DNA of 64,000 nt from Clostridia bacterium (GTDB lineage Bacteria; Bacillota; Clostridia; Oscillospirales; CAG-382). Where the stretch lies: contig JAFQHW010000027.1 of assembly GCA_017397805.1 (NCBI GenBank), positions 5,286-69,285 of the forward strand, written 5' to 3'. The position numbers and the translations under genes are program-made. Below, piece after piece: positions 1 through 64,000 of this stretch (positions are counted from its first letter, which is position 1; every line of letters starts with the position of its first letter). Under the pieces are notes generated by a model. That model was not told the origin of the DNA and did not search any database. It saw only the letters and a list, made by a program, of their open reading frames with translations.

Positions 1-148
1 AACTAAGCCTTGTCATGTTTGCGGCTATATCAACAACGGCTTAACGTTAAAGGACCGTGTTTGGACTTGTCCTAATTGTAATGCGGTTCATGACCGTGAC
101 GTTAACGCCGCAATCAATATTCTAAATTTAGGTCTTGCTTCGGCTTGA
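1..148 (+). CDS. tnpB: IS200/IS605-family TnpB (OrfB, RNA-guided endonuclease), C-terminal fragment; the 5' part lies outside the window
   Basis: Frame 2 reads [48 protein letters not shown] then TGA at 146-148. This is a CxxC...CxxC zinc ribbon followed by the HDRDxNAAxNI RuvC-III motif typical of TnpB. Confidence 0.85.
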
Positions 149-328
149 CCAAACACAAAAGGTTAGGATATTAACCTTTGCTTAGTCCTTGTAAGACCGC
201 GTTAGCGGCGTAGGGCGTTGACGGCACAACCTGTGCTAAACGGGGAGGTAGAAGCCCCTTGCTTTAGCTACGGGGTATATCACAAGCAACAAGCGAAAAG
301 AGAGGCGAGAGACTCCCGACAACAACAA
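149..328 (+). ncRNA. Putative omega-RNA scaffold / right-end region of the IS element (boundaries not determinable here)
   Basis: Non-coding stretch immediately 3' of tnpB, where TnpB omega-RNAs are encoded. It holds several local hairpins (AAAGGTTA..TAACCTTT near 169-190, CCGC..GCGG near 207-218, GGGG..CCCC near 243-260). No covariance model was run. Confidence 0.3.
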
Positions 329-363
329 GAAAAGCGCCCCTATTTAGGGCGCTTTTCTCTTTT
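329..363. terminator. Bidirectional rho-independent terminator between the IS right end and tRNA-Lys
   Basis: Perfect 11-bp stem GAAAAGCGCCC / GGGCGCTTTTC with a 7-nt loop. T-rich tails follow on both strands. Confidence 0.75.
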
Positions 364-426
364 GGGCAAGACAAACGTAACGATAAATCCACCATCATAG
401 ATGCGAAAGTTCGTCTTTGCGTATAA

Positions 427-502
427 TGGTGATCCATCGGAGAATCGAACTCCGGACACCATGATTAAAAGTCATGTGCTCTACCGGCTGAGCTAATGGA
501 TC
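427..502 (-). tRNA. tRNA-Lys (anticodon UUU), CCA encoded
   Basis: The reverse complement GATCCATTAGCTCAGCCGGTAGAGCACATGACTTTTAATCATGGTGTCCGGAGTTCGATTCTCCGATGGATCACCA folds as a cloverleaf. The anticodon loop is CTTTTAA and the T-loop is TTCGATT. Confidence 0.93.
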
Positions 503-534
503 GTTTTCTTTTCGGCAACTTAAGCCGCCAAAAA

Positions 535-563
535 AGAATACCACATTATAAAGCTTTTGTCAA
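535..563 (-). promoter_or_regulatory. Sigma-A type promoter for tRNA-Lys
   Basis: Minus strand TTGACA (563-558), 17 nt, TATTCT (540-535), about 30 nt upstream of the tRNA 5' end. Confidence 0.55.
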
Positions 564-582
564 TAGTTTTTTTGAAAGAGTT

Positions 583-1200
583 TTAATAAAATCTGAAATT
601 TGCTATAACTTTTCCTAAAATCGTTAAATCGTTTGTGTAAATGGGGCTCATGTTGCTGTTTGCAGGTTGCAATCGTATTTGCTTTTCTTCCTTAAAGAAG
701 TACTTTACGGTTGCGCTGTCATCAATAAGGGCAAGCACGATCTCTCCGTCCTCGGCATATCTTCTGCTCTCAACGATTACGATATCTCCGTTGAGTATGC
801 CCGCCTCGATCATACTGTCCCCTACGACTCTAAGGGCAAAAAGCTGTGAAGCACCGGACATGGAAGCAGGGTAGTCCACGTACCCCTCGTAGTTTTCAAC
901 GGCTAAGATGGGTAAACCCGCGCGTACTTGCCCGATTAGCGGCACGCGTACGGTTTTTGCCTCTTCATCGTTTTTATTACCGCTTATGGTTATTGCGCGG
1001 CTTTTTCCGTCAACACGGCTGATATAACCCTTTGTTTCGAGCTGTTTTATATAGCTATGCACCGTTGACGTGGATTTTATACCCGTGGCGGAGCAAATAT
1101 CTCTTACAGAAGGGGCATAGCCGTGATTTCTTATGTTACTGCGTATGTACTTGAATACAGCTTTTTCCTTATCGCTAAGCTGAAATCCTTTATCTGCCAT
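583..1200 (-). CDS. lexA: LexA SOS repressor
   Basis: 205 aa with an N-terminal winged HTH (SVRDICSATGIKSTSTVHSYIKQLETKGYI), an S24 peptidase core VVGDSM, and the catalytic Lys context ILGKV. The start overlaps the mrnC stop. Confidence 0.95.
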   Translation of the reverse strand: MADKGFQLSDKEKAVFKYIRSNIRNHGYAPSVRDICSATGIKSTSTVHSYIKQLETKGYISRVDGKSRAITISGNKNDEEAKTVRVPLIGQVRAGLPILAVENYEGYVDYPASMSGASQLFALRVVGDSMIEAGILNGDIVIVESRRYAEDGEIVLALIDDSATVKYFFKEEKQIRLQPANSNMSPIYTNDLTILGKVIANFRFY

Positions 1201-1589
1201 CAGTCTATACCTCCGTCGTAAGCGATGCCGAACAGCTCTTCAGCCCTCTCCATATCTCCCTCAAGATAAAGGTGCCCAAACAAACATTCAAGCCCCGTGG
1301 CGCGTCTATAATCAACAGCTGATGCGCTTTTGGGGATATTGACTCCCTTGGCGTTTCTGCCGTATTTGAATATGGACATCTCTCTTTCGGTTAAAGAAGG
1401 CAATAACTTTTCTACCGCCGCGCTTTGACTGACGGCGGTTACGTATTTCTTTGCTTCGATGTTGAGATCACTGACCTTTCGGTCACCGTCACCGATTATT
1501 CTGCGACGGGCCAACAACTCAATCACCGCATCGCCCATATATGCAAGTATCAGGGCGTTGCATTTGTTAAAATCTATACTCTTTTCCAT
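1200..1589 (-). CDS. mrnC: Mini-ribonuclease III
   Basis: 129 aa with the RNase III-like signature LAYMGDAVIEL. It sits downstream of cysS, as in other Firmicutes. Confidence 0.85.
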   Translation of the reverse strand: MEKSIDFNKCNALILAYMGDAVIELLARRRIIGDGDRKVSDLNIEAKKYVTAVSQSAAVEKLLPSLTEREMSIFKYGRNAKGVNIPKSASAVDYRRATGLECLFGHLYLEGDMERAEELFGIAYDGGID

Positions 1590-2974
1590 TTGGGACCTTG
1601 AGGAGTATCCTCTATGATTATTCCGCGTTCTGCCAAAACGTTACGGATTTCGTCAGCACGCTGATAGTTCTTTTCTTTCTTTGCCGCGGTACGCTCTGCG
1701 AGCAACGCTTCGATTTCCGCTTCGTCACCTTGTTCGTTGCTCTTTATTTCCAAACCGAAAAGCACGAGCAGGCTATGATATTTTTCGTAGGCACTTTCAA
1801 GAAACGTTTTGCTTGCGGAGGCATCTGCCATAGCGGTGTTGATAAGCTTTGCCGCTTCGAAAACACAGCTGATAGCATCGGCGGTGTTAAAATCGTCGTC
1901 CATTGCCGCCTTCATTTCTTCGGTCTTCTTGTCCACCGCTTCAAGAGTCGCCTTTTCAGCGTCGGATATTTCGCTTCCTACTGCGTTCTTTATGCGGAAG
2001 GACAGATTTTCCTCGCAGTTTTGCAGTCTTTCGAGAGAGCCTTTGGCCTGCTCTAAGATTTCTGCAGAATAGTTCACGGGACTACGGTAATGAGGGGAGA
2101 GAAGGAAATAACGGATAACCTGGTAATCGTATTTCTCTGCCACGTCGCGTACCGTAAAGAAGTTACCCAAGGATTTGGACATCTTCTTGTTGTCAACGTT
2201 TATGTATCCGTTGTGCATCCATATTTTTGCAAGGCACTTGCCTGTTGCACACTCGGTCTGTGCTACTTCGTTTTCGTGGTGGGGGAAAGCAAGGTCCTGA
2301 CCGCCACCGTGAATATCGATTTCGGTGCCCAAGAACTTATAAACCATAGCAGAGCACTCAATGTGCCAACCGGGTCTGCCCATGCCCCAAGGAGATTCCC
2401 AAGCTATTTCGCTGTCCTCTTTTCTTGCTTTCCAAAGGGCAAAGTCGTAGCTATTCTTCTTGTCCTCGTTTACTTCTATTCTTGCACCCGCTTCTTGGCT
2501 TTCCATATCTCTGTGGGAAAGTTTGCCGTATTCTTTGTAGCTTTCCGTGTCAAAATAAACGTCGCCGCCCATAACGTATGCGTGACCGTTGTCGATTAGC
2601 TTTTGAACCATTTCGATGATCTCACCGATGGTTTCGGTAGCTCTGGGATGGAAAGTAGCGGGATTAATACCAAGCCCCTTAGCGTCTTTAAAGTATTCTT
2701 CTATGTATTTTTCAGCTATCTGAGGTACCGTGCTGTTTTCTTCAGCGGCGCGTTTTATCAGCTTGTCATCTACGTCGGTAAAGTTCTGAACGAACTTTAC
2801 GTTGTAGCCTCTGTATTCCAAATAACGGCGTAACATATCGAAAACAACGAAAACCCTTGCGTTGCCTATATGGAAATAGTTATATACGGTAGGACCGCAT
2901 ACGTACATACGCACGGTGTTGTCAACAACGACAAGCTCATCCTTTTGCCTTGTAAGCGTATTGTAAAGTTTCAT
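1574..2974 (-). CDS. cysS: Cysteine--tRNA ligase
   Basis: 466 aa with the class I HIGH variant (FHIGNAR), KMSKS, and the conserved WHIECS motif. Confidence 0.97.
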
Positions 2975-2997
2975 AATTATCGTATCTTCTCCTATAA

Positions 2998-3636
2998 TTA
3001 GTTCTCGTTAAGAAAATCTATGTGATTTTTATACATTATTATACAGTAAATGCCCGAATATATGCTTAGTGTAACGGATAAGACCGTCACGATAAGGCTC
3101 AATAGCCTAAAATCGTAAAATACGCTGTGGTTGATAAGTACGGGTTCCAATACTACGATGGCTATCCAAAGCATTTGCATAGCGTTGGTGAACCTAAAGA
3201 GCGCGGCCTTGAATTTATCGCCGCCCTTAAAAAGTCCTTTTACGTCCAAAGCTGAATCCGTAAGTCCTATTCCCATAACAGCCAGTTCCCTCAAAATTAC
3301 TGCGGCAACCGACCAAAAGAAGAAGTGGCGGTAAAAACCCGTAGGTAATATATAGCTTGAAAAGCAGATGGAGATAAGCGCACCGAAAACCACGAGCTTA
3401 TCGGCTACCATATCCAAAAAGCGCCAATATCCCGTATCGTCGCTTCTTCTGCTCATCAGTTTTTTATCAACGTAATAGGTAATAACAGCCAAAATGAAGA
3501 ACGAAACTGCGATTATGCGGGGCCAAGTGGATTTTAAATCATTGCTCAAGCCAAAATCGTATACCATAAAAATCATGAACAAGGGTATAAGTAATAGCCG
3601 AACAAGTGTGAATTTAGCAGGCTTTTCAAATTTCAC
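2998..3636 (-). CDS. CDP-alcohol phosphatidyltransferase-family membrane protein (PgsA-like) with a degenerate catalytic motif
   Basis: 212 aa and multi-TM. The N-terminus FTLVRLLLIPLF and the distal FLDMVADK match the family, but the proximal DxxDGxxAR is replaced by YYVDKKLMSRR. Confidence 0.6.
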   Translation of the reverse strand: MKFEKPAKFTLVRLLLIPLFMIFMVYDFGLSNDLKSTWPRIIAVSFFILAVITYYVDKKLMSRRSDDTGYWRFLDMVADKLVVFGALISICFSSYILPTGFYRHFFFWSVAAVILRELAVMGIGLTDSALDVKGLFKGGDKFKAALFRFTNAMQMLWIAIVVLEPVLINHSVFYDFRLLSLIVTVLSVTLSIYSGIYCIIMYKNHIDFLNEN

Positions 3637-3650
3637 AGCGCAAATCCCCC

Positions 3651-4982
3651 TTACTTATTCAAGGCTCTTCCGCAAAGGTCGTAATCCAAAACCTCGGTAA
3701 TTTCCACGTCAACCATTTCGCCGTCGCGAAGTCTGCGCGGTGCGGAAAAATAAACCTTGCCGTCAATATCGGGTGCATCGGATTGCGGTCTGCCGTAATA
3801 AATTTCGGCGGCTCTGTCATAGCCTTCACAGAGAACGCGCAACGTTTTTCCAACAGCTTTTTCGTTAAGCTCTTTGTGGATACGGCGTTGCTCACGCATA
3901 AGTATATCGTATCTCTTTCGCTTCAATTTTTCAGGTATTTGGTCGGGCAAATCGTAAGCTGGAGTATTTTCTTCTCTTGAGTATTCGAACACACCCAAAC
4001 GCTCAAATTTGATTTCTTTGATAAAAGCCTTAAGCTTTTCAAAATCTTCTTCGGTCTCACCGGGGAAGCCGGTGATAAATGTAGTGCGTATGGTTATATC
4101 GGATACACGTTCTCTTAGCATACCTATAGTTTCTCTGATGCTTGCTTCCGTGTCTCTGCGGTTCATGCGCTTCAAAACCGAATCGGAAATATGCTGCAAC
4201 GGCATATCTATATATTTTGCCACCTTGGGGTTGTTTGCGAGCTCGTCAATAACCGCATCGGTAAGTCTGTCGGCATAGCAATACATAAGTCTTATCCACT
4301 GAATGCCCTCAACCTCGGACAAAGCTTGAAGCAAGCTGTCCAAGCAATAAGTGCCGTATATATCCTCACCGTAACGGGTAGTATCCTGCGCTACCAAGCA
4401 AAGCTCTTTTACACCTAAAGCCGCAAGATCCTTTGCTTCTGCAACTATTTCCTCAATGCTTCTGCTGCGGAACTTACCCCTTATGTCGGGAATAACGCAG
4501 TAAGAACAGCGGTTATCGCACCCTTCGGCTATTTTCAGGTACGCAAAATATTCGGGAGTGGTGATAACACGTTCGTTATAAAAGGGCGCTTCGTTAACGT
4601 CATCAAAGCGTGTGTATTTTTCGCCCTTATACGCGGCGTTTACCGCATCTACTATATGAGAAATAGAGCCGGTGCCCAAAACACAGTCAACCTCAGGCAT
4701 GCGCTCAAGCACTTCATCTCTGTATCTTTCCGCGAGACAGCCGGTAACGACTATGCCCTTGAGCGTGTGGTTTTCTTTAAGCCAGGCCACGTCAAGTATA
4801 TTGTCTATCGCTTCCTGCTTTGCACTTTCAATAAAAGCACAAGTATTAATAATTATAACGTCGGCATCAACGTCTTCGGGCACTATCTCAAACCCGTTGT
4901 CTGCCAGCATATAAAGCATATTTTCCGTGTCTAATAGATTTTTTGGGCAACCCAAGGATACAAAACCTACTTTTATTGCCAT
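3651..4982 (-). CDS. rimO: Ribosomal protein S12 methylthiotransferase
   Basis: 443 aa with an N-terminal SLGCPKN domain, the radical-SAM motif CDNRCSYC, and a C-terminal TRAM domain. Confidence 0.92.
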   Translation of the reverse strand: MAIKVGFVSLGCPKNLLDTENMLYMLADNGFEIVPEDVDADVIIINTCAFIESAKQEAIDNILDVAWLKENHTLKGIVVTGCLAERYRDEVLERMPEVDCVLGTGSISHIVDAVNAAYKGEKYTRFDDVNEAPFYNERVITTPEYFAYLKIAEGCDNRCSYCVIPDIRGKFRSRSIEEIVAEAKDLAALGVKELCLVAQDTTRYGEDIYGTYCLDSLLQALSEVEGIQWIRLMYCYADRLTDAVIDELANNPKVAKYIDMPLQHISDSVLKRMNRRDTEASIRETIGMLRERVSDITIRTTFITGFPGETEEDFEKLKAFIKEIKFERLGVFEYSREENTPAYDLPDQIPEKLKRKRYDILMREQRRIHKELNEKAVGKTLRVLCEGYDRAAEIYYGRPQSDAPDIDGKVYFSAPRRLRDGEMVDVEITEVLDYDLCGRALNK

Positions 4983-5000
4983 ATTTATACCTCTTTATTT

Positions 5001-5627
5001 TTACTCTTCTTCATATTCGCTTTTGAAAGCACAGATGGCGTTGTTGATTTCGTCGTAGCCGAAACCGCGGGCAGTCAGAAATGATACCGCCTTAGCTCTC
5101 GCCTGTCTGTCTTCGGGATTGAGGTGGGGAAACTTTTTAAACAAAAGCTCTGTTATAACACCTTCCGGTGTTTCGTCAAGCTCGTCCGTTGCTTGATCAA
5201 TCGCTTCTTTATCGAACCCTTTTGCGTAAAGCTCTTTTTTTATACGCATTACGCCGTAATTCTTGCGCTTTTGAAAATACTCCGCATATTCTTTGCAAAG
5301 GGTCAAATCGTCAAGATAACCCTTTTCCTCAAGCAAAAACAGCGTTTTTTCAATAGCCGTGTCACTAAACGCGGCATTTTTAAGCTTTTTACCTAAGCCA
5401 CGCTTGGAATGAGCTTTGTACGACAAATAATTAAAAGCTTTTTTGATGCACCTTAGCTTTTCTTCGGCTTCCGTCAAGAATTCTAAAGATTCTTCGGTTA
5501 TCTCGCCACCCTGAACTATACCGCTGCGCTCGTAGTCGGCTATGGTGATTCGGTATTTTACTCCGTGCGCCTCAACCAAGGCCTCGCCCTCGCTTTTAAA
5601 AAGCTCTACGGAATAGAAGGCGTTCAT
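5001..5627 (-). CDS. recX: Recombination regulator RecX
   Basis: 208 aa helical-repeat protein directly after recA with a 1-nt overlap. It carries YLDD and RGF repeat motifs. Confidence 0.85.
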   Translation of the reverse strand: MNAFYSVELFKSEGEALVEAHGVKYRITIADYERSGIVQGGEITEESLEFLTEAEEKLRCIKKAFNYLSYKAHSKRGLGKKLKNAAFSDTAIEKTLFLLEEKGYLDDLTLCKEYAEYFQKRKNYGVMRIKKELYAKGFDKEAIDQATDELDETPEGVITELLFKKFPHLNPEDRQARAKAVSFLTARGFGYDEINNAICAFKSEYEEE

Positions 5628-6700
5628 TATTCGTCGTCACCGAAGAAATCGTCCTCGGTATCTTCTATGCTTTCGTTTCCGCCAACACACTTTTCTCTTA
5701 TCTTGGCTTCAATCTCTTCCGCAAGTGCCTTATCCTCGGTAATCAGGTCTCTCACCTTGTCTTTACCTTGACCCAAACGTTCACCGTTATAAGAAAGCCA
5801 AGAACCGCTTTTATCGATTATACCCAACTTAATACCAAGCTCGATAATTTCGCTTTCCTTGGATATGCCCTTACCGTAAAGAATATCAAACTCAGCAGTT
5901 TTGAATGGGGGAGCGACCTTGTTTTTTACTATCTTACATTTGGTGTGGTTGCCTATGATGTCGGAACCGTTTTTAAGTTGTTCGGATTTGCGTATTTCGA
6001 TACGAACGGAAGCGTAAAACTTTAAAGCGATACCGCCGGTGGTCGTTTCGGGGTTGCCGTAGAAAACACCGATCTTTTGTCTTAGCTGGTTTATGAATAT
6101 TACGATACAGTTGGATTTTGCAACCGCGCCCGAAAGCTTACGAAGAGCCTGGGACATCAATCTTGCCTGTACACCTACGTTAGCAGCGCCCATCTCGTTA
6201 TCTATCTCACTCTTGGGAACCAAAGCAGCCACGGAGTCCACAACAACTATCTCAACCGCGCCTGAGCGTATAAGCATCTCTGCAATTTCCAAAGCCTGCT
6301 CGCCGTCATCGGGTTGGGAAACCAACAAATTATCTATATCTACACCCAAAGCCTTTGCATATACGGGGTCAAGAGCGTGCTCCGCATCGATAAACGCGGC
6401 TTCGCCGCCCAATTTTTGCACTTCCGCAACCGCGTGGAGCGCAACCGTAGTCTTACCCGAAGATTCGGGCCCGTAGATCTCTATTATTCTGCCGCGAGGT
6501 AAACCGCCGATACCAAGTGCTAAGTCCAAGGATAAAGAGCCTGTAGAAACACCAGAAACCTCCATGCGTGAATTCTCGCCCAAACGCATTACGGAACCTT
6601 TGCCGTACTTCTTTTCAACCTGTGCCAAGGCGATCTGTAAAGCTTCTTTTTTCTTATCGTTAATCTTATCAGCCATAATATACTGCTGTGCCCAAGGCAC
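5627..6700 (-). CDS. recA: Recombinase RecA (ORF from GTG 6700; the ATG at 6676 giving MADKIND... is an equally plausible start)
   Basis: Walker [10 protein letters not shown] and the conserved motifs FIDAEHALD and [13 protein letters not shown]. Near full-length match to bacterial RecA. Confidence 0.98.
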
Positions 6701-6723
6701 ATCCTCCTTTAAAATACAAAAGT

Positions 6724-6735
6724 GAACTAATGTTC
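6724..6735. promoter_or_regulatory. LexA operator (Firmicutes Cheo/SOS box) in the recA promoter
   Basis: Palindrome GAAC-TAAT-GTTC (context TGAACTAATGTTCG), 6 nt downstream of the recA -10 element. Confidence 0.8.
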
Positions 6736-6741
6736 GGTTTT

Positions 6742-6770
6742 ATAATACCACAACCGCTTGTGTTTGTCAA
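6742..6770 (-). promoter_or_regulatory. recA promoter
   Basis: Minus strand TTGACA (6770-6765), 17 nt, TATTAT (6747-6742). Confidence 0.7.
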
Positions 6771-6950
6771 CGATAAAAACACATTTTTAAGCCTATATTT
6801 TACAAGTATTTATTTTTTTACAAAAGAATATGAAAAAAACTCAGGCTTTTGTGAAAATCACCTATTTACTTTTTTGAATTTTTTGGTTAAAATGTTATCG
6901 AATTCGATTTTTGTCGAAGTATAATAAACAAAGGGGTATGGTGAACGATT

Positions 6951-8072
6951 ATGGAAAGTGTAAACCACGGTAAGCTTGGAATTATAGTTATGAACAATTG
7001 CGCGGCTCTCGGTAAAAAGATCGAGAAGCATATACTCGCTATGCGCGGTGAGCAGGATTCCGGTAAGTCATACATAATTCCCGTTGACGAAATAAGATTT
7101 TCCAACGGTGAAGGCAAGACTAAGCTTCCCGATTCCGTAAGAGGCAGAGATATTTATATTATTTCCGACGTTGGCAACTACAGTTGCACTTACAAGATGT
7201 TCGGTTATGAAAACCGCATGGGTCCCGATGAACATTTTCAGGATATAAAGCGCGTACTTAGCGCAGTTGGCGGTAAGGCTAACCGTGTTACCGTTATTAT
7301 GCCTTTGCTTTACGCATCCCGTCAGCATAAGCGCAAGGGACGTGAGTCTATGGACTGTGCTATGGCTTTAAAAGAGCTTGAGAATATGGGTGTTAACACT
7401 ATCATCACCTTCGATGCTCACGATCCTACGATACATAACGCTATTCCCTTTACTTCTTTTGAAAACTGCATGGCTACTTATTCTACCTTGAAGCGCTTTA
7501 TCACAAAAGAAGGCCTTTTCACCAAGGATAACCTTACCGTTATAAGCCCCGATACCGGCGCTATGGAGCGTGCAATATTCTATGCAAACGTTATCGGTGT
7601 TGACGTTGGTATGTTCTACAAGCGCCGTGACCATTCCAAAATAGTTAACGGCAAGAACCCTATCGTTGAACACAAGTACATCGGTAGCTCCCTCAGAGGT
7701 AAGAGCGTGCTTATCGTTGACGATATGATCGCTTCGGGCGAGTCTGTAATTGATATTATCAAGAAGATTTCTCACTATAAGATAGACCGCACCTACGTTG
7801 CCGCAACTTTTGCTTTCTTCACCGAAGGCGTTGCAAAGTTTGATAAGCTTTACAAAGAGGGTAAGCTGACTAAGATCTATTCAACAAACCTTTCCTATAT
7901 CCCTGACGAAATCAAAAAGAAGCCTTGGTTTGAGGAGGTTGACCTTTCCAAGTTTATCGGTAAGATAATCAACACTCTCAGCCACGATGCAAGCATCTCT
8001 CCGCTTTTGGACGCGAAGAATAAGATTCGTATGCTCCTTGAGGAAAAAGCGGCAAGGCCTGAGAATAAATAA
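6951..8072 (+). CDS. prs: Ribose-phosphate pyrophosphokinase family protein (long form)
   Basis: 373 aa with the PRPP-binding loop LIVDDMIASGES and the conserved MPLLYASRQHKR region. Confidence 0.85.
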   Translation: MESVNHGKLGIIVMNNCAALGKKIEKHILAMRGEQDSGKSYIIPVDEIRFSNGEGKTKLPDSVRGRDIYIISDVGNYSCTYKMFGYENRMGPDEHFQDIKRVLSAVGGKANRVTVIMPLLYASRQHKRKGRESMDCAMALKELENMGVNTIITFDAHDPTIHNAIPFTSFENCMATYSTLKRFITKEGLFTKDNLTVISPDTGAMERAIFYANVIGVDVGMFYKRRDHSKIVNGKNPIVEHKYIGSSLRGKSVLIVDDMIASGESVIDIIKKISHYKIDRTYVAATFAFFTEGVAKFDKLYKEGKLTKIYSTNLSYIPDEIKKKPWFEEVDLSKFIGKIINTLSHDASISPLLDAKNKIRMLLEEKAARPENK

Positions 8073-8081
8073 AGTTCCCCA

Positions 8082-8116
8082 AAAAGCCGTTGTGTTTTTA
8101 CAACGGCTTTTTATAC
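8082..8116 (+). terminator. Rho-independent terminator after prs
   Basis: Stem AAAAGCCGTTGT / ACAACGGCTTTT followed by a T-run. Confidence 0.8.
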
Positions 8117-8144
8117 TATACATTTCAAGAAAGACGGTGTTATT

Positions 8145-8615
8145 ATGACAATAAGGAAAGCCGAAGAAAAAGACGTAAAAGGAATAATGAATCTGTTGTA
8201 CCAGGTGGCAGAGGTACACCATAAGGGCAGACCCGACATTTTTAAAAGCGGTTGTTCAAAATACAACGAAGACGAGCTAAGCAAAATAATTGCAGACGAA
8301 AATACCCCCGTTCTCGTTGCGGAGGTTGACGGTAATATTTTGGGTCACGCCTTCTGCGTTTTTGAAAGGGCAGGGAAGAACGGCGTTCTCGTGGATAATA
8401 AAAGCCTTTACATCGACGATATTTGCGTGGATGAAAATTGCCGCGGCAAGCATATAGGAAGCGCACTGTGTGAAGCCGTGCTGTCCCTTGCAAAAGAAGA
8501 AGACTGTTATAACGTAACGCTTAACGTGTGGTCCCTTAATAAGCCTGCGGCAGAGTTTTATAAGGCGATGGGGTTTAAAGAACAGAAAGTAACTATGGAA
8601 ACCGTTCTGAAGTAA
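8145..8615 (+). CDS. GNAT family N-acetyltransferase
   Basis: 156 aa with the acetyl-CoA binding motif CRGKHIGSAL and the C-terminal AAEFYKAMGF. Confidence 0.85.
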   Translation: MTIRKAEEKDVKGIMNLLYQVAEVHHKGRPDIFKSGCSKYNEDELSKIIADENTPVLVAEVDGNILGHAFCVFERAGKNGVLVDNKSLYIDDICVDENCRGKHIGSALCEAVLSLAKEEDCYNVTLNVWSLNKPAAEFYKAMGFKEQKVTMETVLK

Positions 8616-8650
8616 CTGATCGCCCATACCGACAATAAAAAATGTGAAGT

Positions 8651-8693
8651 AAGTCCTTGAAAGGCTGTGCAAAGCACTGAATTTCAAGGACTT
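8651..8693. terminator. Terminator-like hairpin after the GNAT gene; the stem is identical to the hairpin at 12170-12197
   Basis: 12-bp stem AAGTCCTTGAAA / TTTCAAGGACTT with a 19-nt loop containing an inner GTGC..GCAC hairpin. A T-rich tail follows. Confidence 0.6.
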
Positions 8694-8751
8694 TCTGCTA
8701 ATAACTTTTTGCGTTTTTCGTGCACGTGCTCAGTGCTTATAATACGGTTTC

Positions 8752-8911
8752 ATATTTTTCCGAAAATAATAAAATTTTTTCTGGACAAAAAGCAAAAAAC
8801 AGACATTATAATAATGAAAGATGAGATATATATATTTTTCCGAAAATAATAAAATTTTTTCTGGACAAAAAGCAAAAAACAGACATTATAATAATGAAAG
8901 ATGAGATATAT
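8752..8911. repeat. Perfect tandem duplication (2 x 80 bp) carrying a promoter-like element
   Basis: 8752-8831 is identical base for base to 8832-8911. Each copy contains TGGACA, then 17 nt, then ATTATA (overlapping TATAAT). Confidence 0.95.
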
Positions 8912-8943
8912 ACAACGAAAAATATTAAATAGGAGGGAAAACT

Positions 8944-11900
8944 ATGCGTAAATTTATATCTCTATTTTTGGTAGCAGCTCTTTGTATGGGACTTTGCACG
9001 TTTGTTGCGGGTGCTGATAACAACGGCGTTCACGATGAACCTGTTTACGATGAATATGTTTCTGAAGAGTCCTATGAAGAAATTTCCTACGAAATCTCCG
9101 ACGAAGAAATTCCCGAAGATTGTCCCGTAACCCCGTCAGACGATAACCTTGCAGCAGGCAAAGATTACACTATCACTACAGATGACGAGCGGCTTGCATA
9201 CAACGGTATTTTGGAAGACGGCATTAACCCCGGTAATGACGGCATGTATTTGGGCCTCTATGAAGGTCAGGCGCTTCTTACTGACGGTAACTACCGTGTA
9301 GGTACCGAAGAAGCTCCTATTTACATGGATGCTGTTTCCGGCACCACCGTTGAATATGCCGGCTCTTACAGAGTTTATACTATAACCGTTGACATGGGTT
9401 CTGTTAACATCGTTTCTTCCGTTGTTTTCCGTGTGGCTCGGCTTTACGGTAACAGAATATTCAACGTAACATGCGTTAAGGTTTCCGAAGACGGTGTTAA
9501 CTATACAGCGGTTGATTTCACCAAGGTATTTGACGTTGTTGCCAACTCCCAACAGGGTGATGCAGCTTTATACACCGGTGAAGATCCTGATTTAAGAGAT
9601 GCTTTCTATGACGTAACCTCTTCTTTTGATGCTGTTAACGCTCAGTACGTTGCGGTAACGTTTGATACTTCCGTACCCGGCGAAGAATACGGTAATTTCT
9701 ACTGTAACATGGACACAGGCAGAGGCTACATCGCTTCCTTCGACGAAATCGAAATTTACGGTCCCGAAGCAAGCGGTGACGTTGAAGAGCCTCAGGAAGG
9801 ATTTTATTACACCTACGAAGGCACTCTTCCCGAATCCGACCACAATTATAAAAACAATGCCGACAAATATTGGTACGTTGAATGTGACGGTGCTTACGGC
9901 ATATCCGTGACCTTCTCCGAGGATACTTATTTTGAGAACTACTACGATTATCTGTATATTAACGGCACCGCTTATACCTATGATGATTTAGCAGGCAAAA
10001 CCGTTACCGTTTACAGCGATACTTTGACACTTAACTTAACGTCAGACGGTTCCGTTACCTATTACGGCTTTGCCGTAACCGAAATAAAGGCGTGCTTCTT
10101 GAGCGAAACCAACGATGTTAGCTGGAGCCTTCGCGTAGAAGGCTATGCCGGTGTTGAAGAAGTTTCCGAAGAACCCTCCGAAGAATCCGATTATCCCGAA
10201 GAATCCGATTATCCCGAAGAATCCGATTATCCCGAAGAATCCGATTATCCCGAAGAATCCGATTACCCCGAAGAATCCGATTACCCCGAAGAATCCGAAG
10301 AACCTTTTATGGGCGCAAGCGGCTTTTGGGGCACCTTGGTATGGGCACTTGACGAAAACGGCTTGCTTACCATCAGCGTTGACGAAGAATGCGCAGGAGA
10401 AGAACTTGGTTATATGCACGGAGTATATGATGGCGAGGCTTGGCGTGCATACATTAGCTATATCACAGCCGTGGTTATTGAAGACGGCGTTAAAAACATC
10501 GGCGATCATGCGTTTTGTTACTGCATAAACCTTAAAAGCATAACCATTCCCGACAGCGTAACAAACATTGGCTATCGTGCATTTTATGACTGCTACAGCC
10601 TTGAAAGCATAAACATAGACAACGAAAACGACGTATACGCTTCCGTAGACGGCGTGTTGTTTAACAAAGATAAAACCGAACTTATAACCTATCCTGCGGG
10701 AAAAGGTGATTCTTCATATACTATCCCCGCAGGCGTAACAAGCATCGGCGATTCTGCGTTTGCATACTGCTACAACCTTGAAAGCATAACCATCCCCGAT
10801 AGCGTAACGAGCATCGGCGATTATGCGTTTTATTACTGCACAAGCCTTGAAAGCGTTACCCTCGGCAACGGCGTTATAAGCATCGGCGATTATGCGTTTG
10901 GATGGTGCGAAAGCCTTGCCAGCATAACCATCCCCGACAGCGTAACGAGCATCGGCGATTATGCGTTTGATTGGTGCACAAACCTTGAGAGCGTAACCAT
11001 CCCCGACAGCGTAACAAGCATTGGTGATTCTGCATTTGAGTATTGTACAGGTCTTAGCACCGTTTATTACGGCGGCATTGAGGCACAATGGAATTCTATA
11101 GAAATCGGTTCTTACAACGAAGAATTAACCGATGCTGAGATTATATTCAATTACAAGACGCCCGATATACAGATAGATGAATCTGCAAACGTTGACGACT
11201 TTACCGCAGGTAATAATGTTGCCGAAGACGCTATGCTTGGCGCAACCGTAAACGGCGAAGCAGCACAGGACAGCGATAAGCTTACCGACGGCGCATACCG
11301 CGGTGACGGTGTACACGGCTGGGATGACGATAGCCTTGCTGCTGAGATAGTAGGCGCGGGTTCCACCGCAGAATACAGCTTCAACCTTGAAGCAAATACC
11401 GATAAGGTAACGTTAATTTTCCGTAACGTATATATCTTCGCCAACACCGACTTCGGTACGCTTTATCTAAAGGTTAACACGGGCGCAGGCATCATACCTT
11501 TAAGCACTTCAAACGGTGTACAGCTTACAAACGTACGTTGCATCCCCGTAGAGGGTGCAGACGGCTACTACGACGTGGTAGCAGAAGCAGAGGTGAACGG
11601 CGCAACCAAGCTTACCGTTACCTTGGTAACTGCAAAAACAAGCTGTCAATTCGACGAGATAGAACTTTACGTTGCAGAAGACGAATCCGGCAACGAATCC
11701 GAGTCCGAATCCGAATCCGAGTCTGAATCCGGTGACGAATCCGACGAGCCTGTGAACGTGCTTTACGGCGATGTAAACGGCGACGGTCAGATCAACTCCC
11801 TCGACGCGGCACAGGTGCTTAAGTACGATGCTATGCTGATCGAGCTTAACGAAAACGCGCTTAAGGCAGCAGACGTAAACGGCGACGGCTCGGTTAACTC

Positions 11901-11964
11901 CCTTGATGCAGCACAAATACTGAAGTATGATGCAATGATAATAACTGCTTTTTCTGTTGAGTAA
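8944..11964 (+). CDS. Secreted multidomain surface protein: signal peptide, discoidin-like domains, CUB-like module, ESDYPE repeats, BspA-type LRRs, C-terminal type I dockerin
   Basis: 1006 aa. The signal peptide is MRKFISLFLVAALCMGLCTFVAG. FDEIEIYG and FDEIELYV endings are typical of F5/8 type C domains. There are repeated ITIPDSVTSIGDYAF LRR units. The dockerin duplicate is GDVNGDGQINSLDAAQVLKYDA / ADVNGDGSVNSLDAAQILKYDA. Confidence 0.9.
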   Translation: MRKFISLFLVAALCMGLCTFVAGADNNGVHDEPVYDEYVSEESYEEISYEISDEEIPEDCPVTPSDDNLAAGKDYTITTDDERLAYNGILEDGINPGNDGMYLGLYEGQALLTDGNYRVGTEEAPIYMDAVSGTTVEYAGSYRVYTITVDMGSVNIVSSVVFRVARLYGNRIFNVTCVKVSEDGVNYTAVDFTKVFDVVANSQQGDAALYTGEDPDLRDAFYDVTSSFDAVNAQYVAVTFDTSVPGEEYGNFYCNMDTGRGYIASFDEIEIYGPEASGDVEEPQEGFYYTYEGTLPESDHNYKNNADKYWYVECDGAYGISVTFSEDTYFENYYDYLYINGTAYTYDDLAGKTVTVYSDTLTLNLTSDGSVTYYGFAVTEIKACFLSETNDVSWSLRVEGYAGVEEVSEEPSEESDYPEESDYPEESDYPEESDYPEESDYPEESDYPEESEEPFMGASGFWGTLVWALDENGLLTISVDEECAGEELGYMHGVYDGEAWRAYISYITAVVIEDGVKNIGDHAFCYCINLKSITIPDSVTNIGYRAFYDCYSLESINIDNENDVYASVDGVLFNKDKTELITYPAGKGDSSYTIPAGVTSIGDSAFAYCYNLESITIPDSVTSIGDYAFYYCTSLESVTLGNGVISIGDYAFGWCESLASITIPDSVTSIGDYAFDWCTNLESVTIPDSVTSIGDSAFEYCTGLSTVYYGGIEAQWNSIEIGSYNEELTDAEIIFNYKTPDIQIDESANVDDFTAGNNVAEDAMLGATVNGEAAQDSDKLTDGAYRGDGVHGWDDDSLAAEIVGAGSTAEYSFNLEANTDKVTLIFRNVYIFANTDFGTLYLKVNTGAGIIPLSTSNGVQLTNVRCIPVEGADGYYDVVAEAEVNGATKLTVTLVTAKTSCQFDEIELYVAEDESGNESESESESESESGDESDEPVNVLYGDVNGDGQINSLDAAQVLKYDAMLIELNENALKAADVNGDGSVNSLDAAQILKYDAMIITAFSVE
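10180..10296 (+). repeat. In-frame 18-bp tandem repeat (6 full units) encoding (ESDYPE)6
   Basis: GAAGAATCCGATTATCCC is repeated six times with only third-position T/C variation, followed by a partial unit. Confidence 0.95.
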
Positions 11965-12100
11965 GGCGCAAATGTCTACAATGGCAGTGAAAATCTTGGG
12001 CGATGCATTTATAAAAGTCAAAGGCGAGCAGTAAGAAACTAACAGCTTTTGTTCTGCATTGCCGTAAGTTACGACCTGAAAAATTGGTTATAACAAAACA

Positions 12101-12141
12101 AAGCTCCCTCGTTCATATAAACGGGGGAGCTTGTTTCGTTT
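12101..12141 (+). terminator. Rho-independent terminator for the 1006-aa protein gene
   Basis: Stem AAGCTCCC / GGGAGCTT followed by GTTTCGTTT. Confidence 0.6.
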
Positions 12142-12162
12142 GGCAGACTAAGAAATTTAAAG

Positions 12163-12197
12163 CAACAAAAAAGTCCTTGATGAAAATCAAGGACTTT
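12163..12197 (-). terminator. Rho-independent terminator directly after tRNA-Pro
   Basis: Minus-strand stem AAAGTCCTTGA / TCAAGGACTTT followed by TTTTTTGTTG, beginning 3 nt after the tRNA CCA end. Confidence 0.8.
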
Positions 12198-12200
12198 ATT

Positions 12201-12277
12201 TGGTCTGAGTGGCGGGACTTGAACCCACGGCCTCTACCACCCCAAGGTAGCGCGCTACCAAACTGCGCCACACCCAG
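12201..12277 (-). tRNA. tRNA-Pro (anticodon GGG), CCA encoded
   Basis: The reverse complement CTGGGTGTGGCGCAGTTTGGTAGCGCGCTACCTTGGGGTGGTAGAGGCCGTGGGTTCAAGTCCCGCCACTCAGACCA folds as a cloverleaf. The anticodon loop is TTGGGGT. Confidence 0.9.
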
Positions 12278-12308
12278 ATAACCGCAAAACCTTACGGCTG
12301 CGGGAGCT

Positions 12309-12337
12309 ATTATATCACTGTTTTAGTGTTTTGTCAA
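12309..12337 (-). promoter_or_regulatory. Consensus sigma-A promoter for tRNA-Pro
   Basis: Minus strand TTGACA (12337-12332), 17 nt, TATAAT (12314-12309). Confidence 0.75.
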
Positions 12338-12421
12338 TAGCTATTTTCAAGTTTTTAAAACTTTTTTGATTTTGCTGATTTTGTGTCTAAAAAGCACGAA
12401 TAAGTCTTGCGCGCCGACTCG

Positions 12422-14230
12422 TTAATTAAGGTCCATACCGCTTCCGATGGGATAAACGACGGCGTTAAGATCGAACTTGCCGTTTTCGTCCATTTCGGGC
12501 ACGTCGATGGTAAGTCTGCCCTTAGCCTTAGCTTTGCCGAGTATTACCTCAAAAGCGGCGGGGATGTTGGCGCCGTATGCCAAGGTGCTGTTTATATCGG
12601 CAACCACCGCACCGGGAACGGGCTTAGCGCAATAGCAAAGCACAAGACCGTCTGCATCTCTGTAAATACCGGCATCGTAGGGCATAAACGCGCTGACTAC
12701 AACGACTTTTTTGCCAACGGATTTTGCATAATCGCAAACGGCGCGAGGGAAGCTGATATACCAATTTGCGTGTGCCATGTTAGCTTCTGTTTCCGTTTCG
12801 ATTATGATATTGTCACAGCTATCAATAATTGCCTTAGCTTCGTCGTCTAGGACTTTTTTGTTAGCGTATATGTAAGGCGTATAATCTACGTTGGAAAGCT
12901 TTCCTTCGCTTTCAAGTCTTGCCAACGCAAGCTTAAACGCATTAACCTTGTTAGCGTATGCGGCAAATACCGCGGTTTTCTTCCCCTCGGTGCTTATGGG
13001 AAGCACGCCGTTGTTATTAAGCACGGTAACGCCTTCGGTACATATCATGCGCTCTGCGGCACGGTTAGCCTCACAGCCTACTTCTTTGAGTGCTGCCGCA
13101 ACTTTTTCTTCTACGCTGGTTTTGGGTGCATCGAACAGACCTAAAGCCTTCTTTACGTTGAGTATGCGCATAACGGACTCGTCGATTCTTGACATGGGGA
13201 TTCTTCCGTCCTCAACGGCGGTAACGATGTTGTCAATAAGCTTACCAAGCTTATCGTCATCCTTCAAGGAACGAAGGCTGGTGCACATAAGCAACATATC
13301 AACACCCGCGTTAATCGCAAGAACGTTTGCAAGCTCACTGCCTATATGGCTGGAGATAGCCTGCATCTGCATAGAGTCGGTGATAAGAACACCCTTAAAT
13401 CCAAGCTGGTCACGAAGTATATCCGTAAGGAATACTTTAGAAAGCGTTGCGGGAAGGGTCATCTCCTTCTTGTCCTGCTTGGAAATAACGGAAGCTTTTT
13501 CTATGTTGGGGAACTGTATATGACCGCTCATAATCATCATACAGTCATTCTTTATAGCATCGGCAAAGGGAACAACCTCAAAGTCCATAAGCTCCTCGTA
13601 AGTGGAGAATATGGCGGGTAGACCCGTATGAGAGTCAACGTTTGTGTTTCCGTGACCGGGGAAGTGCTTAGCGGTAGCGGCTACGCCGGCTGCCTGTAAG
13701 CCTTTTGCCATAGCGGTGCCGTATTCTGCGGTGATATTTTGGTCGGAGGAGTAGGAACGCACGTTGATAACGGGGTTGTTGGGGTTGTTGTTAATGTCAA
13801 CGGAAGGAGCAAAATCTACGTTTATACCGACTGCCGCCAGCTCCTTGCCCGTAATAAGACCTGCGGTATACGCATTTTCAACGCTTCCGGAAGCGGAAAG
13901 TGCCATATTACCGGGAAGGGAACAACCATGGCTCATTCTGACAACTCTGCCGCCTTCTTGGTCAACGCCGATAAGCATAGGAATATCGTTTTCAACGGAG
14001 TCTTGAAAAGCCGCATTAAGACGGGTAACCTGCTCGACGTTATCAAAATTCTCGGCAAACAGTATAACGTTACCCAATTTATGTTTTCTTATCATGCCTC
14101 TGACTTCGTCGGACATAACGTGATAGTCGGACTGCTTATCCTCGTTGCTGTTTTGCCACTTTCTGAAGTCAAACATCAGCATCTGACCGATTTTTTCTCT
14201 TAAACTAAGTCTTGCAAGTATTTTTTCCAC
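12422..14230 (-). CDS. Glycoside hydrolase family 3 protein (beta-N-acetylhexosaminidase / beta-glucosidase-like), cytoplasmic
   Basis: Motifs KIGQM, GVDQEGGRV, KHFPGHG and LITDSM. The likely start is GTG at 14230, preceded by GGAGG; the open frame itself extends to 14251. No signal peptide. Confidence 0.88.
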   Translation of the reverse strand: MEKILARLSLREKIGQMLMFDFRKWQNSNEDKQSDYHVMSDEVRGMIRKHKLGNVILFAENFDNVEQVTRLNAAFQDSVENDIPMLIGVDQEGGRVVRMSHGCSLPGNMALSASGSVENAYTAGLITGKELAAVGINVDFAPSVDINNNPNNPVINVRSYSSDQNITAEYGTAMAKGLQAAGVAATAKHFPGHGNTNVDSHTGLPAIFSTYEELMDFEVVPFADAIKNDCMMIMSGHIQFPNIEKASVISKQDKKEMTLPATLSKVFLTDILRDQLGFKGVLITDSMQMQAISSHIGSELANVLAINAGVDMLLMCTSLRSLKDDDKLGKLIDNIVTAVEDGRIPMSRIDESVMRILNVKKALGLFDAPKTSVEEKVAAALKEVGCEANRAAERMICTEGVTVLNNNGVLPISTEGKKTAVFAAYANKVNAFKLALARLESEGKLSNVDYTPYIYANKKVLDDEAKAIIDSCDNIIIETETEANMAHANWYISFPRAVCDYAKSVGKKVVVVSAFMPYDAGIYRDADGLVLCYCAKPVPGAVVADINSTLAYGANIPAAFEVILGKAKAKGRLTIDVPEMDENGKFDLNAVVYPIGSGMDLN

Positions 14231-14337
14231 GCTTGATACCTCCGTAAACAAGTAAAACTCAATACTTTATAAGCTCAATTAGTCTAACATAGAAGCGCCA
14301 AAAAGTCAAGCCAAAAAATTGTTGCATTATTAATTTG

Positions 14338-14366
14338 TTGACAAATTTGAAAGCGTGGTGTATATT
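14338..14366 (+). promoter_or_regulatory. Promoter for the PfkB-family gene
   Basis: TTGACA (14338-14343), 17 nt, TATATT (14361-14366). Confidence 0.6.
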
Positions 14367-14432
14367 ATATAATGTATAACAATCTGCACAATCAGGATGT
14401 TTATAATGCTTGTCAAAGCGGAGGTATGAAAT

Positions 14433-15350
14433 ATGAGGAATACAGTTCTTACTATAGGTCCCGCAACCATGGATGTGTTGCTTAACGTACCCTATGCACC
14501 AAACGGCGGCAGGACGGTTTTTTCAAAAGACAGATATTCCTTTACTCCCGGCGGCAACGGCGCATATACCGCCGTGGCTGTCAGCCGTTCGGATAGCAGT
14601 TCTACGCTCTTGACGCGAGTAGGCGAGGACGAGCAAGGGAGCAGAGTTGTTAGACATCTTATTGATGATAACGTTAACACTAATTACATAATCAAAGACC
14701 CCGTTAACCAAACGGGACTTTCGGTTTACCTTATCGAAGAATACGGCTTGGGAGGCAGTGCGAATTTTAAAGGTGCATCTGCAAAAATAAGCAGTGCCAA
14801 CGTAGAAAAAGCCTTTGACTGTATGCCCTTAATAGTTAACACTAATTTGGAGCTTGACGGCGAAGCGCTGAGATGTACCGCCGCCCTTTGCGAGGACAGC
14901 GGATTGCCTTTCATACTTGACGCTACAGGCGCTTATGAAAATACGCGGCTTTCTTCCCTTGTGGGTGATAACGTAATTATAGCGGGGGAAAAAGAGATAG
15001 AGGTGCTTACGGGCATAAGACCCGATTCCACTGAGAATTATTTGCGTGCCTGCATTAATCTTTTCGACAAAATGCCGTTGAGATTTGCGGTTTTAAAGCT
15101 TGGCAGACGCGGTGCCTATATTTACGACGGTAAATATTGTGAGCTTCTTATGTCGCCCGGTTTGCAAAGCGTTGATACCACTGCAGAGCATCAGTGCTTC
15201 GTTGGAGCGTTTTGCAGTGAGTTTATTCGAACCTACGAGGTGGATAAAGCGACCAAGTATGCCTTGGCGGCTTCAAGTATTTGTGCTTCCAAAGTGGGCG
15301 GTTTTGCATCTATACCCACGAGAACGGAGATAGAGAATATATTAAATTAA
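14433..15350 (+). CDS. PfkB/ribokinase-family carbohydrate kinase-like protein (non-canonical active-site motif)
   Basis: 305 aa with the ribokinase-fold motif TPGGNGAYTAVAVS. The DTTGAGD anion-hole/catalytic motif reads DTTAEHQ instead. Confidence 0.7.
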   Translation: MRNTVLTIGPATMDVLLNVPYAPNGGRTVFSKDRYSFTPGGNGAYTAVAVSRSDSSSTLLTRVGEDEQGSRVVRHLIDDNVNTNYIIKDPVNQTGLSVYLIEEYGLGGSANFKGASAKISSANVEKAFDCMPLIVNTNLELDGEALRCTAALCEDSGLPFILDATGAYENTRLSSLVGDNVIIAGEKEIEVLTGIRPDSTENYLRACINLFDKMPLRFAVLKLGRRGAYIYDGKYCELLMSPGLQSVDTTAEHQCFVGAFCSEFIRTYEVDKATKYALAASSICASKVGGFASIPTRTEIENILN

Positions 15351-15369
15351 TTTTTTCGGAGTGTATTTA

Positions 15370-16164
15370 ATGGCTAAAACTATCGGTATTTTTGATTCCG
15401 GTTTGGGTGGGCTTACGGCCGCCGCCGAGTTTGAAAAGCTGTTTAACGGAAAAAAGTATATATATTTCGGTGATACGGCAAGGGTGCCTTACGGTACGAA
15501 ATCTGCGGATACCATATGCCGCTACGCTTGTCAAGACACCAAATTTTTAATTGATAAAGGCGCTTCGCTTATAATAGTGGCTTGCGGTACCGTTAGTGCC
15601 AACGCTATAGACGAGCTGAAGAAGCGTTTTGACGTGCCCGTGATAGGCGTGGTTGAGCCGGCAGCGGAAAAAGCTGTGGAAATTGCCGCGGCGGGCAACG
15701 GAAGAATTACGGTGCTTGGCACTTCCGCTACGGTAAAAAGCGGTGCGTATGAACGTGCAATAAATAAAATAGATCCCAAAATCGAGGTTCGCTCCGTAGC
15801 GTGTCCCATGTTCGTTCCTTTGGTTGAAAACGGATATACCGAGGGGGAAGCGGCGGCATTGTTTGCAAGGGAGTATCTTGAGAACAGCGTTTCCTTCGGT
15901 GCAGATGCAGTTATTTTGGGATGCACACATTATCCGCATTTAAGCGGTGTAATAGGCGAAATTCTCCAAAGAAGTGTGCTGATAAATTCGGGTAAAGAGG
16001 CAGTCGTTGCCGCTAAGAAGTATTTACCTGCTCATATGGTCAGTGACGGTAACGGCGAGTTTTACGTAAGTGATGCGCCCGAAGCTTTTTCCAGACTTGC
16101 CCGCGTGTTTATGGGCAGGGAGGTAGCCGACGGAGTTAAGTGCATTGATATAGAAAGTTATTGA
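15370..16164 (+). CDS. murI: Glutamate racemase
   Basis: Motifs IGIFDSGLGGLT, IVACGT and LGCTHYP. The ATG at 15370 lies 9 nt after GGAG; the ORF track start at 15361 is a GTG. Confidence 0.95.
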   Translation: MAKTIGIFDSGLGGLTAAAEFEKLFNGKKYIYFGDTARVPYGTKSADTICRYACQDTKFLIDKGASLIIVACGTVSANAIDELKKRFDVPVIGVVEPAAEKAVEIAAAGNGRITVLGTSATVKSGAYERAINKIDPKIEVRSVACPMFVPLVENGYTEGEAAALFAREYLENSVSFGADAVILGCTHYPHLSGVIGEILQRSVLINSGKEAVVAAKKYLPAHMVSDGNGEFYVSDAPEAFSRLARVFMGREVADGVKCIDIESY

Positions 16165-16166
16165 TT

Positions 16167-16622
16167 ATGAGAGTTCCCGTTGAAATTTTTGTTACAAACA
16201 AAAGACTTAATTACAGAGATTTAAGCATGGTCAGCGACGCTCCGGAAGCTAAGGAGAGCACGAACAGCTTTTCCGGTTTTATGGACGTGAAAGGCGATAA
16301 TTGCCTTTTAGATTACGAGGAAGTGTTTGATGACGGTGAGGTTGCATCAACCACGGTTATGGTTAAGAACGGTTCTGCCCTTATCAGCCGCAGAGGTGAT
16401 ATAAACACCAACCTTGTGTTCATGCAAGGGGAAAGCTGTGACTGTGTATGCCATAACGGTTATCGCAATCTTAATTTGCGCGTAAACACTAAAAAGATAA
16501 AAAGCGACTTGTGTAGACTGGGCGGTAAGCTTAGCATTGACTACACCATAGAAATTATGGGCAATTTGGCGGAGAAAAACAGCTTTTGCGTTTCCGTTTG
16601 TCCGTCAGACAGTGTAAGCTGA
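16167..16622 (+). CDS. DUF1934-like (YwiB-type) beta-barrel protein
   Basis: About 151 aa. The size and alternating beta-strand pattern (LDYEE...TTVMVKNGSALISRRG...LSIDYTIE) resemble DUF1934. Assigned from memory only. Confidence 0.45.
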   Translation: MRVPVEIFVTNKRLNYRDLSMVSDAPEAKESTNSFSGFMDVKGDNCLLDYEEVFDDGEVASTTVMVKNGSALISRRGDINTNLVFMQGESCDCVCHNGYRNLNLRVNTKKIKSDLCRLGGKLSIDYTIEIMGNLAEKNSFCVSVCPSDSVS

Positions 16623-16634
16623 GAGGAGAAAGCC

Positions 16635-17834
16635 ATGGCTAAAATAAAACTTCTTGACGGCGCAATGGGTACCAATCTTATTGCGGCGGGTATGCCCAAG
16701 GGTACTTGTACCGAAAAATGGATACTTGAAAACAGCGATGTGGTTAAGAATTTGCAAAGCGAATATATAAACGGCGGCTCCGATATAATTTACGCTCCTA
16801 CCTTCGGTGCCAATTCTGCCGTGTTGGCTAGAGAGGGCGACCTTGACGTAAGCATCAACGGAAAGCTTGTAGCTTTAACGAAGGAGCTTGCTGATGGGAA
16901 AAACGTACTTGTGGCAGGGGACATATCTTCTACCGGCCTTATGCTAAAGCCCTACGGAAGCGCAAGCTTTGAAGACGTGGTTTCCGTTTTTGCAGAACAA
17001 GCGGCAGAGCTTGAAAAAGCGGGGGTGGATATGTTTGTGATTGAAACCTCTATCTCGTTAAAGGAAGCTACGGCGGCGTATTACGGTGTGCGAAGTGTTT
17101 CCCGAAAACCCGTATTCGTAACCTTTACCGTTGAAAACGGAAGCCGTACACTGTCCGGTGAGAGCGCAGAGGCTTGTGCGGTAGCTTTAGGCGCAAAAGG
17201 CGCTTGCGGTGTTGGTGTTAATTGCTCCGACGGCGGCAAAAACGTTTTGGAGTCCGTAAAGCGTATTGCCGCGTATTCGGACGTTGAGTTTATTATAGCA
17301 AAACCCAACGCAGGTCTTCCCACTGTGGAGGGCGACAAAATTACGTACAGCCAGAGTCCTGAGGAATTTGCTCTCTTTTGCAAGCAATTGGCGGCGGCGG
17401 GAGCTACTCATATCGGCGGTTGTTGCGGTACTACGCCCAAGCATATAGCCGCTTTGGGCAAGGATCTGCCCGACGTTGGCGAGAGGGCAAAAAAGAACGG
17501 AATATTTGCCACTGACAGCAGGGACGTTTTTGAGGTGACCGACAACATGGAGCTTCCCGAAAAAGTTGTGTGTGACGATTTCTTGCTCTTTAATCTGCCT
17601 GAGCCTGAGGAGGCTTCTTGCTTCAGGATTTACGTGGACGAAGATAGCTTTTCCGTCTTTGACGAAACACCGTTGACAGGCTTGCCCCTAGTTATCGACG
17701 GCAGCAGTTACGGTGCTGTTGAAAAGGCGTTGCGCGTATATTCGGGCAGAGCAATTCTTGATAGAGAAACGAACCTGAGCCGAGAGGAAAAACAAAAGCT
17801 CAGGGAAAACTACGGCGTAATTATTTTTGATTAA
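16635..17834 (+). CDS. Homocysteine S-methyltransferase domain protein (MetH N-terminal-module-like) with a C-terminal extension of about 110 aa
   Basis: 399 aa with LLDGAMGT, the zinc-binding GGCCGTTPKHI, and an internal Cys at NCS. Confidence 0.8.
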   Translation: MAKIKLLDGAMGTNLIAAGMPKGTCTEKWILENSDVVKNLQSEYINGGSDIIYAPTFGANSAVLAREGDLDVSINGKLVALTKELADGKNVLVAGDISSTGLMLKPYGSASFEDVVSVFAEQAAELEKAGVDMFVIETSISLKEATAAYYGVRSVSRKPVFVTFTVENGSRTLSGESAEACAVALGAKGACGVGVNCSDGGKNVLESVKRIAAYSDVEFIIAKPNAGLPTVEGDKITYSQSPEEFALFCKQLAAAGATHIGGCCGTTPKHIAALGKDLPDVGERAKKNGIFATDSRDVFEVTDNMELPEKVVCDDFLLFNLPEPEEASCFRIYVDEDSFSVFDETPLTGLPLVIDGSSYGAVEKALRVYSGRAILDRETNLSREEKQKLRENYGVIIFD

Positions 17835-17846
17835 GGATGTATAATT

Positions 17847-18776
17847 ATGGGTGCCAAAAAAAGTTTGCAGTTGTCAGCCATGGTTGGCGATTGCTTTATA
17901 ATGGCAAAGATAGGCTTGGACAAGCTTAAAAGTTTTAGTGAAGCAGAGCTTAAAATCTTGCTTTATATAGCTCAGGAAGGCGGAATCGAACCCGGCAGAC
18001 TTGCGGTGAAGCTTGGTATCGATTCACAGTCGGTAGAAGAAGCCGTTAAGAAGCTTACCGAGTCTGGACTTGTATCCTTGGGTGAGGATAAAATAAAAAA
18101 GCCCTCCAAGAACGCGGTTTCCAATTACGACGGCGAGGAGCTTGCAGATGCGATAGATGACGATGACGGCTTTAAGGCAGTTACTAATTTTGCTCGTGAT
18201 ATACTCGAAAAACAGTTGAACAGAAACGACCTTAATACTTTGTACGCGCTTTACGATTACCACGGCTTCAGCGCAGAAATGATATGCGGTATCGTGGAAT
18301 ATTGCGTTTCTACCGGTAAAAGGAGTATGTCGTATATATTCAATACGGCGCTTTCAATTCGTGAGGACGGTATAAGCACTTACGATGAGTTGGAGCTGTA
18401 TATCAAAGAAAAACGCACTTTAAACACAAAGGCGGCGCGTTTTCGCAAGCTTTGCGGTATCGGTAACCGAGAGCTTACCGCAAGGGAGCGCGGCTACACC
18501 GACCGTTGGTTCGGTGAAATGCACTTCGGTTTCGAGCTTGTTAAAAAAGCCTACGAGCTTACAATTGACAGAATCGGAGAGCCTAAGTTTGCTTATATGT
18601 CCAAAATCCTTGAGCAGTGGCACGCTAAGGGTGTGCGTAATTTAGAGGATGCGGAAAAGCTTTTAGCCAAGCGTAAAGCGGAGAAAAAAGAAGAAAGCAG
18701 TGATTACGATATAGAAAGCTATTTCGTTTCTGCTGCTAAAAAAGGTTTTATTAAGGAAGACGATTCTGAAAATTAA
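17847..18776 (+). CDS. DnaD-domain replication initiation / helicase-loading protein (DnaB/DnaD type)
   Basis: 309 aa with two DnaD-like C-terminal repeats (SMSYIFNTALSIREDGISTYDELE and FAYMSKILEQWHAKGVRNLEDAE). It is followed by a DnaC/DnaI-like ATPase. Confidence 0.75.
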   Translation: MGAKKSLQLSAMVGDCFIMAKIGLDKLKSFSEAELKILLYIAQEGGIEPGRLAVKLGIDSQSVEEAVKKLTESGLVSLGEDKIKKPSKNAVSNYDGEELADAIDDDDGFKAVTNFARDILEKQLNRNDLNTLYALYDYHGFSAEMICGIVEYCVSTGKRSMSYIFNTALSIREDGISTYDELELYIKEKRTLNTKAARFRKLCGIGNRELTARERGYTDRWFGEMHFGFELVKKAYELTIDRIGEPKFAYMSKILEQWHAKGVRNLEDAEKLLAKRKAEKKEESSDYDIESYFVSAAKKGFIKEDDSEN

Positions 18777-18797
18777 TTACCGTACGAGGTTGATATT

Positions 18798-19769
18798 ATG
18801 TCGTTTGATGATAGAAATACAGCATTTGCCGAGCTTGATATGAGAAGGATGAAGGCGGCGGAGGATGCAAGACTCAGAGAGCGCGAGCTTGAGAAGCGAA
18901 TTGAAGGCTTGGCTGAGTTGAACAAGGAAATTATGGCTATCGGTCCCAAGCTTTTGCGTTTGGGCATGGAAGGCGGTGCCGATTATGAGGCTAAGTCTAA
19001 GGCGTTACATAAAGAACACGAGGCACTTATAGACAAAAAGCACGACTTGCTTATAAAAAACGGCTACCCCTCCGACTATGATCTACCCGTTTACAGCTGC
19101 AAGATATGCAAGGATACGGGATTTATAGATATGAAAATTTGCAACTGCGTCAGGGATTCCATTGTAAGGCGTGCATATTACAGCTCAGGCCTTGGAAAGG
19201 CATTGGAAGACCAGACCTTTGAAACGATTGACGTTTCGTATTATGCAGGGAATACCGAAAGCGGCGCCTCTGTAAAAGAGCAGATGAGCTATGTGCTTGA
19301 CTACTGTAAAAAGTATGCAATGTACTTTACCCCCGGCGCCGAAAGCTTGCTTATGATAGGCGGTGCGGGTAGGGGAAAGACTCATTTTGCGTCGGCTATA
19401 GGCAGGACGGTTATCGATAAAGGGTATTCGGTGGTATATGAAAGTGCAACGAACATTGTTAATACCTTTGAGTCGGAGCGTTTCGGCAGAGATCTTGAAG
19501 CCGATCCCTCCAAGTATTATAGTTGTTCTCTGCTTATAATCGACGATTTGGGTACGGAGTTTAATACTCAGTTCAGTCTTTCCGCAATTTTTAATCTTAT
19601 AAACCATAGGATCATTAACGGACTGTCAACCATCGTTACAACTAATTTAAGCCTTAAAGAGATAGAAACGAACTATAAAGAACGTATTTTTTCACGCCTT
19701 AGCGGTGAATTTACGGTTTTGCCCTTCTGCGGCAGAGATATAAGGCGTATTAAGAAGGAAGCTCGATGA
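18798..19769 (+). CDS. DnaC/DnaI-like helicase loader ATPase
   Basis: 323 aa with the Zn-binding [12 protein letters not shown], Walker [10 protein letters not shown] and Walker B LLIIDDLG. Confidence 0.85.
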
Positions 19770-20251
19770 AAAAGGTTAACATTTACACGGACGGCGCTTG
19801 CAGAGGTAACCCCGGTAAGGGCGGATACGGCACTGTGCTTGAATATATGGGTAAGGAAAAGGAGCTTTCTGCAGGCTACAGACTTACTACCAACAACCGT
19901 ATGGAACTTATGGCGGCTATTGAAGGACTTTCCGCCTTAAAGGAGCCTTGTGAGGTGGTTTTATACAGCGACTCTAAGTATTTGGTTGATGCGGTGAATT
20001 TGGGGTGGGCAGTTAATTGGCGCAAAAACGGCTGGCGCAAGGGCGATAAACACTTCGCCTTGAATCCCGATTTATGGGAGAAGCTTCTTTTGCTTTTGGA
20101 AAAACATAAAGTTACTCTCGTATGGGTAAAAGGTCACGCGGGACACGCATATAATGAACGCTGTGACGTTCTTGCAACAACTGCTGCCGACGGCGACGGT
20201 TTGCTCGTTGACAGCGTTTTTGAAGCACTTAACGGAGGGGATATATCTTGA
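19766..20251 (+). CDS. rnhA: Ribonuclease HI
   Basis: 161 aa with [22 protein letters not shown] and the C-terminal NERCDVLA. Confidence 0.93.
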
Positions 20252-20448
20252 AATATTTAGTGGGTGAAACCCCTATGGAGCAAGGTCAGAAGGTCATAAT
20301 AACCTTCTCGGACGGAAAAAGTGTTTGCGCGGTCTATAAGGATACCTACGGTTACAACCACAGCTTTGAAACCGAAAATGGCAGCACCGTTACACTAAGC
20401 AATCATTTTATGCGCTTAAAAGGCATAAGAGTGAAGGCTCAGCAGTGA
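20248..20448 (+). CDS. Small hypothetical protein, translationally coupled to rnhA
   Basis: 66 aa. The TTG start overlaps the rnhA TGA, with GGAGG 10 nt upstream. No recognisable family. Confidence 0.4.
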
Positions 20449-20497
20449 CCTGTTTCGTCTGTTTGATTATATGGAGTGGCTTTAAGCTTTTTTGTTT

Positions 20498-21505
20498 ATG
20501 AAGAAGATAATAGTTTTTGCATTTATATTTATATTTCTGTTTGCTACCGCTTGCGGTGAAGACGCGGCTGAAGAATATACCTCTTATGCCAACGCTATGG
20601 ATACGAGTGCCAAAATAACCGTCTACGGCAAAGATTCAAAGGCTGTTGCCGAAGAATGCGCCGAGCTTTTTAAAAGCTTGGAGGGTGAGTTTTCGGCAAC
20701 GGATGCAAACAGCAAGCTTTACACCTTAAACACGAACGGAAATATCGAAGCTGAGGGGCATTTATATGCACTTTGCGGCTTTGCCAATGAGCTTTCTACT
20801 TTGACCGACGGCGCGTACAACCCTTGCATTTACCCTTTGGTTAAGTTGTGGGGTTTTACGGCAGACGAATTTAAAGTACCCACACAAGAAGAAATTGACG
20901 AGAACGTTAAGCTTGTTGCAGATAGCAAGATGGTTTTCAAAGACGGCGGTATTTACATAGAAAACGGCGGCATGGTGGACTTGGGCGGTATAGCCAAGGG
21001 TTACGCTTCGGAGATGATGAGAAGCCTGATCAGCGGCAGCGATTCAACGGGCGCGGTCATTTCCCTTGGCGGTAATATAGTTACGGTAGGAGAAAAGTCC
21101 GACGGAACCCCGTGGTCTATCGGCATTAATTCTCCAAAAAACGACGGTGGACTGATTGGTACTTTGTCGGTGGGTGAATGTGCCGTGGTGACCAGCGGTT
21201 CATACATCCGCAACTTTGAAAAAGACGGCAAGTTTTATCATCATATTATCGACCCTAAAACCGGAATGCCTGTGGATAACGGTTTGGTTTCCGTAACGGT
21301 CGTTGCCGACGATGCGGCGCTGGCTGACGGACTTTCCACTGCCTTTTTCGTAATGGGTATTGAAGAATCTTTGACCGTTGCCGAAAGCTTGGATGTAGAT
21401 GTGGTTTTCGTTACTGAAAACAGTATAAGCATAAGTTCGGGGTTAAAAGAAAAATTCACCCTCAGCAAAAGTGCCGAGGATGAATATGATCTTATATTCC
21501 TTTAA
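20498..21505 (+). CDS. apbE: FAD:protein FMN transferase (ApbE family) lipoprotein
   Basis: Lipobox FATAC. Motifs DLGGIAKGYA, HHIIDPKTG and ALADGLSTA. Confidence 0.9.
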   Translation: MKKIIVFAFIFIFLFATACGEDAAEEYTSYANAMDTSAKITVYGKDSKAVAEECAELFKSLEGEFSATDANSKLYTLNTNGNIEAEGHLYALCGFANELSTLTDGAYNPCIYPLVKLWGFTADEFKVPTQEEIDENVKLVADSKMVFKDGGIYIENGGMVDLGGIAKGYASEMMRSLISGSDSTGAVISLGGNIVTVGEKSDGTPWSIGINSPKNDGGLIGTLSVGECAVVTSGSYIRNFEKDGKFYHHIIDPKTGMPVDNGLVSVTVVADDAALADGLSTAFFVMGIEESLTVAESLDVDVVFVTENSISISSGLKEKFTLSKSAEDEYDLIFL

Positions 21506-22749
21506 TCAAAATTACAAATAAGCTTTCCGCCCCTTACGTCGGTGACAACGCACGATACAATGTCGCCCGCCGCAAAGGGGCGGTTTGTTTTTATTATTGC
21601 TTCGCAAAAATCTTCGGTATGACCGGTTGCGCCGCCTTCGGTATTCTTCTCTATAAGAATCTTTACCGTTTTGCCGATCTTTGTTTTAAGTATATCGTCT
21701 TTCATACCGTTGCATTCGGCAATGAATCGGCTCATGCGTTTTTTCTTTTGGCTTTCTTCGATTTGACCTTCCATTTGTGCCGCAGGGGTATTGGGGCGTT
21801 TGGAATAGGAAAAAGCGTGTACGTGCAAAAAACCTATTTCTTTCAGATAGTTTATGGTTTCTTCCAGCTCTTCTTCCGTTTCGGTGGGGAAGGAGCATAT
21901 AATGTCTGCAGAAAGCATCACGTGAGGGATAGCCGCCTTCAGCGCTCTGATTTTTTCCTTTGCGGCTTCAGCCGTGTACGGACGCTTCATAAGCTTTAAA
22001 ATACGTGTGCAACCCGATTGTAAGGAAAGGTGAAAATGCGGCATTAAAATATCGGTTTCAGCGGCGGTTTTGATAAAGCTTTCGTTAAGTATATTCGGGT
22101 CTAAGGAGCCAAGACGAAGCCGTTTTAGTCCCTCTAATTTTGACACTTTTTTTATAAGTTCCCAAAGGGGCATATAATTATATGCGGCAGTTTCAATGCC
22201 CGTAAGCACGATTTCTTTGTATCCGATGGAAATAAGCCTTTTAATTTCGGCAATTATCTCTTCATCGGGGCGGGAACGGATACTGCCTCTAAGACTTGGA
22301 ATGATACAGTAGGTGCATTTACCGTTACATCCGTCCTGAATCTTTACGTAAGCTCTCGTTCGGGAAACACCGCAAAGCTTTTCGTTTGCAACGTTGCCGA
22401 TGTTAAAAAGCTCGTAGTTTTTTTGTGTTTTCGGTATTTCAATAAAATCCTGTAACTGCCCTTTGTCAAAGCAACCCTTAATACGGCTTGCGCCTTCAAA
22501 GCTTTTGCATCTTTCGGTATAGCAACCGCAAACGCGCACGTCTTTGGCAAGCTTTAGGGCGCGTCGTATCATTTGCGCGCTTTTGCGTTCGCTTTCTTCG
22601 GTAACGGCACAGGTGTTTACCACGGCAATGTCGCATTCTTCACCAAAGGGCACGAGGGTATAACCGTTAACGGCAAAAAGCTCTGCCAAAGCTCTGCTTT
22701 CGTATTGATTAACGCGGCACCCTAAAGTGCAAAAGGTAACGGTCTTCAT
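21502..22749 (-). CDS. mtaB: tRNA t6A37 methylthiotransferase (MiaB-like, MtaB)
   Basis: 415 aa with TLGCRVNQYES, the radical-SAM motif CNGKCTYC, and a C-terminal TRAM-like domain. Confidence 0.88.
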   Translation of the reverse strand: MKTVTFCTLGCRVNQYESRALAELFAVNGYTLVPFGEECDIAVVNTCAVTEESERKSAQMIRRALKLAKDVRVCGCYTERCKSFEGASRIKGCFDKGQLQDFIEIPKTQKNYELFNIGNVANEKLCGVSRTRAYVKIQDGCNGKCTYCIIPSLRGSIRSRPDEEIIAEIKRLISIGYKEIVLTGIETAAYNYMPLWELIKKVSKLEGLKRLRLGSLDPNILNESFIKTAAETDILMPHFHLSLQSGCTRILKLMKRPYTAEAAKEKIRALKAAIPHVMLSADIICSFPTETEEELEETINYLKEIGFLHVHAFSYSKRPNTPAAQMEGQIEESQKKKRMSRFIAECNGMKDDILKTKIGKTVKILIEKNTEGGATGHTEDFCEAIIKTNRPFAAGDIVSCVVTDVRGGKLICNFD

Positions 22750-23330
22750 TAAAGCTTCTCCATTATTTCATAAAAGAATGTCTTGCCGCCCAAAATATTA
22801 ACGGCTTCTCTCAAAGCCTTGGGTGTTAATCCGTGGGGCAACTTCGCGGCAACGCAAAAGGCTTTGCGCTTTTCAGTGGCTCCGCTCCCCCCCACAAGTC
22901 CAAGGTTGTATAAATCCGCGGCGCTTACTTCTTCAAAAACCATGTCCGAATTATCCTCAGAATACGGACACAGTAAGTCGTAAAGCGTGGCATCATCCAT
23001 ACCCTCTACCCCCAAAATCCCCGCCTTGGAAGGGATTTTCTTGCGTTTTTCCTTGCCTACAAGGGCAGGGGTGTATAGGTTGATTATATTGTCACCGCTT
23101 AAATATCCCTTTAGCTTGTTTCTTATAAATCTACCCGCATCGTCACTGTCGGTAAGCACGATAAGCTTGCCGTTTTCCGTAATTCTGCGTAACAGCATCA
23201 GCTTTTCATCTGAGTTGAAGATGCCAAACCCGCCGCCCGTAATAACGGTGCCGTCTGCAACTGCGCAAACTCGCTTCTTGTCATACTCACCCTCAACGAG
23301 CAAAGGGTATTTAAGCTTAATTTTTTTCAT
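22749..23330 (-). CDS. Toprim-domain protein (RNase M5-like / DUF4093 type)
   Basis: 193 aa with LLVEGEYD and LTDSDDAGRFIR Toprim motifs. Confidence 0.65.
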   Translation of the reverse strand: MKKIKLKYPLLVEGEYDKKRVCAVADGTVITGGGFGIFNSDEKLMLLRRITENGKLIVLTDSDDAGRFIRNKLKGYLSGDNIINLYTPALVGKEKRKKIPSKAGILGVEGMDDATLYDLLCPYSEDNSDMVFEEVSAADLYNLGLVGGSGATEKRKAFCVAAKLPHGLTPKALREAVNILGGKTFFYEIMEKL

Positions 23331-24357
23331 AAGCAGAAAGCCTCAGTAAAAAGATTTCTACGGTACAAGCGGGATCGTTTTTATAGCTTTTAAGGGCAAC
23401 GGCGCATTCGTTGCATTTATCCGCCGCATAGTCTAAAAAGTCAAAGCTGACCTTCCTTGCGTAGGGGATATAATTCTTGACCGCCCAGTCGAAGGTCTTT
23501 AGCGCTTTTGCTATTTCCGCCACGGTCTTTCCGCTTTCAATTCCTGCTTTCGTAACGGTAATATCGGTTATACACGAAGAAAGCATATTGATAAGCATAT
23601 AAGGCGAAACGCCGCTTCCTATAAGGAAATTATATATATCGTGAACTTTTCCGCTGTTGCCCGCCGTCAGCGCCTTCGTTAAATCGAACACCTTGAAGCT
23701 TTTATTGGAACAGCACACGTTAACAACGTCTTCGTCTGTAACCTTTCTGCCTTTGCAGTAGGCGATAAGCTTTTCCGTTTCGCCTTTTAAGGTGTACATA
23801 TCCTCACCGCACACGTTGATCATGGTTTCGGGAACAGAATCGGCTATATCTGCGCCGGCGGAGGAAAAGTGGCGGCATATCCACTTTTTAAGCTTAGAGC
23901 CCGTTTCTTTTTCGAAAATGGCAAGAATACCGTTCTTTTCCGCAAATGCTATAAGGGCAGATACGGGCGCTTTTTCCTTTTTGCCTATTATTTTAGCACT
24001 CAGCTCGTTGCTTTTTGCAACGAAAAGCACGTCAACGTAATCGGGCATCGTGTCAAGTGAATACACTACCTCCTCTATAACCGCCTCACTCAGCTTTGAA
24101 TAGTCCAGCTCGCTTACGACTATAAGCTTATAGTCGGACATATATGGAAGGTCCTCTAAAGCCGAAGCTAAAGCGTGCGGAGTAAAGTTTTTACCGCTGA
24201 ACTGAATCAAGTTAAATTCGGGCATAGGTAAAGAATCTACTCTTTTTACAAGCTGTTTTATATAGTGGTCTTTCGTGTATTCTTCGTCGCCGCACAAAAA
24301 AATGCATTTGCCTGAGAGGGAGTTTTTGATGTGCGATTTTAAAACGTCTTCATTCAT
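23317..24357 (-). CDS. holA: DNA polymerase III delta subunit
   Basis: About 346 aa from the ATG at 24357, which overlaps the comEC stop as TAATG. It follows comEC, the conserved Firmicutes order. Confidence 0.8.
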   Translation of the reverse strand: MNEDVLKSHIKNSLSGKCIFLCGDEEYTKDHYIKQLVKRVDSLPMPEFNLIQFSGKNFTPHALASALEDLPYMSDYKLIVVSELDYSKLSEAVIEEVVYSLDTMPDYVDVLFVAKSNELSAKIIGKKEKAPVSALIAFAEKNGILAIFEKETGSKLKKWICRHFSSAGADIADSVPETMINVCGEDMYTLKGETEKLIAYCKGRKVTDEDVVNVCCSNKSFKVFDLTKALTAGNSGKVHDIYNFLIGSGVSPYMLINMLSSCITDITVTKAGIESGKTVAEIAKALKTFDWAVKNYIPYARKVSFDFLDYAADKCNECAVALKSYKNDPACTVEIFLLRLSAYEKN

Positions 24358-26480
24358 TATTCTGTCTCCCACAAACCGTCTTTGCCTATTCTCAGCTTTA
24401 AGACGGTTCTATAAGTCATAACCTTTTTTGCAGACTTCTTGAGATATTCCGTAAAATAGGTTTCCTTTGTGCCTTTGATATACAAGTTGTCATAGCTTTT
24501 TGGTATTTGGCTTTTGTGTATCTCCGCCTTTTTCGTGGCGTGGGTTATAACAAGGCCCGTTACGTCCTCAGAATCGGCATATTTACACCCCGATAATACC
24601 ATAAGCTTCGTGTTATCTCGGTTAACGGTAAGATAATAGGCACCGTCCTCGGTATTAAGCGAAAGATTGCCGATATCCAGAGTGTTTTGGTAATATGAGA
24701 TTCTGAACCGCTTTTCCTCAAGCCAAGCAGAAAAAGCTTCATCTTTGCAGTAATCGGGCAGATAAACGGTATCAACGCTCAAATAGCAAGATGCGTTTTT
24801 AAACCTTTTTTCAGCCTCGTCGTTGTATTCCACCATAACGTAATTATCAATGTGGGTAAATCCGCTGTTTAATACAGTGCTACTGCAGTTGCCTACGCCG
24901 TACAGGCTGATAAGCGTATTTTCTCTTCCGTCGCTGTATAAAGCAACGTGGTTGTTTGAGGAATCCCATAATAAAAGCATTTCGTTGGCATTAAGGCTTG
25001 CCTTATATCCGACAATACATCCCGATACGATAAGTATTACGGCGCACAGAGAGGCAACGGCACATTTTATTGCTTTGTTTGCTCTCAAAGCCAAGCCGCC
25101 GACTATCGCCACGATTATCGGTATTAAAATTAATTTTATATAGGGTACCGACGAGGAAAAAGTCGCAAAAGACAGCGAAGCCATGAAATCGGAAATACCC
25201 TTTATTAAGGTGTATAAAAATTCAGGTATCCACGCCATAAAGGTTGCGGCGGGGAAGATAGAGCAAACTGCTATGGCAATTACGGCGGAAGCCATTATGG
25301 GAACGGTAATAAATTCAACCGCAAGATTGCTAAGAGGAGACACCACGGAAACGAAGTCAAAGGAAAATACCAAGATAGGTAACGAAAACAGCGTGGCGGT
25401 CAGAGTGACTTTCACAGGACTTAATACGGAACGCAAAAAAGTTGCCCATTTGCTTAATCTGACTTCTATATGCTCGGTTTCACTAAGAATAAGTATGCCC
25501 AGAGTGCACATAAACGAAAGCTGTAGGCTTGTACTTGCGATTGCGTATGGAGAAAACAAACATAGAGCCGCCAAAGTACCGCAAAGGACATAGCATGGGT
25601 CGATTGCGCGGTCAAAAACGTTTGCCGCGAATAATGCACAGCACATAATGCACGCTCTGATTACGGGAGCCGAAGCACCTACTAATAGCGTATAAAATAT
25701 TGCCAAAGCAATACAAATTACCGAGCCGAGCTTTTTTCTGCCAAACAAAGTCATCCAAATTGAGTAAAAACTAAATACTAATATAGAAAAATGCTGACCC
25801 GAAATTGCAATGATATGTGATAGCCCCGAGCGTGCGAAGCTACCGTTTATATTGCTGTTGATACCGCTCCTGTCACCCACCAACAAAGCCGAATAAAAAT
25901 TACCGCTTTCGCTGTCAAACGTGTTGCATATTTTGCTTGCGATGTTTACTCTGAGCCTTATTAATGCGTATTTTATGCCCGTTGCCTCGTAGTCGTCGCT
26001 TATTTCGGCAATTCCGTCAAGACTATAGCTTATTCCGTTACCCTTGGCGGAAAACGACGTTTCGGATAAATAACCGACAAGCTTTAGAACCGTGCAGGGT
26101 TTATAGTAGTAGTCCGTATAAAAGTAGGCGTTATATCCTTCAAACTCAGTTTCCCCCATAAGTTCAAGGGTCAGTCTGTAGCCGCCATCAGTAGCAACTA
26201 CTTCGTTAACCGCTCCGTATACGGTATACTCCGTATCGTTATCGGGTTTGGGCGGAGAAAAAACAGCAGTGTGCAGGTTGCAGTAAACAAATCCTATGCC
26301 TATGGCGATTACGGAAACGGTAAGCACGAAGCGCGTGTATCTGACAGGGCGGATAAACATAATAATTCCCCAACAAAGGGATATTATAAGAGCCGTAACC
26401 CAAAAATTTAAAAACAGGCCTGCCGCAATACCTGCCGCAAGGGCAAGGCAAACCGTAGCGGCAGGTCTGTACTCTAACAT
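24357..26480 (-). CDS. comEC: DNA internalization competence protein ComEC/Rec2
   Basis: 707 aa polytopic membrane protein with the competence-domain motif SGLSHIIAISGQHFSIL. Confidence 0.88.
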   Translation of the reverse strand: MLEYRPAATVCLALAAGIAAGLFLNFWVTALIISLCWGIIMFIRPVRYTRFVLTVSVIAIGIGFVYCNLHTAVFSPPKPDNDTEYTVYGAVNEVVATDGGYRLTLELMGETEFEGYNAYFYTDYYYKPCTVLKLVGYLSETSFSAKGNGISYSLDGIAEISDDYEATGIKYALIRLRVNIASKICNTFDSESGNFYSALLVGDRSGINSNINGSFARSGLSHIIAISGQHFSILVFSFYSIWMTLFGRKKLGSVICIALAIFYTLLVGASAPVIRACIMCCALFAANVFDRAIDPCYVLCGTLAALCLFSPYAIASTSLQLSFMCTLGILILSETEHIEVRLSKWATFLRSVLSPVKVTLTATLFSLPILVFSFDFVSVVSPLSNLAVEFITVPIMASAVIAIAVCSIFPAATFMAWIPEFLYTLIKGISDFMASLSFATFSSSVPYIKLILIPIIVAIVGGLALRANKAIKCAVASLCAVILIVSGCIVGYKASLNANEMLLLWDSSNNHVALYSDGRENTLISLYGVGNCSSTVLNSGFTHIDNYVMVEYNDEAEKRFKNASCYLSVDTVYLPDYCKDEAFSAWLEEKRFRISYYQNTLDIGNLSLNTEDGAYYLTVNRDNTKLMVLSGCKYADSEDVTGLVITHATKKAEIHKSQIPKSYDNLYIKGTKETYFTEYLKKSAKKVMTYRTVLKLRIGKDGLWETE

Positions 26481-26491
26481 ATTAAAAATGT

Positions 26492-26830
26492 TTATGCCAT
26501 GCTCTCGTTTAGCTTTTTGCCACCGAGAATATGGAAGTGTAAATGTTTAACTGATTGACAACCGTCGTCACCGCAGTTGGATATAACTCTGTATCCGTTG
26601 CCAAGTCCCAAGCTTTTTGCAATTTCGGGAATCATAAGGAATATATGCTTAACGTAATCGGCATTATCGGTATTTACCTCGTCCATAGAACCTACGTGGA
26701 TTTTGGGGATTACGAGCACGTGTACCGGTGCCTGAGGATTAATATCCTTAAAAGCGAATATTTTATCATCCTCGTAAACCTTGGCAGATGGGATAGTTCC
26801 TTCGATTATCTTGCAGAATAAGCAATCCAT
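26492..26830 (-). CDS. HIT family (histidine triad) nucleotide hydrolase
   Basis: 112 aa with CLFCKI and the histidine triad HLHFHILGG. Confidence 0.93.
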   Translation of the reverse strand: MDCLFCKIIEGTIPSAKVYEDDKIFAFKDINPQAPVHVLVIPKIHVGSMDEVNTDNADYVKHIFLMIPEIAKSLGLGNGYRVISNCGDDGCQSVKHLHFHILGGKKLNESMA

Positions 26831-26849
26831 CAGTTATACCTCCGAAATT

Positions 26850-29489
26850 TTATTTGATTTGTCCTTCAAGAACTGCGTTAACAGCCGCTAAAGCTTCATC
26901 TGTTTTAGCGGAATTTTTACCGCCGCTTGCCGCGTTATCGGGTCTGCCACCGCCGCCACCGCCTACGATGGGGGAGATGTTTTTAAGGATCATACCTGCG
27001 TGTGCACCCTTGGCAACGGCTTCTTTGCCGCAACCTGCAACGAATGCAACCTTTTCGCCGTCAATAGAGGCAAATACGCAAACAGCCAAAGGATCCTTGT
27101 CCTTAACTGCATCGATAGCAGATCTTAAAGCATCCGTAGTAACACCGTTAAAGGAGGCTTTAACAAGTTTTACACCCTTTACGTCTTCAGCGCTCTCAGC
27201 TGCTTCGTTAACCTTAGCCAGCGCCGCCTTTTGATTAAGGGAATCAAGCTCCTTCTTGAGGTTCTTGCCTTCATTTATAACGCTTTCGGCTTTATGAACA
27301 AGCTCGCCCTTGTTTGCTGCCTTTAAAGCGGCACCTACGCTGTTGATAAGGGCTTCGTCTTCCTTCATTTGAAGGATAACGTTCATGCCGGTAATACCTT
27401 CAATACGGCGTACACCTGCGGCAACGGAGCTTTCGGAAACTATTCTGAAAAGACCAGCCTTTGCAGTGTTGTCAAGGTGTGTACCTCCGCAAAGCTCGGT
27501 AGAGAAGTCACCCATCTTTACAACTCGTACAACGTCACCGTATTTTTCTCCGAACAAAGCCATAGCGCCCATAGCTTTTGCTTCTTCAATAGGCATTTCT
27601 TTGCAGCTGATAGCATCGCCTGCAAGAATTTCTTCGTTAACCAAAGCTTCAACTTTTTCAATTTCTTCTGCGGAAAGCGCCGCAAAATGCGTAAAGTCAA
27701 ACCTTACACGGCTTGCATCAACGTAAGAGCCCGCCTGCTCGATGTGGTTGCCTAAAACCTTTCTTAAAGCCGCCTGCAACAAGTGTGCGGTGGAGTGGTT
27801 GCGAGCTATAGCACTTCTCTTAACGCTGTCGATTTCAGCTACGGCTTTGCCTAAAGATACGGTTCCTTCAACTAACTGACCGATATGCAAATACTGACCG
27901 TCAGCGGTCTTCTTAGTGTCTGTAACTTCAAACTTGCCGCTTTCGGTTACGATATATCCCGTATCACCAACCTGTCCGCCGGATTCGGCATAGAAGCATG
28001 TCTTGTCCAAAACGATTACAGCGTTGCCGCCGCTGATCTCGGAAATAGCTTCGCCGTCTTTGATAATATATTTAATTTCAGCATCTGTCTTAACTTCGCT
28101 ATAGCCGGTAAATATGGTCTTAACGTTCTTATCAAGAATCTCGCCCAAATCAGCGCCGCCGCCCATGTAGTCGGTAGCGAAGCTTCTTGCGGCTCTTGCG
28201 CGCTCTTTCTGTTCCTTCATCAGCGCGGTGAAGCCGTCTATATCAACGGAAATTCCGTGTTCTGCGCTTATCTCTCTGGTTAAGTCGAGAGGGAAGCCGA
28301 AGGTATCGTTAAGCTTGAAAGCATCGGCACCGGAAATTTCTTTAGCATCTGTGTCTTTAGCCTTTTCGATCAAAGCCATCAGCATACCAAGACCTGCGTC
28401 GATAGTCTGTGCAAAGCGTTCTTCTTCCATAAGAATGGCTTTTTTGATGTATTCGCGCTTTTCTTCAAGCTCGGGATAGCCTGCCTTGCTCTCGTTTATA
28501 ACCGTATCAGCAAGAGTGGAGAGGAACAGTCCTTTGATGTTAAGCAATCTGCCGTGTCTTGCGGCTCTTCTGAGCAAACGGCGAAGAACGTAGCCGCGGC
28601 CTTCGTTGGAGGGGATAACACCGTCACTTATAAGGAACACGGTGCTTCTGATATGGTCGGTGATAACGCGCAAGGAAATATCTTTGTTTGAACTGCTCGC
28701 TTCATAGCTTACACCCGCCATGTCGCAAACCTTCATCATAACGTTGCGGATGGTATCAACCTCAAAGAGGTTGTTTACGTCCTGCATAACGCAAGCAAGA
28801 CGCTCAAGTCCCATGCCCGTATCGATGTTGGGATGCTCAAGTCTTTCATAGTTGCCGTTGCCGTCACCGTCAAACTGTGTGAAAACTATATTCCAAATTT
28901 CAAGGAAACGGTCACAGTCGCAACCGGGTTTACAGTCGGGGCTGCCGCAACCGTACTTAGGACCTCTGTCAAAATAGATCTCGGAGCAAGGACCGCAAGG
29001 ACCTGCACCAATTTCCCAGAAGTTGTCCTCTTTGCCCATTTTATATATACGTTCGGCGGGAACACCCGTTTTAAGCCATATATCTTTTGCTTCGTCATCA
29101 TCAAGATAAACGGAAACGGAAAGTAATTCTTCGGGGATTTCCAAAACCTTGGTCAAGAACTCCCAAGCCCACGGAATAGCCTCGGACTTAAAATAGTCAC
29201 CAAAGGAGAAGTTACCCAACATTTCAAAGAAGGTACCGTGTCTTGCGGTTATACCCACGCGCTCAATATCGGGCGTACGTATGCACTTTTGACAAGTGGT
29301 AACGCGCTTTCTGGGCGGAACCTGTGTGCCTGTAAAATAAGGCTTTAAAGGTGCCATACCCGCATTTATAAGTAATAGGGAATTATCGTTTTGGGGAACC
29401 AACGGGAAGGAATTTAAGCGAAGATGGCCTTTGCTTTCAAAAAAAGCCAAGTATTTTTCTCTCAGAACATTAAGCGATTCGTTTTTCAT
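26850..29489 (-). CDS. alaS: Alanine--tRNA ligase
   Basis: 879 aa with FEMLGNFSFGDYFK, the editing-domain motifs HSTAHLL and CGGTH, and a C-terminal DHHA1-like GGGGGRPD. Confidence 0.98.
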   Translation of the reverse strand: MKNESLNVLREKYLAFFESKGHLRLNSFPLVPQNDNSLLLINAGMAPLKPYFTGTQVPPRKRVTTCQKCIRTPDIERVGITARHGTFFEMLGNFSFGDYFKSEAIPWAWEFLTKVLEIPEELLSVSVYLDDDEAKDIWLKTGVPAERIYKMGKEDNFWEIGAGPCGPCSEIYFDRGPKYGCGSPDCKPGCDCDRFLEIWNIVFTQFDGDGNGNYERLEHPNIDTGMGLERLACVMQDVNNLFEVDTIRNVMMKVCDMAGVSYEASSSNKDISLRVITDHIRSTVFLISDGVIPSNEGRGYVLRRLLRRAARHGRLLNIKGLFLSTLADTVINESKAGYPELEEKREYIKKAILMEEERFAQTIDAGLGMLMALIEKAKDTDAKEISGADAFKLNDTFGFPLDLTREISAEHGISVDIDGFTALMKEQKERARAARSFATDYMGGGADLGEILDKNVKTIFTGYSEVKTDAEIKYIIKDGEAISEISGGNAVIVLDKTCFYAESGGQVGDTGYIVTESGKFEVTDTKKTADGQYLHIGQLVEGTVSLGKAVAEIDSVKRSAIARNHSTAHLLQAALRKVLGNHIEQAGSYVDASRVRFDFTHFAALSAEEIEKVEALVNEEILAGDAISCKEMPIEEAKAMGAMALFGEKYGDVVRVVKMGDFSTELCGGTHLDNTAKAGLFRIVSESSVAAGVRRIEGITGMNVILQMKEDEALINSVGAALKAANKGELVHKAESVINEGKNLKKELDSLNQKAALAKVNEAAESAEDVKGVKLVKASFNGVTTDALRSAIDAVKDKDPLAVCVFASIDGEKVAFVAGCGKEAVAKGAHAGMILKNISPIVGGGGGGRPDNAASGGKNSAKTDEALAAVNAVLEGQIK

Positions 29490-29529
29490 TGATATTATAA
29501 CCTCTCATAATAAAACTACGTTATTTTAC

Positions 29530-29558
29530 ATTTTACTCCTTTACTTTCGATTTGTCAA
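29530..29558 (-). promoter_or_regulatory. alaS promoter (short leader)
   Basis: Minus strand TTGACA (29558-29553), 17 nt, TAAAAT (29535-29530). This leaves only about 35 nt of 5' UTR. Confidence 0.65.
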
Positions 29559-29689
29559 CATCTACCGCAAGAAAGTGTAATGTTTTTCAAATATCATTAA
29601 CTAACTTTTTCCCTTGAGATATCCTATAAATAGCGCTGTTCTTATGTGCATCGCTTTTGTTTTTTTGTTTACACTACTTAAAGGGTATA

Positions 29690-29728
29690 AAAAATGCAAG
29701 CAGCCGTACGTTGACAGCTGCTTGCATA
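29690..29728 (-). terminator. Rho-independent terminator after the 346-aa dockerin protein gene
   Basis: Minus-strand stem ATGCAAGCAGC / GCTGCTTGCAT followed by TTTTTATACCC. Confidence 0.8.
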
Positions 29729-29824
29729 TTTCTGTGATTTATTCTGTTTAAACTGCTTATTCCCAATATTGACAAAAAGCCCTAAGATTGCCTTTAGTTA
29801 TGAATTGCTTTTTGTATGCATTGA

Positions 29825-30865
29825 TTATTTGCCCGAAAGCATTTTTTCAAGTACCATCAAGTCGGTGGTCGTAGGGCCGTTAATGCCCACAAGGCTTGTT
29901 GCGTACATAACGCAGGGATTAAGCTCCGTTTTATTCTTTATGCAATTCTCCATAATTGCATAGTCAATGGTAGAAACCATACCGTCACCGTTGGCATCAC
30001 CCTTAACTGCGGTGTAAAGCACGTCACCCTCGTCATTAACTATCCAATAACCTGTGCAAAGAATAACATCGTCGCTTAAAGGTCTGCCGTATTGGTCGTA
30101 AACCGCTACTCTTTCGTTAAACAGAGTTGTTGCCTGCTCTGCGGTAAGACCTTCTGCGGGGAGGGAGAAATAAGCACCATCGATGCTGTAGTCGCTGTTT
30201 TTCTTCGCATCATCCGTAAGTTCAATTATCGGCACGACTTCATCGTCTTCAGCTACGTCTTCAACGTCCCAAATCCATACGTCCTTTATACAATCAAGCT
30301 TTGCCAATTCTTCAATTTCCGCTTTGCCTAAGCTCATAGTGATCCAAGGACTGAATTTCATTTGACCTGTAATTTCACCAAGTCCGTTGCCGATTTGCGG
30401 ATAAGCTTCCAAGATCTTACGCACGCTTGATTCGTTCAGCTCTACAACGGCGCTTCTTCTCAGTGCAAGAGCTTTATCTGCATATTCCATCCTCAGCTTG
30501 TAAAACTCTGCACTGCTTTTGTCAAGTTTATCAACCTCTACACCAAGGGCAAGTGCTATTTGTTCACAAAAGTAAGGCTCGTAAGAGTCGCTTGCTTCGT
30601 CATAAACCCAACCTTCTGCAGTTGCTTTTTCAAGGAAAAGCTCATCCACAGGAGGGCAGAAGTTTATAGAATAGCTTTGGTCGGTATTTAATATAACCTG
30701 AGCAGTAACGGTTTCCTCGGTGTAGTTTGACAAAAACTCTTCATACTTTGCCCCCGAATTAAAACCAACCTTGCTTTCCCATGTTTCTTCCGCATATACG
30801 GGCATAATCGTAAAGGATGCCAAAAGAAGGAAAACGCATAGTGTTTTTAATAACCTTTTTACCAT
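29825..30865 (-). CDS. Secreted hypothetical protein with C-terminal dockerin (second segment degenerate)
   Basis: 346 aa with signal peptide MVKRLLKTLCVFLLLASFTIMPVYA. The dockerin segment GDANGDGMVSTIDYAIMENCI is followed by a degenerate INGPTTTDLMVLEKMLSG. Confidence 0.75.
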   Translation of the reverse strand: MVKRLLKTLCVFLLLASFTIMPVYAEETWESKVGFNSGAKYEEFLSNYTEETVTAQVILNTDQSYSINFCPPVDELFLEKATAEGWVYDEASDSYEPYFCEQIALALGVEVDKLDKSSAEFYKLRMEYADKALALRRSAVVELNESSVRKILEAYPQIGNGLGEITGQMKFSPWITMSLGKAEIEELAKLDCIKDVWIWDVEDVAEDDEVVPIIELTDDAKKNSDYSIDGAYFSLPAEGLTAEQATTLFNERVAVYDQYGRPLSDDVILCTGYWIVNDEGDVLYTAVKGDANGDGMVSTIDYAIMENCIKNKTELNPCVMYATSLVGINGPTTTDLMVLEKMLSGK

Positions 30866-31093
30866 AAAAATACTCCTTTCTATATTTTATTATAGGCTAA
30901 CATTGTTTTTTGTCAATATCGTAGTCACAATATCCATCGTGATGCGTACCGGAAGTTGTAAAGGTCATGCTAATGTTAATAATTTTACATTCTTTTTCTC
31001 CTTCTCAGAAAATATAGTTATTGTGTGCGCATCAAATTTATGCACCTTACGCCATCGAAATATCTACTGCTTCGTGAACATTACAATCGCCTT

Positions 31094-32860
31094 TCAAGTA
31101 GCCATCACATTATTACAAGTACCGGCATTGATGATCCCTGCATCGTAACGCAGAATTTGTGCCGCATCAAGGCTATCCACCTTACCGTCGAGGTTGAAAT
31201 CTGAGTAGGCAAAATCTACGCCGGTTAAAATACCTGCATCGTATTTAAGTATAAAAGCCGCATCAAGGCTATTCACCTCGCCGTCACCGTTCGCATCGCC
31301 CGTAGGAACAGTGTAATTCATAACATATTGAATAGGCACAGAATGAGGGAATGTATTGCTCGCGCTTTTATCTATGATATTCCATTGTTCAGCTGTTCCT
31401 GTGTAAAAAACGCTTATAAGGCTGTTACACCCCCAAAAAGCATTATTGGCAATGGTTTCTACACTTGTGGGTATAACTATCCTTTCTAAGTCTGAGCAAG
31501 TAACAAAAGCATTTTTACCTATATCGGTAACGGTGGACGGTATGCTTATGTTTTTAAGCCCTGAAACACCATCAAAGGCGTGGTCGCCTATGGAAAGCAC
31601 ACCATAAGGAATAACGCTTTTTTTGCAACCTGCTATCAGCAACTTGCCTTCGGTTTCAATAATACAGTTGCTCTCGCTATGATATTTTTTGTTTTCTTTA
31701 TCCACCTGCAAATTCGCAAGCTTTTTACAGCATTTTGTTATACCGATGTCAATAAAATCCACATCTTCGGGTATATATAATTCTTCAAGACTCGTGCAGT
31801 ATTCGAAAGCATATCTACCTATGCTTTTTACTGTTTTTGGTATGGTTATTTCTTCAAGGTTTTCACATTCTCCAAACGCCCACCCCATTATCGTTTCTAA
31901 CTCTTTGGATAAAACCACAGCTTTTAAGCTTTTACAACCGTAAAAGGCATAACTGCCGATATCTGTAACACTATCGGGAATAATTATGCTTTTAAGATTT
32001 TCACATCCTCTAAAAGAGTACTCCCTTATTATTTCTAACTTTTCCGATAAAACTATATCTTTTAAGCCTTTACAGCCATAAAAGGCATAACTGCCGATAT
32101 TTGTAACACTATCGGGAATAATTATATTTTCAACCCCGGTGCATTCAGCAAACGCATAGTCGCCTATACTTACAACGCCTTCAGGTATCGTAAACGCCCC
32201 AAAGCCGTTGCAGTTTGCAAAGGCATAGCTCCCGATAGTTACAACTCCCTTAGGGATAACACTGTTGTTGCAACCGTTTATAAGCGTTTTGCTTTCTTTT
32301 TCTATGATACAGTTACCTTCACTGTAATAAATGGTATTGCCTTCCTCAACCTCTATACTATTAAGGCTTGTGCACATGCGAAAAGCAGTGTCAAGTTTAA
32401 CAACACTTGTAGGAATAGTTATAGATTTTAGTCCTGTGCAACCTACAAAAGCGCCTCCTTCAATAGTATGTAATGCGCTTGGAAGCTTAATCTCTTCAAG
32501 AGCTGTACAGTCATAAAACGCCCAGGTTTCAATAACGGTTACAGAGCTTGGCATTATTACTTCGGTTAAGTATTTGTGTCCAAAGAAAGCGGCAAAGCCA
32601 ACAGAAGTAATGCCTTCTTTCATAATAACGGTTTTAACTTTGGTATGATCCCATTTTGTGTCGATGATCGGGTCGGGATAATCGGGGTCTGCCTGCATAT
32701 CTCCTTCGCCACTTATGGTAAGGATGCCGTTTGCATCAAGTATCCATTCAAGCTGTCCCCACGTTCCTGTAGTTTCATCTTCCGCTTTTACCGCAGATGG
32801 GGATACCAACGCTGTAACTGTCAATATCAGTGATAGCGCCAAAAAAACAAATCGTTTCAA
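31094..32860 (-). CDS. Secreted BspA-type leucine-rich-repeat protein with C-terminal type I dockerin
   Basis: The likely TTG start at 32860 lies 8 nt after AGGAGG and gives the signal peptide KRFVFLALSLILTVTALVSPSAVKA. There are many IIIPDSVT.IGSYAF repeat units. The dockerin is GDANGDGEVNSLDAAFILKYDA / SDFNLDGKVDSLDAAQILRYDA. Confidence 0.88.
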   Translation of the reverse strand: MKRFVFLALSLILTVTALVSPSAVKAEDETTGTWGQLEWILDANGILTISGEGDMQADPDYPDPIIDTKWDHTKVKTVIMKEGITSVGFAAFFGHKYLTEVIMPSSVTVIETWAFYDCTALEEIKLPSALHTIEGGAFVGCTGLKSITIPTSVVKLDTAFRMCTSLNSIEVEEGNTIYYSEGNCIIEKESKTLINGCNNSVIPKGVVTIGSYAFANCNGFGAFTIPEGVVSIGDYAFAECTGVENIIIPDSVTNIGSYAFYGCKGLKDIVLSEKLEIIREYSFRGCENLKSIIIPDSVTDIGSYAFYGCKSLKAVVLSKELETIMGWAFGECENLEEITIPKTVKSIGRYAFEYCTSLEELYIPEDVDFIDIGITKCCKKLANLQVDKENKKYHSESNCIIETEGKLLIAGCKKSVIPYGVLSIGDHAFDGVSGLKNISIPSTVTDIGKNAFVTCSDLERIVIPTSVETIANNAFWGCNSLISVFYTGTAEQWNIIDKSASNTFPHSVPIQYVMNYTVPTGDANGDGEVNSLDAAFILKYDAGILTGVDFAYSDFNLDGKVDSLDAAQILRYDAGIINAGTCNNVMAT

Positions 32861-33328
32861 TGTTTGTTCCTCCTGAATATAGATTTCACGAATCAATAAA
32901 TTTACCCATAAACTTTACAGATAAAATGGCTACAACATGGCTCACCCACGACCTTTCTGTATTATAAACGCTCAGCATACAAAACAAGGAATATTTCAGC
33001 TTTAGAATTTTCTACTGTTCATACATGCATTTTTGTGCGAGGTATAAATATCTTGTCGCATTTTCTATAATCTAACCACTACACTATATAATGTCAGTTT
33101 TTTACTTTTTGTCCAAAAAAATTTTCAAATATTTTCAAAAAAATTGGAATTGTTTTAGAAACGCCGATTTTGCGTTATTCCGTCTTTCTGTAAAAAATCA
33201 TCAAAATATTATGAAAATACAACAATCGTAAGAAAATATGCCGTTTTTTCGGCTTTTTAAGCAAAATTCTTGACTATTGTCCCGATAGATGGTATCTTAA
33301 AAGAAAGTAAATGCAGGAGGAACATGAT

Positions 33329-34021
33329 ATGACTAAGACGATTATGGCAATAGGCGGTCATATTGGAGATATGGAGCTTACGGCAGGCGGAGTTCTTGCG
33401 ACGGCGGCACTAGAGGGGGCAAAAATCATCACCGTTGCTTTGACTGCGGGCGAGAGAGGGAATCCGCCTCATATGAGTGTTTCCGATTACAGAAAACAAA
33501 AAGAAGCCGAAGCAAAGGCTTTTGCGGAGATGCTTGGCGGGGAAGCGGTGGTGTTTCCGTACTGTGACGGCGAATTGCCCGAAAACGATGAGGTTGCCTT
33601 CGCACTTTGCGACATTATCAGAAAGTATAAGCCTAACGTTTTGATAACCCATTGGAAAAACAGCATGCACAAAGACCATATTGCCACCCACAACATTGTA
33701 AAAAAGGCGCAGTTTTACGCAGGGCTTAAGTCTATAGAGCGTGAGCTTCCGGGGCATTATGCAGACGGACCGTACTATGCGGAGAACTGGGAGGATGCCG
33801 AAGACTTTACGCCCTACGTTTACTCAGAGGTCAGCCCCGAAGGCTTTGAGTTATGGGAAAAAGCCATAAACACTCAATGGTTTGCTCTAAACAGTACTTC
33901 GTTCAAGTATAAAGAATATTATTCCAACCTTATGCGCACCCGCGGGATTTTTATCCGCAAACAGTACGCCGAGGGTTTTCAGATAGACGATTACAAGAAG
34001 TACGTAATTAAGCAGCTGTAA
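33329..34021 (+). CDS. PIG-L/LmbE family deacetylase
   Basis: About 230 aa from the ATG at 33329, 8 nt after AGGAGG. Motifs AIGGHIGDMEL and HKDH. Confidence 0.8.
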   Translation: MTKTIMAIGGHIGDMELTAGGVLATAALEGAKIITVALTAGERGNPPHMSVSDYRKQKEAEAKAFAEMLGGEAVVFPYCDGELPENDEVAFALCDIIRKYKPNVLITHWKNSMHKDHIATHNIVKKAQFYAGLKSIERELPGHYADGPYYAENWEDAEDFTPYVYSEVSPEGFELWEKAINTQWFALNSTSFKYKEYYSNLMRTRGIFIRKQYAEGFQIDDYKKYVIKQL

Positions 34022-34050
34022 TAAAGCATTTTTTGGAAAGGGTGATTAAA

Positions 34051-34392
34051 ATGAAAAAAATAATCATATTGGCGCTTCCTTTGTTGCTATTTTTTGTTTT
34101 GGTGGTTCCGTACAGATACGTAAACAGTGAATTTATCGTTGATTGGCTTGGATGCGGATGCCCTCAAGTGGACGCTGAAACGGGCGAGATAGTGGAGAAT
34201 TATTTCAACGCCAACGATTTCACTCAGCTTTTCTGGCTGTTTATTGCCGCGTGTGTTACGGCTATTTCCGCGTTTCTTACAAGGCTTTTGCCTGAAGGCA
34301 AGACGTGGATTAAAATTCTTTACGTGCTCGGCATGCTTATAACATCGCTTGTTATATCCTATTTGTTTATCCAATCCATGATGTGGAATTGA
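34051..34392 (+). CDS. Small hypothetical membrane protein
   Basis: 113 aa with three predicted hydrophobic segments. No family recognised. Confidence 0.5.
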   Translation: MKKIIILALPLLLFFVLVVPYRYVNSEFIVDWLGCGCPQVDAETGEIVENYFNANDFTQLFWLFIAACVTAISAFLTRLLPEGKTWIKILYVLGMLITSLVISYLFIQSMMWN

Positions 34393-34456
34393 CCTTTACA
34401 TCAGGCGAAATTTGTGTTATAATTAATGAAAATAAGAATGTATAACGGAGAGGTTT

Positions 34457-35677
34457 ATGAAGAAAGTTTTTGGGTTTTATACTAAAGTACCGCTAATATT
34501 GCGTATTGCGGTGGGTTTGACTATCGGTATCGTGTTGGGACTTTTTGTTCCTCAAGCCGATTTCGTTACCGTTTTCGGTGACGTTTTTGTAGGTGCGTTG
34601 AAAGCTATTGCGCCTATACTGGTTTTCGTTTTGGTTATTTCTTCTTTGGCAAGTGCCGGCCAGGGCATTGGCTCAAGGTTTAAAACGGTAATCGTTTTGT
34701 ATATGTTAAGCACGTTTTTGGCGGCGGTCGTTGCCGTTGTCGGCAGTTACATCTTTAAGGTTACTATTCCTCTCAGTGAAGCGGTTGACCAAACTGCGCC
34801 CGAAGGTTTAGGCGAAGTATTTAAGACTTTGCTCGGCAATATGGTAATGAATCCGATTACTGCCATTATCGAAGGTAAATACATAGGTATTCTCACTTGG
34901 TCGGTGGTTTTGGGTTTGGCTTTGCGCGCTTCGGGTGACAATACAAAGAAAGTACTTAATGATATTTCCGCCGGTGTATCCAAGGCGGTTGCGTGGGTAA
35001 TTCAGCTCGCCCCCTTCGGAATTATGGGTCTTGTTTATTCTTCTGTAGGCGAATACGGAATTGAAATATTTACGGATTACGGTAAGGTGTTGTTATTGCT
35101 GGTAGGTTGCATGATTGCCGTGGCACTTATCGTTGACCCCTTGGTTGTTGCAATTACTCTTAGAAAAAACCCGTACCCCTTGGTATTAAAATGCTTTAAA
35201 GAATCGGGTATTACCGCATTCTTCACAAGAAGCTCAGCGGCAAATATCCCCGTTAATATGAAGCTTTGCGAAAAGCTCGGGCTTGACAAAGAATATTATT
35301 CCGTAGCTATTCCCTTGGGTGCAACTATCAATATGGACGGTGCCGCAATAACCATAACGGTATTGTCCCTTTCGGCTGCGTTTTCACAAGGAATAAGCGT
35401 TAATTTTATGGTTGCAATATTACTTAGCTTCGTTGCTACCCTCGGTGCGTGTGGTGCATCCGGGGTGGCGGGCGGCTCCCTTTTGCTTATCCCTATGGCG
35501 TGTTCTTTACTTGGTGTCGGTCAGGATATCGCAATGCAGGTCGTTGCCGTTGGATTTATCATCGGCGTTGTTCAAGACTCTCTTGAAACGGCTATCAATT
35601 CTTCCGGTGACGTTATTTTCTGTGCAACTGCGGAATACTACGACAGGAAGAAAAAAGGCGAAACTATAGATTTCTAA
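34457..35677 (+). CDS. sstT: Serine/threonine:sodium symporter (DAACS family)
   Basis: 406 aa polytopic protein with FFTRSSAANIPVN and GATINMDGAAI motifs. Confidence 0.9.
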   Translation: MKKVFGFYTKVPLILRIAVGLTIGIVLGLFVPQADFVTVFGDVFVGALKAIAPILVFVLVISSLASAGQGIGSRFKTVIVLYMLSTFLAAVVAVVGSYIFKVTIPLSEAVDQTAPEGLGEVFKTLLGNMVMNPITAIIEGKYIGILTWSVVLGLALRASGDNTKKVLNDISAGVSKAVAWVIQLAPFGIMGLVYSSVGEYGIEIFTDYGKVLLLLVGCMIAVALIVDPLVVAITLRKNPYPLVLKCFKESGITAFFTRSSAANIPVNMKLCEKLGLDKEYYSVAIPLGATINMDGAAITITVLSLSAAFSQGISVNFMVAILLSFVATLGACGASGVAGGSLLLIPMACSLLGVGQDIAMQVVAVGFIIGVVQDSLETAINSSGDVIFCATAEYYDRKKKGETIDF

Positions 35678-35687
35678 ATTTTCAACG

Positions 35688-35716
35688 AATCCCCTCGAAA
35701 TTTTTCGGGGGGATTT
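35688..35716 (+). terminator. Terminator hairpin after sstT
   Basis: Stem AATCCCCTCGAAA / TTTCGGGGGGATT with one G-U pair. The T tail is short. Confidence 0.55.
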
Positions 35717-35822
35717 GCAGCTTTCTCTGTGTTTACGTTGTTTTTGTTCACAATTATAAATAAGTGTTAATTTCTCCTCGAAATTTTGATGTTTTTTATC
35801 GCTTGTTTTACCGTAGCTTGTG

Positions 35823-35851
35823 TTGCAAATATGAACGGATTGTGTTACAAT
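35823..35851 (+). promoter_or_regulatory. Promoter for the DUF1538 / PII-like operon
   Basis: TTGCAA (35823-35828), 17 nt, TACAAT (35846-35851). Confidence 0.55.
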
Positions 35852-35885
35852 TATTGCAGATCACAGAGAGCACTGAGGGGTTTTG

Positions 35886-37415
35886 ATGACACATATTTTT
35901 GCATCTTTTAAGGAGTCGCTTACGTCGGTTTTGCCCATAGCACTGATCGTTATGGTTCTTTCGGTTACGGTCGTTGCACTTGAGGCAGGCGTACTGGTTT
36001 TGTTTTTGTTCGGTACCGTTTTTCTTATTCTCGGTATGAGCTTTTTTACCGTTGGTTCAACCATTTCCATGGAGCCGTTGGGTGACGGTATAGGTAAAAC
36101 CTTAACCAAGAAAAAGCTCTCAATAATACCCATTGTAATATGCCTTGTGCTTGGCTTTATTATTACCGTTTCGGAGCCGGATTTGCAGGTGCTTGCGGAA
36201 CAGGTACCTACGATCCCCAACGCGGTTTTGATAAACTGTGTTGGTATCGGTGTAGGTCTTTTCCTTGCTGTAACTCTGGTCAGAAACAAAAAAGGTTTTC
36301 CTCTTCGCAGGCTTCTCGTTTTGTTTTACGGTGTCGTAATTGCTCTTGCGTTCTTCGCCCCCGGTGAGTTTGTTGCCACGGCTTTTGACTCAGGCGGTGT
36401 TACCACCGGCCCTATCACCGTACCGTTTATTATGGCAATGGGTGCTGGTCTTGCAGCAAGCAAGAAGGGCAAAAGCGCAGGAGAGCAAAGCTTCGGCCTT
36501 GTTGCGCTTTGCAGTATAGGTCCCATTCTATCCGTTCTTCTTCTCAGTATTTTCTATAATCCCGCGGCCGAAACTTCAACCTATGAAATAGTAGACGTTA
36601 AAACTACCATGGATGCATTCCGTCAGTTTGCAATCGCACTCCCGCATTACGCAATGGAAATTGCAACCGCGTTTGCTCCTATCGGCTTGATTTTTGTTGC
36701 CTTTCAGGTTATAACCCGAAGATACCGTATGCATAGCGTGCTTAAAATGACCTTCGGTTTTGTTTATACATATGTGGGACTCGTGCTTTTCTTAACCGGT
36801 GCAAACGTTGGATTTATGCCTGCCGGTAGGCTTATAGGCGCTGAAATCGCGGGCGGTTCTTTTAAATCCCTGATTATACCCATCGGTATGCTTATGGGTT
36901 ATTTCGTTGTTACCGCAGAGCCTGCCGTACACTCTCTTAAAAGACAGGTTAACGATATAACCAAAGGTGCTATCTCACAAAAATCCGTAGCGATCTCTCT
37001 TTCGATAGGTGTTTCGGCTTCGGTTGGTATCGCAATGCTTCGTGTTTTGACGGGCATACCTATATTGCCTTTCCTGATTGTGGGATATGCCGCGTCGCTT
37101 GTCATCAGCTACTTCGTTCCCAGTATCTATACGGGCATCGCGTTTGACTCGGGCGGTGTTGCAAGCGGTCCCATGACGTCAACTTTTATGCTTCCGTTTG
37201 CCATGGGCGCTTGTGAAGCAATTGGAGGAAACGTTATGACCGATGCTTTCGGTATCGTGGCGCTTATTGCAATGGCACCGCTTATTACTATTCAGGTGCT
37301 CGGTCTTGTGGAGAGAAGACAGCACGCAAGCAGAGTTAAGAAGTTCCACAACGAAATCAGCACCGTCAAGGATGATATCGTATTTTTCTGTGAGGAGGGT
37401 ACAGTAAATGATTAA
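35886..37415 (+). CDS. DUF1538-family polytopic membrane protein, internally duplicated
   Basis: About 509 aa. The two halves share motifs: TVSEPDLQVLAEQV vs TAEPAVHSLKRQV, and AFDSGGVTTGPITVPFIMAMG vs AFDSGGVASGPMTSTFMLPFAMG. Confidence 0.75.
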   Translation: MTHIFASFKESLTSVLPIALIVMVLSVTVVALEAGVLVLFLFGTVFLILGMSFFTVGSTISMEPLGDGIGKTLTKKKLSIIPIVICLVLGFIITVSEPDLQVLAEQVPTIPNAVLINCVGIGVGLFLAVTLVRNKKGFPLRRLLVLFYGVVIALAFFAPGEFVATAFDSGGVTTGPITVPFIMAMGAGLAASKKGKSAGEQSFGLVALCSIGPILSVLLLSIFYNPAAETSTYEIVDVKTTMDAFRQFAIALPHYAMEIATAFAPIGLIFVAFQVITRRYRMHSVLKMTFGFVYTYVGLVLFLTGANVGFMPAGRLIGAEIAGGSFKSLIIPIGMLMGYFVVTAEPAVHSLKRQVNDITKGAISQKSVAISLSIGVSASVGIAMLRVLTGIPILPFLIVGYAASLVISYFVPSIYTGIAFDSGGVASGPMTSTFMLPFAMGACEAIGGNVMTDAFGIVALIAMAPLITIQVLGLVERRQHASRVKKFHNEISTVKDDIVFFCEEGTVND

Positions 37416-38073
37416 AAAACCAATGGCTCTCCTTTCTATCGTCCAACAGGGAAAAGGAAAAAAGTTGATAAAGGAATTGATTAAATTAAAAGTAATAATC
37501 AACTTTCAAACCGTAGGTCTCGGTACGGCACCTACCGAAATGATGGATATTTTCGGTGTCGGCAGTCACGATAAGGATATAATCATCAGCATCGGTGCGG
37601 AAACGGATGTCAGAACGATGATGGCCGCATTCGCAGAGAACGTCCAAAGCCAATCTAAATACGGTGGACTGATGGTAGTCCTGGACGTATCTGCATCAAG
37701 CCGTCTATTGAATGAAATTCTCAATTTCGGCAACCAAAACACAGATAAGGAGTTTGCGCCCATGAAGAACGAGCATCACAACAATCTTATAGTAATTTCG
37801 GTTAACGAAGGTCATAGTGAGAGCGTGATGCAGATCGCTCGTAAGGCGGGCGCAACGGGCGGTACCGTTATCAAAGGTAGACTTGCTGACACCGAACAGT
37901 TTTCCGAGTTCGTAAAGACTGAGGTTGACAGCGAGCGTGAAATACTCTTCATTTTGGCTCCTGCCAAGGTTGGCGGTCAGATAATGGAGGACGTTAACCG
38001 CGAACATGGGCTTACGTCGGAAGCTAACGGTATAATCTTCGCTCTTCCCACCGAGAAAGCGTTTAAGATATAA
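37408..38073 (+). CDS. Fused tandem PII-like (GlnB-fold) signalling protein
   Basis: 221 aa, overlapping the DUF1538 gene by 8 nt. There are two beta-alpha-beta halves: ALLSIVQQGKGKKLIKELIK...IIISIGAET...GGLMVVLDVS and NLIVISVNEGHSESVMQIARKAGATGGTVIKGR...REILFILAP...GIIFALP. Confidence 0.65.
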   Translation: MIKKPMALLSIVQQGKGKKLIKELIKLKVIINFQTVGLGTAPTEMMDIFGVGSHDKDIIISIGAETDVRTMMAAFAENVQSQSKYGGLMVVLDVSASSRLLNEILNFGNQNTDKEFAPMKNEHHNNLIVISVNEGHSESVMQIARKAGATGGTVIKGRLADTEQFSEFVKTEVDSEREILFILAPAKVGGQIMEDVNREHGLTSEANGIIFALPTEKAFKI

Positions 38074-38090
38074 AGAGCTATAAAATTAAA

Positions 38091-38141
38091 AAGGCTGTTT
38101 CCAATGCACCGAATTTGCATTAAAAACAGCCTTGATTTTTT
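38091..38141. terminator. Bidirectional terminator between the PII-like gene and ygjV
   Basis: Stem AAGGCTGTTT / AAACAGCCTT with an inner ATGCA..TGCAT hairpin, followed by GATTTTTT. Confidence 0.75.
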
Positions 38142-38151
38142 ATGTAAACCG

Positions 38152-38676
38152 TTAACTCTCAGCCTTTTTTCTGTAGCGTATCAAAGAAACCGTAATGGAA
38201 ACAAGGGCAAAAAGCGAGCCTAACGATGCGCCGTATGCTTTGGAGATGAAGTTGTACACCAACCAAAACGGTGTGGCACATAAGCCCCATTTGCGCAGTG
38301 TTTGTTCGTCGTCGCACCACAAGCTGACGGTTTGGAAAATTGCGCCTGCAATGGGCAGCAGCTCAATATAGCTTCTTCTGAGTATCGCAATTCCGATACC
38401 AACCAGGAAAATTATCGTCAGTGTGGATACTACGATAATCTTTTTGTGCTTTTGGAAAGGCGGAGCATTTTTTCTCGCGGCAAAAAAAGAAGCCACGGTG
38501 GATAAAATATCCATCACAGCGCCGGAAAATGCGCCTAACAAAAGATATTGCAACACGTAAAAGGTGTTGGAGATAAATGTTACCCATACGATGTGTATCC
38601 GCTTTTTAAGCTGATAGCTCAACAGATATAAGCCTACCGCCAAAAAGCCGATTATTTGCGTGATAATCATTAACAT
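38152..38676 (-). CDS. YgjV-family inner membrane protein
   Basis: 174 aa with five or more TM segments. The N-terminal half IIGFLAVGLYLLSYQ...VLQYLLLG is typical of the family, as I recall it. Confidence 0.6.
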   Translation of the reverse strand: MLMIITQIIGFLAVGLYLLSYQLKKRIHIVWVTFISNTFYVLQYLLLGAFSGAVMDILSTVASFFAARKNAPPFQKHKKIIVVSTLTIIFLVGIGIAILRRSYIELLPIAGAIFQTVSLWCDDEQTLRKWGLCATPFWLVYNFISKAYGASLGSLFALVSITVSLIRYRKKAES

Positions 38677-38708
38677 AACGGTTTCCCCCTAAACGATTCC
38701 CCATTATA

Positions 38709-38897
38709 TCACAAGGTCAACGCAAAAGCAACACCTTGCAGCGCATCACGCAAAAGATATTGTAGCACGTTGCGAACAAGATATAAAATAAAATTGAATT
38801 TTCCTTTTATGAACTGTCTTCCGAAATCACCCCATTCATGCCATCGATGATTAATACTGTTGTATTTCCCCACGATAAAGCCAATTGATTTGAACAC
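38709..38897 (-). pseudogene. Decayed fragment of a second ygjV-like gene
   Basis: The 62-aa ORF contains IGF...VLQYLLRDALQG, paralleling IGF...VLQYLLLGAFSG of the adjacent gene. At the DNA level, CAAAAGATATTGTAGCACGT matches CAAAAGATATTGCAACACGT near 38540. Confidence 0.5.
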
Positions 38898-38970
38898 GAT
38901 TTGTAATACATTTAAAACATTCCAAAATCGGAACCACCGGTACAGACTTTGATTCTGATTGTATAAGGAA

Positions 38971-39018
38971 ACGACCTCATAGAATTTTATCTGCGAGGTC
39001 GTAATTTTATTTTGTTTT
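38971..39018 (+). terminator. Orphan terminator-like hairpin with no plus-strand gene upstream
   Basis: Stem ACGACCTC / GAGGTCGT followed by AATTTTATTTTGTTTT. Confidence 0.4.
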
Positions 39019-39061
39019 GCCTATTGTGTTATAAGGCGGGTTGCCTTTTCACAATATAAAC

Positions 39062-39110
39062 CTAATTACTTAGGCTCTTTGATCGAGGCCTGTGGTGCTA
39101 TCTGCAAAAG
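39062..39110 (-). pseudogene. Relic of a ppdK 3' end (last ~15 codons plus stop)
   Basis: The minus strand reads ...PLLQIAPQASIKEPK* versus the authentic PIARLAAAQASIKESK* at 39614. At the DNA level, 39062-39098 matches 39610-39646 at about 30 of 37 positions. Confidence 0.6.
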
Positions 39111-39145
39111 AGGGAAATAAAACATTAATTATAGGACTTTGGGTG

Positions 39146-39508
39146 TTAGTTTTTATTTCCGTACACAGCAAATATATCATCCATTTCGGCAGGTAAATTA
39201 AAAGAACTGTTTACACAGATCACCTCAACCTTGTCCCAACTATCTTTAAGGCAAATATCATCAACCGTTTTCTTAACATACAATTCTTCAAAATCCTTAT
39301 AAAATATCTCACCTGAACCACGATGGTCCGCGGGCCATCCATTCTTAATCATTACGTTAGAATAACCACAGCGTTGAAACGAAATATTATCTTCATATTT
39401 GACAAGCATATAGGTTTCTTTGGTATCGGTAAAACAAAATTCGCATTCTGAATGATGTGGGATTAAGTTGAAAATTTCAAGAAATTTCTCATATGATATT
39501 ACTGCCAT
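39146..39508 (-). CDS. Hypothetical protein (orphan, 120 aa) with its own promoter
   Basis: ATG at 39508 preceded by GGAGTG. The minus-strand promoter is TTGAAG (39558-39553), 17 nt, TATAAT (39535-39530). No family recognised. Confidence 0.55.
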   Translation of the reverse strand: MAVISYEKFLEIFNLIPHHSECEFCFTDTKETYMLVKYEDNISFQRCGYSNVMIKNGWPADHRGSGEIFYKDFEELYVKKTVDDICLKDSWDKVEVICVNSSFNLPAEMDDIFAVYGNKN

Positions 39509-39561
39509 GGTTATCACTCCTATTTTTGTATTATAACACACGTTTGTCAAATCTTCAACAA

Positions 39562-39591
39562 ATCCCTCTGCCGATTATTCAGCAGAGGGAT
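39562..39591 (-). terminator. Terminator after ppdK
   Basis: Stem ATCCCTCTGC / GCAGAGGGAT followed on the minus strand by TTTGTTG. Confidence 0.7.
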
Positions 39592-39613
39592 GAATTTTGC
39601 TTTATAAATCTAA

Positions 39614-42244
39614 TTATTTAGATTCTTTGATCGAGGCTTGCGCCGCCGCGAGTCTCGCTATAGGCACACGGAAAGGAGAGCAAGAAACGTAGTCGAGACC
39701 TATTTTGTGGCAGAACTCAACGGAAACGGGGTCGCCGCCGTGTTCGCCGCAGATACCGCAGTGGATATTGGGACGAGCTTGCTTGCCGAGAGTAACAGCC
39801 ATTTCCATAAGCTTACCAACGCCGTTTTGGTCAAGCTTTGCGAAGGGATCGTTTTCGTACACCTTAGCTTCGTAGTACGCGCTGAGGAACTTGCCTGCAT
39901 CGTCACGGCTGAAGCCGAAGGTCATCTGAGTAAGGTCGTTGGTACCGAAGCAGAAGAACTCAGCTTCCTTAGCCATCTCGTCAGCGGTAAGACAAGCTCT
40001 GGGGATTTCTATCATAGTGCCAACTTCGTACTTAAGCTGGGCGCCTGCGGCGGCGATCTCAGCATCAGCGGTTGCAACAACAACGTCCTTAACGTACTTA
40101 AGTTCTTTAACTTCGCCGGTAAGAGGAATCATGATCTCGGGAACGAGGTCCCAATCGGGATGCGCTTTCTTAATGTTGATAGCCGCGCGGATAACTGCGC
40201 TGGTCTGCATCTTTGCAATTTCGGGATAGGTAACGGTAAGACGGCAACCGCGGTGACCCATCATGGGGTTAAACTCGTGCAGAGAGGTAATGATATTCTT
40301 AATATCTTCAACGGATTTGCCTTGTGCATCGGCGAGAGCCTTGATGTCGGCTTCTTCGGTGGGAACGAACTCGTGAAGAGGAGGGTCAAGGAATCGGATG
40401 CAAACGGGCATACCCTCAAGAGCTTCGTAAATCTTTTCAAAGTCGCCTTGCTGATAGGGAAGTATCTTTGCAAGCGCCGCTTCGCGTTCTTCAACGGTGT
40501 CGGCACAAATCATTTCGCGGAAAGCGGCAATTCTCTCTGCCTCAAAGAACATATGCTCGGTACGGCAAAGACCGATACCTTCAGCGCCAAGCTCACGAGC
40601 TTTTTTAGCGTCTGCGGGAGTGTCCGCATTTGTGCGAACCTTTAGTGTTCTGAATTCGTCAGCCCATGCCATAAGTCTGCCGAATTCGCCTGCGATTTCA
40701 GCATCAACGGTGGGGATGATACCATCGTATATATTACCGGTAGAGCCGTCAAGGGAAATATAATCGCCTTCATTATATGTCTTACCGCTTAGGGTAAACT
40801 TTTTGTTTTCCTCGTCCATTATAATCTCACCGCAACCGGAAACACAGCAAGTACCCATGCCGCGTGCAACAACAGCCGCGTGAGAGGTCATACCGCCGCG
40901 AACGGTGAGTATGCCCTGAGAAGCCTTCATACCCGTTATATCTTCGGGAGAGGTTTCAAGACGAACGAGTATAACCTTTTCGCCGCGTGCGTTCCAAGCA
41001 TCAGCGTCTTCGGCTGTAAATACAACCTTACCGCAAGCCGCACCGGGAGATGCACCCAGACCCTTGCCGGCGGGAACGGCGGCCTTAAGAGCCTTAGCAT
41101 CAAACTGAGGATGGAGAAGGGTATCGAGGTTGCGGGGATCTATCATCGCAACAGCCTTCTTCTTATCTATCATGCCTTCATCAACAAGGTCACAAGCTAT
41201 TTTAAGAGCTGCTTTTGCGGTTCTCTTTCCGTTGCGCGTCTGAAGCATAAAGAGTTTGCCGTGTTCAATGGTGAACTCCATATCCTGCATATCGCGGTAG
41301 TGATCTTCAAGTATGCCGCAAACCTTTGTGAATTCATCAAAAGCTTCGGGGAATTTGCTTGCCATTTCTGCAATGGGCATAGGAGTACGAACGCCTGCAA
41401 CAACGTCTTCGCCTTGAGCATTGGTGAGGAATTCGCCCATAAGACCTTTTTCACCGGTTGCAGGGTCACGTGTAAACGCAACGCCCGTACCACAGTCGTC
41501 GCCCATGTTACCAAATGCCATCATCTGTACGTTAACGGCGGTACCCCAGGAGTAGGGAATATCGTTGTCGCGACGGTAAACGTTAGCTCTGGGGTTATCC
41601 CAAGAACGGAAAACCGCGGTCACAGCGCCCATAAGCTGTTTTTTGGGATCGGTGGGGAAGTCTTCGCCGATCTTGTTCTTGTACTCAGCCTTGAACTGTT
41701 CAGCAAGAGTCTTAAGGTCGTCGGCAGTAAGGTCAACGTCCTGGGTAACGCCCTTGTCTTTCTTCATCTCGTCGATAAGTTCTTCAAAATACTTCTTACC
41801 AACTTCCATTACTACGTCGGAATACATCTGTATAAATCTTCTGTAGCAATCGTATGCCCAGCGAGCGTTGCCCGACTGAGTAGCCATGGTTTCAACAACC
41901 TCTTCGTTAAGACCGAGGTTAAGAATAGTGTCCATCATGCCGGGCATAGAGGCACGGGCGCCTGAGCGAACGGAAACGAGAAGGGGATTTTCCTTATCTC
42001 CGAACTTCTTGCCGGTTATACCTTCAAGTTTGTCAATATATTCCATTATTTGAGCTTGTATTTCATCGTTAATAACTTTGCCGTCTTCATAGTATTGAGT
42101 GCAAGCTTCTGTAGAAACGGTAAAACCTTGAGGCACGGGAAGACCGATATTGGTCATCTCAGCCAGATTTGCGCCCTTGCCGCCTAATAGCTCGCGCATT
42201 TGACCGTTGCCTTCACTGAACAGATAAACATACTTTTTTGCCAT
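39614..42244 (-). CDS. ppdK: Pyruvate, phosphate dikinase
   Basis: 876 aa with the phosphohistidine motif GGMTSHAAVVARG and the PEP-utilising motifs GLCRTEHMF and FFCFGTNDLTQ. Confidence 0.98.
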   Translation of the reverse strand: MAKKYVYLFSEGNGQMRELLGGKGANLAEMTNIGLPVPQGFTVSTEACTQYYEDGKVINDEIQAQIMEYIDKLEGITGKKFGDKENPLLVSVRSGARASMPGMMDTILNLGLNEEVVETMATQSGNARWAYDCYRRFIQMYSDVVMEVGKKYFEELIDEMKKDKGVTQDVDLTADDLKTLAEQFKAEYKNKIGEDFPTDPKKQLMGAVTAVFRSWDNPRANVYRRDNDIPYSWGTAVNVQMMAFGNMGDDCGTGVAFTRDPATGEKGLMGEFLTNAQGEDVVAGVRTPMPIAEMASKFPEAFDEFTKVCGILEDHYRDMQDMEFTIEHGKLFMLQTRNGKRTAKAALKIACDLVDEGMIDKKKAVAMIDPRNLDTLLHPQFDAKALKAAVPAGKGLGASPGAACGKVVFTAEDADAWNARGEKVILVRLETSPEDITGMKASQGILTVRGGMTSHAAVVARGMGTCCVSGCGEIIMDEENKKFTLSGKTYNEGDYISLDGSTGNIYDGIIPTVDAEIAGEFGRLMAWADEFRTLKVRTNADTPADAKKARELGAEGIGLCRTEHMFFEAERIAAFREMICADTVEEREAALAKILPYQQGDFEKIYEALEGMPVCIRFLDPPLHEFVPTEEADIKALADAQGKSVEDIKNIITSLHEFNPMMGHRGCRLTVTYPEIAKMQTSAVIRAAINIKKAHPDWDLVPEIMIPLTGEVKELKYVKDVVVATADAEIAAAGAQLKYEVGTMIEIPRACLTADEMAKEAEFFCFGTNDLTQMTFGFSRDDAGKFLSAYYEAKVYENDPFAKLDQNGVGKLMEMAVTLGKQARPNIHCGICGEHGGDPVSVEFCHKIGLDYVSCSPFRVPIARLAAAQASIKESK

Positions 42245-42397
42245 AAAATCCTCCTAAATCGCAATTTGTAATAAAATTACATTTATCAAGCAATTATATC
42301 ATATTTTTTTTATATATGCTATATAAAACTAAAAAAATACTTAATAAAAATTCACCGTGTTTTTTGAGTGTTTTTACTAAAAAACGGTAAAATACGG

Positions 42398-42426
42398 TTG
42401 ACAAAAATAAATCAAAAGGGTATATT
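42398..42426 (+). promoter_or_regulatory. Promoter for pth-mfd
   Basis: TTGACA (42398-42403), 17 nt, TATATT (42421-42426). Confidence 0.6.
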
Positions 42427-42465
42427 AATATAGAGTATTATGCAAAAACCGAGGTCGTATATTTT

Positions 42466-43074
42466 ATGAATATTTTCTCAGCTTTCAAAAAAGCTAATAT
42501 AGATTTTGTGCTTGTGGGGCTTGGAAATCCCGGCAAACAGTACGAAAAAACAAGACATAATGTAGGTTTTAACGCCATTGATTATATAGCGGACAAGTGT
42601 TCCGTAAGGCTTAATAAGCTAAAGTTTTCCGCCTTGACCGAGAAGTGCGTTATCGGTGATAAAAACGTCTTACTCGTTAAGCCTCAAACATATATGAACA
42701 ACAGCGGCGAAGCCGTTGGCGCTATCGCGAGATTTTATAAGTTGACTCCCGAAAAAATCATAGTAATATGTGACGATATCGCTTTGCCTTGCGGAGCGTT
42801 AAGACTTCGTATGAAGGGCAGTGCGGGCGGTCATAACGGACTTAAATCTATAAACGCACACCTAAAAAGCGAGCTTTATCCCCGTATAAAAATCGGCGTG
42901 GGTGAGAAGCCTTCCCCCGAATACGATTTGGCAGATTGGGTGCTTGGTGTGCCCACCGCCGGCGACATTAAGTTGATCGAAAACAGAAACGATGACATTC
43001 TCAAGACCGTTGAGCTGCTTGTTCAGGGTAAGACCGATGCGGCGTTAAACGAGTGTAACAGGGCGATTAAATGA
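42466..43074 (+). CDS. pth: Peptidyl-tRNA hydrolase
   Basis: 202 aa with LVGLGNPG, TRHNVGF and GGHNGLKS. Confidence 0.96.
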   Translation: MNIFSAFKKANIDFVLVGLGNPGKQYEKTRHNVGFNAIDYIADKCSVRLNKLKFSALTEKCVIGDKNVLLVKPQTYMNNSGEAVGAIARFYKLTPEKIIVICDDIALPCGALRLRMKGSAGGHNGLKSINAHLKSELYPRIKIGVGEKPSPEYDLADWVLGVPTAGDIKLIENRNDDILKTVELLVQGKTDAALNECNRAIK

Positions 43075-46000
43075 ATGTAATCAGAGAAACCATAAAGAAC
43101 GATAAGGACTTTTCGGCGCTGTTGCGCTCCGTCAAGGCGGGAGAAACACCTGCTCTTGTAAACGGAGTGTGCGACAGTGCTTTGTCTGCTTTTGCGGCCG
43201 CAGTTGCTTCTGAGTGCGGTAAAAAGCTTTTGTATATCTTGCCCGATGAAAAACAAGCACTTGCTATGCAGAAGGAACTGTCCGTTTATATGGACAGGGT
43301 TTTGTTTTATCCTTCAAGGAATATTTTGTTCGACACCGTTGAAACATATTCCAGAGAATGGGAACAAAATCGGATCTCGGTTTTGTATTCTATGCTTTTA
43401 GGTGAATTTGACTGTGTGGTTACGGTGCCGGATGCGGTCATGCAATATACGGTTCCCGCCGATGTGCTGATAAACTGTGCCGTTACGCTGAAACGCGGTG
43501 ACCGAGCCGATATAACCGAGCTTTGTGAAAAACTCGTGCTTATGGGGTACACCAGGTCTGAATTCGTTGAAGGGGCAGGGCAGTTTTCTCTGCGCGGCGG
43601 TATTCTTGACGTTTTCTCCACAGGGGACAATAAACCCGTCAGGATAGACTTTTTTGATGACGAAGTGGATTTGGTAGGGCATTTTGACGTGCTGACTCAA
43701 AGAAGAGTCGATAATATAACCCAATTCACGTTGCTTCCCGTATCTGAAAACGTTTGTTCGGAAGACAAAAAGACCGAAGTGCTTAAATACTTGGAAAAAA
43801 TGTTGACCGATTCTTCTATAAGCTTTTCTTCTGCGGAGATATTGAGAAAAGAACGAGAAGCTTTGCTCGGCGGCGGTAATATACTTTGCCCCGATAAGTA
43901 CCGGGCTATCATATACGATACCAAGGCAACGGTTTTGGATTATGCCGTCGGTTGTCTTACGCTAATCAAGGACAGTAAGCGTATAAGCGAGCGCGCAAGA
44001 GCGTATTTTTGGGAGCACACACAAGCTCTTGAACGGCTGACGGATAGCGGAACAGGTGATTACGAAACGGCTCTTTGTTGCATGACTGATAGAGATTTCG
44101 TAGCTTTGAGCCGTAAAAACGGTGTGATTTTTGATGCTTTTTTGGCAGGTGCGAAGAGCGAAGACTTTAAAAGTTATGCCAATATCACTACCAAACATAA
44201 CAGTACCGCGGGATTGAGCGTTGAACTGTTAGCGGAGGAATTTCTTGCTCTTGCCTCTGCAGAGCAAAAAATATTGTATATCCCAAGGAACGAACAAGGT
44301 AAGGAAAACGCCCTCTCTGTTTTATCGGATAAGGGTGTAGACGTATTTGAATTCGACGGCGCGTTAAAAAACGGCAAGGTAGCGGTAGCTAACATATCCC
44401 AAGGTGAGCTTAAAGGGTTTGAGGTGCCGTCTGCTTCGTTTGCGCTGGTGGTGGAAGAAGCTCCCGTTAAAAGAAAGGTACCGCGACGTAGCGTAAGCGC
44501 GGTAAAAAGCGAAAGGCTTACTTCCTATGCGGATCTGAGCATTGGTGACTACGTGGTGCATATTAATCACGGCATAGGCAGATTCGAGGGCCTGCACAAT
44601 ATGACTACCGAAGGCGTTGCGAGAGATTACATCAAGATCTCCTACGCGGCTGGCGACAGTCTGTACGTTCCGTGCACTCAGCTTGATTCCGTAAGTAAAT
44701 TTATAGGTAATACAGAAACCGTAAAGGTTCACAGACTTGGCGGAACCGAGTGGCACCGTGCAAAAAGCCGTGCAAAGGCCGCGGCGAAAAATATTGCAAA
44801 GGAGCTTTTGCAACTATACAGTGCAAGAAAGCAAAGGATTGCCTTCGGTTGTTATCCCGACGATGAAATGCAGGAAGAATTTGAAGCTTCCTTTGAGTAT
44901 CCCGAAACGGAGGGACAGCTTATTGCCGCTAAAGAAATCAAAACCGATATGGAAGACTCCGTTCCCATGGAAAGATTGCTTTGCGGTGACGTTGGATTCG
45001 GAAAAACCGAGGTTGCTTTGCGTGCGGTATTCAAGGCGGTCAATTCCGGTAAGCAGGTAGCTATACTCGTACCAACGACCTTGCTTGCTTGGCAGCATTT
45101 CCAAACCATGAAAAGCCGTTTTAAAGGCTTTCCCATTGAAGTGGCAATGCTCTCAAGCCTTAACGAAAAACGAATAAACGATACGGTCGTTTCTGATTTA
45201 AAAAGAGGGCGTGTTGATGTAGTCGTGGGCACGCACCGCATATTGCAAAAAGATATAGGCTTTAAGGACTTAGGTCTGCTCGTTATAGATGAAGAACAGC
45301 GCTTTGGCGTTACTCATAAGGAGCGCATAAAAACTCTTGCAAGGGGGATACACACCCTAACTCTTTCCGCTACGCCCATACCTCGCACACTCAATATGGC
45401 ATTAAGCGGAATAAGGGATATGTCGGTTTTGGAGGATGCTCCTTCGGATCGTTTGCCCGTACAGAGCTACGTTTTGGAATATGACGAGGACATTGTTTGC
45501 GAAGCCATAGCCAGAGAGCTTAGACGAGGCGGTCAGGTCTTTTATTTGATAAACAATACCGAGCTGATGTTTGCAAAGGCGGCTCTTCTTTCCGAGCGTT
45601 TTCCGGACAAGGTTATATCTGTCGGTAACGGTCAAATGGAAAAGGATAAGCTTTCTGCGGTATGGGAATCAATGGTAAAAGGCGAAACCGACGTGCTTAT
45701 TTGTACGACTATAATTGAAACCGGTATAGACGTTCCGAACGCCAATACGCTGATAATTGAAGATGCTGACCGTATGGGGCTTTCCCAGCTCCATCAGATA
45801 AGGGGTAGGGTAGGACGTTCTTCACGCAGGGCGTATGCATATTTCACCTACAGTCCCGGAAAATTGCTTACGGAAATCGCCCAAAAGCGTTTGCAGGCTA
45901 TCCGTGAATATACTGAGTTCGGTAGCGGATTTAAGATTGCGATGCGCGATTTGGAAATAAGAGGTGCGGGAAATCTTTTGGGTGCCGAACAGCACGGTCA

Positions 46001-46535
46001 TATAGAAAGTATAGGCTACGACCTATACGTTAAGCTGTTAAAAGAAGCGGTTGATGAGGAAAAAGGTATCGTTACTCCCGCGGAGAAGGATTGCTCCTTG
46101 GATATTTCCATAGATGCGTATATTCCGGAGGATTATATATCTTCACAAGCCGTTCGAATCGATATGTACAGAAAAATTGCATCGGTACGCAACACTGAGG
46201 ATGCTGACGATTTAGAGGATGAGCTGACAGACAGATTCGGCGATTTGCCGCGAACGGTCTCTAATTTGATAACCGCTTCTCTCTGCAGACACAAGGCGGC
46301 GGCTTTCGGGTTCAGCTCCGTTGAACAAAAGGGTGCGCTTATTTCGCTGTATCATGATAATTTGGACATAAAAATATGTTCGGCTTTAAGTGTAAGTACA
46401 GAATTCCGCGGTAGAATAATGCTGTCTGTCGGAACTAAGCCTCATATTTCCTGTAAATTGAAGGCGGGAGAGGGCGTTTTGAAAATGCTTACACTTTTAT
46501 TGGATGCGTATGGGAAATTGTGCGAAAATCTATAG
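43071..46535 (+). CDS. mfd: Transcription-repair coupling factor
   Basis: 1154 aa with the RNAP-interacting region DYVVHINHGIG and the helicase motifs GDVGFGKTEVA, VIDEEQRFG and QLHQIRGRVGRS. Confidence 0.98.
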   Translation: MNVIRETIKNDKDFSALLRSVKAGETPALVNGVCDSALSAFAAAVASECGKKLLYILPDEKQALAMQKELSVYMDRVLFYPSRNILFDTVETYSREWEQNRISVLYSMLLGEFDCVVTVPDAVMQYTVPADVLINCAVTLKRGDRADITELCEKLVLMGYTRSEFVEGAGQFSLRGGILDVFSTGDNKPVRIDFFDDEVDLVGHFDVLTQRRVDNITQFTLLPVSENVCSEDKKTEVLKYLEKMLTDSSISFSSAEILRKEREALLGGGNILCPDKYRAIIYDTKATVLDYAVGCLTLIKDSKRISERARAYFWEHTQALERLTDSGTGDYETALCCMTDRDFVALSRKNGVIFDAFLAGAKSEDFKSYANITTKHNSTAGLSVELLAEEFLALASAEQKILYIPRNEQGKENALSVLSDKGVDVFEFDGALKNGKVAVANISQGELKGFEVPSASFALVVEEAPVKRKVPRRSVSAVKSERLTSYADLSIGDYVVHINHGIGRFEGLHNMTTEGVARDYIKISYAAGDSLYVPCTQLDSVSKFIGNTETVKVHRLGGTEWHRAKSRAKAAAKNIAKELLQLYSARKQRIAFGCYPDDEMQEEFEASFEYPETEGQLIAAKEIKTDMEDSVPMERLLCGDVGFGKTEVALRAVFKAVNSGKQVAILVPTTLLAWQHFQTMKSRFKGFPIEVAMLSSLNEKRINDTVVSDLKRGRVDVVVGTHRILQKDIGFKDLGLLVIDEEQRFGVTHKERIKTLARGIHTLTLSATPIPRTLNMALSGIRDMSVLEDAPSDRLPVQSYVLEYDEDIVCEAIARELRRGGQVFYLINNTELMFAKAALLSERFPDKVISVGNGQMEKDKLSAVWESMVKGETDVLICTTIIETGIDVPNANTLIIEDADRMGLSQLHQIRGRVGRSSRRAYAYFTYSPGKLLTEIAQKRLQAIREYTEFGSGFKIAMRDLEIRGAGNLLGAEQHGHIESIGYDLYVKLLKEAVDEEKGIVTPAEKDCSLDISIDAYIPEDYISSQAVRIDMYRKIASVRNTEDADDLEDELTDRFGDLPRTVSNLITASLCRHKAAAFGFSSVEQKGALISLYHDNLDIKICSALSVSTEFRGRIMLSVGTKPHISCKLKAGEGVLKMLTLLLDAYGKLCENL

Positions 46536-46597
46536 ACAAAGAACTAAAAATGTTGTATAATAGCAAGAAGAGTGCTATTCCCTTAGGAGGGTATGTT

Positions 46598-48076
46598 ATG
46601 AAAACCAAAATTATATGCTTTGTACTTGTGCTTTTAACGGTCGCTTCCGCATTTTGTTCTTGCGGCGGTGAAAGCGGCAAGATCGTTGCATCGATATCGG
46701 ACGCGGAAAGTGTTGAATTGGACGATTACGATGTTGTTTTGTCCTTGGCCGAGGTGACCGTAAGCGAAGGATTGTATAATTACGCTTACAAGTACGCGAA
46801 GAATTATTATATGAGCACATATAAGTCCATGGTTGAGTACTTCGGCTATCTTTCCGAAACGGATGATATACCCGTTGAGGATACGAAGGAGTTTTGGAAT
46901 ACTGTCGTTCCCGAGGACGTTCACGAATATGTAATGTATTTTCGCCAGTCATACAGCTATGATTTTGAAATCACCGATGACGATGCGGGCAACTATACTT
47001 TCGGTGACGTTCTGATAGACCATGTTAATGCCGAAATGAAGGCGTATTTGGTTTACCGCGCCGTTGCTGCAGAGTACGACTACGTTTTGTCGAGAGATTA
47101 TGCGGACTATGATGCGGGTTTGGAAAACGCCATAGCTTTGCAGATGAAAGATGCGAGCTTTATCCGTGAAGGTGAAACGGTTGCGGGTGAAGACGGCAAG
47201 GTTTTTGATTGGGCCGTTGACCGCTGGGAGGTATATTTGGCAGGTCAAGGAATAAGCCGTGAAGAGTGGCTTTCCCTTTACTTTGAGCTTCCTCTGCTTA
47301 TAAGCGACCTTGCTACCGAGCTTGATATTCCCGCCGGAGATGCGGAATCTTTGTTTGACGCTTATATAAACGGGGAGGCTGAAAAAACCGTCAGCTTTAA
47401 CTTTACCGTGTTCCCGTTCTTCGATGAGGACAAATTTAACTTGTACAAGGAGCAAAATGCTGAAGAAAGCACTGAAGAAAGCTCTGATGAAATCAGTGAA
47501 GACTTAGGTGAAAGCTCTGATTTTTCCGAGGAGAGCGCAGAAGCTGTTTTATCTCAAGAGGATGTTTCCGAGGAATTGAGTTCCGATGAAAGCACCGACG
47601 AATCCGCTGAAGAGAACGAAAATAAAACCTTTGAGATTGAAACGATCCTCGACGAAGCCGAAACGTTCGAGGAATACTCTGAAAGAGCAAAGGCGTATTG
47701 CGATAAGATTTACGACGACCTCAAGAACGGCGTTATCACTTTTGACGATGCAATAGCGGTTTCTCCCGACGGGGAAAACATTAAGGAACAGTATCCCTAC
47801 GGCGCTTGCGTTTATAACGAAAACTTGAAGGAGTTGTTTGATAGAAACTACGAGGACGTTGTAATCGGAAGCTTCGACTATGTAGTTGACGAGGAAAATC
47901 AGTGTATATGGATTTTGGAGTATAAGGAGTTCAGTACAGAAAACTTTACTGATGCGGATAAAGAAAAATATGGAACAATATACTTTGCAGAAAAGGTTTT
48001 CGAAAAAGTGAACCCCCTCGTATATCTTGACGAGGATGTATTGGCTAAGTATGATAACCCTTGGGAGATTAAGTAA
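46598..48076 (+). CDS. Secreted/lipoprotein-like protein with acidic linker; divergent PrsA/parvulin-like C-terminus (paralog 1 of 3)
   Basis: ATG at 46598 follows AGGAGG. The signal sequence is MKTKIICFVLVLLTVASAFCSCGG. There is an acidic EESTEESSDEISED region. The C-terminal beta-hairpin is CIWILEYKEF. Confidence 0.6.
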   Translation: MKTKIICFVLVLLTVASAFCSCGGESGKIVASISDAESVELDDYDVVLSLAEVTVSEGLYNYAYKYAKNYYMSTYKSMVEYFGYLSETDDIPVEDTKEFWNTVVPEDVHEYVMYFRQSYSYDFEITDDDAGNYTFGDVLIDHVNAEMKAYLVYRAVAAEYDYVLSRDYADYDAGLENAIALQMKDASFIREGETVAGEDGKVFDWAVDRWEVYLAGQGISREEWLSLYFELPLLISDLATELDIPAGDAESLFDAYINGEAEKTVSFNFTVFPFFDEDKFNLYKEQNAEESTEESSDEISEDLGESSDFSEESAEAVLSQEDVSEELSSDESTDESAEENENKTFEIETILDEAETFEEYSERAKAYCDKIYDDLKNGVITFDDAIAVSPDGENIKEQYPYGACVYNENLKELFDRNYEDVVIGSFDYVVDEENQCIWILEYKEFSTENFTDADKEKYGTIYFAEKVFEKVNPLVYLDEDVLAKYDNPWEIK

Positions 48077-48091
48077 TTTTAGGTTGATTGT

Positions 48092-49135
48092 ATGAAAAAA
48101 ATTATAGCATTGATTTTAGCACTGGCGGCACTTGTGGCGTTTGCTGCATGCGGTAATGAAGAGGATACCATCGATAACCCTAACCCTTCAAAGCCCTTGG
48201 AAAATTCGGGAATAACCGTTATGTCTTACGAGGGCGAAACTATTAATTCGGGTATGTATGCCTTCATTTTCTCCTATCTAAAGACCAAAAAAATGTATTA
48301 TTTTCAGATGTACGGCTCTTCTCAGACCGTAGAGGATACACAAAGTTTTTGGAATACGTATTATGACGGTAAAACAATAGGAGAAGCGGCGCTTCAGGAT
48401 ATACAAGACCATTGCAAGATGCTTTTGATCTGCAACAAAATGGCATCCGAATACAACGTTTCTCTGAATAACGAGGAGCAGGGACAGGTCGAAGACGAGC
48501 TTAACGATTGGATCTCTTCTTACGGAAGCGTTGAAGGTCTTTCCGATTTCTTAAAAAGGTACGGAATCAGCGTTGACGATTTGGAGAAGTATCTTGAAAA
48601 GAATTATTTAATAGTTTCCTTGCAAAACAAGCTTTGTTCCGAGGGCGGCGTTTGCGAAGTTACCGATGACGAAGTAAATAAGCAGATAAACGAAACCTAT
48701 TCCAAGGTAACGCATATATATCTTTCCGACAAAACTTATAACGGTGATGCAAAATCAAAAGGCGAGGAAATATTAAAGGCTCTGGAAGAGGGAAAAGACA
48801 TCGGTGAATTTGGAAAGCTTTCGGAAGATACTACTTTAAAGACTTATCCCGACGGTATGATGGTCAGCTTAGAAACCGATAACAGTTACACCAAAGCCGT
48901 AGCTGAGCTTTCCGACGGTGAATATGCGCTGTGCGAAATGGGCGACGGCGTATATATAATCAAATGCTTTAAAATGACGGACAGCGACGTTGACAGCAGA
49001 TTTGAAACGGTGTATAAATCCGTAGCCGACAATAAATTTCTTGCTGTTATGGCTGAAAGGTATCCGTTTGTTGAGCTTAACAAGGACGAGCTCGATAAGT
49101 ACGATATAATTACGGCTGACACTATTGAATTTTAG
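48092..49135 (+). CDS. PrsA/SurA-like lipoprotein with divergent parvulin-type domain (paralog 2 of 3)
   Basis: 347 aa with signal plus Cys (ALVAFAACGN). The segment VTHIYL...DIGEFGKLSEDT...GDGVYIIKCFK resembles a PpiC-type PPIase. Confidence 0.6.
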   Translation: MKKIIALILALAALVAFAACGNEEDTIDNPNPSKPLENSGITVMSYEGETINSGMYAFIFSYLKTKKMYYFQMYGSSQTVEDTQSFWNTYYDGKTIGEAALQDIQDHCKMLLICNKMASEYNVSLNNEEQGQVEDELNDWISSYGSVEGLSDFLKRYGISVDDLEKYLEKNYLIVSLQNKLCSEGGVCEVTDDEVNKQINETYSKVTHIYLSDKTYNGDAKSKGEEILKALEEGKDIGEFGKLSEDTTLKTYPDGMMVSLETDNSYTKAVAELSDGEYALCEMGDGVYIIKCFKMTDSDVDSRFETVYKSVADNKFLAVMAERYPFVELNKDELDKYDIITADTIEF

Positions 49136-49165
49136 TAGAGTTTACACAAGTCGAGGTGACCGAAA

Positions 49166-50359
49166 ATGAAACGTATATTAATATCACTTTTGGCTCTTAT
49201 TTTATGTGTTGCTTTGGTTTCTTGCACTTCCGATCTGCAGGAAATTAAGCGCACTGATTATACCTTGGACAAAGGCGGTCAAGTCGATGGATACGATTGC
49301 GCCTACGGTATGGAAGAGTTGATGAATATCCTCAGCGGTATTTACGACTACGACGGCGATATCGTGGAGATGGGCAAGGACGTGGTTGACCCAATCGTTG
49401 ATTTCGACGATGCGCTGCTTTTTAAAGGTGAGCAGTATAGTTTACCTGTGCGAATATACTACTATTTGATGGCCGGATTGAAAACAAGCGGCTATATAGG
49501 AACGGATTATAATACCTTGTTGGGGGATGAGGAGTTTTGGGATTCGCTTTATCCCGACTTGGCTATAAACTTCAAGGATCATAGTATGAAATACGGTATG
49601 CAGGTATGCAAGGATATGGTTGCCTCCATGCACGCATATAAAGATTTCGGTTACACGCCCACAAACAACGATGCAGTTTCTTTTGAAAGCGTATTAAGTG
49701 TCTTTGGTTCCGTTGATGCACTTAACGAGTTTTATGCGGCTTACGGTATGAACGACACCTTGCTTAAGGAATATTTCAAGCTAAATAATATTTATATGGG
49801 GTTGAAAGATTATCTCGTAGGATTATCCGGAGAATATTATCCCAATGAAGAGGAATGCAAGGAATATTACTACGATGAATGCGTTTATATGCATCAAATA
49901 GTTTTCTCGTACGTGTATACAAACCCTGACCGTTACGTATTGTACAAAGATGAAGAAACGATAGAGAGCTTACGCAAGCAAGGCAAAGAGCTTTATGCCA
50001 AAATTGTTGACAATCCTGCCATGTTTGAGCGCAACCAGCATCTGACTCAAGAAGCTGACTGGGAACAAAACGTTCAAGGGTATTTTTATACCCCAACCGA
50101 GATTCAAGAAGAATTGTACGATGCGTATAAGAAGCTTATGCCCGGTGAGATAACGGCTATTGATACGCCTATCGGTTATTATATAATAAAAGCCGTTGAT
50201 AAGACCGATACCTCTTATCATATGAACGAGGATAGAGTTATAACGTCTTATTGTGAAAAAATATACAGTGACCTTATTTCTCCGTACTATGATAAATTTA
50301 CTTTAGATACGGTACAGTATGAGCGCTATTCTTTTGATGAAATATTGTTATTAAAATAG
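49166..50359 (+). CDS. PrsA/SurA-like lipoprotein with divergent parvulin-type domain (paralog 3 of 3)
   Basis: 397 aa with lipobox LVSC. The segment MHQIVF...LMPGEITAIDTPIGYYIIKAVDK resembles a PpiC-type PPIase. Confidence 0.6.
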   Translation: MKRILISLLALILCVALVSCTSDLQEIKRTDYTLDKGGQVDGYDCAYGMEELMNILSGIYDYDGDIVEMGKDVVDPIVDFDDALLFKGEQYSLPVRIYYYLMAGLKTSGYIGTDYNTLLGDEEFWDSLYPDLAINFKDHSMKYGMQVCKDMVASMHAYKDFGYTPTNNDAVSFESVLSVFGSVDALNEFYAAYGMNDTLLKEYFKLNNIYMGLKDYLVGLSGEYYPNEEECKEYYYDECVYMHQIVFSYVYTNPDRYVLYKDEETIESLRKQGKELYAKIVDNPAMFERNQHLTQEADWEQNVQGYFYTPTEIQEELYDAYKKLMPGEITAIDTPIGYYIIKAVDKTDTSYHMNEDRVITSYCEKIYSDLISPYYDKFTLDTVQYERYSFDEILLLK

Positions 50360-50376
50360 AAAGGCAGAATTATAAG

Positions 50377-51546
50377 ATGACAGCAAGAGAAGTTTATGAC
50401 AACATAATGAGGGATGCGATTTCCGTTTATTCCGCAGAAGGGCTTTTGGAAAAGCTTGAAAGTGGCAAAAAGCTTCGCATCAAGATGGGTGCCGACCCCA
50501 GCAGACCTGACTTGCACCTTGGGCACTCCGTTCCTTTGAGAAAGCTTAGAATGCTTCAGGATTTGGGTCACGAGATCGTCTTCGTTATAGGTGACTTTAC
50601 GGCTATGATAGGCGACCCTTCTGGTAAGAGCAAAACGCGCGTACCCTTGACTTTTGAGCAAACCCGTGAGAACAGTAAATCTTACTACGAGCAGGTTTGC
50701 AAGATTTTGGATAAAGAAAAGACCACTATTACATACAATTCCGATTGGCTTGGAAAGATGAACTTTGCAGACGTGTTATCTCTCGCAGGTAAGTACACTC
50801 TTGCCCGCATTTTGGAACGTGACGATTTTGCAAAGCGTTATGCAAGCAATCAGCCTATCGGTATGCACGAGATGTTCTATCCTCTTATGCAGGGATACGA
50901 CTCCGTTGCTCTCGTTGCTGACGTTGAGATCGGCGGTAACGACCAGACCTTTAACCTCCTCGTTGGCAGAGAATTGCAGAAGGATTACGGTCAAACTCCT
51001 CAAGAGGTTATAACCTTCCCTCTGCTTCCCGGTCTTGACGGTGTAGAGAAAATGAGTAAATCTCTCGATAACTATATCGGCATTGACGAAGCTCCTGAGA
51101 TCATGTATGAAAAGTGTATGAAGGTGCCTGATGCGCTTCTCGTTACTTATTTCCGTTTGACTTCCGACTTGAAGGAGGAAGACTACGCGGAGTTGGTTGA
51201 AAAGGACATCATGGCGGCTCACAGACTGTATGCCGAAACTATAGTTCGTATGTATCACGGTGCTGAGGCAATAGCAGCTGCGGCGGAAAGGTATAAGAGC
51301 ATCGCAGGCGGCGGTGTTCCCGATAAGATGGATACTTTTGAGGTTGCCGTTGGTACGAGAGTTACCGATATCCTCCGCGAAAGCGGTCTTGCCCCCTCCG
51401 GTAGCGAAGCGAGAAGACTTATGCAAGGCGGCGGCGTAAAGATCGAAGGTGCGCAAGCAAAGGACCCCAACACCGTATTTGATGCGCCCGGCGAATATAT
51501 CGTAAGCAAGGGCAAGAACAAGTTTATAAAGGTTATAGTAGCTTAA
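50377..51546 (+). CDS. tyrS: Tyrosine--tRNA ligase (short, type 2 form)
   Basis: 389 aa with the HIGH variant DLHLGH, KMSKS, and a C-terminal S4-like domain (ARRLMQGGGVKIEG). Confidence 0.96.
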   Translation: MTAREVYDNIMRDAISVYSAEGLLEKLESGKKLRIKMGADPSRPDLHLGHSVPLRKLRMLQDLGHEIVFVIGDFTAMIGDPSGKSKTRVPLTFEQTRENSKSYYEQVCKILDKEKTTITYNSDWLGKMNFADVLSLAGKYTLARILERDDFAKRYASNQPIGMHEMFYPLMQGYDSVALVADVEIGGNDQTFNLLVGRELQKDYGQTPQEVITFPLLPGLDGVEKMSKSLDNYIGIDEAPEIMYEKCMKVPDALLVTYFRLTSDLKEEDYAELVEKDIMAAHRLYAETIVRMYHGAEAIAAAAERYKSIAGGGVPDKMDTFEVAVGTRVTDILRESGLAPSGSEARRLMQGGGVKIEGAQAKDPNTVFDAPGEYIVSKGKNKFIKVIVA

Positions 51547-51552
51547 AAGTTA

Positions 51553-51598
51553 ATCCCCGTTATATACCTGGCGGTTTATAACGGGGATCTTTTATTTT
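51553..51598. terminator. Bidirectional terminator after tyrS
   Basis: 12-bp stem ATCCCCGTTATA / TATAACGGGGAT followed by CTTTTATTTT. Confidence 0.8.
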
Positions 51599-52068
51599 GT
51601 GTTGTCTTTTCTCAGAAGATCTCTTTTGACGTAATCTTTGCCGAGGGCGGTTGCCTCCGCCTCAAACCACACGCTGTCATATCTCGTCGTCAGCTTCTTG
51701 TGTAAAACTTTTTGTTTGAAGTTGCGATAGTGGTATCGTGTGCTGGATGGTATTCCCACCAGAAAAGGCATAAGCGGTCCGTATAAACAATTTTGGATTG
51801 CGTGTCCAAGCTCGTGCATCAATAATTCTTCACTGCTGAATCTCCCCACGAACATAAAGCATCCTAAGGAACAGCCGTCCTTTTTTCTGCATCTGAAACA
51901 AATACAGTTGTGATAAACCGTCGGCTTGTGCCCCGTGATAAGCACGAAAAATGCAAGAATCGCTCCTAAAAAACTCATAGGCAGTCCCACCGTGAAGCTC
52001 AAAAAATAGAATAGAGCAGGGGATGCAGGAATCAAATTCTCGGTTCTTCTGTTTCTGTTATTCTTCAT
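51592..52068 (-). CDS. Hypothetical membrane protein with an HExxH motif (start uncertain: 52083, 52068 or 51978)
   Basis: Hydrophobic N-terminus, a Cys cluster CICFRCRKKDGCSLGC, and the zinc-peptidase-like motif MHELGHAIQN. It overlaps the alr 3' end. Confidence 0.5.
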   Translation of the reverse strand: MKNNRNRRTENLIPASPALFYFLSFTVGLPMSFLGAILAFFVLITGHKPTVYHNCICFRCRKKDGCSLGCFMFVGRFSSEELLMHELGHAIQNCLYGPLMPFLVGIPSSTRYHYRNFKQKVLHKKLTTRYDSVWFEAEATALGKDYVKRDLLRKDNTK

Positions 52069-53149
52069 ATACGCGCGGTACACGGCGAGTAATTCCGCAA
52101 ACTATCTCGTAATTTATAGTTCCGATAATATCAGCCATTTCACTAACTTCGCCTTTTTCTCCGAACACGGTAACCGTATCCCCTTCACGGCATTCGATAT
52201 CGCTTACGTCAATCATAAACATATCCATGCAAATACGACCGATGATAGGGGCCTTTTTGCCGTTAACCGTAACGCTGTATCTGTTAGACAAAAGCCGAGG
52301 CATTCCGTCGGCATACCCAAAAGAAACAACGGCGCGGCGCAAAGGCTTGTCCGTTTTGTAGGTTCTTCCGTAGCTAACCGTATCATCCGATTCAAGCTCA
52401 CCGACAGCCGCAATGCGTGCGTTTACGGTCATCGCGGGGTGCATGGGGAATTCGGGTACTGAGCGTTCCAAACCGTAAAGTCCTATGCCTTGTCTTACCA
52501 TGTCCAAATGCATATGGGGGAATCTTATGGTTGCGGCACTGTTACAGCAATGCCTTAGACCAAATTTATATCCCATTGACGTTAGCTTGTCCGTTACCGC
52601 TTTAAAAGCAGTAAATTGCTTTTCCGTAAAATCTGTATCTTCATCAGCAACGGCAAAATGAGTAAAAATTCCTTCAACATTTACGTTGTCGATGGCGAAA
52701 ATAGGTGCAATGTTTTCAACACATGCGTCGGCTTGGGGAGCGTCGTGACAGTAAAAGCCCAACCTGCTCATACCCGTATCTACCTTTATATGTATTTTGT
52801 GTGCACCGCCGCTTACTATTGCTTTTGCGTATTCAACGCTGTCGCAAGCTTGGCATAAATTATATTTTGCGAGCATTTCAGCAAAAGAAACGTCGGTTTT
52901 ACCTAAAACCAAAATTTCTCCTTTTAGTCCTTTTTCTCTAAGCTCGGCACCTTCGTCCACCGTTGCAACGGCAAAATAGCGCACACCTATGTTATATAGT
53001 CGCTCTGCAACCTGCATTGCCCCGTGTCCGTAGGCATCCGCTTTAACAACTGCCAACATTTGGCAATTCGGTTTTAAAGTGGACATAATATTTTTAGCAT
53101 TTGTTTCTATAGCTTTGAGATTTATGATTGCCTCAGTGCGGCTTTTCAT
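52058..53149 (-). CDS. alr: Alanine racemase
   Basis: 363 aa with the PLP-lysine motif AVVKADAYGHG and the C-terminal SYGRTY and ICMDMFMIDV motifs. Confidence 0.96.
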   Translation of the reverse strand: MKSRTEAIINLKAIETNAKNIMSTLKPNCQMLAVVKADAYGHGAMQVAERLYNIGVRYFAVATVDEGAELREKGLKGEILVLGKTDVSFAEMLAKYNLCQACDSVEYAKAIVSGGAHKIHIKVDTGMSRLGFYCHDAPQADACVENIAPIFAIDNVNVEGIFTHFAVADEDTDFTEKQFTAFKAVTDKLTSMGYKFGLRHCCNSAATIRFPHMHLDMVRQGIGLYGLERSVPEFPMHPAMTVNARIAAVGELESDDTVSYGRTYKTDKPLRRAVVSFGYADGMPRLLSNRYSVTVNGKKAPIIGRICMDMFMIDVSDIECREGDTVTVFGEKGEVSEMADIIGTINYEIVCGITRRVPRVYEE

Positions 53150-53619
53150 CCCGTCGCCTCCGTTTTTATTTTATATATTCTCGTATTTTTTTCGTCGGAA
53201 AAACTTATCTTTACAATCTCGCCGTTTTTTATCTTTCCTGAAGCCGTTACATAATCCGTATTGGCTTTTATTTCATTTCGTTTCGTTTGCCCACAGCTGC
53301 GTAAAAGCTCAATAGCGGAAGAAAAATCCGTTACGGTCTGTAAGGCGTTCGAAAATATCTCTTGTTTTATTCCGTTAAGCTCAAGTGTGAAATTCACACC
53401 GTCATAGCTTGTAGCCTTCATACCGCAAACAGTGGATGGGGAAGTGAAGATATATTCCTGAAAGCTTTCATCCAACGTTGCTCGGAACTCTATTTCGCTG
53501 TCTTCGATGCTGACAGTATAAATACCTTTTTGTGGTATTTTAAAGTCGTTTTCTCTACTGCATCCGCAAACAAAAATGATAATAGTTAAAAGAGTGAGAA
53601 GTAAAGCTAAGCGTTTCAA
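53146..53619 (-). CDS. Hypothetical lipoprotein
   Basis: The likely TTG start at 53619 follows AGGTGA and gives KRLALLLTLLTIIIFVCGCS with a lipobox. It overlaps the alr start by 4 nt. Confidence 0.55.
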   Translation of the reverse strand: MKRLALLLTLLTIIIFVCGCSRENDFKIPQKGIYTVSIEDSEIEFRATLDESFQEYIFTSPSTVCGMKATSYDGVNFTLELNGIKQEIFSNALQTVTDFSSAIELLRSCGQTKRNEIKANTDYVTASGKIKNGEIVKISFSDEKNTRIYKIKTEATG

Positions 53620-53623
53620 AAAA

Positions 53624-55084
53624 TCACCTAAAGTACAGAATTTTGCCTGCTTCTTCTGCCAACTCCGAAGGGAGCATAGCATAAACGCCCTTTCTTTCAG
53701 CCAAAACCTCAGCCGCTTTACCGTGAATGTAAACTCCTATTACAGCGGCATAGAAAGGCGCTGTCCCTTGCGCCGCGAGTGATGCGATTATACCGGCAAG
53801 CACGTCACCGCTGCCGCCTTTTGCAAGACCGCTATTCCCTGACAGGTTAACGTAATATTTACCATCGGGGGATGCAACTACGGTGGAACTGCCTTTTAAT
53901 ACGGTTATAACACCGTGCTCTTTGGAAAACTCTATGGCTGTATTGATTCGATTTCCGTTGATTTCTTCCACGGTTTTTCCGCATAGCCTTGACATTTCTT
54001 TTGGGTGCGGCGTTAAAATTAACGGGCATTTTACAGACTTACACAATTCTATGCTGTCAGATATGCAATTTATACCGTCCGCGTCAATAATCATCGGTAC
54101 CATAGAGCATAAAAGCAATTCCTTTATTATCTTATCATAGGTCCTGCCGCAACCGCATCCGACAAGGATTGCCTTTGGCGTGTCAGAAAGTATTTGCTCA
54201 TTGCTTATTACCTTTTGAGCGATTACTTCCGGTAAAACCGTTTTTATCGTATTAAGTGTATTTTCGTGACTGTATAAGCGTACAAGACCCGTGCCTGTGC
54301 GCAATGCTCCGCTACAAGCCAATATAGCCGCACCGCTCATATCTTTGTTGCCGCAAAGTGCGCTAAGGGGGCCGTAGCATCCCTTGTGGCTGTTTTCCTT
54401 GCGTTGCGGCAGTTTGTCAAAATAAGCATTTCCGTTCGTGTAACACAAGGGAGTGTGACTGCCGAGGATATCCTCCTGAATACCTATATCCGTTATATAT
54501 ACTTCTCCGCAAAACTCTCTTGCAGGGTAACTTACTTGTGCCGTTTTATATGCAGTAAAAGTACAAGTTGCATTTGCTTTTACAGCAAGCTTTGGTAAAT
54601 TATCGCAGTCGGCAATAAGACCGCTTGGCAAATCGCAAGCCAACACGTAGGCTTCGCTTTCATTAATTGATTTTACTGCGTCTGCATATATTCCCTTCAA
54701 CTCGCCTTTAAAGGAAAATCCGAACATACAGTCAACTATAACTCCGTAATCATCTATGTTTATATCGTTATAGTTTATAAGCGTGCCGCCCCAAGCCTTA
54801 TATTTTGTAAAAAACTTAGCGGCTAAAGGTGACGAGGGTTCCTCTAATGCACAGACGGTTGTAGAAAAGCCGTTATTAAGCAATAATATCGCTAAGGCAT
54901 AACCGTCTCCGCCGTTATTGCCTTTGCCGCACATAATTAAAATGTTGCTTTTAAGCTTGTTTTTTGCCTCTAAAACTCCGTAAAGATTGCTTGCCGCGTT
55001 TTTCATTAAAACGGAACCGTCTATTCCGCAAGTGCTATCCATAGTTTTGAATTGGTCTGCGCTATATACGTTGTCGTTTATCAT
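53624..55084 (-). CDS. nnr: Bifunctional NAD(P)H-hydrate repair enzyme (epimerase / ADP-dependent dehydratase)
   Basis: 486 aa with the YjeF-N motif CGKGNNGGDG and the C-terminal carbohydrate-kinase-like motifs GPLSALCGN and GSGDVLAG. Confidence 0.92.
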   Translation of the reverse strand: MINDNVYSADQFKTMDSTCGIDGSVLMKNAASNLYGVLEAKNKLKSNILIMCGKGNNGGDGYALAILLLNNGFSTTVCALEEPSSPLAAKFFTKYKAWGGTLINYNDINIDDYGVIVDCMFGFSFKGELKGIYADAVKSINESEAYVLACDLPSGLIADCDNLPKLAVKANATCTFTAYKTAQVSYPAREFCGEVYITDIGIQEDILGSHTPLCYTNGNAYFDKLPQRKENSHKGCYGPLSALCGNKDMSGAAILACSGALRTGTGLVRLYSHENTLNTIKTVLPEVIAQKVISNEQILSDTPKAILVGCGCGRTYDKIIKELLLCSMVPMIIDADGINCISDSIELCKSVKCPLILTPHPKEMSRLCGKTVEEINGNRINTAIEFSKEHGVITVLKGSSTVVASPDGKYYVNLSGNSGLAKGGSGDVLAGIIASLAAQGTAPFYAAVIGVYIHGKAAEVLAERKGVYAMLPSELAEEAGKILYFR

Positions 55085-55632
55085 TGTGCGCTTACCTTAC
55101 AGCAGGAGCTGTTATAAAACTTGAACAGTTTTCTCATTTTTTGGTTCGTTTCAAAGTATGCCAGGCATTTTTTGCCTTCATCGTCCTTGAATACTATATA
55201 CGCTATATCTTTCGCTTCGAAAGAGCTTACACATTTGTAAACCTTGTCGGCACTGCTTTCTTCAGGTGCTTGCTTACCTTCGTAAGGAGCGATAAGACTT
55301 GCGGCAGAAATTTTAACGGTAAAAACGTTTTTTCTTGTTCTTCCACCGTACACTGCATCCACCGAAAGCTCGCCCGTGGCGATTATATAGTCGTAAACAA
55401 CGTTTGTGTACTTCCAAAAGAACCAAATTGCAAAAATCTCAAGCACTATTATCATAACGGAACTGGGCAGTAACAGAAAATCAAAATCCAAAGCGCTTAA
55501 AACTATAAAAATTGATGCAAAAAAGGCAATTGCACCAAATATAAGCCCGAATTTTATAAGCCTTGTTTTCGACGTAGGCTTTACTATCACCGAATGCTCC
55601 GTGTGGTTTGCGGAACCGCTGTCTCCAAACAT
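55081..55632 (-). CDS. Hypothetical two-TM membrane protein
   Basis: 183 aa with GGAGG 8 nt upstream of the ATG. It overlaps the nnr start by 4 nt. No family recognised. Confidence 0.55.
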   Translation of the reverse strand: MFGDSGSANHTEHSVIVKPTSKTRLIKFGLIFGAIAFFASIFIVLSALDFDFLLLPSSVMIIVLEIFAIWFFWKYTNVVYDYIIATGELSVDAVYGGRTRKNVFTVKISAASLIAPYEGKQAPEESSADKVYKCVSSFEAKDIAYIVFKDDEGKKCLAYFETNQKMRKLFKFYNSSCCKVSAQ

Positions 55633-55707
55633 AATTTATACCTCCGAACGTTTCTGAAGTATAGAATACCACATCTGATTTGATTTTTCAATACGTGACG
55701 TCTTTTT

Positions 55708-56379
55708 TTATACACAATTGCAGTCGCTTATGCTGAAATCATTCTCATTAGGACAAAGCAGGGAACAGCCTTGAACGACCGGTAGTAAGTATCTGTATGG
55801 ATACCCCTTTGAAAACAAACCGTATACGGTATCGCTATCTGTGACAAAATTTTTTATTCGTATATTGCTTGGCAAAATACAGCTATCGGTGTAACCGCAA
55901 CAGCGATTGTATTGAAGCGTTTCGTAACTGCCGTTCGTGTATGCAAAAAGTATTCCGTTATCCGTAGGGACGGCAGATATAAATTCGGAATCGCTGTCGC
56001 ATATTTCGTCAACGGTTTGCGTAAAATTCCCATTGTAGTTGCCGACTGTAATTTTGTTTCTGTACGTTAATAAAATTCTATTACACGGCATGGCGTATGC
56101 GCTTAGAATCGGTCCGTTGCAAGCGGGAAAGCATATAGACGCTATTTCTTTGAAGGATGAGTTTAATATATAAACTCTGTTATTACAGCTTGTTCCGGTG
56201 GCAAGATACATATCGTTATACCCCGAAACGAACTCATAAGCCCGTGCGGTTTCAATACAAGTGCCGTTATATGAGTTTTCCACGGCGCAGTCGGCAGAGT
56301 TAACGGTTAATATGTTGTTATCGGAAATCACGGCGCCTGTAGCCGCTTTACACATAGACTGTGTGATAGGTATAGTCAT
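55708..56379 (-). CDS. Cysteine-rich hypothetical protein (15 Cys in 223 aa, no signal peptide)
   Basis: ATG at 56379 follows AAGGGG. It has a repeated beta-strand-like pattern (VYILNSSF, ILLTYRN, ILFAYTNG, VYGLFSKG). No family recognised. Confidence 0.55.
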   Translation of the reverse strand: MTIPITQSMCKAATGAVISDNNILTVNSADCAVENSYNGTCIETARAYEFVSGYNDMYLATGTSCNNRVYILNSSFKEIASICFPACNGPILSAYAMPCNRILLTYRNKITVGNYNGNFTQTVDEICDSDSEFISAVPTDNGILFAYTNGSYETLQYNRCCGYTDSCILPSNIRIKNFVTDSDTVYGLFSKGYPYRYLLPVVQGCSLLCPNENDFSISDCNCV

Positions 56380-56499
56380 AAAATAACCCCTTAATATTAA
56401 GTTTATATTATCGTTATATGATAAACTTATTAGGTTTGTCATTGTATATAGTGAAAAATCACTAAATCTACATCAGTGAAAAACAAACGAGGTTGAATT

Positions 56500-58194
56500 A
56501 TGTATAAAAACAGAAAAAAGAATTATCCTTACTATAAGGTTCGTCCTTGCGAGAGCATAAGAATGCTCGTTGATTCTTCAGCAGAGCTCTTTGCTGATAA
56601 GCCTGCTTTAAAATATCGCATCAACGGTACAGATTATTCTGTAACATATAGCGAATTTAAAAGAACCGTTGATAGTTTAGGTACCGCTTTTTATAGCTTG
56701 GGAGTGGGGGAAAGTCACATTGCCATTATAGGCGACAACTGCTTCCATTGGGTTTTAAGCTATGTTACAGCTCTTATTTCAGAAGCAGTGGTAATCCCTG
56801 TGGACAAAGAGCTATCTGCCGAAGATATATTTAATATTCTTGAGCATTCTGAGTGCGAAGCGGTAATTTATACAAAATCGGTAAAGAATAAGCTTGATTT
56901 AATAAAAGAGAAGTTACCGTTGGTTAAGACTTATATTGCTATGGACGTAGTTTCTGACGACCATAATCAATATACCATTGATAGCTTGCGCTCTCAAGGT
57001 GAGCGTTTGCTTGAAGAAGGCGATACGAGATTTTTGGACGTTGTTCCCGATATGCACGGGCTGAAGCAGCTTATTTATACTTCGGGCACTACGGGAAAGA
57101 GCAAGGGTGTTATGCTTTCCCAGGACACTTTGTGCTTTAACGTAGTTAAGAGTCAGGAGCTTATGAATATAACGGAGCGCGCACTGTCTGTTTTACCTTA
57201 TAATCATTGCTATGAAGCAACTTGCGGCTTGCTTACCATGTTGCACCACGGCATGACTATTTGTATTAATGAAAGTTTACGCACGATAATACCCAATTTT
57301 AAAAAGTATAAGCCTACGGAAATGCAAATCGTCCCGCTGTATGCAGAGAATTTTCATAAGCGTATCGTCGCTACCATTGAAGATAAAGGGCTTACAAAGA
57401 AGTTCAATATGGGTCAAAAGTTAAGCAAGATGCTGTTAAAGCTTGGTATTGATAAAAGACGTGAGCTTTTTAAAGATATACACGAAACCTTTGGCGGTGA
57501 GTTGAAAGCTTTTATTTGCGGCGGTGCGCCGCTAAAGAGTGAGATTACAAGGTTTTTCGAAAGTATAGGCATAATAATGATTAACGGTTACGGTATAACC
57601 GAATGCGGTCCTTTGATTTCTATAAACCGTCCTGAGTATTATAACTTCAACTCCGTAGGATTGCCTTTAAAGGACACGGTCGTTATGATCGACAATCCTA
57701 ACGAGAACGGAGAGGGCGAAATTATAGTTAAGGGCAGAAACGTTATGCTGGGCTATTATAAGAACCCAGAAGAAACAAATGCTGTTATAAAAGACGGCTT
57801 CTTTTATACCGGAGATATCGGAAAGATTGACAAAGACGGTTTTTTATATATCACCGGCAGAAAGAAGAATCTTATTGTGCTTAAAAACGGTAAGAATATT
57901 TATCCCGAGGAAATGGAAGCACAGTTGATGGATATACCGTATATATCAGAGGTTGTTGTATATTCTGCGGTTTTGCCGGAAGGCGCCGGCAAGGCTTTGG
58001 GGGTGGAGATATTCCCTAATTATGAGTTTGCCGCCACACAGGGGATTGAAGACGTTGAAGCTGAAATTCGCAGAGCTATCAGTGAATTTAATAAGAATCA
58101 ACCCCCGTATCGTGTTATCAAACAAATTAAGTTGAGAGCTACGGAGTTTGAGAAAACCACCACGAAAAAAATAAAACGCAATTACAATATTTGA
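56500..58194 (+). CDS. Long-chain fatty acid--CoA ligase (AMP-binding enzyme family)
   Basis: 564 aa with YTSGTTGKSKGV, GYGITE and the late motifs TGDIG...GRKKNLI. Confidence 0.9.
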   Translation: MYKNRKKNYPYYKVRPCESIRMLVDSSAELFADKPALKYRINGTDYSVTYSEFKRTVDSLGTAFYSLGVGESHIAIIGDNCFHWVLSYVTALISEAVVIPVDKELSAEDIFNILEHSECEAVIYTKSVKNKLDLIKEKLPLVKTYIAMDVVSDDHNQYTIDSLRSQGERLLEEGDTRFLDVVPDMHGLKQLIYTSGTTGKSKGVMLSQDTLCFNVVKSQELMNITERALSVLPYNHCYEATCGLLTMLHHGMTICINESLRTIIPNFKKYKPTEMQIVPLYAENFHKRIVATIEDKGLTKKFNMGQKLSKMLLKLGIDKRRELFKDIHETFGGELKAFICGGAPLKSEITRFFESIGIIMINGYGITECGPLISINRPEYYNFNSVGLPLKDTVVMIDNPNENGEGEIIVKGRNVMLGYYKNPEETNAVIKDGFFYTGDIGKIDKDGFLYITGRKKNLIVLKNGKNIYPEEMEAQLMDIPYISEVVVYSAVLPEGAGKALGVEIFPNYEFAATQGIEDVEAEIRRAISEFNKNQPPYRVIKQIKLRATEFEKTTTKKIKRNYNI

Positions 58195-58209
58195 TTATAA
58201 GGTGTTCAT

Positions 58210-59253
58210 ATGAAAATACTTGTTTCTTTTTTCATTGCAGCGGTTTTAGCACTGTCGCTTTGTTCTTGCGGTAATGACCAAGCTGTCGATATTAATAACT
58301 CAAAAGAAGACCCCTTTGAAAGTAATGTGTCTTTAGAGGAAAGTTCGGGAGCTTTAGAGAAAGAAACAAGTTGTGAAAGTTCGGAAGAAAGTCAAAACGC
58401 GATTGAATCCGAGGCGGCAACAGGTGTTTTTGCCGATTCTAAGTTTCAAAGCTATGAGGTGCTAAATTATGTAGCTTTAGGAGATTCTATTGCGCGCGGT
58501 TATGGTTTGAAAGACCCGGTTAGCGGATGCTATCCTGCCTTGCTGTCAAAAGCTCTTTCTAAGGTTTTACCCAACACTTCGGTGAATTACACAAATTATG
58601 CGGTTGACGGTTTAACCACGGAAGGACTTATAAGACTGTTGTCCGACGGATGCGAAAATGTTGACGGAGCGGATTTAATAACTGTTTCCATAGGCGCAAA
58701 CAATCTGCTTGGCCCTTTTATATCGGTTGCAGAAAAACACATGGCAGAGTTTGTTACTTCTCCCGATGATATTACTGAGGAATCTTTGTCAAGTTCCACT
58801 TTTATAAACTCATTAAAGGCTATTCAAGAAGAGCTGGAGAGTGATGCATTTGCGGCTGTTATGCAGAACGGTATAGCAAAGCTTGATTCTGAGCTCGATG
58901 GCATTATCAACGAGCTTAAACGCCGTTCCCCCCACGCCGTTATCGTTGTTATGACTGTTTACAGTCCTTATCACGGTATTGATTTGTCACTTCCGTATCT
59001 TAGTCTTTCTTTTGATTTAGGCTCTTTGTCTGACAAGTGGGTATCGGAATTAGATGTTGAGATTAGACGTATCGTAGAAGAAAACGAATGCATTTTGGTG
59101 GAAACCTACGACTCTTTTGAGACGATGGGAGGATTGGTTAACGCTTCTTTATCGCTTTTGCCTTTAAACGTTTCTTTTGATCCGCACCCCAATCAAAAAG
59201 GACATGCTTTGCTTTCTAATTTGCATATGAATGTTATAAGCGCTATTAAATAG
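58210..59253 (+). CDS. SGNH/GDSL hydrolase lipoprotein
   Basis: 347 aa with lipobox LSLCSCGN, block I ALGDSIARG, block III SIGANN and block V DPHPN. Confidence 0.85.
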   Translation: MKILVSFFIAAVLALSLCSCGNDQAVDINNSKEDPFESNVSLEESSGALEKETSCESSEESQNAIESEAATGVFADSKFQSYEVLNYVALGDSIARGYGLKDPVSGCYPALLSKALSKVLPNTSVNYTNYAVDGLTTEGLIRLLSDGCENVDGADLITVSIGANNLLGPFISVAEKHMAEFVTSPDDITEESLSSSTFINSLKAIQEELESDAFAAVMQNGIAKLDSELDGIINELKRRSPHAVIVVMTVYSPYHGIDLSLPYLSLSFDLGSLSDKWVSELDVEIRRIVEENECILVETYDSFETMGGLVNASLSLLPLNVSFDPHPNQKGHALLSNLHMNVISAIK

Positions 59254-59281
59254 CATAAATCACAAGAAGGTACCATAAAAG

Positions 59282-60100
59282 ATGATAAAAGATATTTTAA
59301 AGTCAAAATTTGTAGTCGAAATATGCGAAACGGCTACGAATATGTATCGCCTGGGTTGGGATGAAAGAAACGGTGGAAATATAAGCTGTTTATTGACTGA
59401 AGACGAGGTGTGCGAATATTTATCTCCCGAAAAGGTTTTAAGATGCATTCCCTTGGGATTTGACGGAAGTGCACTTTCGGGTAAAGCTTTATTAGTAACG
59501 GGTACGGGTAAATATTTTAAAAACATAGCGTCCGACCCCGAAACCAATCTCGGCATAATAAGAATATCCGATGACGGGAACAACGCCGAGGTGTTATGGG
59601 GTTTTAAAGACGGCGGTAGATTTACCAGCGAGTTGCCCACGCATATAATGACTCACGTTGCAAGGCTTAAAGTGGATCCCTATCATAGAGTAGTTATGCA
59701 CAGTCACCCAACTAATACTCTTGCCATGACGAGAGTTCATCCCCTTGAAGCAAGAGAGTTTACGCGTTCTTTGTGGCAAACCTGTAGTGAATGCATCATG
59801 GTGTTTCCCGATGGTATTGGGGTATTGCCGTGGATGGTTTGCGGCACGAATGAGATCGGTGTTGCTACTGCAGATTTGATGAATGAACATAGGCTTGTTA
59901 TTTGGGGGATACACGGTATATACGGCACGGGAAATAGTTTGGACGAAGCCTTTGGACTTATAGAAACGGTTGAAAAAGCCGCTCAGCTGTACATGCTGAC
60001 AGCTCATTTGCCGATACTTAACACAATAACAGACGACGAACTAAAGGCTCTTGCGGAAAGCTTGTCTTTGGATTATCGTAAGGATTATCTGAATATATAA
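59282..60100 (+). CDS. rhaD: Rhamnulose-1-phosphate aldolase (class II aldolase)
   Basis: 272 aa with GWDERNGGNIS, the metal-binding HSHP, and IWGIHG. Confidence 0.85.
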   Translation: MIKDILKSKFVVEICETATNMYRLGWDERNGGNISCLLTEDEVCEYLSPEKVLRCIPLGFDGSALSGKALLVTGTGKYFKNIASDPETNLGIIRISDDGNNAEVLWGFKDGGRFTSELPTHIMTHVARLKVDPYHRVVMHSHPTNTLAMTRVHPLEAREFTRSLWQTCSECIMVFPDGIGVLPWMVCGTNEIGVATADLMNEHRLVIWGIHGIYGTGNSLDEAFGLIETVEKAAQLYMLTAHLPILNTITDDELKALAESLSLDYRKDYLNI

Positions 60101-60117
60101 AATATTTAAGCACCAAG

Positions 60118-60148
60118 TCAAAACCACCGGTTGAACCGGTGGTTTTGA
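60118..60148. terminator. Bidirectional terminator between rhaD and the beta-helix gene
   Basis: 13-bp stem TCAAAACCACCGG / CCGGTGGTTTTGA with a 5-nt loop. Confidence 0.8.
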
Positions 60149-60162
60149 TTATAAAATTGGGG

Positions 60163-62673
60163 TTAAGGACGAAAACCGCCACCGCCGCCGCTGCTACCTG
60201 CAATACCATTGGAAGGTATTGTAAAGCTGCTGCTGTATGAGCCTGCAGAAATCGTATATGTGCCCCCTATTTTTATATCGGGACTGCTAACGAGGATAGA
60301 GGCGAAGGTTTTCTTTGCCGTCCAGGTCAAAACTACATTGCCTGCGCTGTCCTTAACAGTAACCGTTGTGTTTACGGGACAAGAAGAAAGGTTGTACAAA
60401 ATACTGCCTTGATTGGTGACAGAGCTGAAATTCATCGCCATGCCCGTTGAGCCGGTTGACATAATGGTTCCGCCGCTGATTTTTGCGGTAGCATCGTAAT
60501 CGAGAGAACCGTTGCCGCCGCTTGTGGGGCCTGCGAGTTCTATGTTGCCACCCGTAACCTCAAGAGTGCCGTTAGAGTCTATGCCGTCACCGTTTGCGTT
60601 AATAAAAAGTGTACCGCCGGAAATTTTAATTGAGCCGGTGCTGGAGGAGAATTTATCGCCGGGTCTGCCCGGTCTTGAGGTTGATGAACCGCTGGAGTCA
60701 ACACCGCCAGCCGCGTTAAGGCCGTCATCGCTGGCAACTAAGCTTACGTTTCCGTTGGTTATAACGATATTTGTGGCCTCAAGTCCTTCGTAACTCTTAG
60801 TTATATTTATTGTTCCGCCGCCGATATTCAGCGTGGTATCAGCGTGGAGTCCGTCATCGCCCGTTTCGATATTTACAGTACCGCCGTTCACGTTTATTAC
60901 TGCATTGGAGTGTACACCGTCATCAGCACAGTTGAGAGTTATAGCTCCACCTTTAATAGTAAGATCGCCGACAGATTTAATCCCCTTTGCACTTTCCGTA
61001 CCGTTGCTGTATGCGGAAGAACCGCCACCGGATTTAATGTTAACAGTGCCGTTTGCAAGCGTAATAGTGCCCTCTGTTTGAATACCGTCAAATGCAGTTG
61101 TGATATCGATGTTGCCGCCGCTTACAACTATATTTCCCGTAGCGTTAATTCCGTCGTCCGCTGTATCGAAATCAAAAGCAGTTCCGTTGTTTACGGTTAA
61201 TACGCCAACTGATTTAACACCTTTGCCGCTGAGTGTGGTCGATAGGGAAGTTCCGCTTCCGCCGCCGCATTTACCTTTAAAGCTTCCTCCGTTGAATGTG
61301 GTATAGCCTTGACCGCTTATGCCGTCGCCGCCCGCGGTTATATCGGCATATACGGATCCGTTAATGTTAGCAGAGTAGAAAAAGCCGGAGGCAGTACTAT
61401 CAATGTTTTCTGCATGGAAACCATCCTTGCCTGCGTTAATCACGTACGTGCCGCCGCCCAATCTTACACTGTTTTTACCGCAGATTGCGTGACCGCTTGA
61501 CGTTATATTATAATAACCACCGGTAATAACCAAATCGTCTTTGGAAACTATACCGTGTCCCGCAGGGGATTGTATTGTCAAATTGCCGCCACCGTTAAGT
61601 GTGACGTCGGTCTTTGAAAAAATGGCGCTATCTACATTGTTTTCGTCGATCGTTATAAAGGAGCTTCCCGAAATAAGGGTATTGGAGGTCCCTGAAGGAA
61701 TAGTTATAAAAACTTTGTCAGCCTGCTTGGAATATATGGGTGCAAAGGTAGAGCTTGCGATCGTAACGTTATTCAATATGATCTGTACCTTGTCGGTCTC
61801 TTCTGCATCAACTTTGACATATCCGTTGGTTAAGCTTCCGCTTATTAAATAAGTACCTTCATCCTTAATCGTGGCGGTCATACCGGATACGGTTACTTTG
61901 GCAGGTGCATTACAGGATATAGACGTGCGGTTTAGAGATATGCGAACAGCTTCTGTCATTGTGTATGTCGTTTCTAAATCTCTTTTTGTAAACATGGAAT
62001 CGCTAGTGGGTATGTCAACTTCGGGTGTGCTTGTGTTATCCTCAGGTACCGAGCTGTCATCTTGGGGCGTGGAACTGTTAGCAGAGGACGTTGTATCCTC
62101 AGGTTTTGAGGATGCGTTATCTTGGTTGGGAGTGGAGGTTGTGTTTTGAATTTCGCTTTCAACCGTACTCTCAACTGTGCTTGATACTGTGCTTTCAACT
62201 GTACTTTCGTTATTACTGTTATCCGCATCTGGCTTTGAAACGCTGTTATCTCCGATATCACCCACGTTTGATGAGTCGTTTCCGACGCTTTCGCTGTCGT
62301 TGGTGCTGATTTCAACCGTGCTGTCATCGGGTGCGTCAGTTTCCGAACCGCCACCTTGCGAGTCTTCGGAAGAATCGCTGATTTCGGAAGAATCGGTAGG
62401 GGAGTTATCTTCGGAAACATTAACGTCGTTGGAAATTTCTTCGGAGGATTCTAAGTCTGCATCGTTTTCTGAAGATGCATCGGGGGTGCTGATAGCTTCA
62501 GAATCGGAAACAGAAGAACTATCGTCTTTGGAAACGTCTTCACCGTCGTCGCCTGTGAGCATAATTGCGCAGACTATACCTGCAACAATCGCTACGGATA
62601 CAACCGCACTTAACGTAATAGCTAAAGCCTTTTTCAACTTAAAAAACTCTTTTATCTTGTTTATGATGCTCAT
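60163..62673 (-). CDS. Membrane-anchored extracellular beta-helix protein (Cthe_2159-like carbohydrate-binding domain family) with a long Ser/Asp/Glu-rich linker
   Basis: 836 aa. The N-terminal TM segment is ALAITLSAVVSVAIVAGIVCAIML, followed by about 190 aa of low complexity. It then has FTKRDLETTY and many G-rich turns (GDDGLHA, ADDGVHS, SDDGLNA, GDGIDSNG), and a Gly-rich tail. Confidence 0.75.
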   Translation of the reverse strand: MSIINKIKEFFKLKKALAITLSAVVSVAIVAGIVCAIMLTGDDGEDVSKDDSSSVSDSEAISTPDASSENDADLESSEEISNDVNVSEDNSPTDSSEISDSSEDSQGGGSETDAPDDSTVEISTNDSESVGNDSSNVGDIGDNSVSKPDADNSNNESTVESTVSSTVESTVESEIQNTTSTPNQDNASSKPEDTTSSANSSTPQDDSSVPEDNTSTPEVDIPTSDSMFTKRDLETTYTMTEAVRISLNRTSISCNAPAKVTVSGMTATIKDEGTYLISGSLTNGYVKVDAEETDKVQIILNNVTIASSTFAPIYSKQADKVFITIPSGTSNTLISGSSFITIDENNVDSAIFSKTDVTLNGGGNLTIQSPAGHGIVSKDDLVITGGYYNITSSGHAICGKNSVRLGGGTYVINAGKDGFHAENIDSTASGFFYSANINGSVYADITAGGDGISGQGYTTFNGGSFKGKCGGGSGTSLSTTLSGKGVKSVGVLTVNNGTAFDFDTADDGINATGNIVVSGGNIDITTAFDGIQTEGTITLANGTVNIKSGGGSSAYSNGTESAKGIKSVGDLTIKGGAITLNCADDGVHSNAVINVNGGTVNIETGDDGLHADTTLNIGGGTINITKSYEGLEATNIVITNGNVSLVASDDGLNAAGGVDSSGSSTSRPGRPGDKFSSSTGSIKISGGTLFINANGDGIDSNGTLEVTGGNIELAGPTSGGNGSLDYDATAKISGGTIMSTGSTGMAMNFSSVTNQGSILYNLSSCPVNTTVTVKDSAGNVVLTWTAKKTFASILVSSPDIKIGGTYTISAGSYSSSFTIPSNGIAGSSGGGGGFRP

Positions 62674-62708
62674 TTTAATATCTCCTTAAAATAAATTGAA
62701 GGGGCAGA

Positions 62709-63404
62709 TCAAAGCTCTGTCCCTGTGGTTTCTTGTCTGAAAATGCTAATTTCAAGGTTGCCGTTTCTGCAACGCAACTTATCGATAAAGTCTTTTTCGC
62801 TGTCAGCTTTTTTAAGCGTAATGTCGTATGTAAGCTTATAAAGACTGCCCATGTTAGCGGTTTTTACTTTTACAAGTTCGGACGAGGAGGTGTATTCTTC
62901 GATAATATCCTTAAAAGCATCTGTGTAGTTAAGATCTTCGGGTACCGTTATCATCATCATCTTGTAAACGGAAGCTCTTTTTCTCGCTCCGAAATTTAAT
63001 CCGGAGAGAGCGGTATAAGCAATAGTCATAATAATTGCAAACAGTAAAGAATGACCTAAAAAGCCTGTACCTGCGATAAGTCCGGTAGCCATTGCAAGGA
63101 ATATTACAGCAATTTCTTTAGCAGTACCGGGGGCGGAACGGAATCTAACCAAGCCGAAAGCGCCGGCAACTGCAACACCAATACCGATATTACTGTTAAC
63201 AGCCATTATAACAACGCAAACCATTGCAGGTAATAAAGCGAGTGTTATAGCAAAGCTTTTTGTGTACTTAGCCTTAAACATATAGCCTAACGAAATTATC
63301 ATACCCGCTAAGAGAGATCCGGCTATACATATAATAAAATCTTTTACGTCTATTGCGTATATGCCTTCGATTTCAAAAACGCTTTCAAAAATTTTGCTAA
63401 GCAT
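62709..63404 (-). CDS. DUF4956-like polytopic membrane protein
   Basis: 231 aa with four or more TM segments followed by a soluble C-terminal domain (VYKMMMITVPEDLNY...YKLTYDITLK). AAAGGAGG precedes the ATG. It overlaps the upstream VTC gene by 8 nt. Confidence 0.65.
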   Translation of the reverse strand: MLSKIFESVFEIEGIYAIDVKDFIICIAGSLLAGMIISLGYMFKAKYTKSFAITLALLPAMVCVVIMAVNSNIGIGVAVAGAFGLVRFRSAPGTAKEIAVIFLAMATGLIAGTGFLGHSLLFAIIMTIAYTALSGLNFGARKRASVYKMMMITVPEDLNYTDAFKDIIEEYTSSSELVKVKTANMGSLYKLTYDITLKKADSEKDFIDKLRCRNGNLEISIFRQETTGTEL

Positions 63405-64000
63405 ACAATATGCCTCCTTTATTTTCGTTCAAAATTGTTGTTAAGTAAACGTTGCCGTATTTGGAAAAAGATGCTTTAAAAATGTGGTTATCGGTCAATA
63501 CCTTTGTCATCCATAACGGCATGCCACCTGAAGTTTTGATTTCCATCAAAGTATATTCTTCATCGAGCAAAGTGGTTCCCCAAACATCCTTTTCCAAACT
63601 AAGCTCTTCACGACGGCTTATGATGTTTTCGTCAAGAGTGACTCGAAAATCACTGCCATTAATATCGTAATAAGCCTCGCGCTCGTAAGAAAGAAAAACA
63701 GCGGGCTTTAGGGTTTTATAATGCTCTATACAATAGTCGATCTCGTTTGAAATTTGACACTTTTCAAAGGGGTACATGCCTGTTTTTATCCATTCCATAG
63801 CGCATTCCTGCGGGAGGGATATTCTTCTCTTGTAAACAATGTCATCAAATTTCTTTTTTAATTCAACAAACACAGGGTCATCCTTGTTGGCTTGTTGATA
63901 GCTTCTTATACGAAGCTTCTCTTTATAGATCGGTTTTTCAATAGATCTGCGTATCAACAAGTAATTATCGGTGTCGTAGTATATGTTCCTGATGGTTGTT
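63397..64000 (-). CDS. VTC-domain (polyphosphate polymerase-like) protein, N-terminus outside the window
   Basis: The frame stays open to the window edge (...TTIRNIYYDTDNYLLIRRSIEKPIYKEKLRIRSY...VFVELKKK..IVYKRRISL). The YYDT...KLRIR...ELK...KR pattern matches the Vtc4-type tunnel domain. Confidence 0.7.
   Translation of the reverse strand, partial: TTIRNIYYDTDNYLLIRRSIEKPIYKEKLRIRSYQQANKDDPVFVELKKKFDDIVYKRRISLPQECAMEWIKTGMYPFEKCQISNEIDYCIEHYKTLKPAVFLSYEREAYYDINGSDFRVTLDENIISRREELSLEKDVWGTTLLDEEYTLMEIKTSGGMPLWMTKVLTDNHIFKASFSKYGNVYLTTILNENKGGILYA

Follow-up and report, generated by a model that had tools for sequence, protein, structure and literature searches.

A duplicated DUF1538 membrane protein and a tandem PII-like protein encoded by translationally coupled genes in a Clostridia bacterium

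The window, by which we mean the whole stretch of 64,000 nucleotides that was analysed, carries two adjacent genes on the plus strand, one for a DUF1538 membrane protein of 509 amino acids and one for a tandem PII-like protein of 221 amino acids. The two genes and the signals around them are the following.

35,823–35,851, plus strand: promoter-like site TTGCAA-17-TACAAT with an upstream TG (consensus scan, 9/12 matches; weak)
35,886–37,415, plus strand: DUF1538 gene, 509 aa (an alternative TTG start at 35,883 would give 510 aa)
37,392–37,399, plus strand: Shine–Dalgarno sequence GAGGAGGG of the PII-like gene, read from the sequence, within the 3′ end of the DUF1538 gene
37,408–37,415, plus strand: start/stop overlap ATGATTAA, 8 nt, read from the sequence; translational coupling
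37,408–38,073, plus strand: gene of the tandem PII-like protein, 221 aa
38,091–38,133, no strand assigned: hairpin of 18 bp found in a terminator scan, which called it on the minus strand

The first-pass annotation had described the stop of the first gene as overlapping the start of the second by 8 nt, and the letters of the junction (GTA AAT GAT TAA / ATG ATT AAA) agree with this. The overlap is not fortuitous: among 66 scorable relatives, 50 have the same 8-nt overlap and nine others a 4-nt one. The ribosome-binding sequence GAGGAGGG sits 8 nt 5′ of the ATG of the PII-like gene, and AGGAGGG is likewise present at the junction in relatives. Translational coupling of this kind implies that both products would be made in fixed proportion. 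The promoter-like site lies 35 nt 5′ of the start codon of the DUF1538 gene; such sites are not in excess over shuffled sequence in the region, as judged by the consensus scan, and the leader contains no Rfam RNA or riboswitch at E ≤ 0.1. At the other end, the hairpin lies between the PII-like gene and a convergent YgjV-like gene and is likely to be a bidirectional terminator shared by the two, which would then be used on the plus strand as well. The DUF1538 and PII-like genes probably constitute a self-contained two-gene operon of this gut clostridial genome, and we treat them as such in the explanation given below.

The 509-aa protein belongs to Pfam family DUF1538 (PF07556), which it matches in two stretches (E 1e-127; 424 bits, the cut-off being 22.6). 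An alignment of its two halves with each other covers 218 aa with 26% identity (E 5.7e-30), which bears out the internal duplication proposed earlier. The (S/A)EP and AFDSGGV motifs which had been noted are present in both halves. They are invariant in Clostridia and Alphaproteobacteria, and each repeat has in addition an invariant arginine (R133) beside E97 and D168. An AF2 model of the protein (pLDDT 87.1, pTM 0.85) is all-helical, with about seven transmembrane segments (TM) in each repeat and helix breaks at both pairs of motifs.

35,886–36,605, plus strand: DUF1538 repeat 1, aa 1–240, by self-alignment; predicted N-in, 7 TM
36,171–36,179, plus strand: helix-break motif S96-E97-P98, with E97 and P98 invariant; model break between helix 80–95 and helix 98–106
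36,381–36,401, plus strand: AFDSGGV motif 1, aa 166–172, then TTGP; D168 invariant; model helix break at 172–178
36,606–37,412, plus strand: DUF1538 repeat 2, aa 241–509; opposite orientation by reversal of K+R
36,915–36,923, plus strand: helix-break motif A344-E345-P346 of repeat 2; model break between helices 327–344 and 346–358
37,140–37,160, plus strand: AFDSGGV motif 2, aa 419–425, then ASGP; model helix break at 426–429

The distribution of lysine and arginine speaks for the claim that the two repeats are inverted with respect to each other. Among the fused proteins, K+R amounts to 10.07 in N/L2/L4/L6 versus 1.10 in L1/L3/L5/C of repeat 1, and the bias is the opposite in repeat 2 (2.66 versus 9.07). 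The same reversal is seen across 70 repeat pairs, fused and split alike. Taken with the helix breaks at the motifs, this bias points to an inverted arrangement of 7+7 TM whose C-terminus lies in the cytoplasm; there repeat 2 ends in a basic helix (the long helix 450–493 of the model) and an acidic tail. The 509-aa protein hence combines homologous repeats, an odd number of TM per repeat and opposed orientation, the features by which inverted-repeat transporters are recognized. Its model has no significant match among solved structures, including those of the NhaA-like, 7TMIR/UraA-SLC26 and LeuT classes, and phmmer searches of PDB sequences with the 509-aa and 221-aa proteins gave no useful match.

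The PII character of the second protein escapes single-sequence methods: Pfam and NCBIfam find nothing in the 221-aa sequence alone, and BLASTP detects no similarity between its halves, the homology of which becomes visible only with profiles. The family to which it belongs is large: clustering at 50% identity leaves at least 1,482 representatives, almost all of them 215–245 aa long, and there are matches in more than 531 species-level genomes. When diverse relatives were searched, 78 of 91 matched P-II (PF00543; best E 4.1e-12). Weak matches to DUF2179 occur in four of the same 91. Aligned by hhalign, the first and second halves of the family correspond with a probability of 98.2% (E 3.9e-14), and the profile of the family can be aligned over its full length with the solved P-II chains 9p1x_H and 1ufl_A (E 0.01). 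The entry 9p1x, best match by sequence, was dismissed as a clue to transport, being a nitrogenase–NifI complex. Structure prediction, proposed in the first-pass annotation as a check that could have spoken against PII folds, found two of them: the AF2 model (pLDDT 87.2, pTM 0.82) contains the beta-alpha-beta/beta-alpha-beta unit of the ferredoxin-like PII fold twice, and Foldseek matches each domain to SbtB, PotN, GlnK2 and plant PII (probability 1.00, target TM-score 0.6–0.76), the best matches of each being the SbtB structures 6mmq and 6ntb (target TM-score 0.67–0.76, probability 1.0). The reading as two fused, diverged PII domains is confirmed at the level of family profiles and predicted structure.

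37,408–37,725, plus strand: PII-like domain 1 (h1), aa 1–106, from hhalign and residue counts
37,726–37,779, plus strand: interdomain linker, aa 107–124, of low confidence (pLDDT 54–58 in blocks 101–120) and of varying length in the alignment
37,780–38,070, plus strand: PII-like domain 2 (h2), aa 125–221, from the family profile against solved P-II and residue counts

Conservation of the neighbourhood had been named as a second point on which the proposal could fail, and the gene pair turned out to be conserved in both directions. With a 22-sequence alignment of the 221-aa family as query, a DUF1538 gene was found upstream of the PII-like partner in 84/84 partner-anchored loci; conversely, a PII gene lies downstream in 77 of 78 informative DUF1538-anchored loci, and the sole exception is a frameshifted remnant. 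The partnership is obligate both ways and nearly universal for the transporter family. The architectures of the two partners vary together, as a fused DUF1538 protein is accompanied by two diverged PII domains in 34/34 loci and split A+B subunits by a single PII in 19/28. The 2+2 arrangement, which had been called unusual, is instead what the fused clade shows throughout. On one contig (locus L098), DUF1538 and P-II are even joined in a single ORF, with the P-II domain at the cytoplasmic C-terminus. The genes flanking the pair are not conserved: the upstream sstT and the downstream YgjV-like gene were each rejected as functional partners, being kept in 0/80 close loci, and no universal third gene that would hint at a substrate was found among the loci. 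A link to c-di-AMP through cdaA–cdaR was likewise discarded, since these genes occur near the pair in one lineage only (L001–L004) and on the opposite strand, and the T-loop and B-loop proportions are not PstA-like. Our literature searches for DUF1538–PII pairing, for tandem PII proteins and for PII-like proteins with UmpAB returned nothing relevant. In RefSeq, partners of this kind already carry the product name "P-II family nitrogen regulator". The finding overturns nothing, and database annotation already hints at it.

What the DUF1538 protein transports had been described as undefined. This is only partly the case. UmpAB of Halomonas zhaodongensis, in which UmpA and UmpB have seven predicted TMS each and form a heterodimer, is reported to be a two-component Na+(Li+,K+)/H+ antiporter (PMC5484666), and NCBIfam models of both subunits (NF041627/NF041628) are the only named matches of the 509-aa protein. 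On the other hand, the protein scores 169.5 bits with UmpA and 119.4 bits with UmpB, whereas the equivalog cut-offs, at 490 and 500, lie far higher; by sequence it is a homolog and not an equivalog, and the substrate is therefore not transferable with confidence. The UmpAB assignment comes from one heterologous study and is the family's sole experimental datum. Antiport was seen when umpA and umpB alone were co-expressed from pUC-umpAB and pETDuet constructs in E. coli KNabc (PMC5484666), which means that transport does not depend on a PII partner from the Halomonas genome.

Monovalent cation/proton exchange appears the most likely activity of the 509-aa protein. A less probable proposal, which nevertheless deserves serious attention, keeps the architecture but gives the DUF1538 protein another substrate, an anion or a metabolite such as the bicarbonate taken up by SbtA. 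The tandem PII protein would then report carbon or energy status in the manner of SbtB, and the Na+/H+ antiport of UmpAB would be secondary or confined to its subfamily. The best fold matches of both PII domains, which are SbtB structures, the distance from the UmpA/UmpB models and the invariant arginine beside E97 and D168 in each repeat are all consistent with this proposal, as is the fact that the fused clade has no conserved cation-related neighbour. Yet it has to be weighed against the cation/proton antiport of UmpAB and against the identity of the recurring neighbours where these are present, namely CPA2 antiporters and P-type cation ATPases, which adjoin the pair in seven split-type loci. 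Moreover, neither Pfam nor the fold search relates DUF1538 to SbtA, and the C-terminal CGPxGC extension of SbtB is absent from the 221-aa protein, which ends in ...TEKAFKI.

We take the nucleotide/2-oxoglutarate site of PII proteins to comprise G27, T29, G35, G37, R38, Q39, K58, G87, G89, K90 and R101/R103; in the PII trimer, the strand bearing G27/T29 is supplied by the neighbouring subunit. The check for nucleotide-binding residues gave a divided answer, because the glycine scaffold, T29 and K58 are kept, but every subgroup has other residues in place of R38, Q39, K90 and R101, so that the canonical set is incomplete. The T-loop between beta2 and beta3, which had also been looked for, is present and about five residues shorter. 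According to residue counts, what is retained is divided between the two domains. Domain h1 keeps the T-loop base (G37-x-G39-T-A), K56 and B-loop G87 and has lost G27/T29; its residues G39, A41 and G50 are invariant, and its T-loop helix is conserved (family consensus SE.LD.LGLG). In h2, AGATGGT is invariant (G148...T153, equivalent to PII G24–T29) and the B-loop is degenerate. Such complementary degeneration suggests selection on one cleft, and the 221-aa protein is most likely a pseudo-heterodimer with a single preserved interdomain ligand cleft; these patterns and the tandem fusion also argue against a simple PII homotrimer. With the canonical MgATP/2-oxoglutarate residues gone, sensing of the ligand in the way of GlnB is improbable, and with K90, R38, Q39 and R101 replaced the protein might sense something other than adenine nucleotides, or nothing.

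A further proposal makes the PII-like protein an indispensable subunit that the transporter needs for its structure or assembly, with a vestigial cleft and no ligand switch. The loss of R38, Q39, K90 and R101, the near-universal coupling in fixed stoichiometry and the existence of a covalent DUF1538::P-II fusion would all fit. We nonetheless consider it improbable, given that UmpAB works in E. coli without its own-genome PII partner, that the cleft retains its glycine scaffold and K58 at 90–100% across very large distances, and that a vestigial cleft hardly explains the complementary pattern of h1 and h2. As for incidental adjacency, with the 221-aa protein regulating something else such as nitrogen metabolism, only the RefSeq product name favours it, and this highly improbable reading is effectively refuted by the neighbourhood statistics, as the pair persists while other neighbours vary, the translational coupling is conserved, the architectures co-vary, a fusion protein exists, glnA, amtB and nif are absent from the vicinity of the pair in the window (ORF list, Pfam), and the 2-oxoglutarate/ATP residues are wanting.

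On balance we favour, with some reserve, a cation/proton exchanger with a translationally coupled tandem PII switch. The transporter would be of the 14-TM secondary type, its two inverted 7-TM repeats being the fused counterpart of the UmpA/UmpB heterodimer. Each repeat would contribute two broken helices, at (S/A)EP and at AFDSGGV-x-TGP, and the invariant, membrane-embedded E, D and R of each repeat may form a central ion-binding site. In the tandem PII protein, predicted to be cytoplasmic, h1 (T-loop base, K58 and B-loop glycines) and h2 (G27/T29 strand) would share one interdomain cleft. The protein may dock through its conserved T-loop helices on the cytoplasmic face of the pseudo-symmetric transporter, as the one natural fusion suggests, and when docked would switch transport on or off in response to a small-molecule signal. 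The role of a nucleotide-sensing plug which had been suggested remains an analogy; the basic residues of canonical PII for ATP phosphates and 2-oxoglutarate are absent. A more specific version, which we put forward tentatively, combines a DUF1538 fold without precedent among solved structures with an h1/h2 pseudo-heterodimer that departs from the PII trimer, whose single cleft binds a ligand other than MgATP/2-oxoglutarate and which sits 1:1 on the pseudo-two-fold cytoplasmic face. AMP, cAMP, another nucleotide or an ion are candidate ligands in this version.

PII proteins rank among the most widely distributed integrators of signals, and the usual picture is of a trimer plugging a target that is itself a trimer or another oligomer. 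Here the PII pair is fused, asymmetrically degenerated and genetically locked to one transporter family. The locus could show how a regulator family of three-fold symmetry adapts to a two-fold pseudo-symmetric target. DUF1538 transporters are common in gut Clostridia and Proteobacteria and have no solved structure and one functional report; the locus could define their function and regulation together with a new mode of PII ligand or target binding. If the single cleft, its non-canonical ligand and the 1:1 docking are real, PII signalling would gain a class that is new in both stoichiometry and mechanism and occurs in hundreds of species.

Several known systems resemble the present one in part. 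UmpAB shares the Pfam family, and UmpA and UmpB correspond to the two repeats; they are separate subunits instead of one 509-aa chain, and the paper describing them makes no mention of a PII partner (PMC5484666). PII-NG proteins (Sant'Anna 2009, as described in PMC7726332) also represent a divergent PII clade genetically tied to a proton–cation antiporter. There they are single-domain proteins linked to czcABC operons, which encode an RND-type pump of Proteobacteria, and we did not adopt them as an account of the DUF1538 pairing. In Borrelia BB0017, a C-terminal PII-like domain without canonical ligand residues is attached to a YitT/DUF2179 membrane protein (PMC6516651), an arrangement analogous to the DUF1538::P-II fusion of L098; it differs in its 4-TM YitT domain, its one PII-like domain with truncated loops and the lack of an operon pair, and it was rejected as a member of the same family. 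GlnK–AmtB, in which a canonical PII protein plugs the ammonium channel, like our pair joins a PII-family protein to a co-transcribed membrane transporter, with binding presumed here, and the fold and the G27/T29/G35/G37/K58/G87/G89 scaffold are common to the 221-aa protein. In contrast, our locus has no AmtB, the T-loop is shorter, four ligand residues are replaced and the tandem architecture appears incompatible with a simple homotrimer. SbtA–SbtB, a cyanobacterial bicarbonate transporter with its PII-like regulator, likewise has a PII-like gene directly downstream of a secondary-transporter gene, and T-loop docking on the cytoplasmic face is presumed for the 221-aa protein too. Unlike SbtA, the transporter here has DUF1538 as its sole Pfam match, and unlike SbtB, a trimer-forming monomer with a redox tail, its partner consists of two diverged domains in tandem, lacks that tail and differs in the ligand residues. 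Set beside these systems, the locus is a real and widespread variant of the transporter-plus-PII theme.

Two genes form the pair considered here, with coordinates and lengths taken from the ORF list:
35883/35886-37415, plus strand: DUF1538 membrane protein (510/509 aa)
37408-38073, plus strand: partner protein (221 aa)

The first-pass annotation had described a duplicated membrane protein whose gene overlaps that of a tandem PII-like protein by 8 nt, and its observation on the gene pair is confirmed. The DUF1538 gene ends in a TAA (37413-37415) located 8 nt within the partner gene, the junction reads ...GAGGAGGGTACAGTAAATGATTAAAAAA, and a strong Shine-Dalgarno sequence stands 8 nt ahead of the partner ATG. 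Pfam DUF1538 matches the membrane protein in two stretches (E 1e-127), its halves being 26% identical over 218 residues (E 5.7e-30), and the repeat motifs are where they had been placed (S96-E97-P98, A344-E345-P346, AFDSGGV at 166 and 419). No Rfam element was found in the leader of the pair. The host is an uncultured gut Clostridia bacterium whose close relatives are ruminant-derived MAGs of the Acutalibacteraceae and Oscillospiraceae.

The AlphaFold2 model of the DUF1538 protein (pLDDT 87.1, pTM 0.85) is all-helical, with helix breaks exactly at SEP, AEP and both GGV-x-xGP motifs. In both repeats, E97, P98, R133, D168 and several glycines show no variation from Clostridia to Alphaproteobacteria. 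Positive-inside statistics were compiled for 70 repeat pairs, from proteins carrying both repeats in one gene (fused type) or in separate subunits A and B (split type).

K+R counts in N/L2/L4/L6 versus L1/L3/L5/C
Fused repeat 1: 10.07 versus 1.10
Fused repeat 2: 2.66 versus 9.07
Split subunit A: 5.59 versus 2.69
Split subunit B: 4.31 versus 9.41

The bias flips between repeats, as expected of reversed orientation, which bears out the inverted-repeat reading proposed at first pass and predicts an inverted 7+7 repeat with both termini inside. Seven helices per repeat agree with the prediction of seven TMS in UmpA and seven in UmpB, and the predicted C terminus is on the side required for a cytoplasmic PII protein or for the fusion described below.

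Searches of Pfam, NCBIfam and PDB sequences with the 221-aa protein alone gave no match, and BLAST of one half against the other detected no similarity. Its family (813 clusters of close relatives; 1,482 representatives when clustered at 50% identity, almost all of them 215-245 aa long) was more informative. Individual matches to Pfam P-II were obtained for 78 of 91 diverse members (best E 4e-12), a profile of the N-terminal halves of the family alignment matched one of the C-terminal halves with 98.2% probability (E 3.9e-14, 96 columns), and half 2 of the family profile could be aligned over its full length with P-II chains of solved structure. Modelled by AlphaFold2 from the family alignment (pLDDT 87.2, pTM 0.82), the protein contains a beta-alpha-beta-(short helix)-beta-alpha-beta unit twice, joined by a low-confidence linker (107-124). 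With single domains, Foldseek retrieved SbtB, PotN, GlnK2 and bacterial and plant PII (probability 1.00, target TM-score 0.6-0.76); it found no solved chain matching the two-domain arrangement. These lines of evidence agree on the two tandem PII-like folds originally proposed.

Conservation of the two genes as neighbours had been set beforehand as one of two refutation tests, the other being the predicted fold. A partner-anchored search yielded over 531 confirmed genome hits, a lower bound, and the DUF1538 gene was immediately upstream in 84/84 loci (80 kept and 4 metagenome). Of 66 scorable junctions, 50 overlap by 8 nt, nine by 4 nt and six by 0-1 nt. The DUF1538-anchored set comprised 80 metagenome loci and 6 records of plasmids or chromids; of the 78 loci with downstream room, 77 have a PII-like gene next, the sole exception (L115) being a frameshifted remnant. 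The DUF1538-PII pair is thus an obligate module. The other neighbours in the window, sstT, the YgjV-like gene and a PIG-L gene, are not conserved: sstT and the YgjV-like gene adjoin the pair in 0/80 close loci, and no third gene family recurs broadly near it among related loci.

Surroundings of the pair in the window
29825-30865, minus strand: secreted protein, 346 aa
31094-32896, minus strand: secreted protein, 600 aa
34457-35677, plus strand: SstT serine/threonine:Na+ symporter, directly upstream of the DUF1538 gene
38152-38676, minus strand: YgjV-like inner-membrane protein (Pfam Imp-YgjV), downstream and convergent
39146-39550, minus strand: 134-aa ORF without family match
39614-42244, minus strand: pyruvate phosphate dikinase, next to the ORF

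The SstT call is at NCBIfam equivalog level (569 bits versus a cut-off of 308), and the gene has its own strong promoter-like site (34395-34423). Neither the YgjV-like gene nor the 134-aa ORF accompanies the pair in relatives. Read by eye from the translations, both secreted proteins end in paired, dockerin-like GDANGDG.V...D repeats and the larger also carries many leucine-rich (BspA-like) repeats, which suggests cellulosome-type or cell-surface scaffolding proteins.

Partner domains were aligned to Thermus thermophilus PII numbering at residues which, from the PII structural literature, we take to form the nucleotide/2-OG site.

Ligand-site residues kept and changed
Single-domain partners (n=38), kept: G27 38, T29 38, G35 38, G37 36, K58 38, G87 33, G89 38, F92 36; changed: R38 to I/V, Q39 gap, K90 to I/L/V, R101 to G
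Tandem half 1 (n=35), kept: G35 34, K58 32 (+3 R), G87 26, G89 35; changed: G27 to V/G/F, T29 to F/Y/L
Tandem half 2 (n=35), kept: G27 35, T29 34; changed: G87 to A 29, G89 to A/G

The cleft of a PII trimer lies between two subunits: one contributes its T-loop base, B-loop and K58, the next its G27-T29 strand. Given this make-up, the complementary losses in the two halves (h1 and h2) suggest that selection acts on one h1/h2 cleft but not on its reciprocal. That every basic and Mg/2-OG-coordinating residue has gone speaks against sensing of MgATP/2-OG in the GlnB manner.

In 34/34 informative loci, a fused double-DUF1538 gene is followed by h1 and h2 in that order, as one gene in 32 and as adjacent genes in two (L132, 3914-4723; L139, 3690-4468). 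The separate genes would imply a heteromeric PII pair and may represent an intermediate stage of how the fusion arose. Downstream of split A+B pairs, 19/28 loci encode one single-domain PII that is h2-like. Of the other nine, four have two single PII genes, three an h2-h2 fusion and one an h1-h2 fusion, and the ninth carries its PII domain on subunit B. In this last locus (L098; 2956-4026, a single 356-aa ORF), Pfam DUF1538 (25-234) is followed at the C terminus by P-II (252-350), above gathering score. This Rosetta-stone fusion argues for physical contact between DUF1538 and PII; known from one 35-kb metagenome contig, it may stem from a sequencing frameshift.

One Ruminococcaceae-like lineage (L001-L004) has a 256-aa DUF1538 gene (5238-6008) overlapping its tandem-PII gene (6001-6669) by 8 nt. 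The product joins repeat 1, up to AFDSGGV, in frame to the repeat-2 tail, identity changing exactly at this motif. As several samples yielded this form, on 23 contigs in all, it appears to be a genuine deletion between the repeats. The predicted single 7-TM chimera would have to be an antiparallel (dual-topology) homodimer or defective. A cdaA-cdaR operon (c-di-AMP synthase; DAC and YbbR domains; 7517-9612, minus strand) lies about 850 nt downstream of this pair on the opposite strand. PII-like PstA/DarA is known to bind cyclic di-AMP; the proximity is probably coincidental.

The only experimental report on DUF1538 concerns UmpAB of Halomonas zhaodongensis, a heterodimer conferring Na+/Li+ tolerance (PMC5484666). 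When only umpA and umpB were expressed, E. coli KNabc showed Na+(Li+,K+)/H+ antiport that depended on pH (PMC5484666). UmpAB can thus transport without a PII partner from the native genome, which fits a regulatory role of PII. Cation/proton exchange is the default guess for relatives. The window protein scores 169 and 119 against NCBIfam equivalog cut-offs of 490 and 500 (UmpA and UmpB), so transfer of the UmpAB substrate to it is tentative. Among split-type loci, the pair adjoins CPA2 genes (Kef-type Na_H_Exchanger with TrkA_N/C) in four (L098, L107, L118, L127) and a P-type cation ATPase in three (L094, L099, L164), a weak hint of cation homeostasis. An ACT-domain-pair protein adjoins it in L095, L106 and L114. 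None of these neighbours is universal.

Both parts of the pair are already named in database annotation, and homologs of about 222 aa (Paraclostridium, Vescimonas, Peptoclostridium) appear in RefSeq as 'P-II family nitrogen regulator'; our literature search found no description of the pairing or of tandem PII proteins. The pair was not assigned to SbtA-SbtB, AmtB-GlnK, UmpAB or PII-NG/czcABC, since the transporter family differs, the UmpAB equivalog cut-offs are not reached and the partner departs from canonical PII. Unlike canonical PII, the partner of DUF1538 lacks the canonical ligand residues and probably does not form a simple trimer. PII-NG, found with czcABC, is another PII clade tied to a proton/cation antiporter (PMC7726332). 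In its working principle, the DUF1538-PII pair resembles SbtA-SbtB and AmtB-GlnK.
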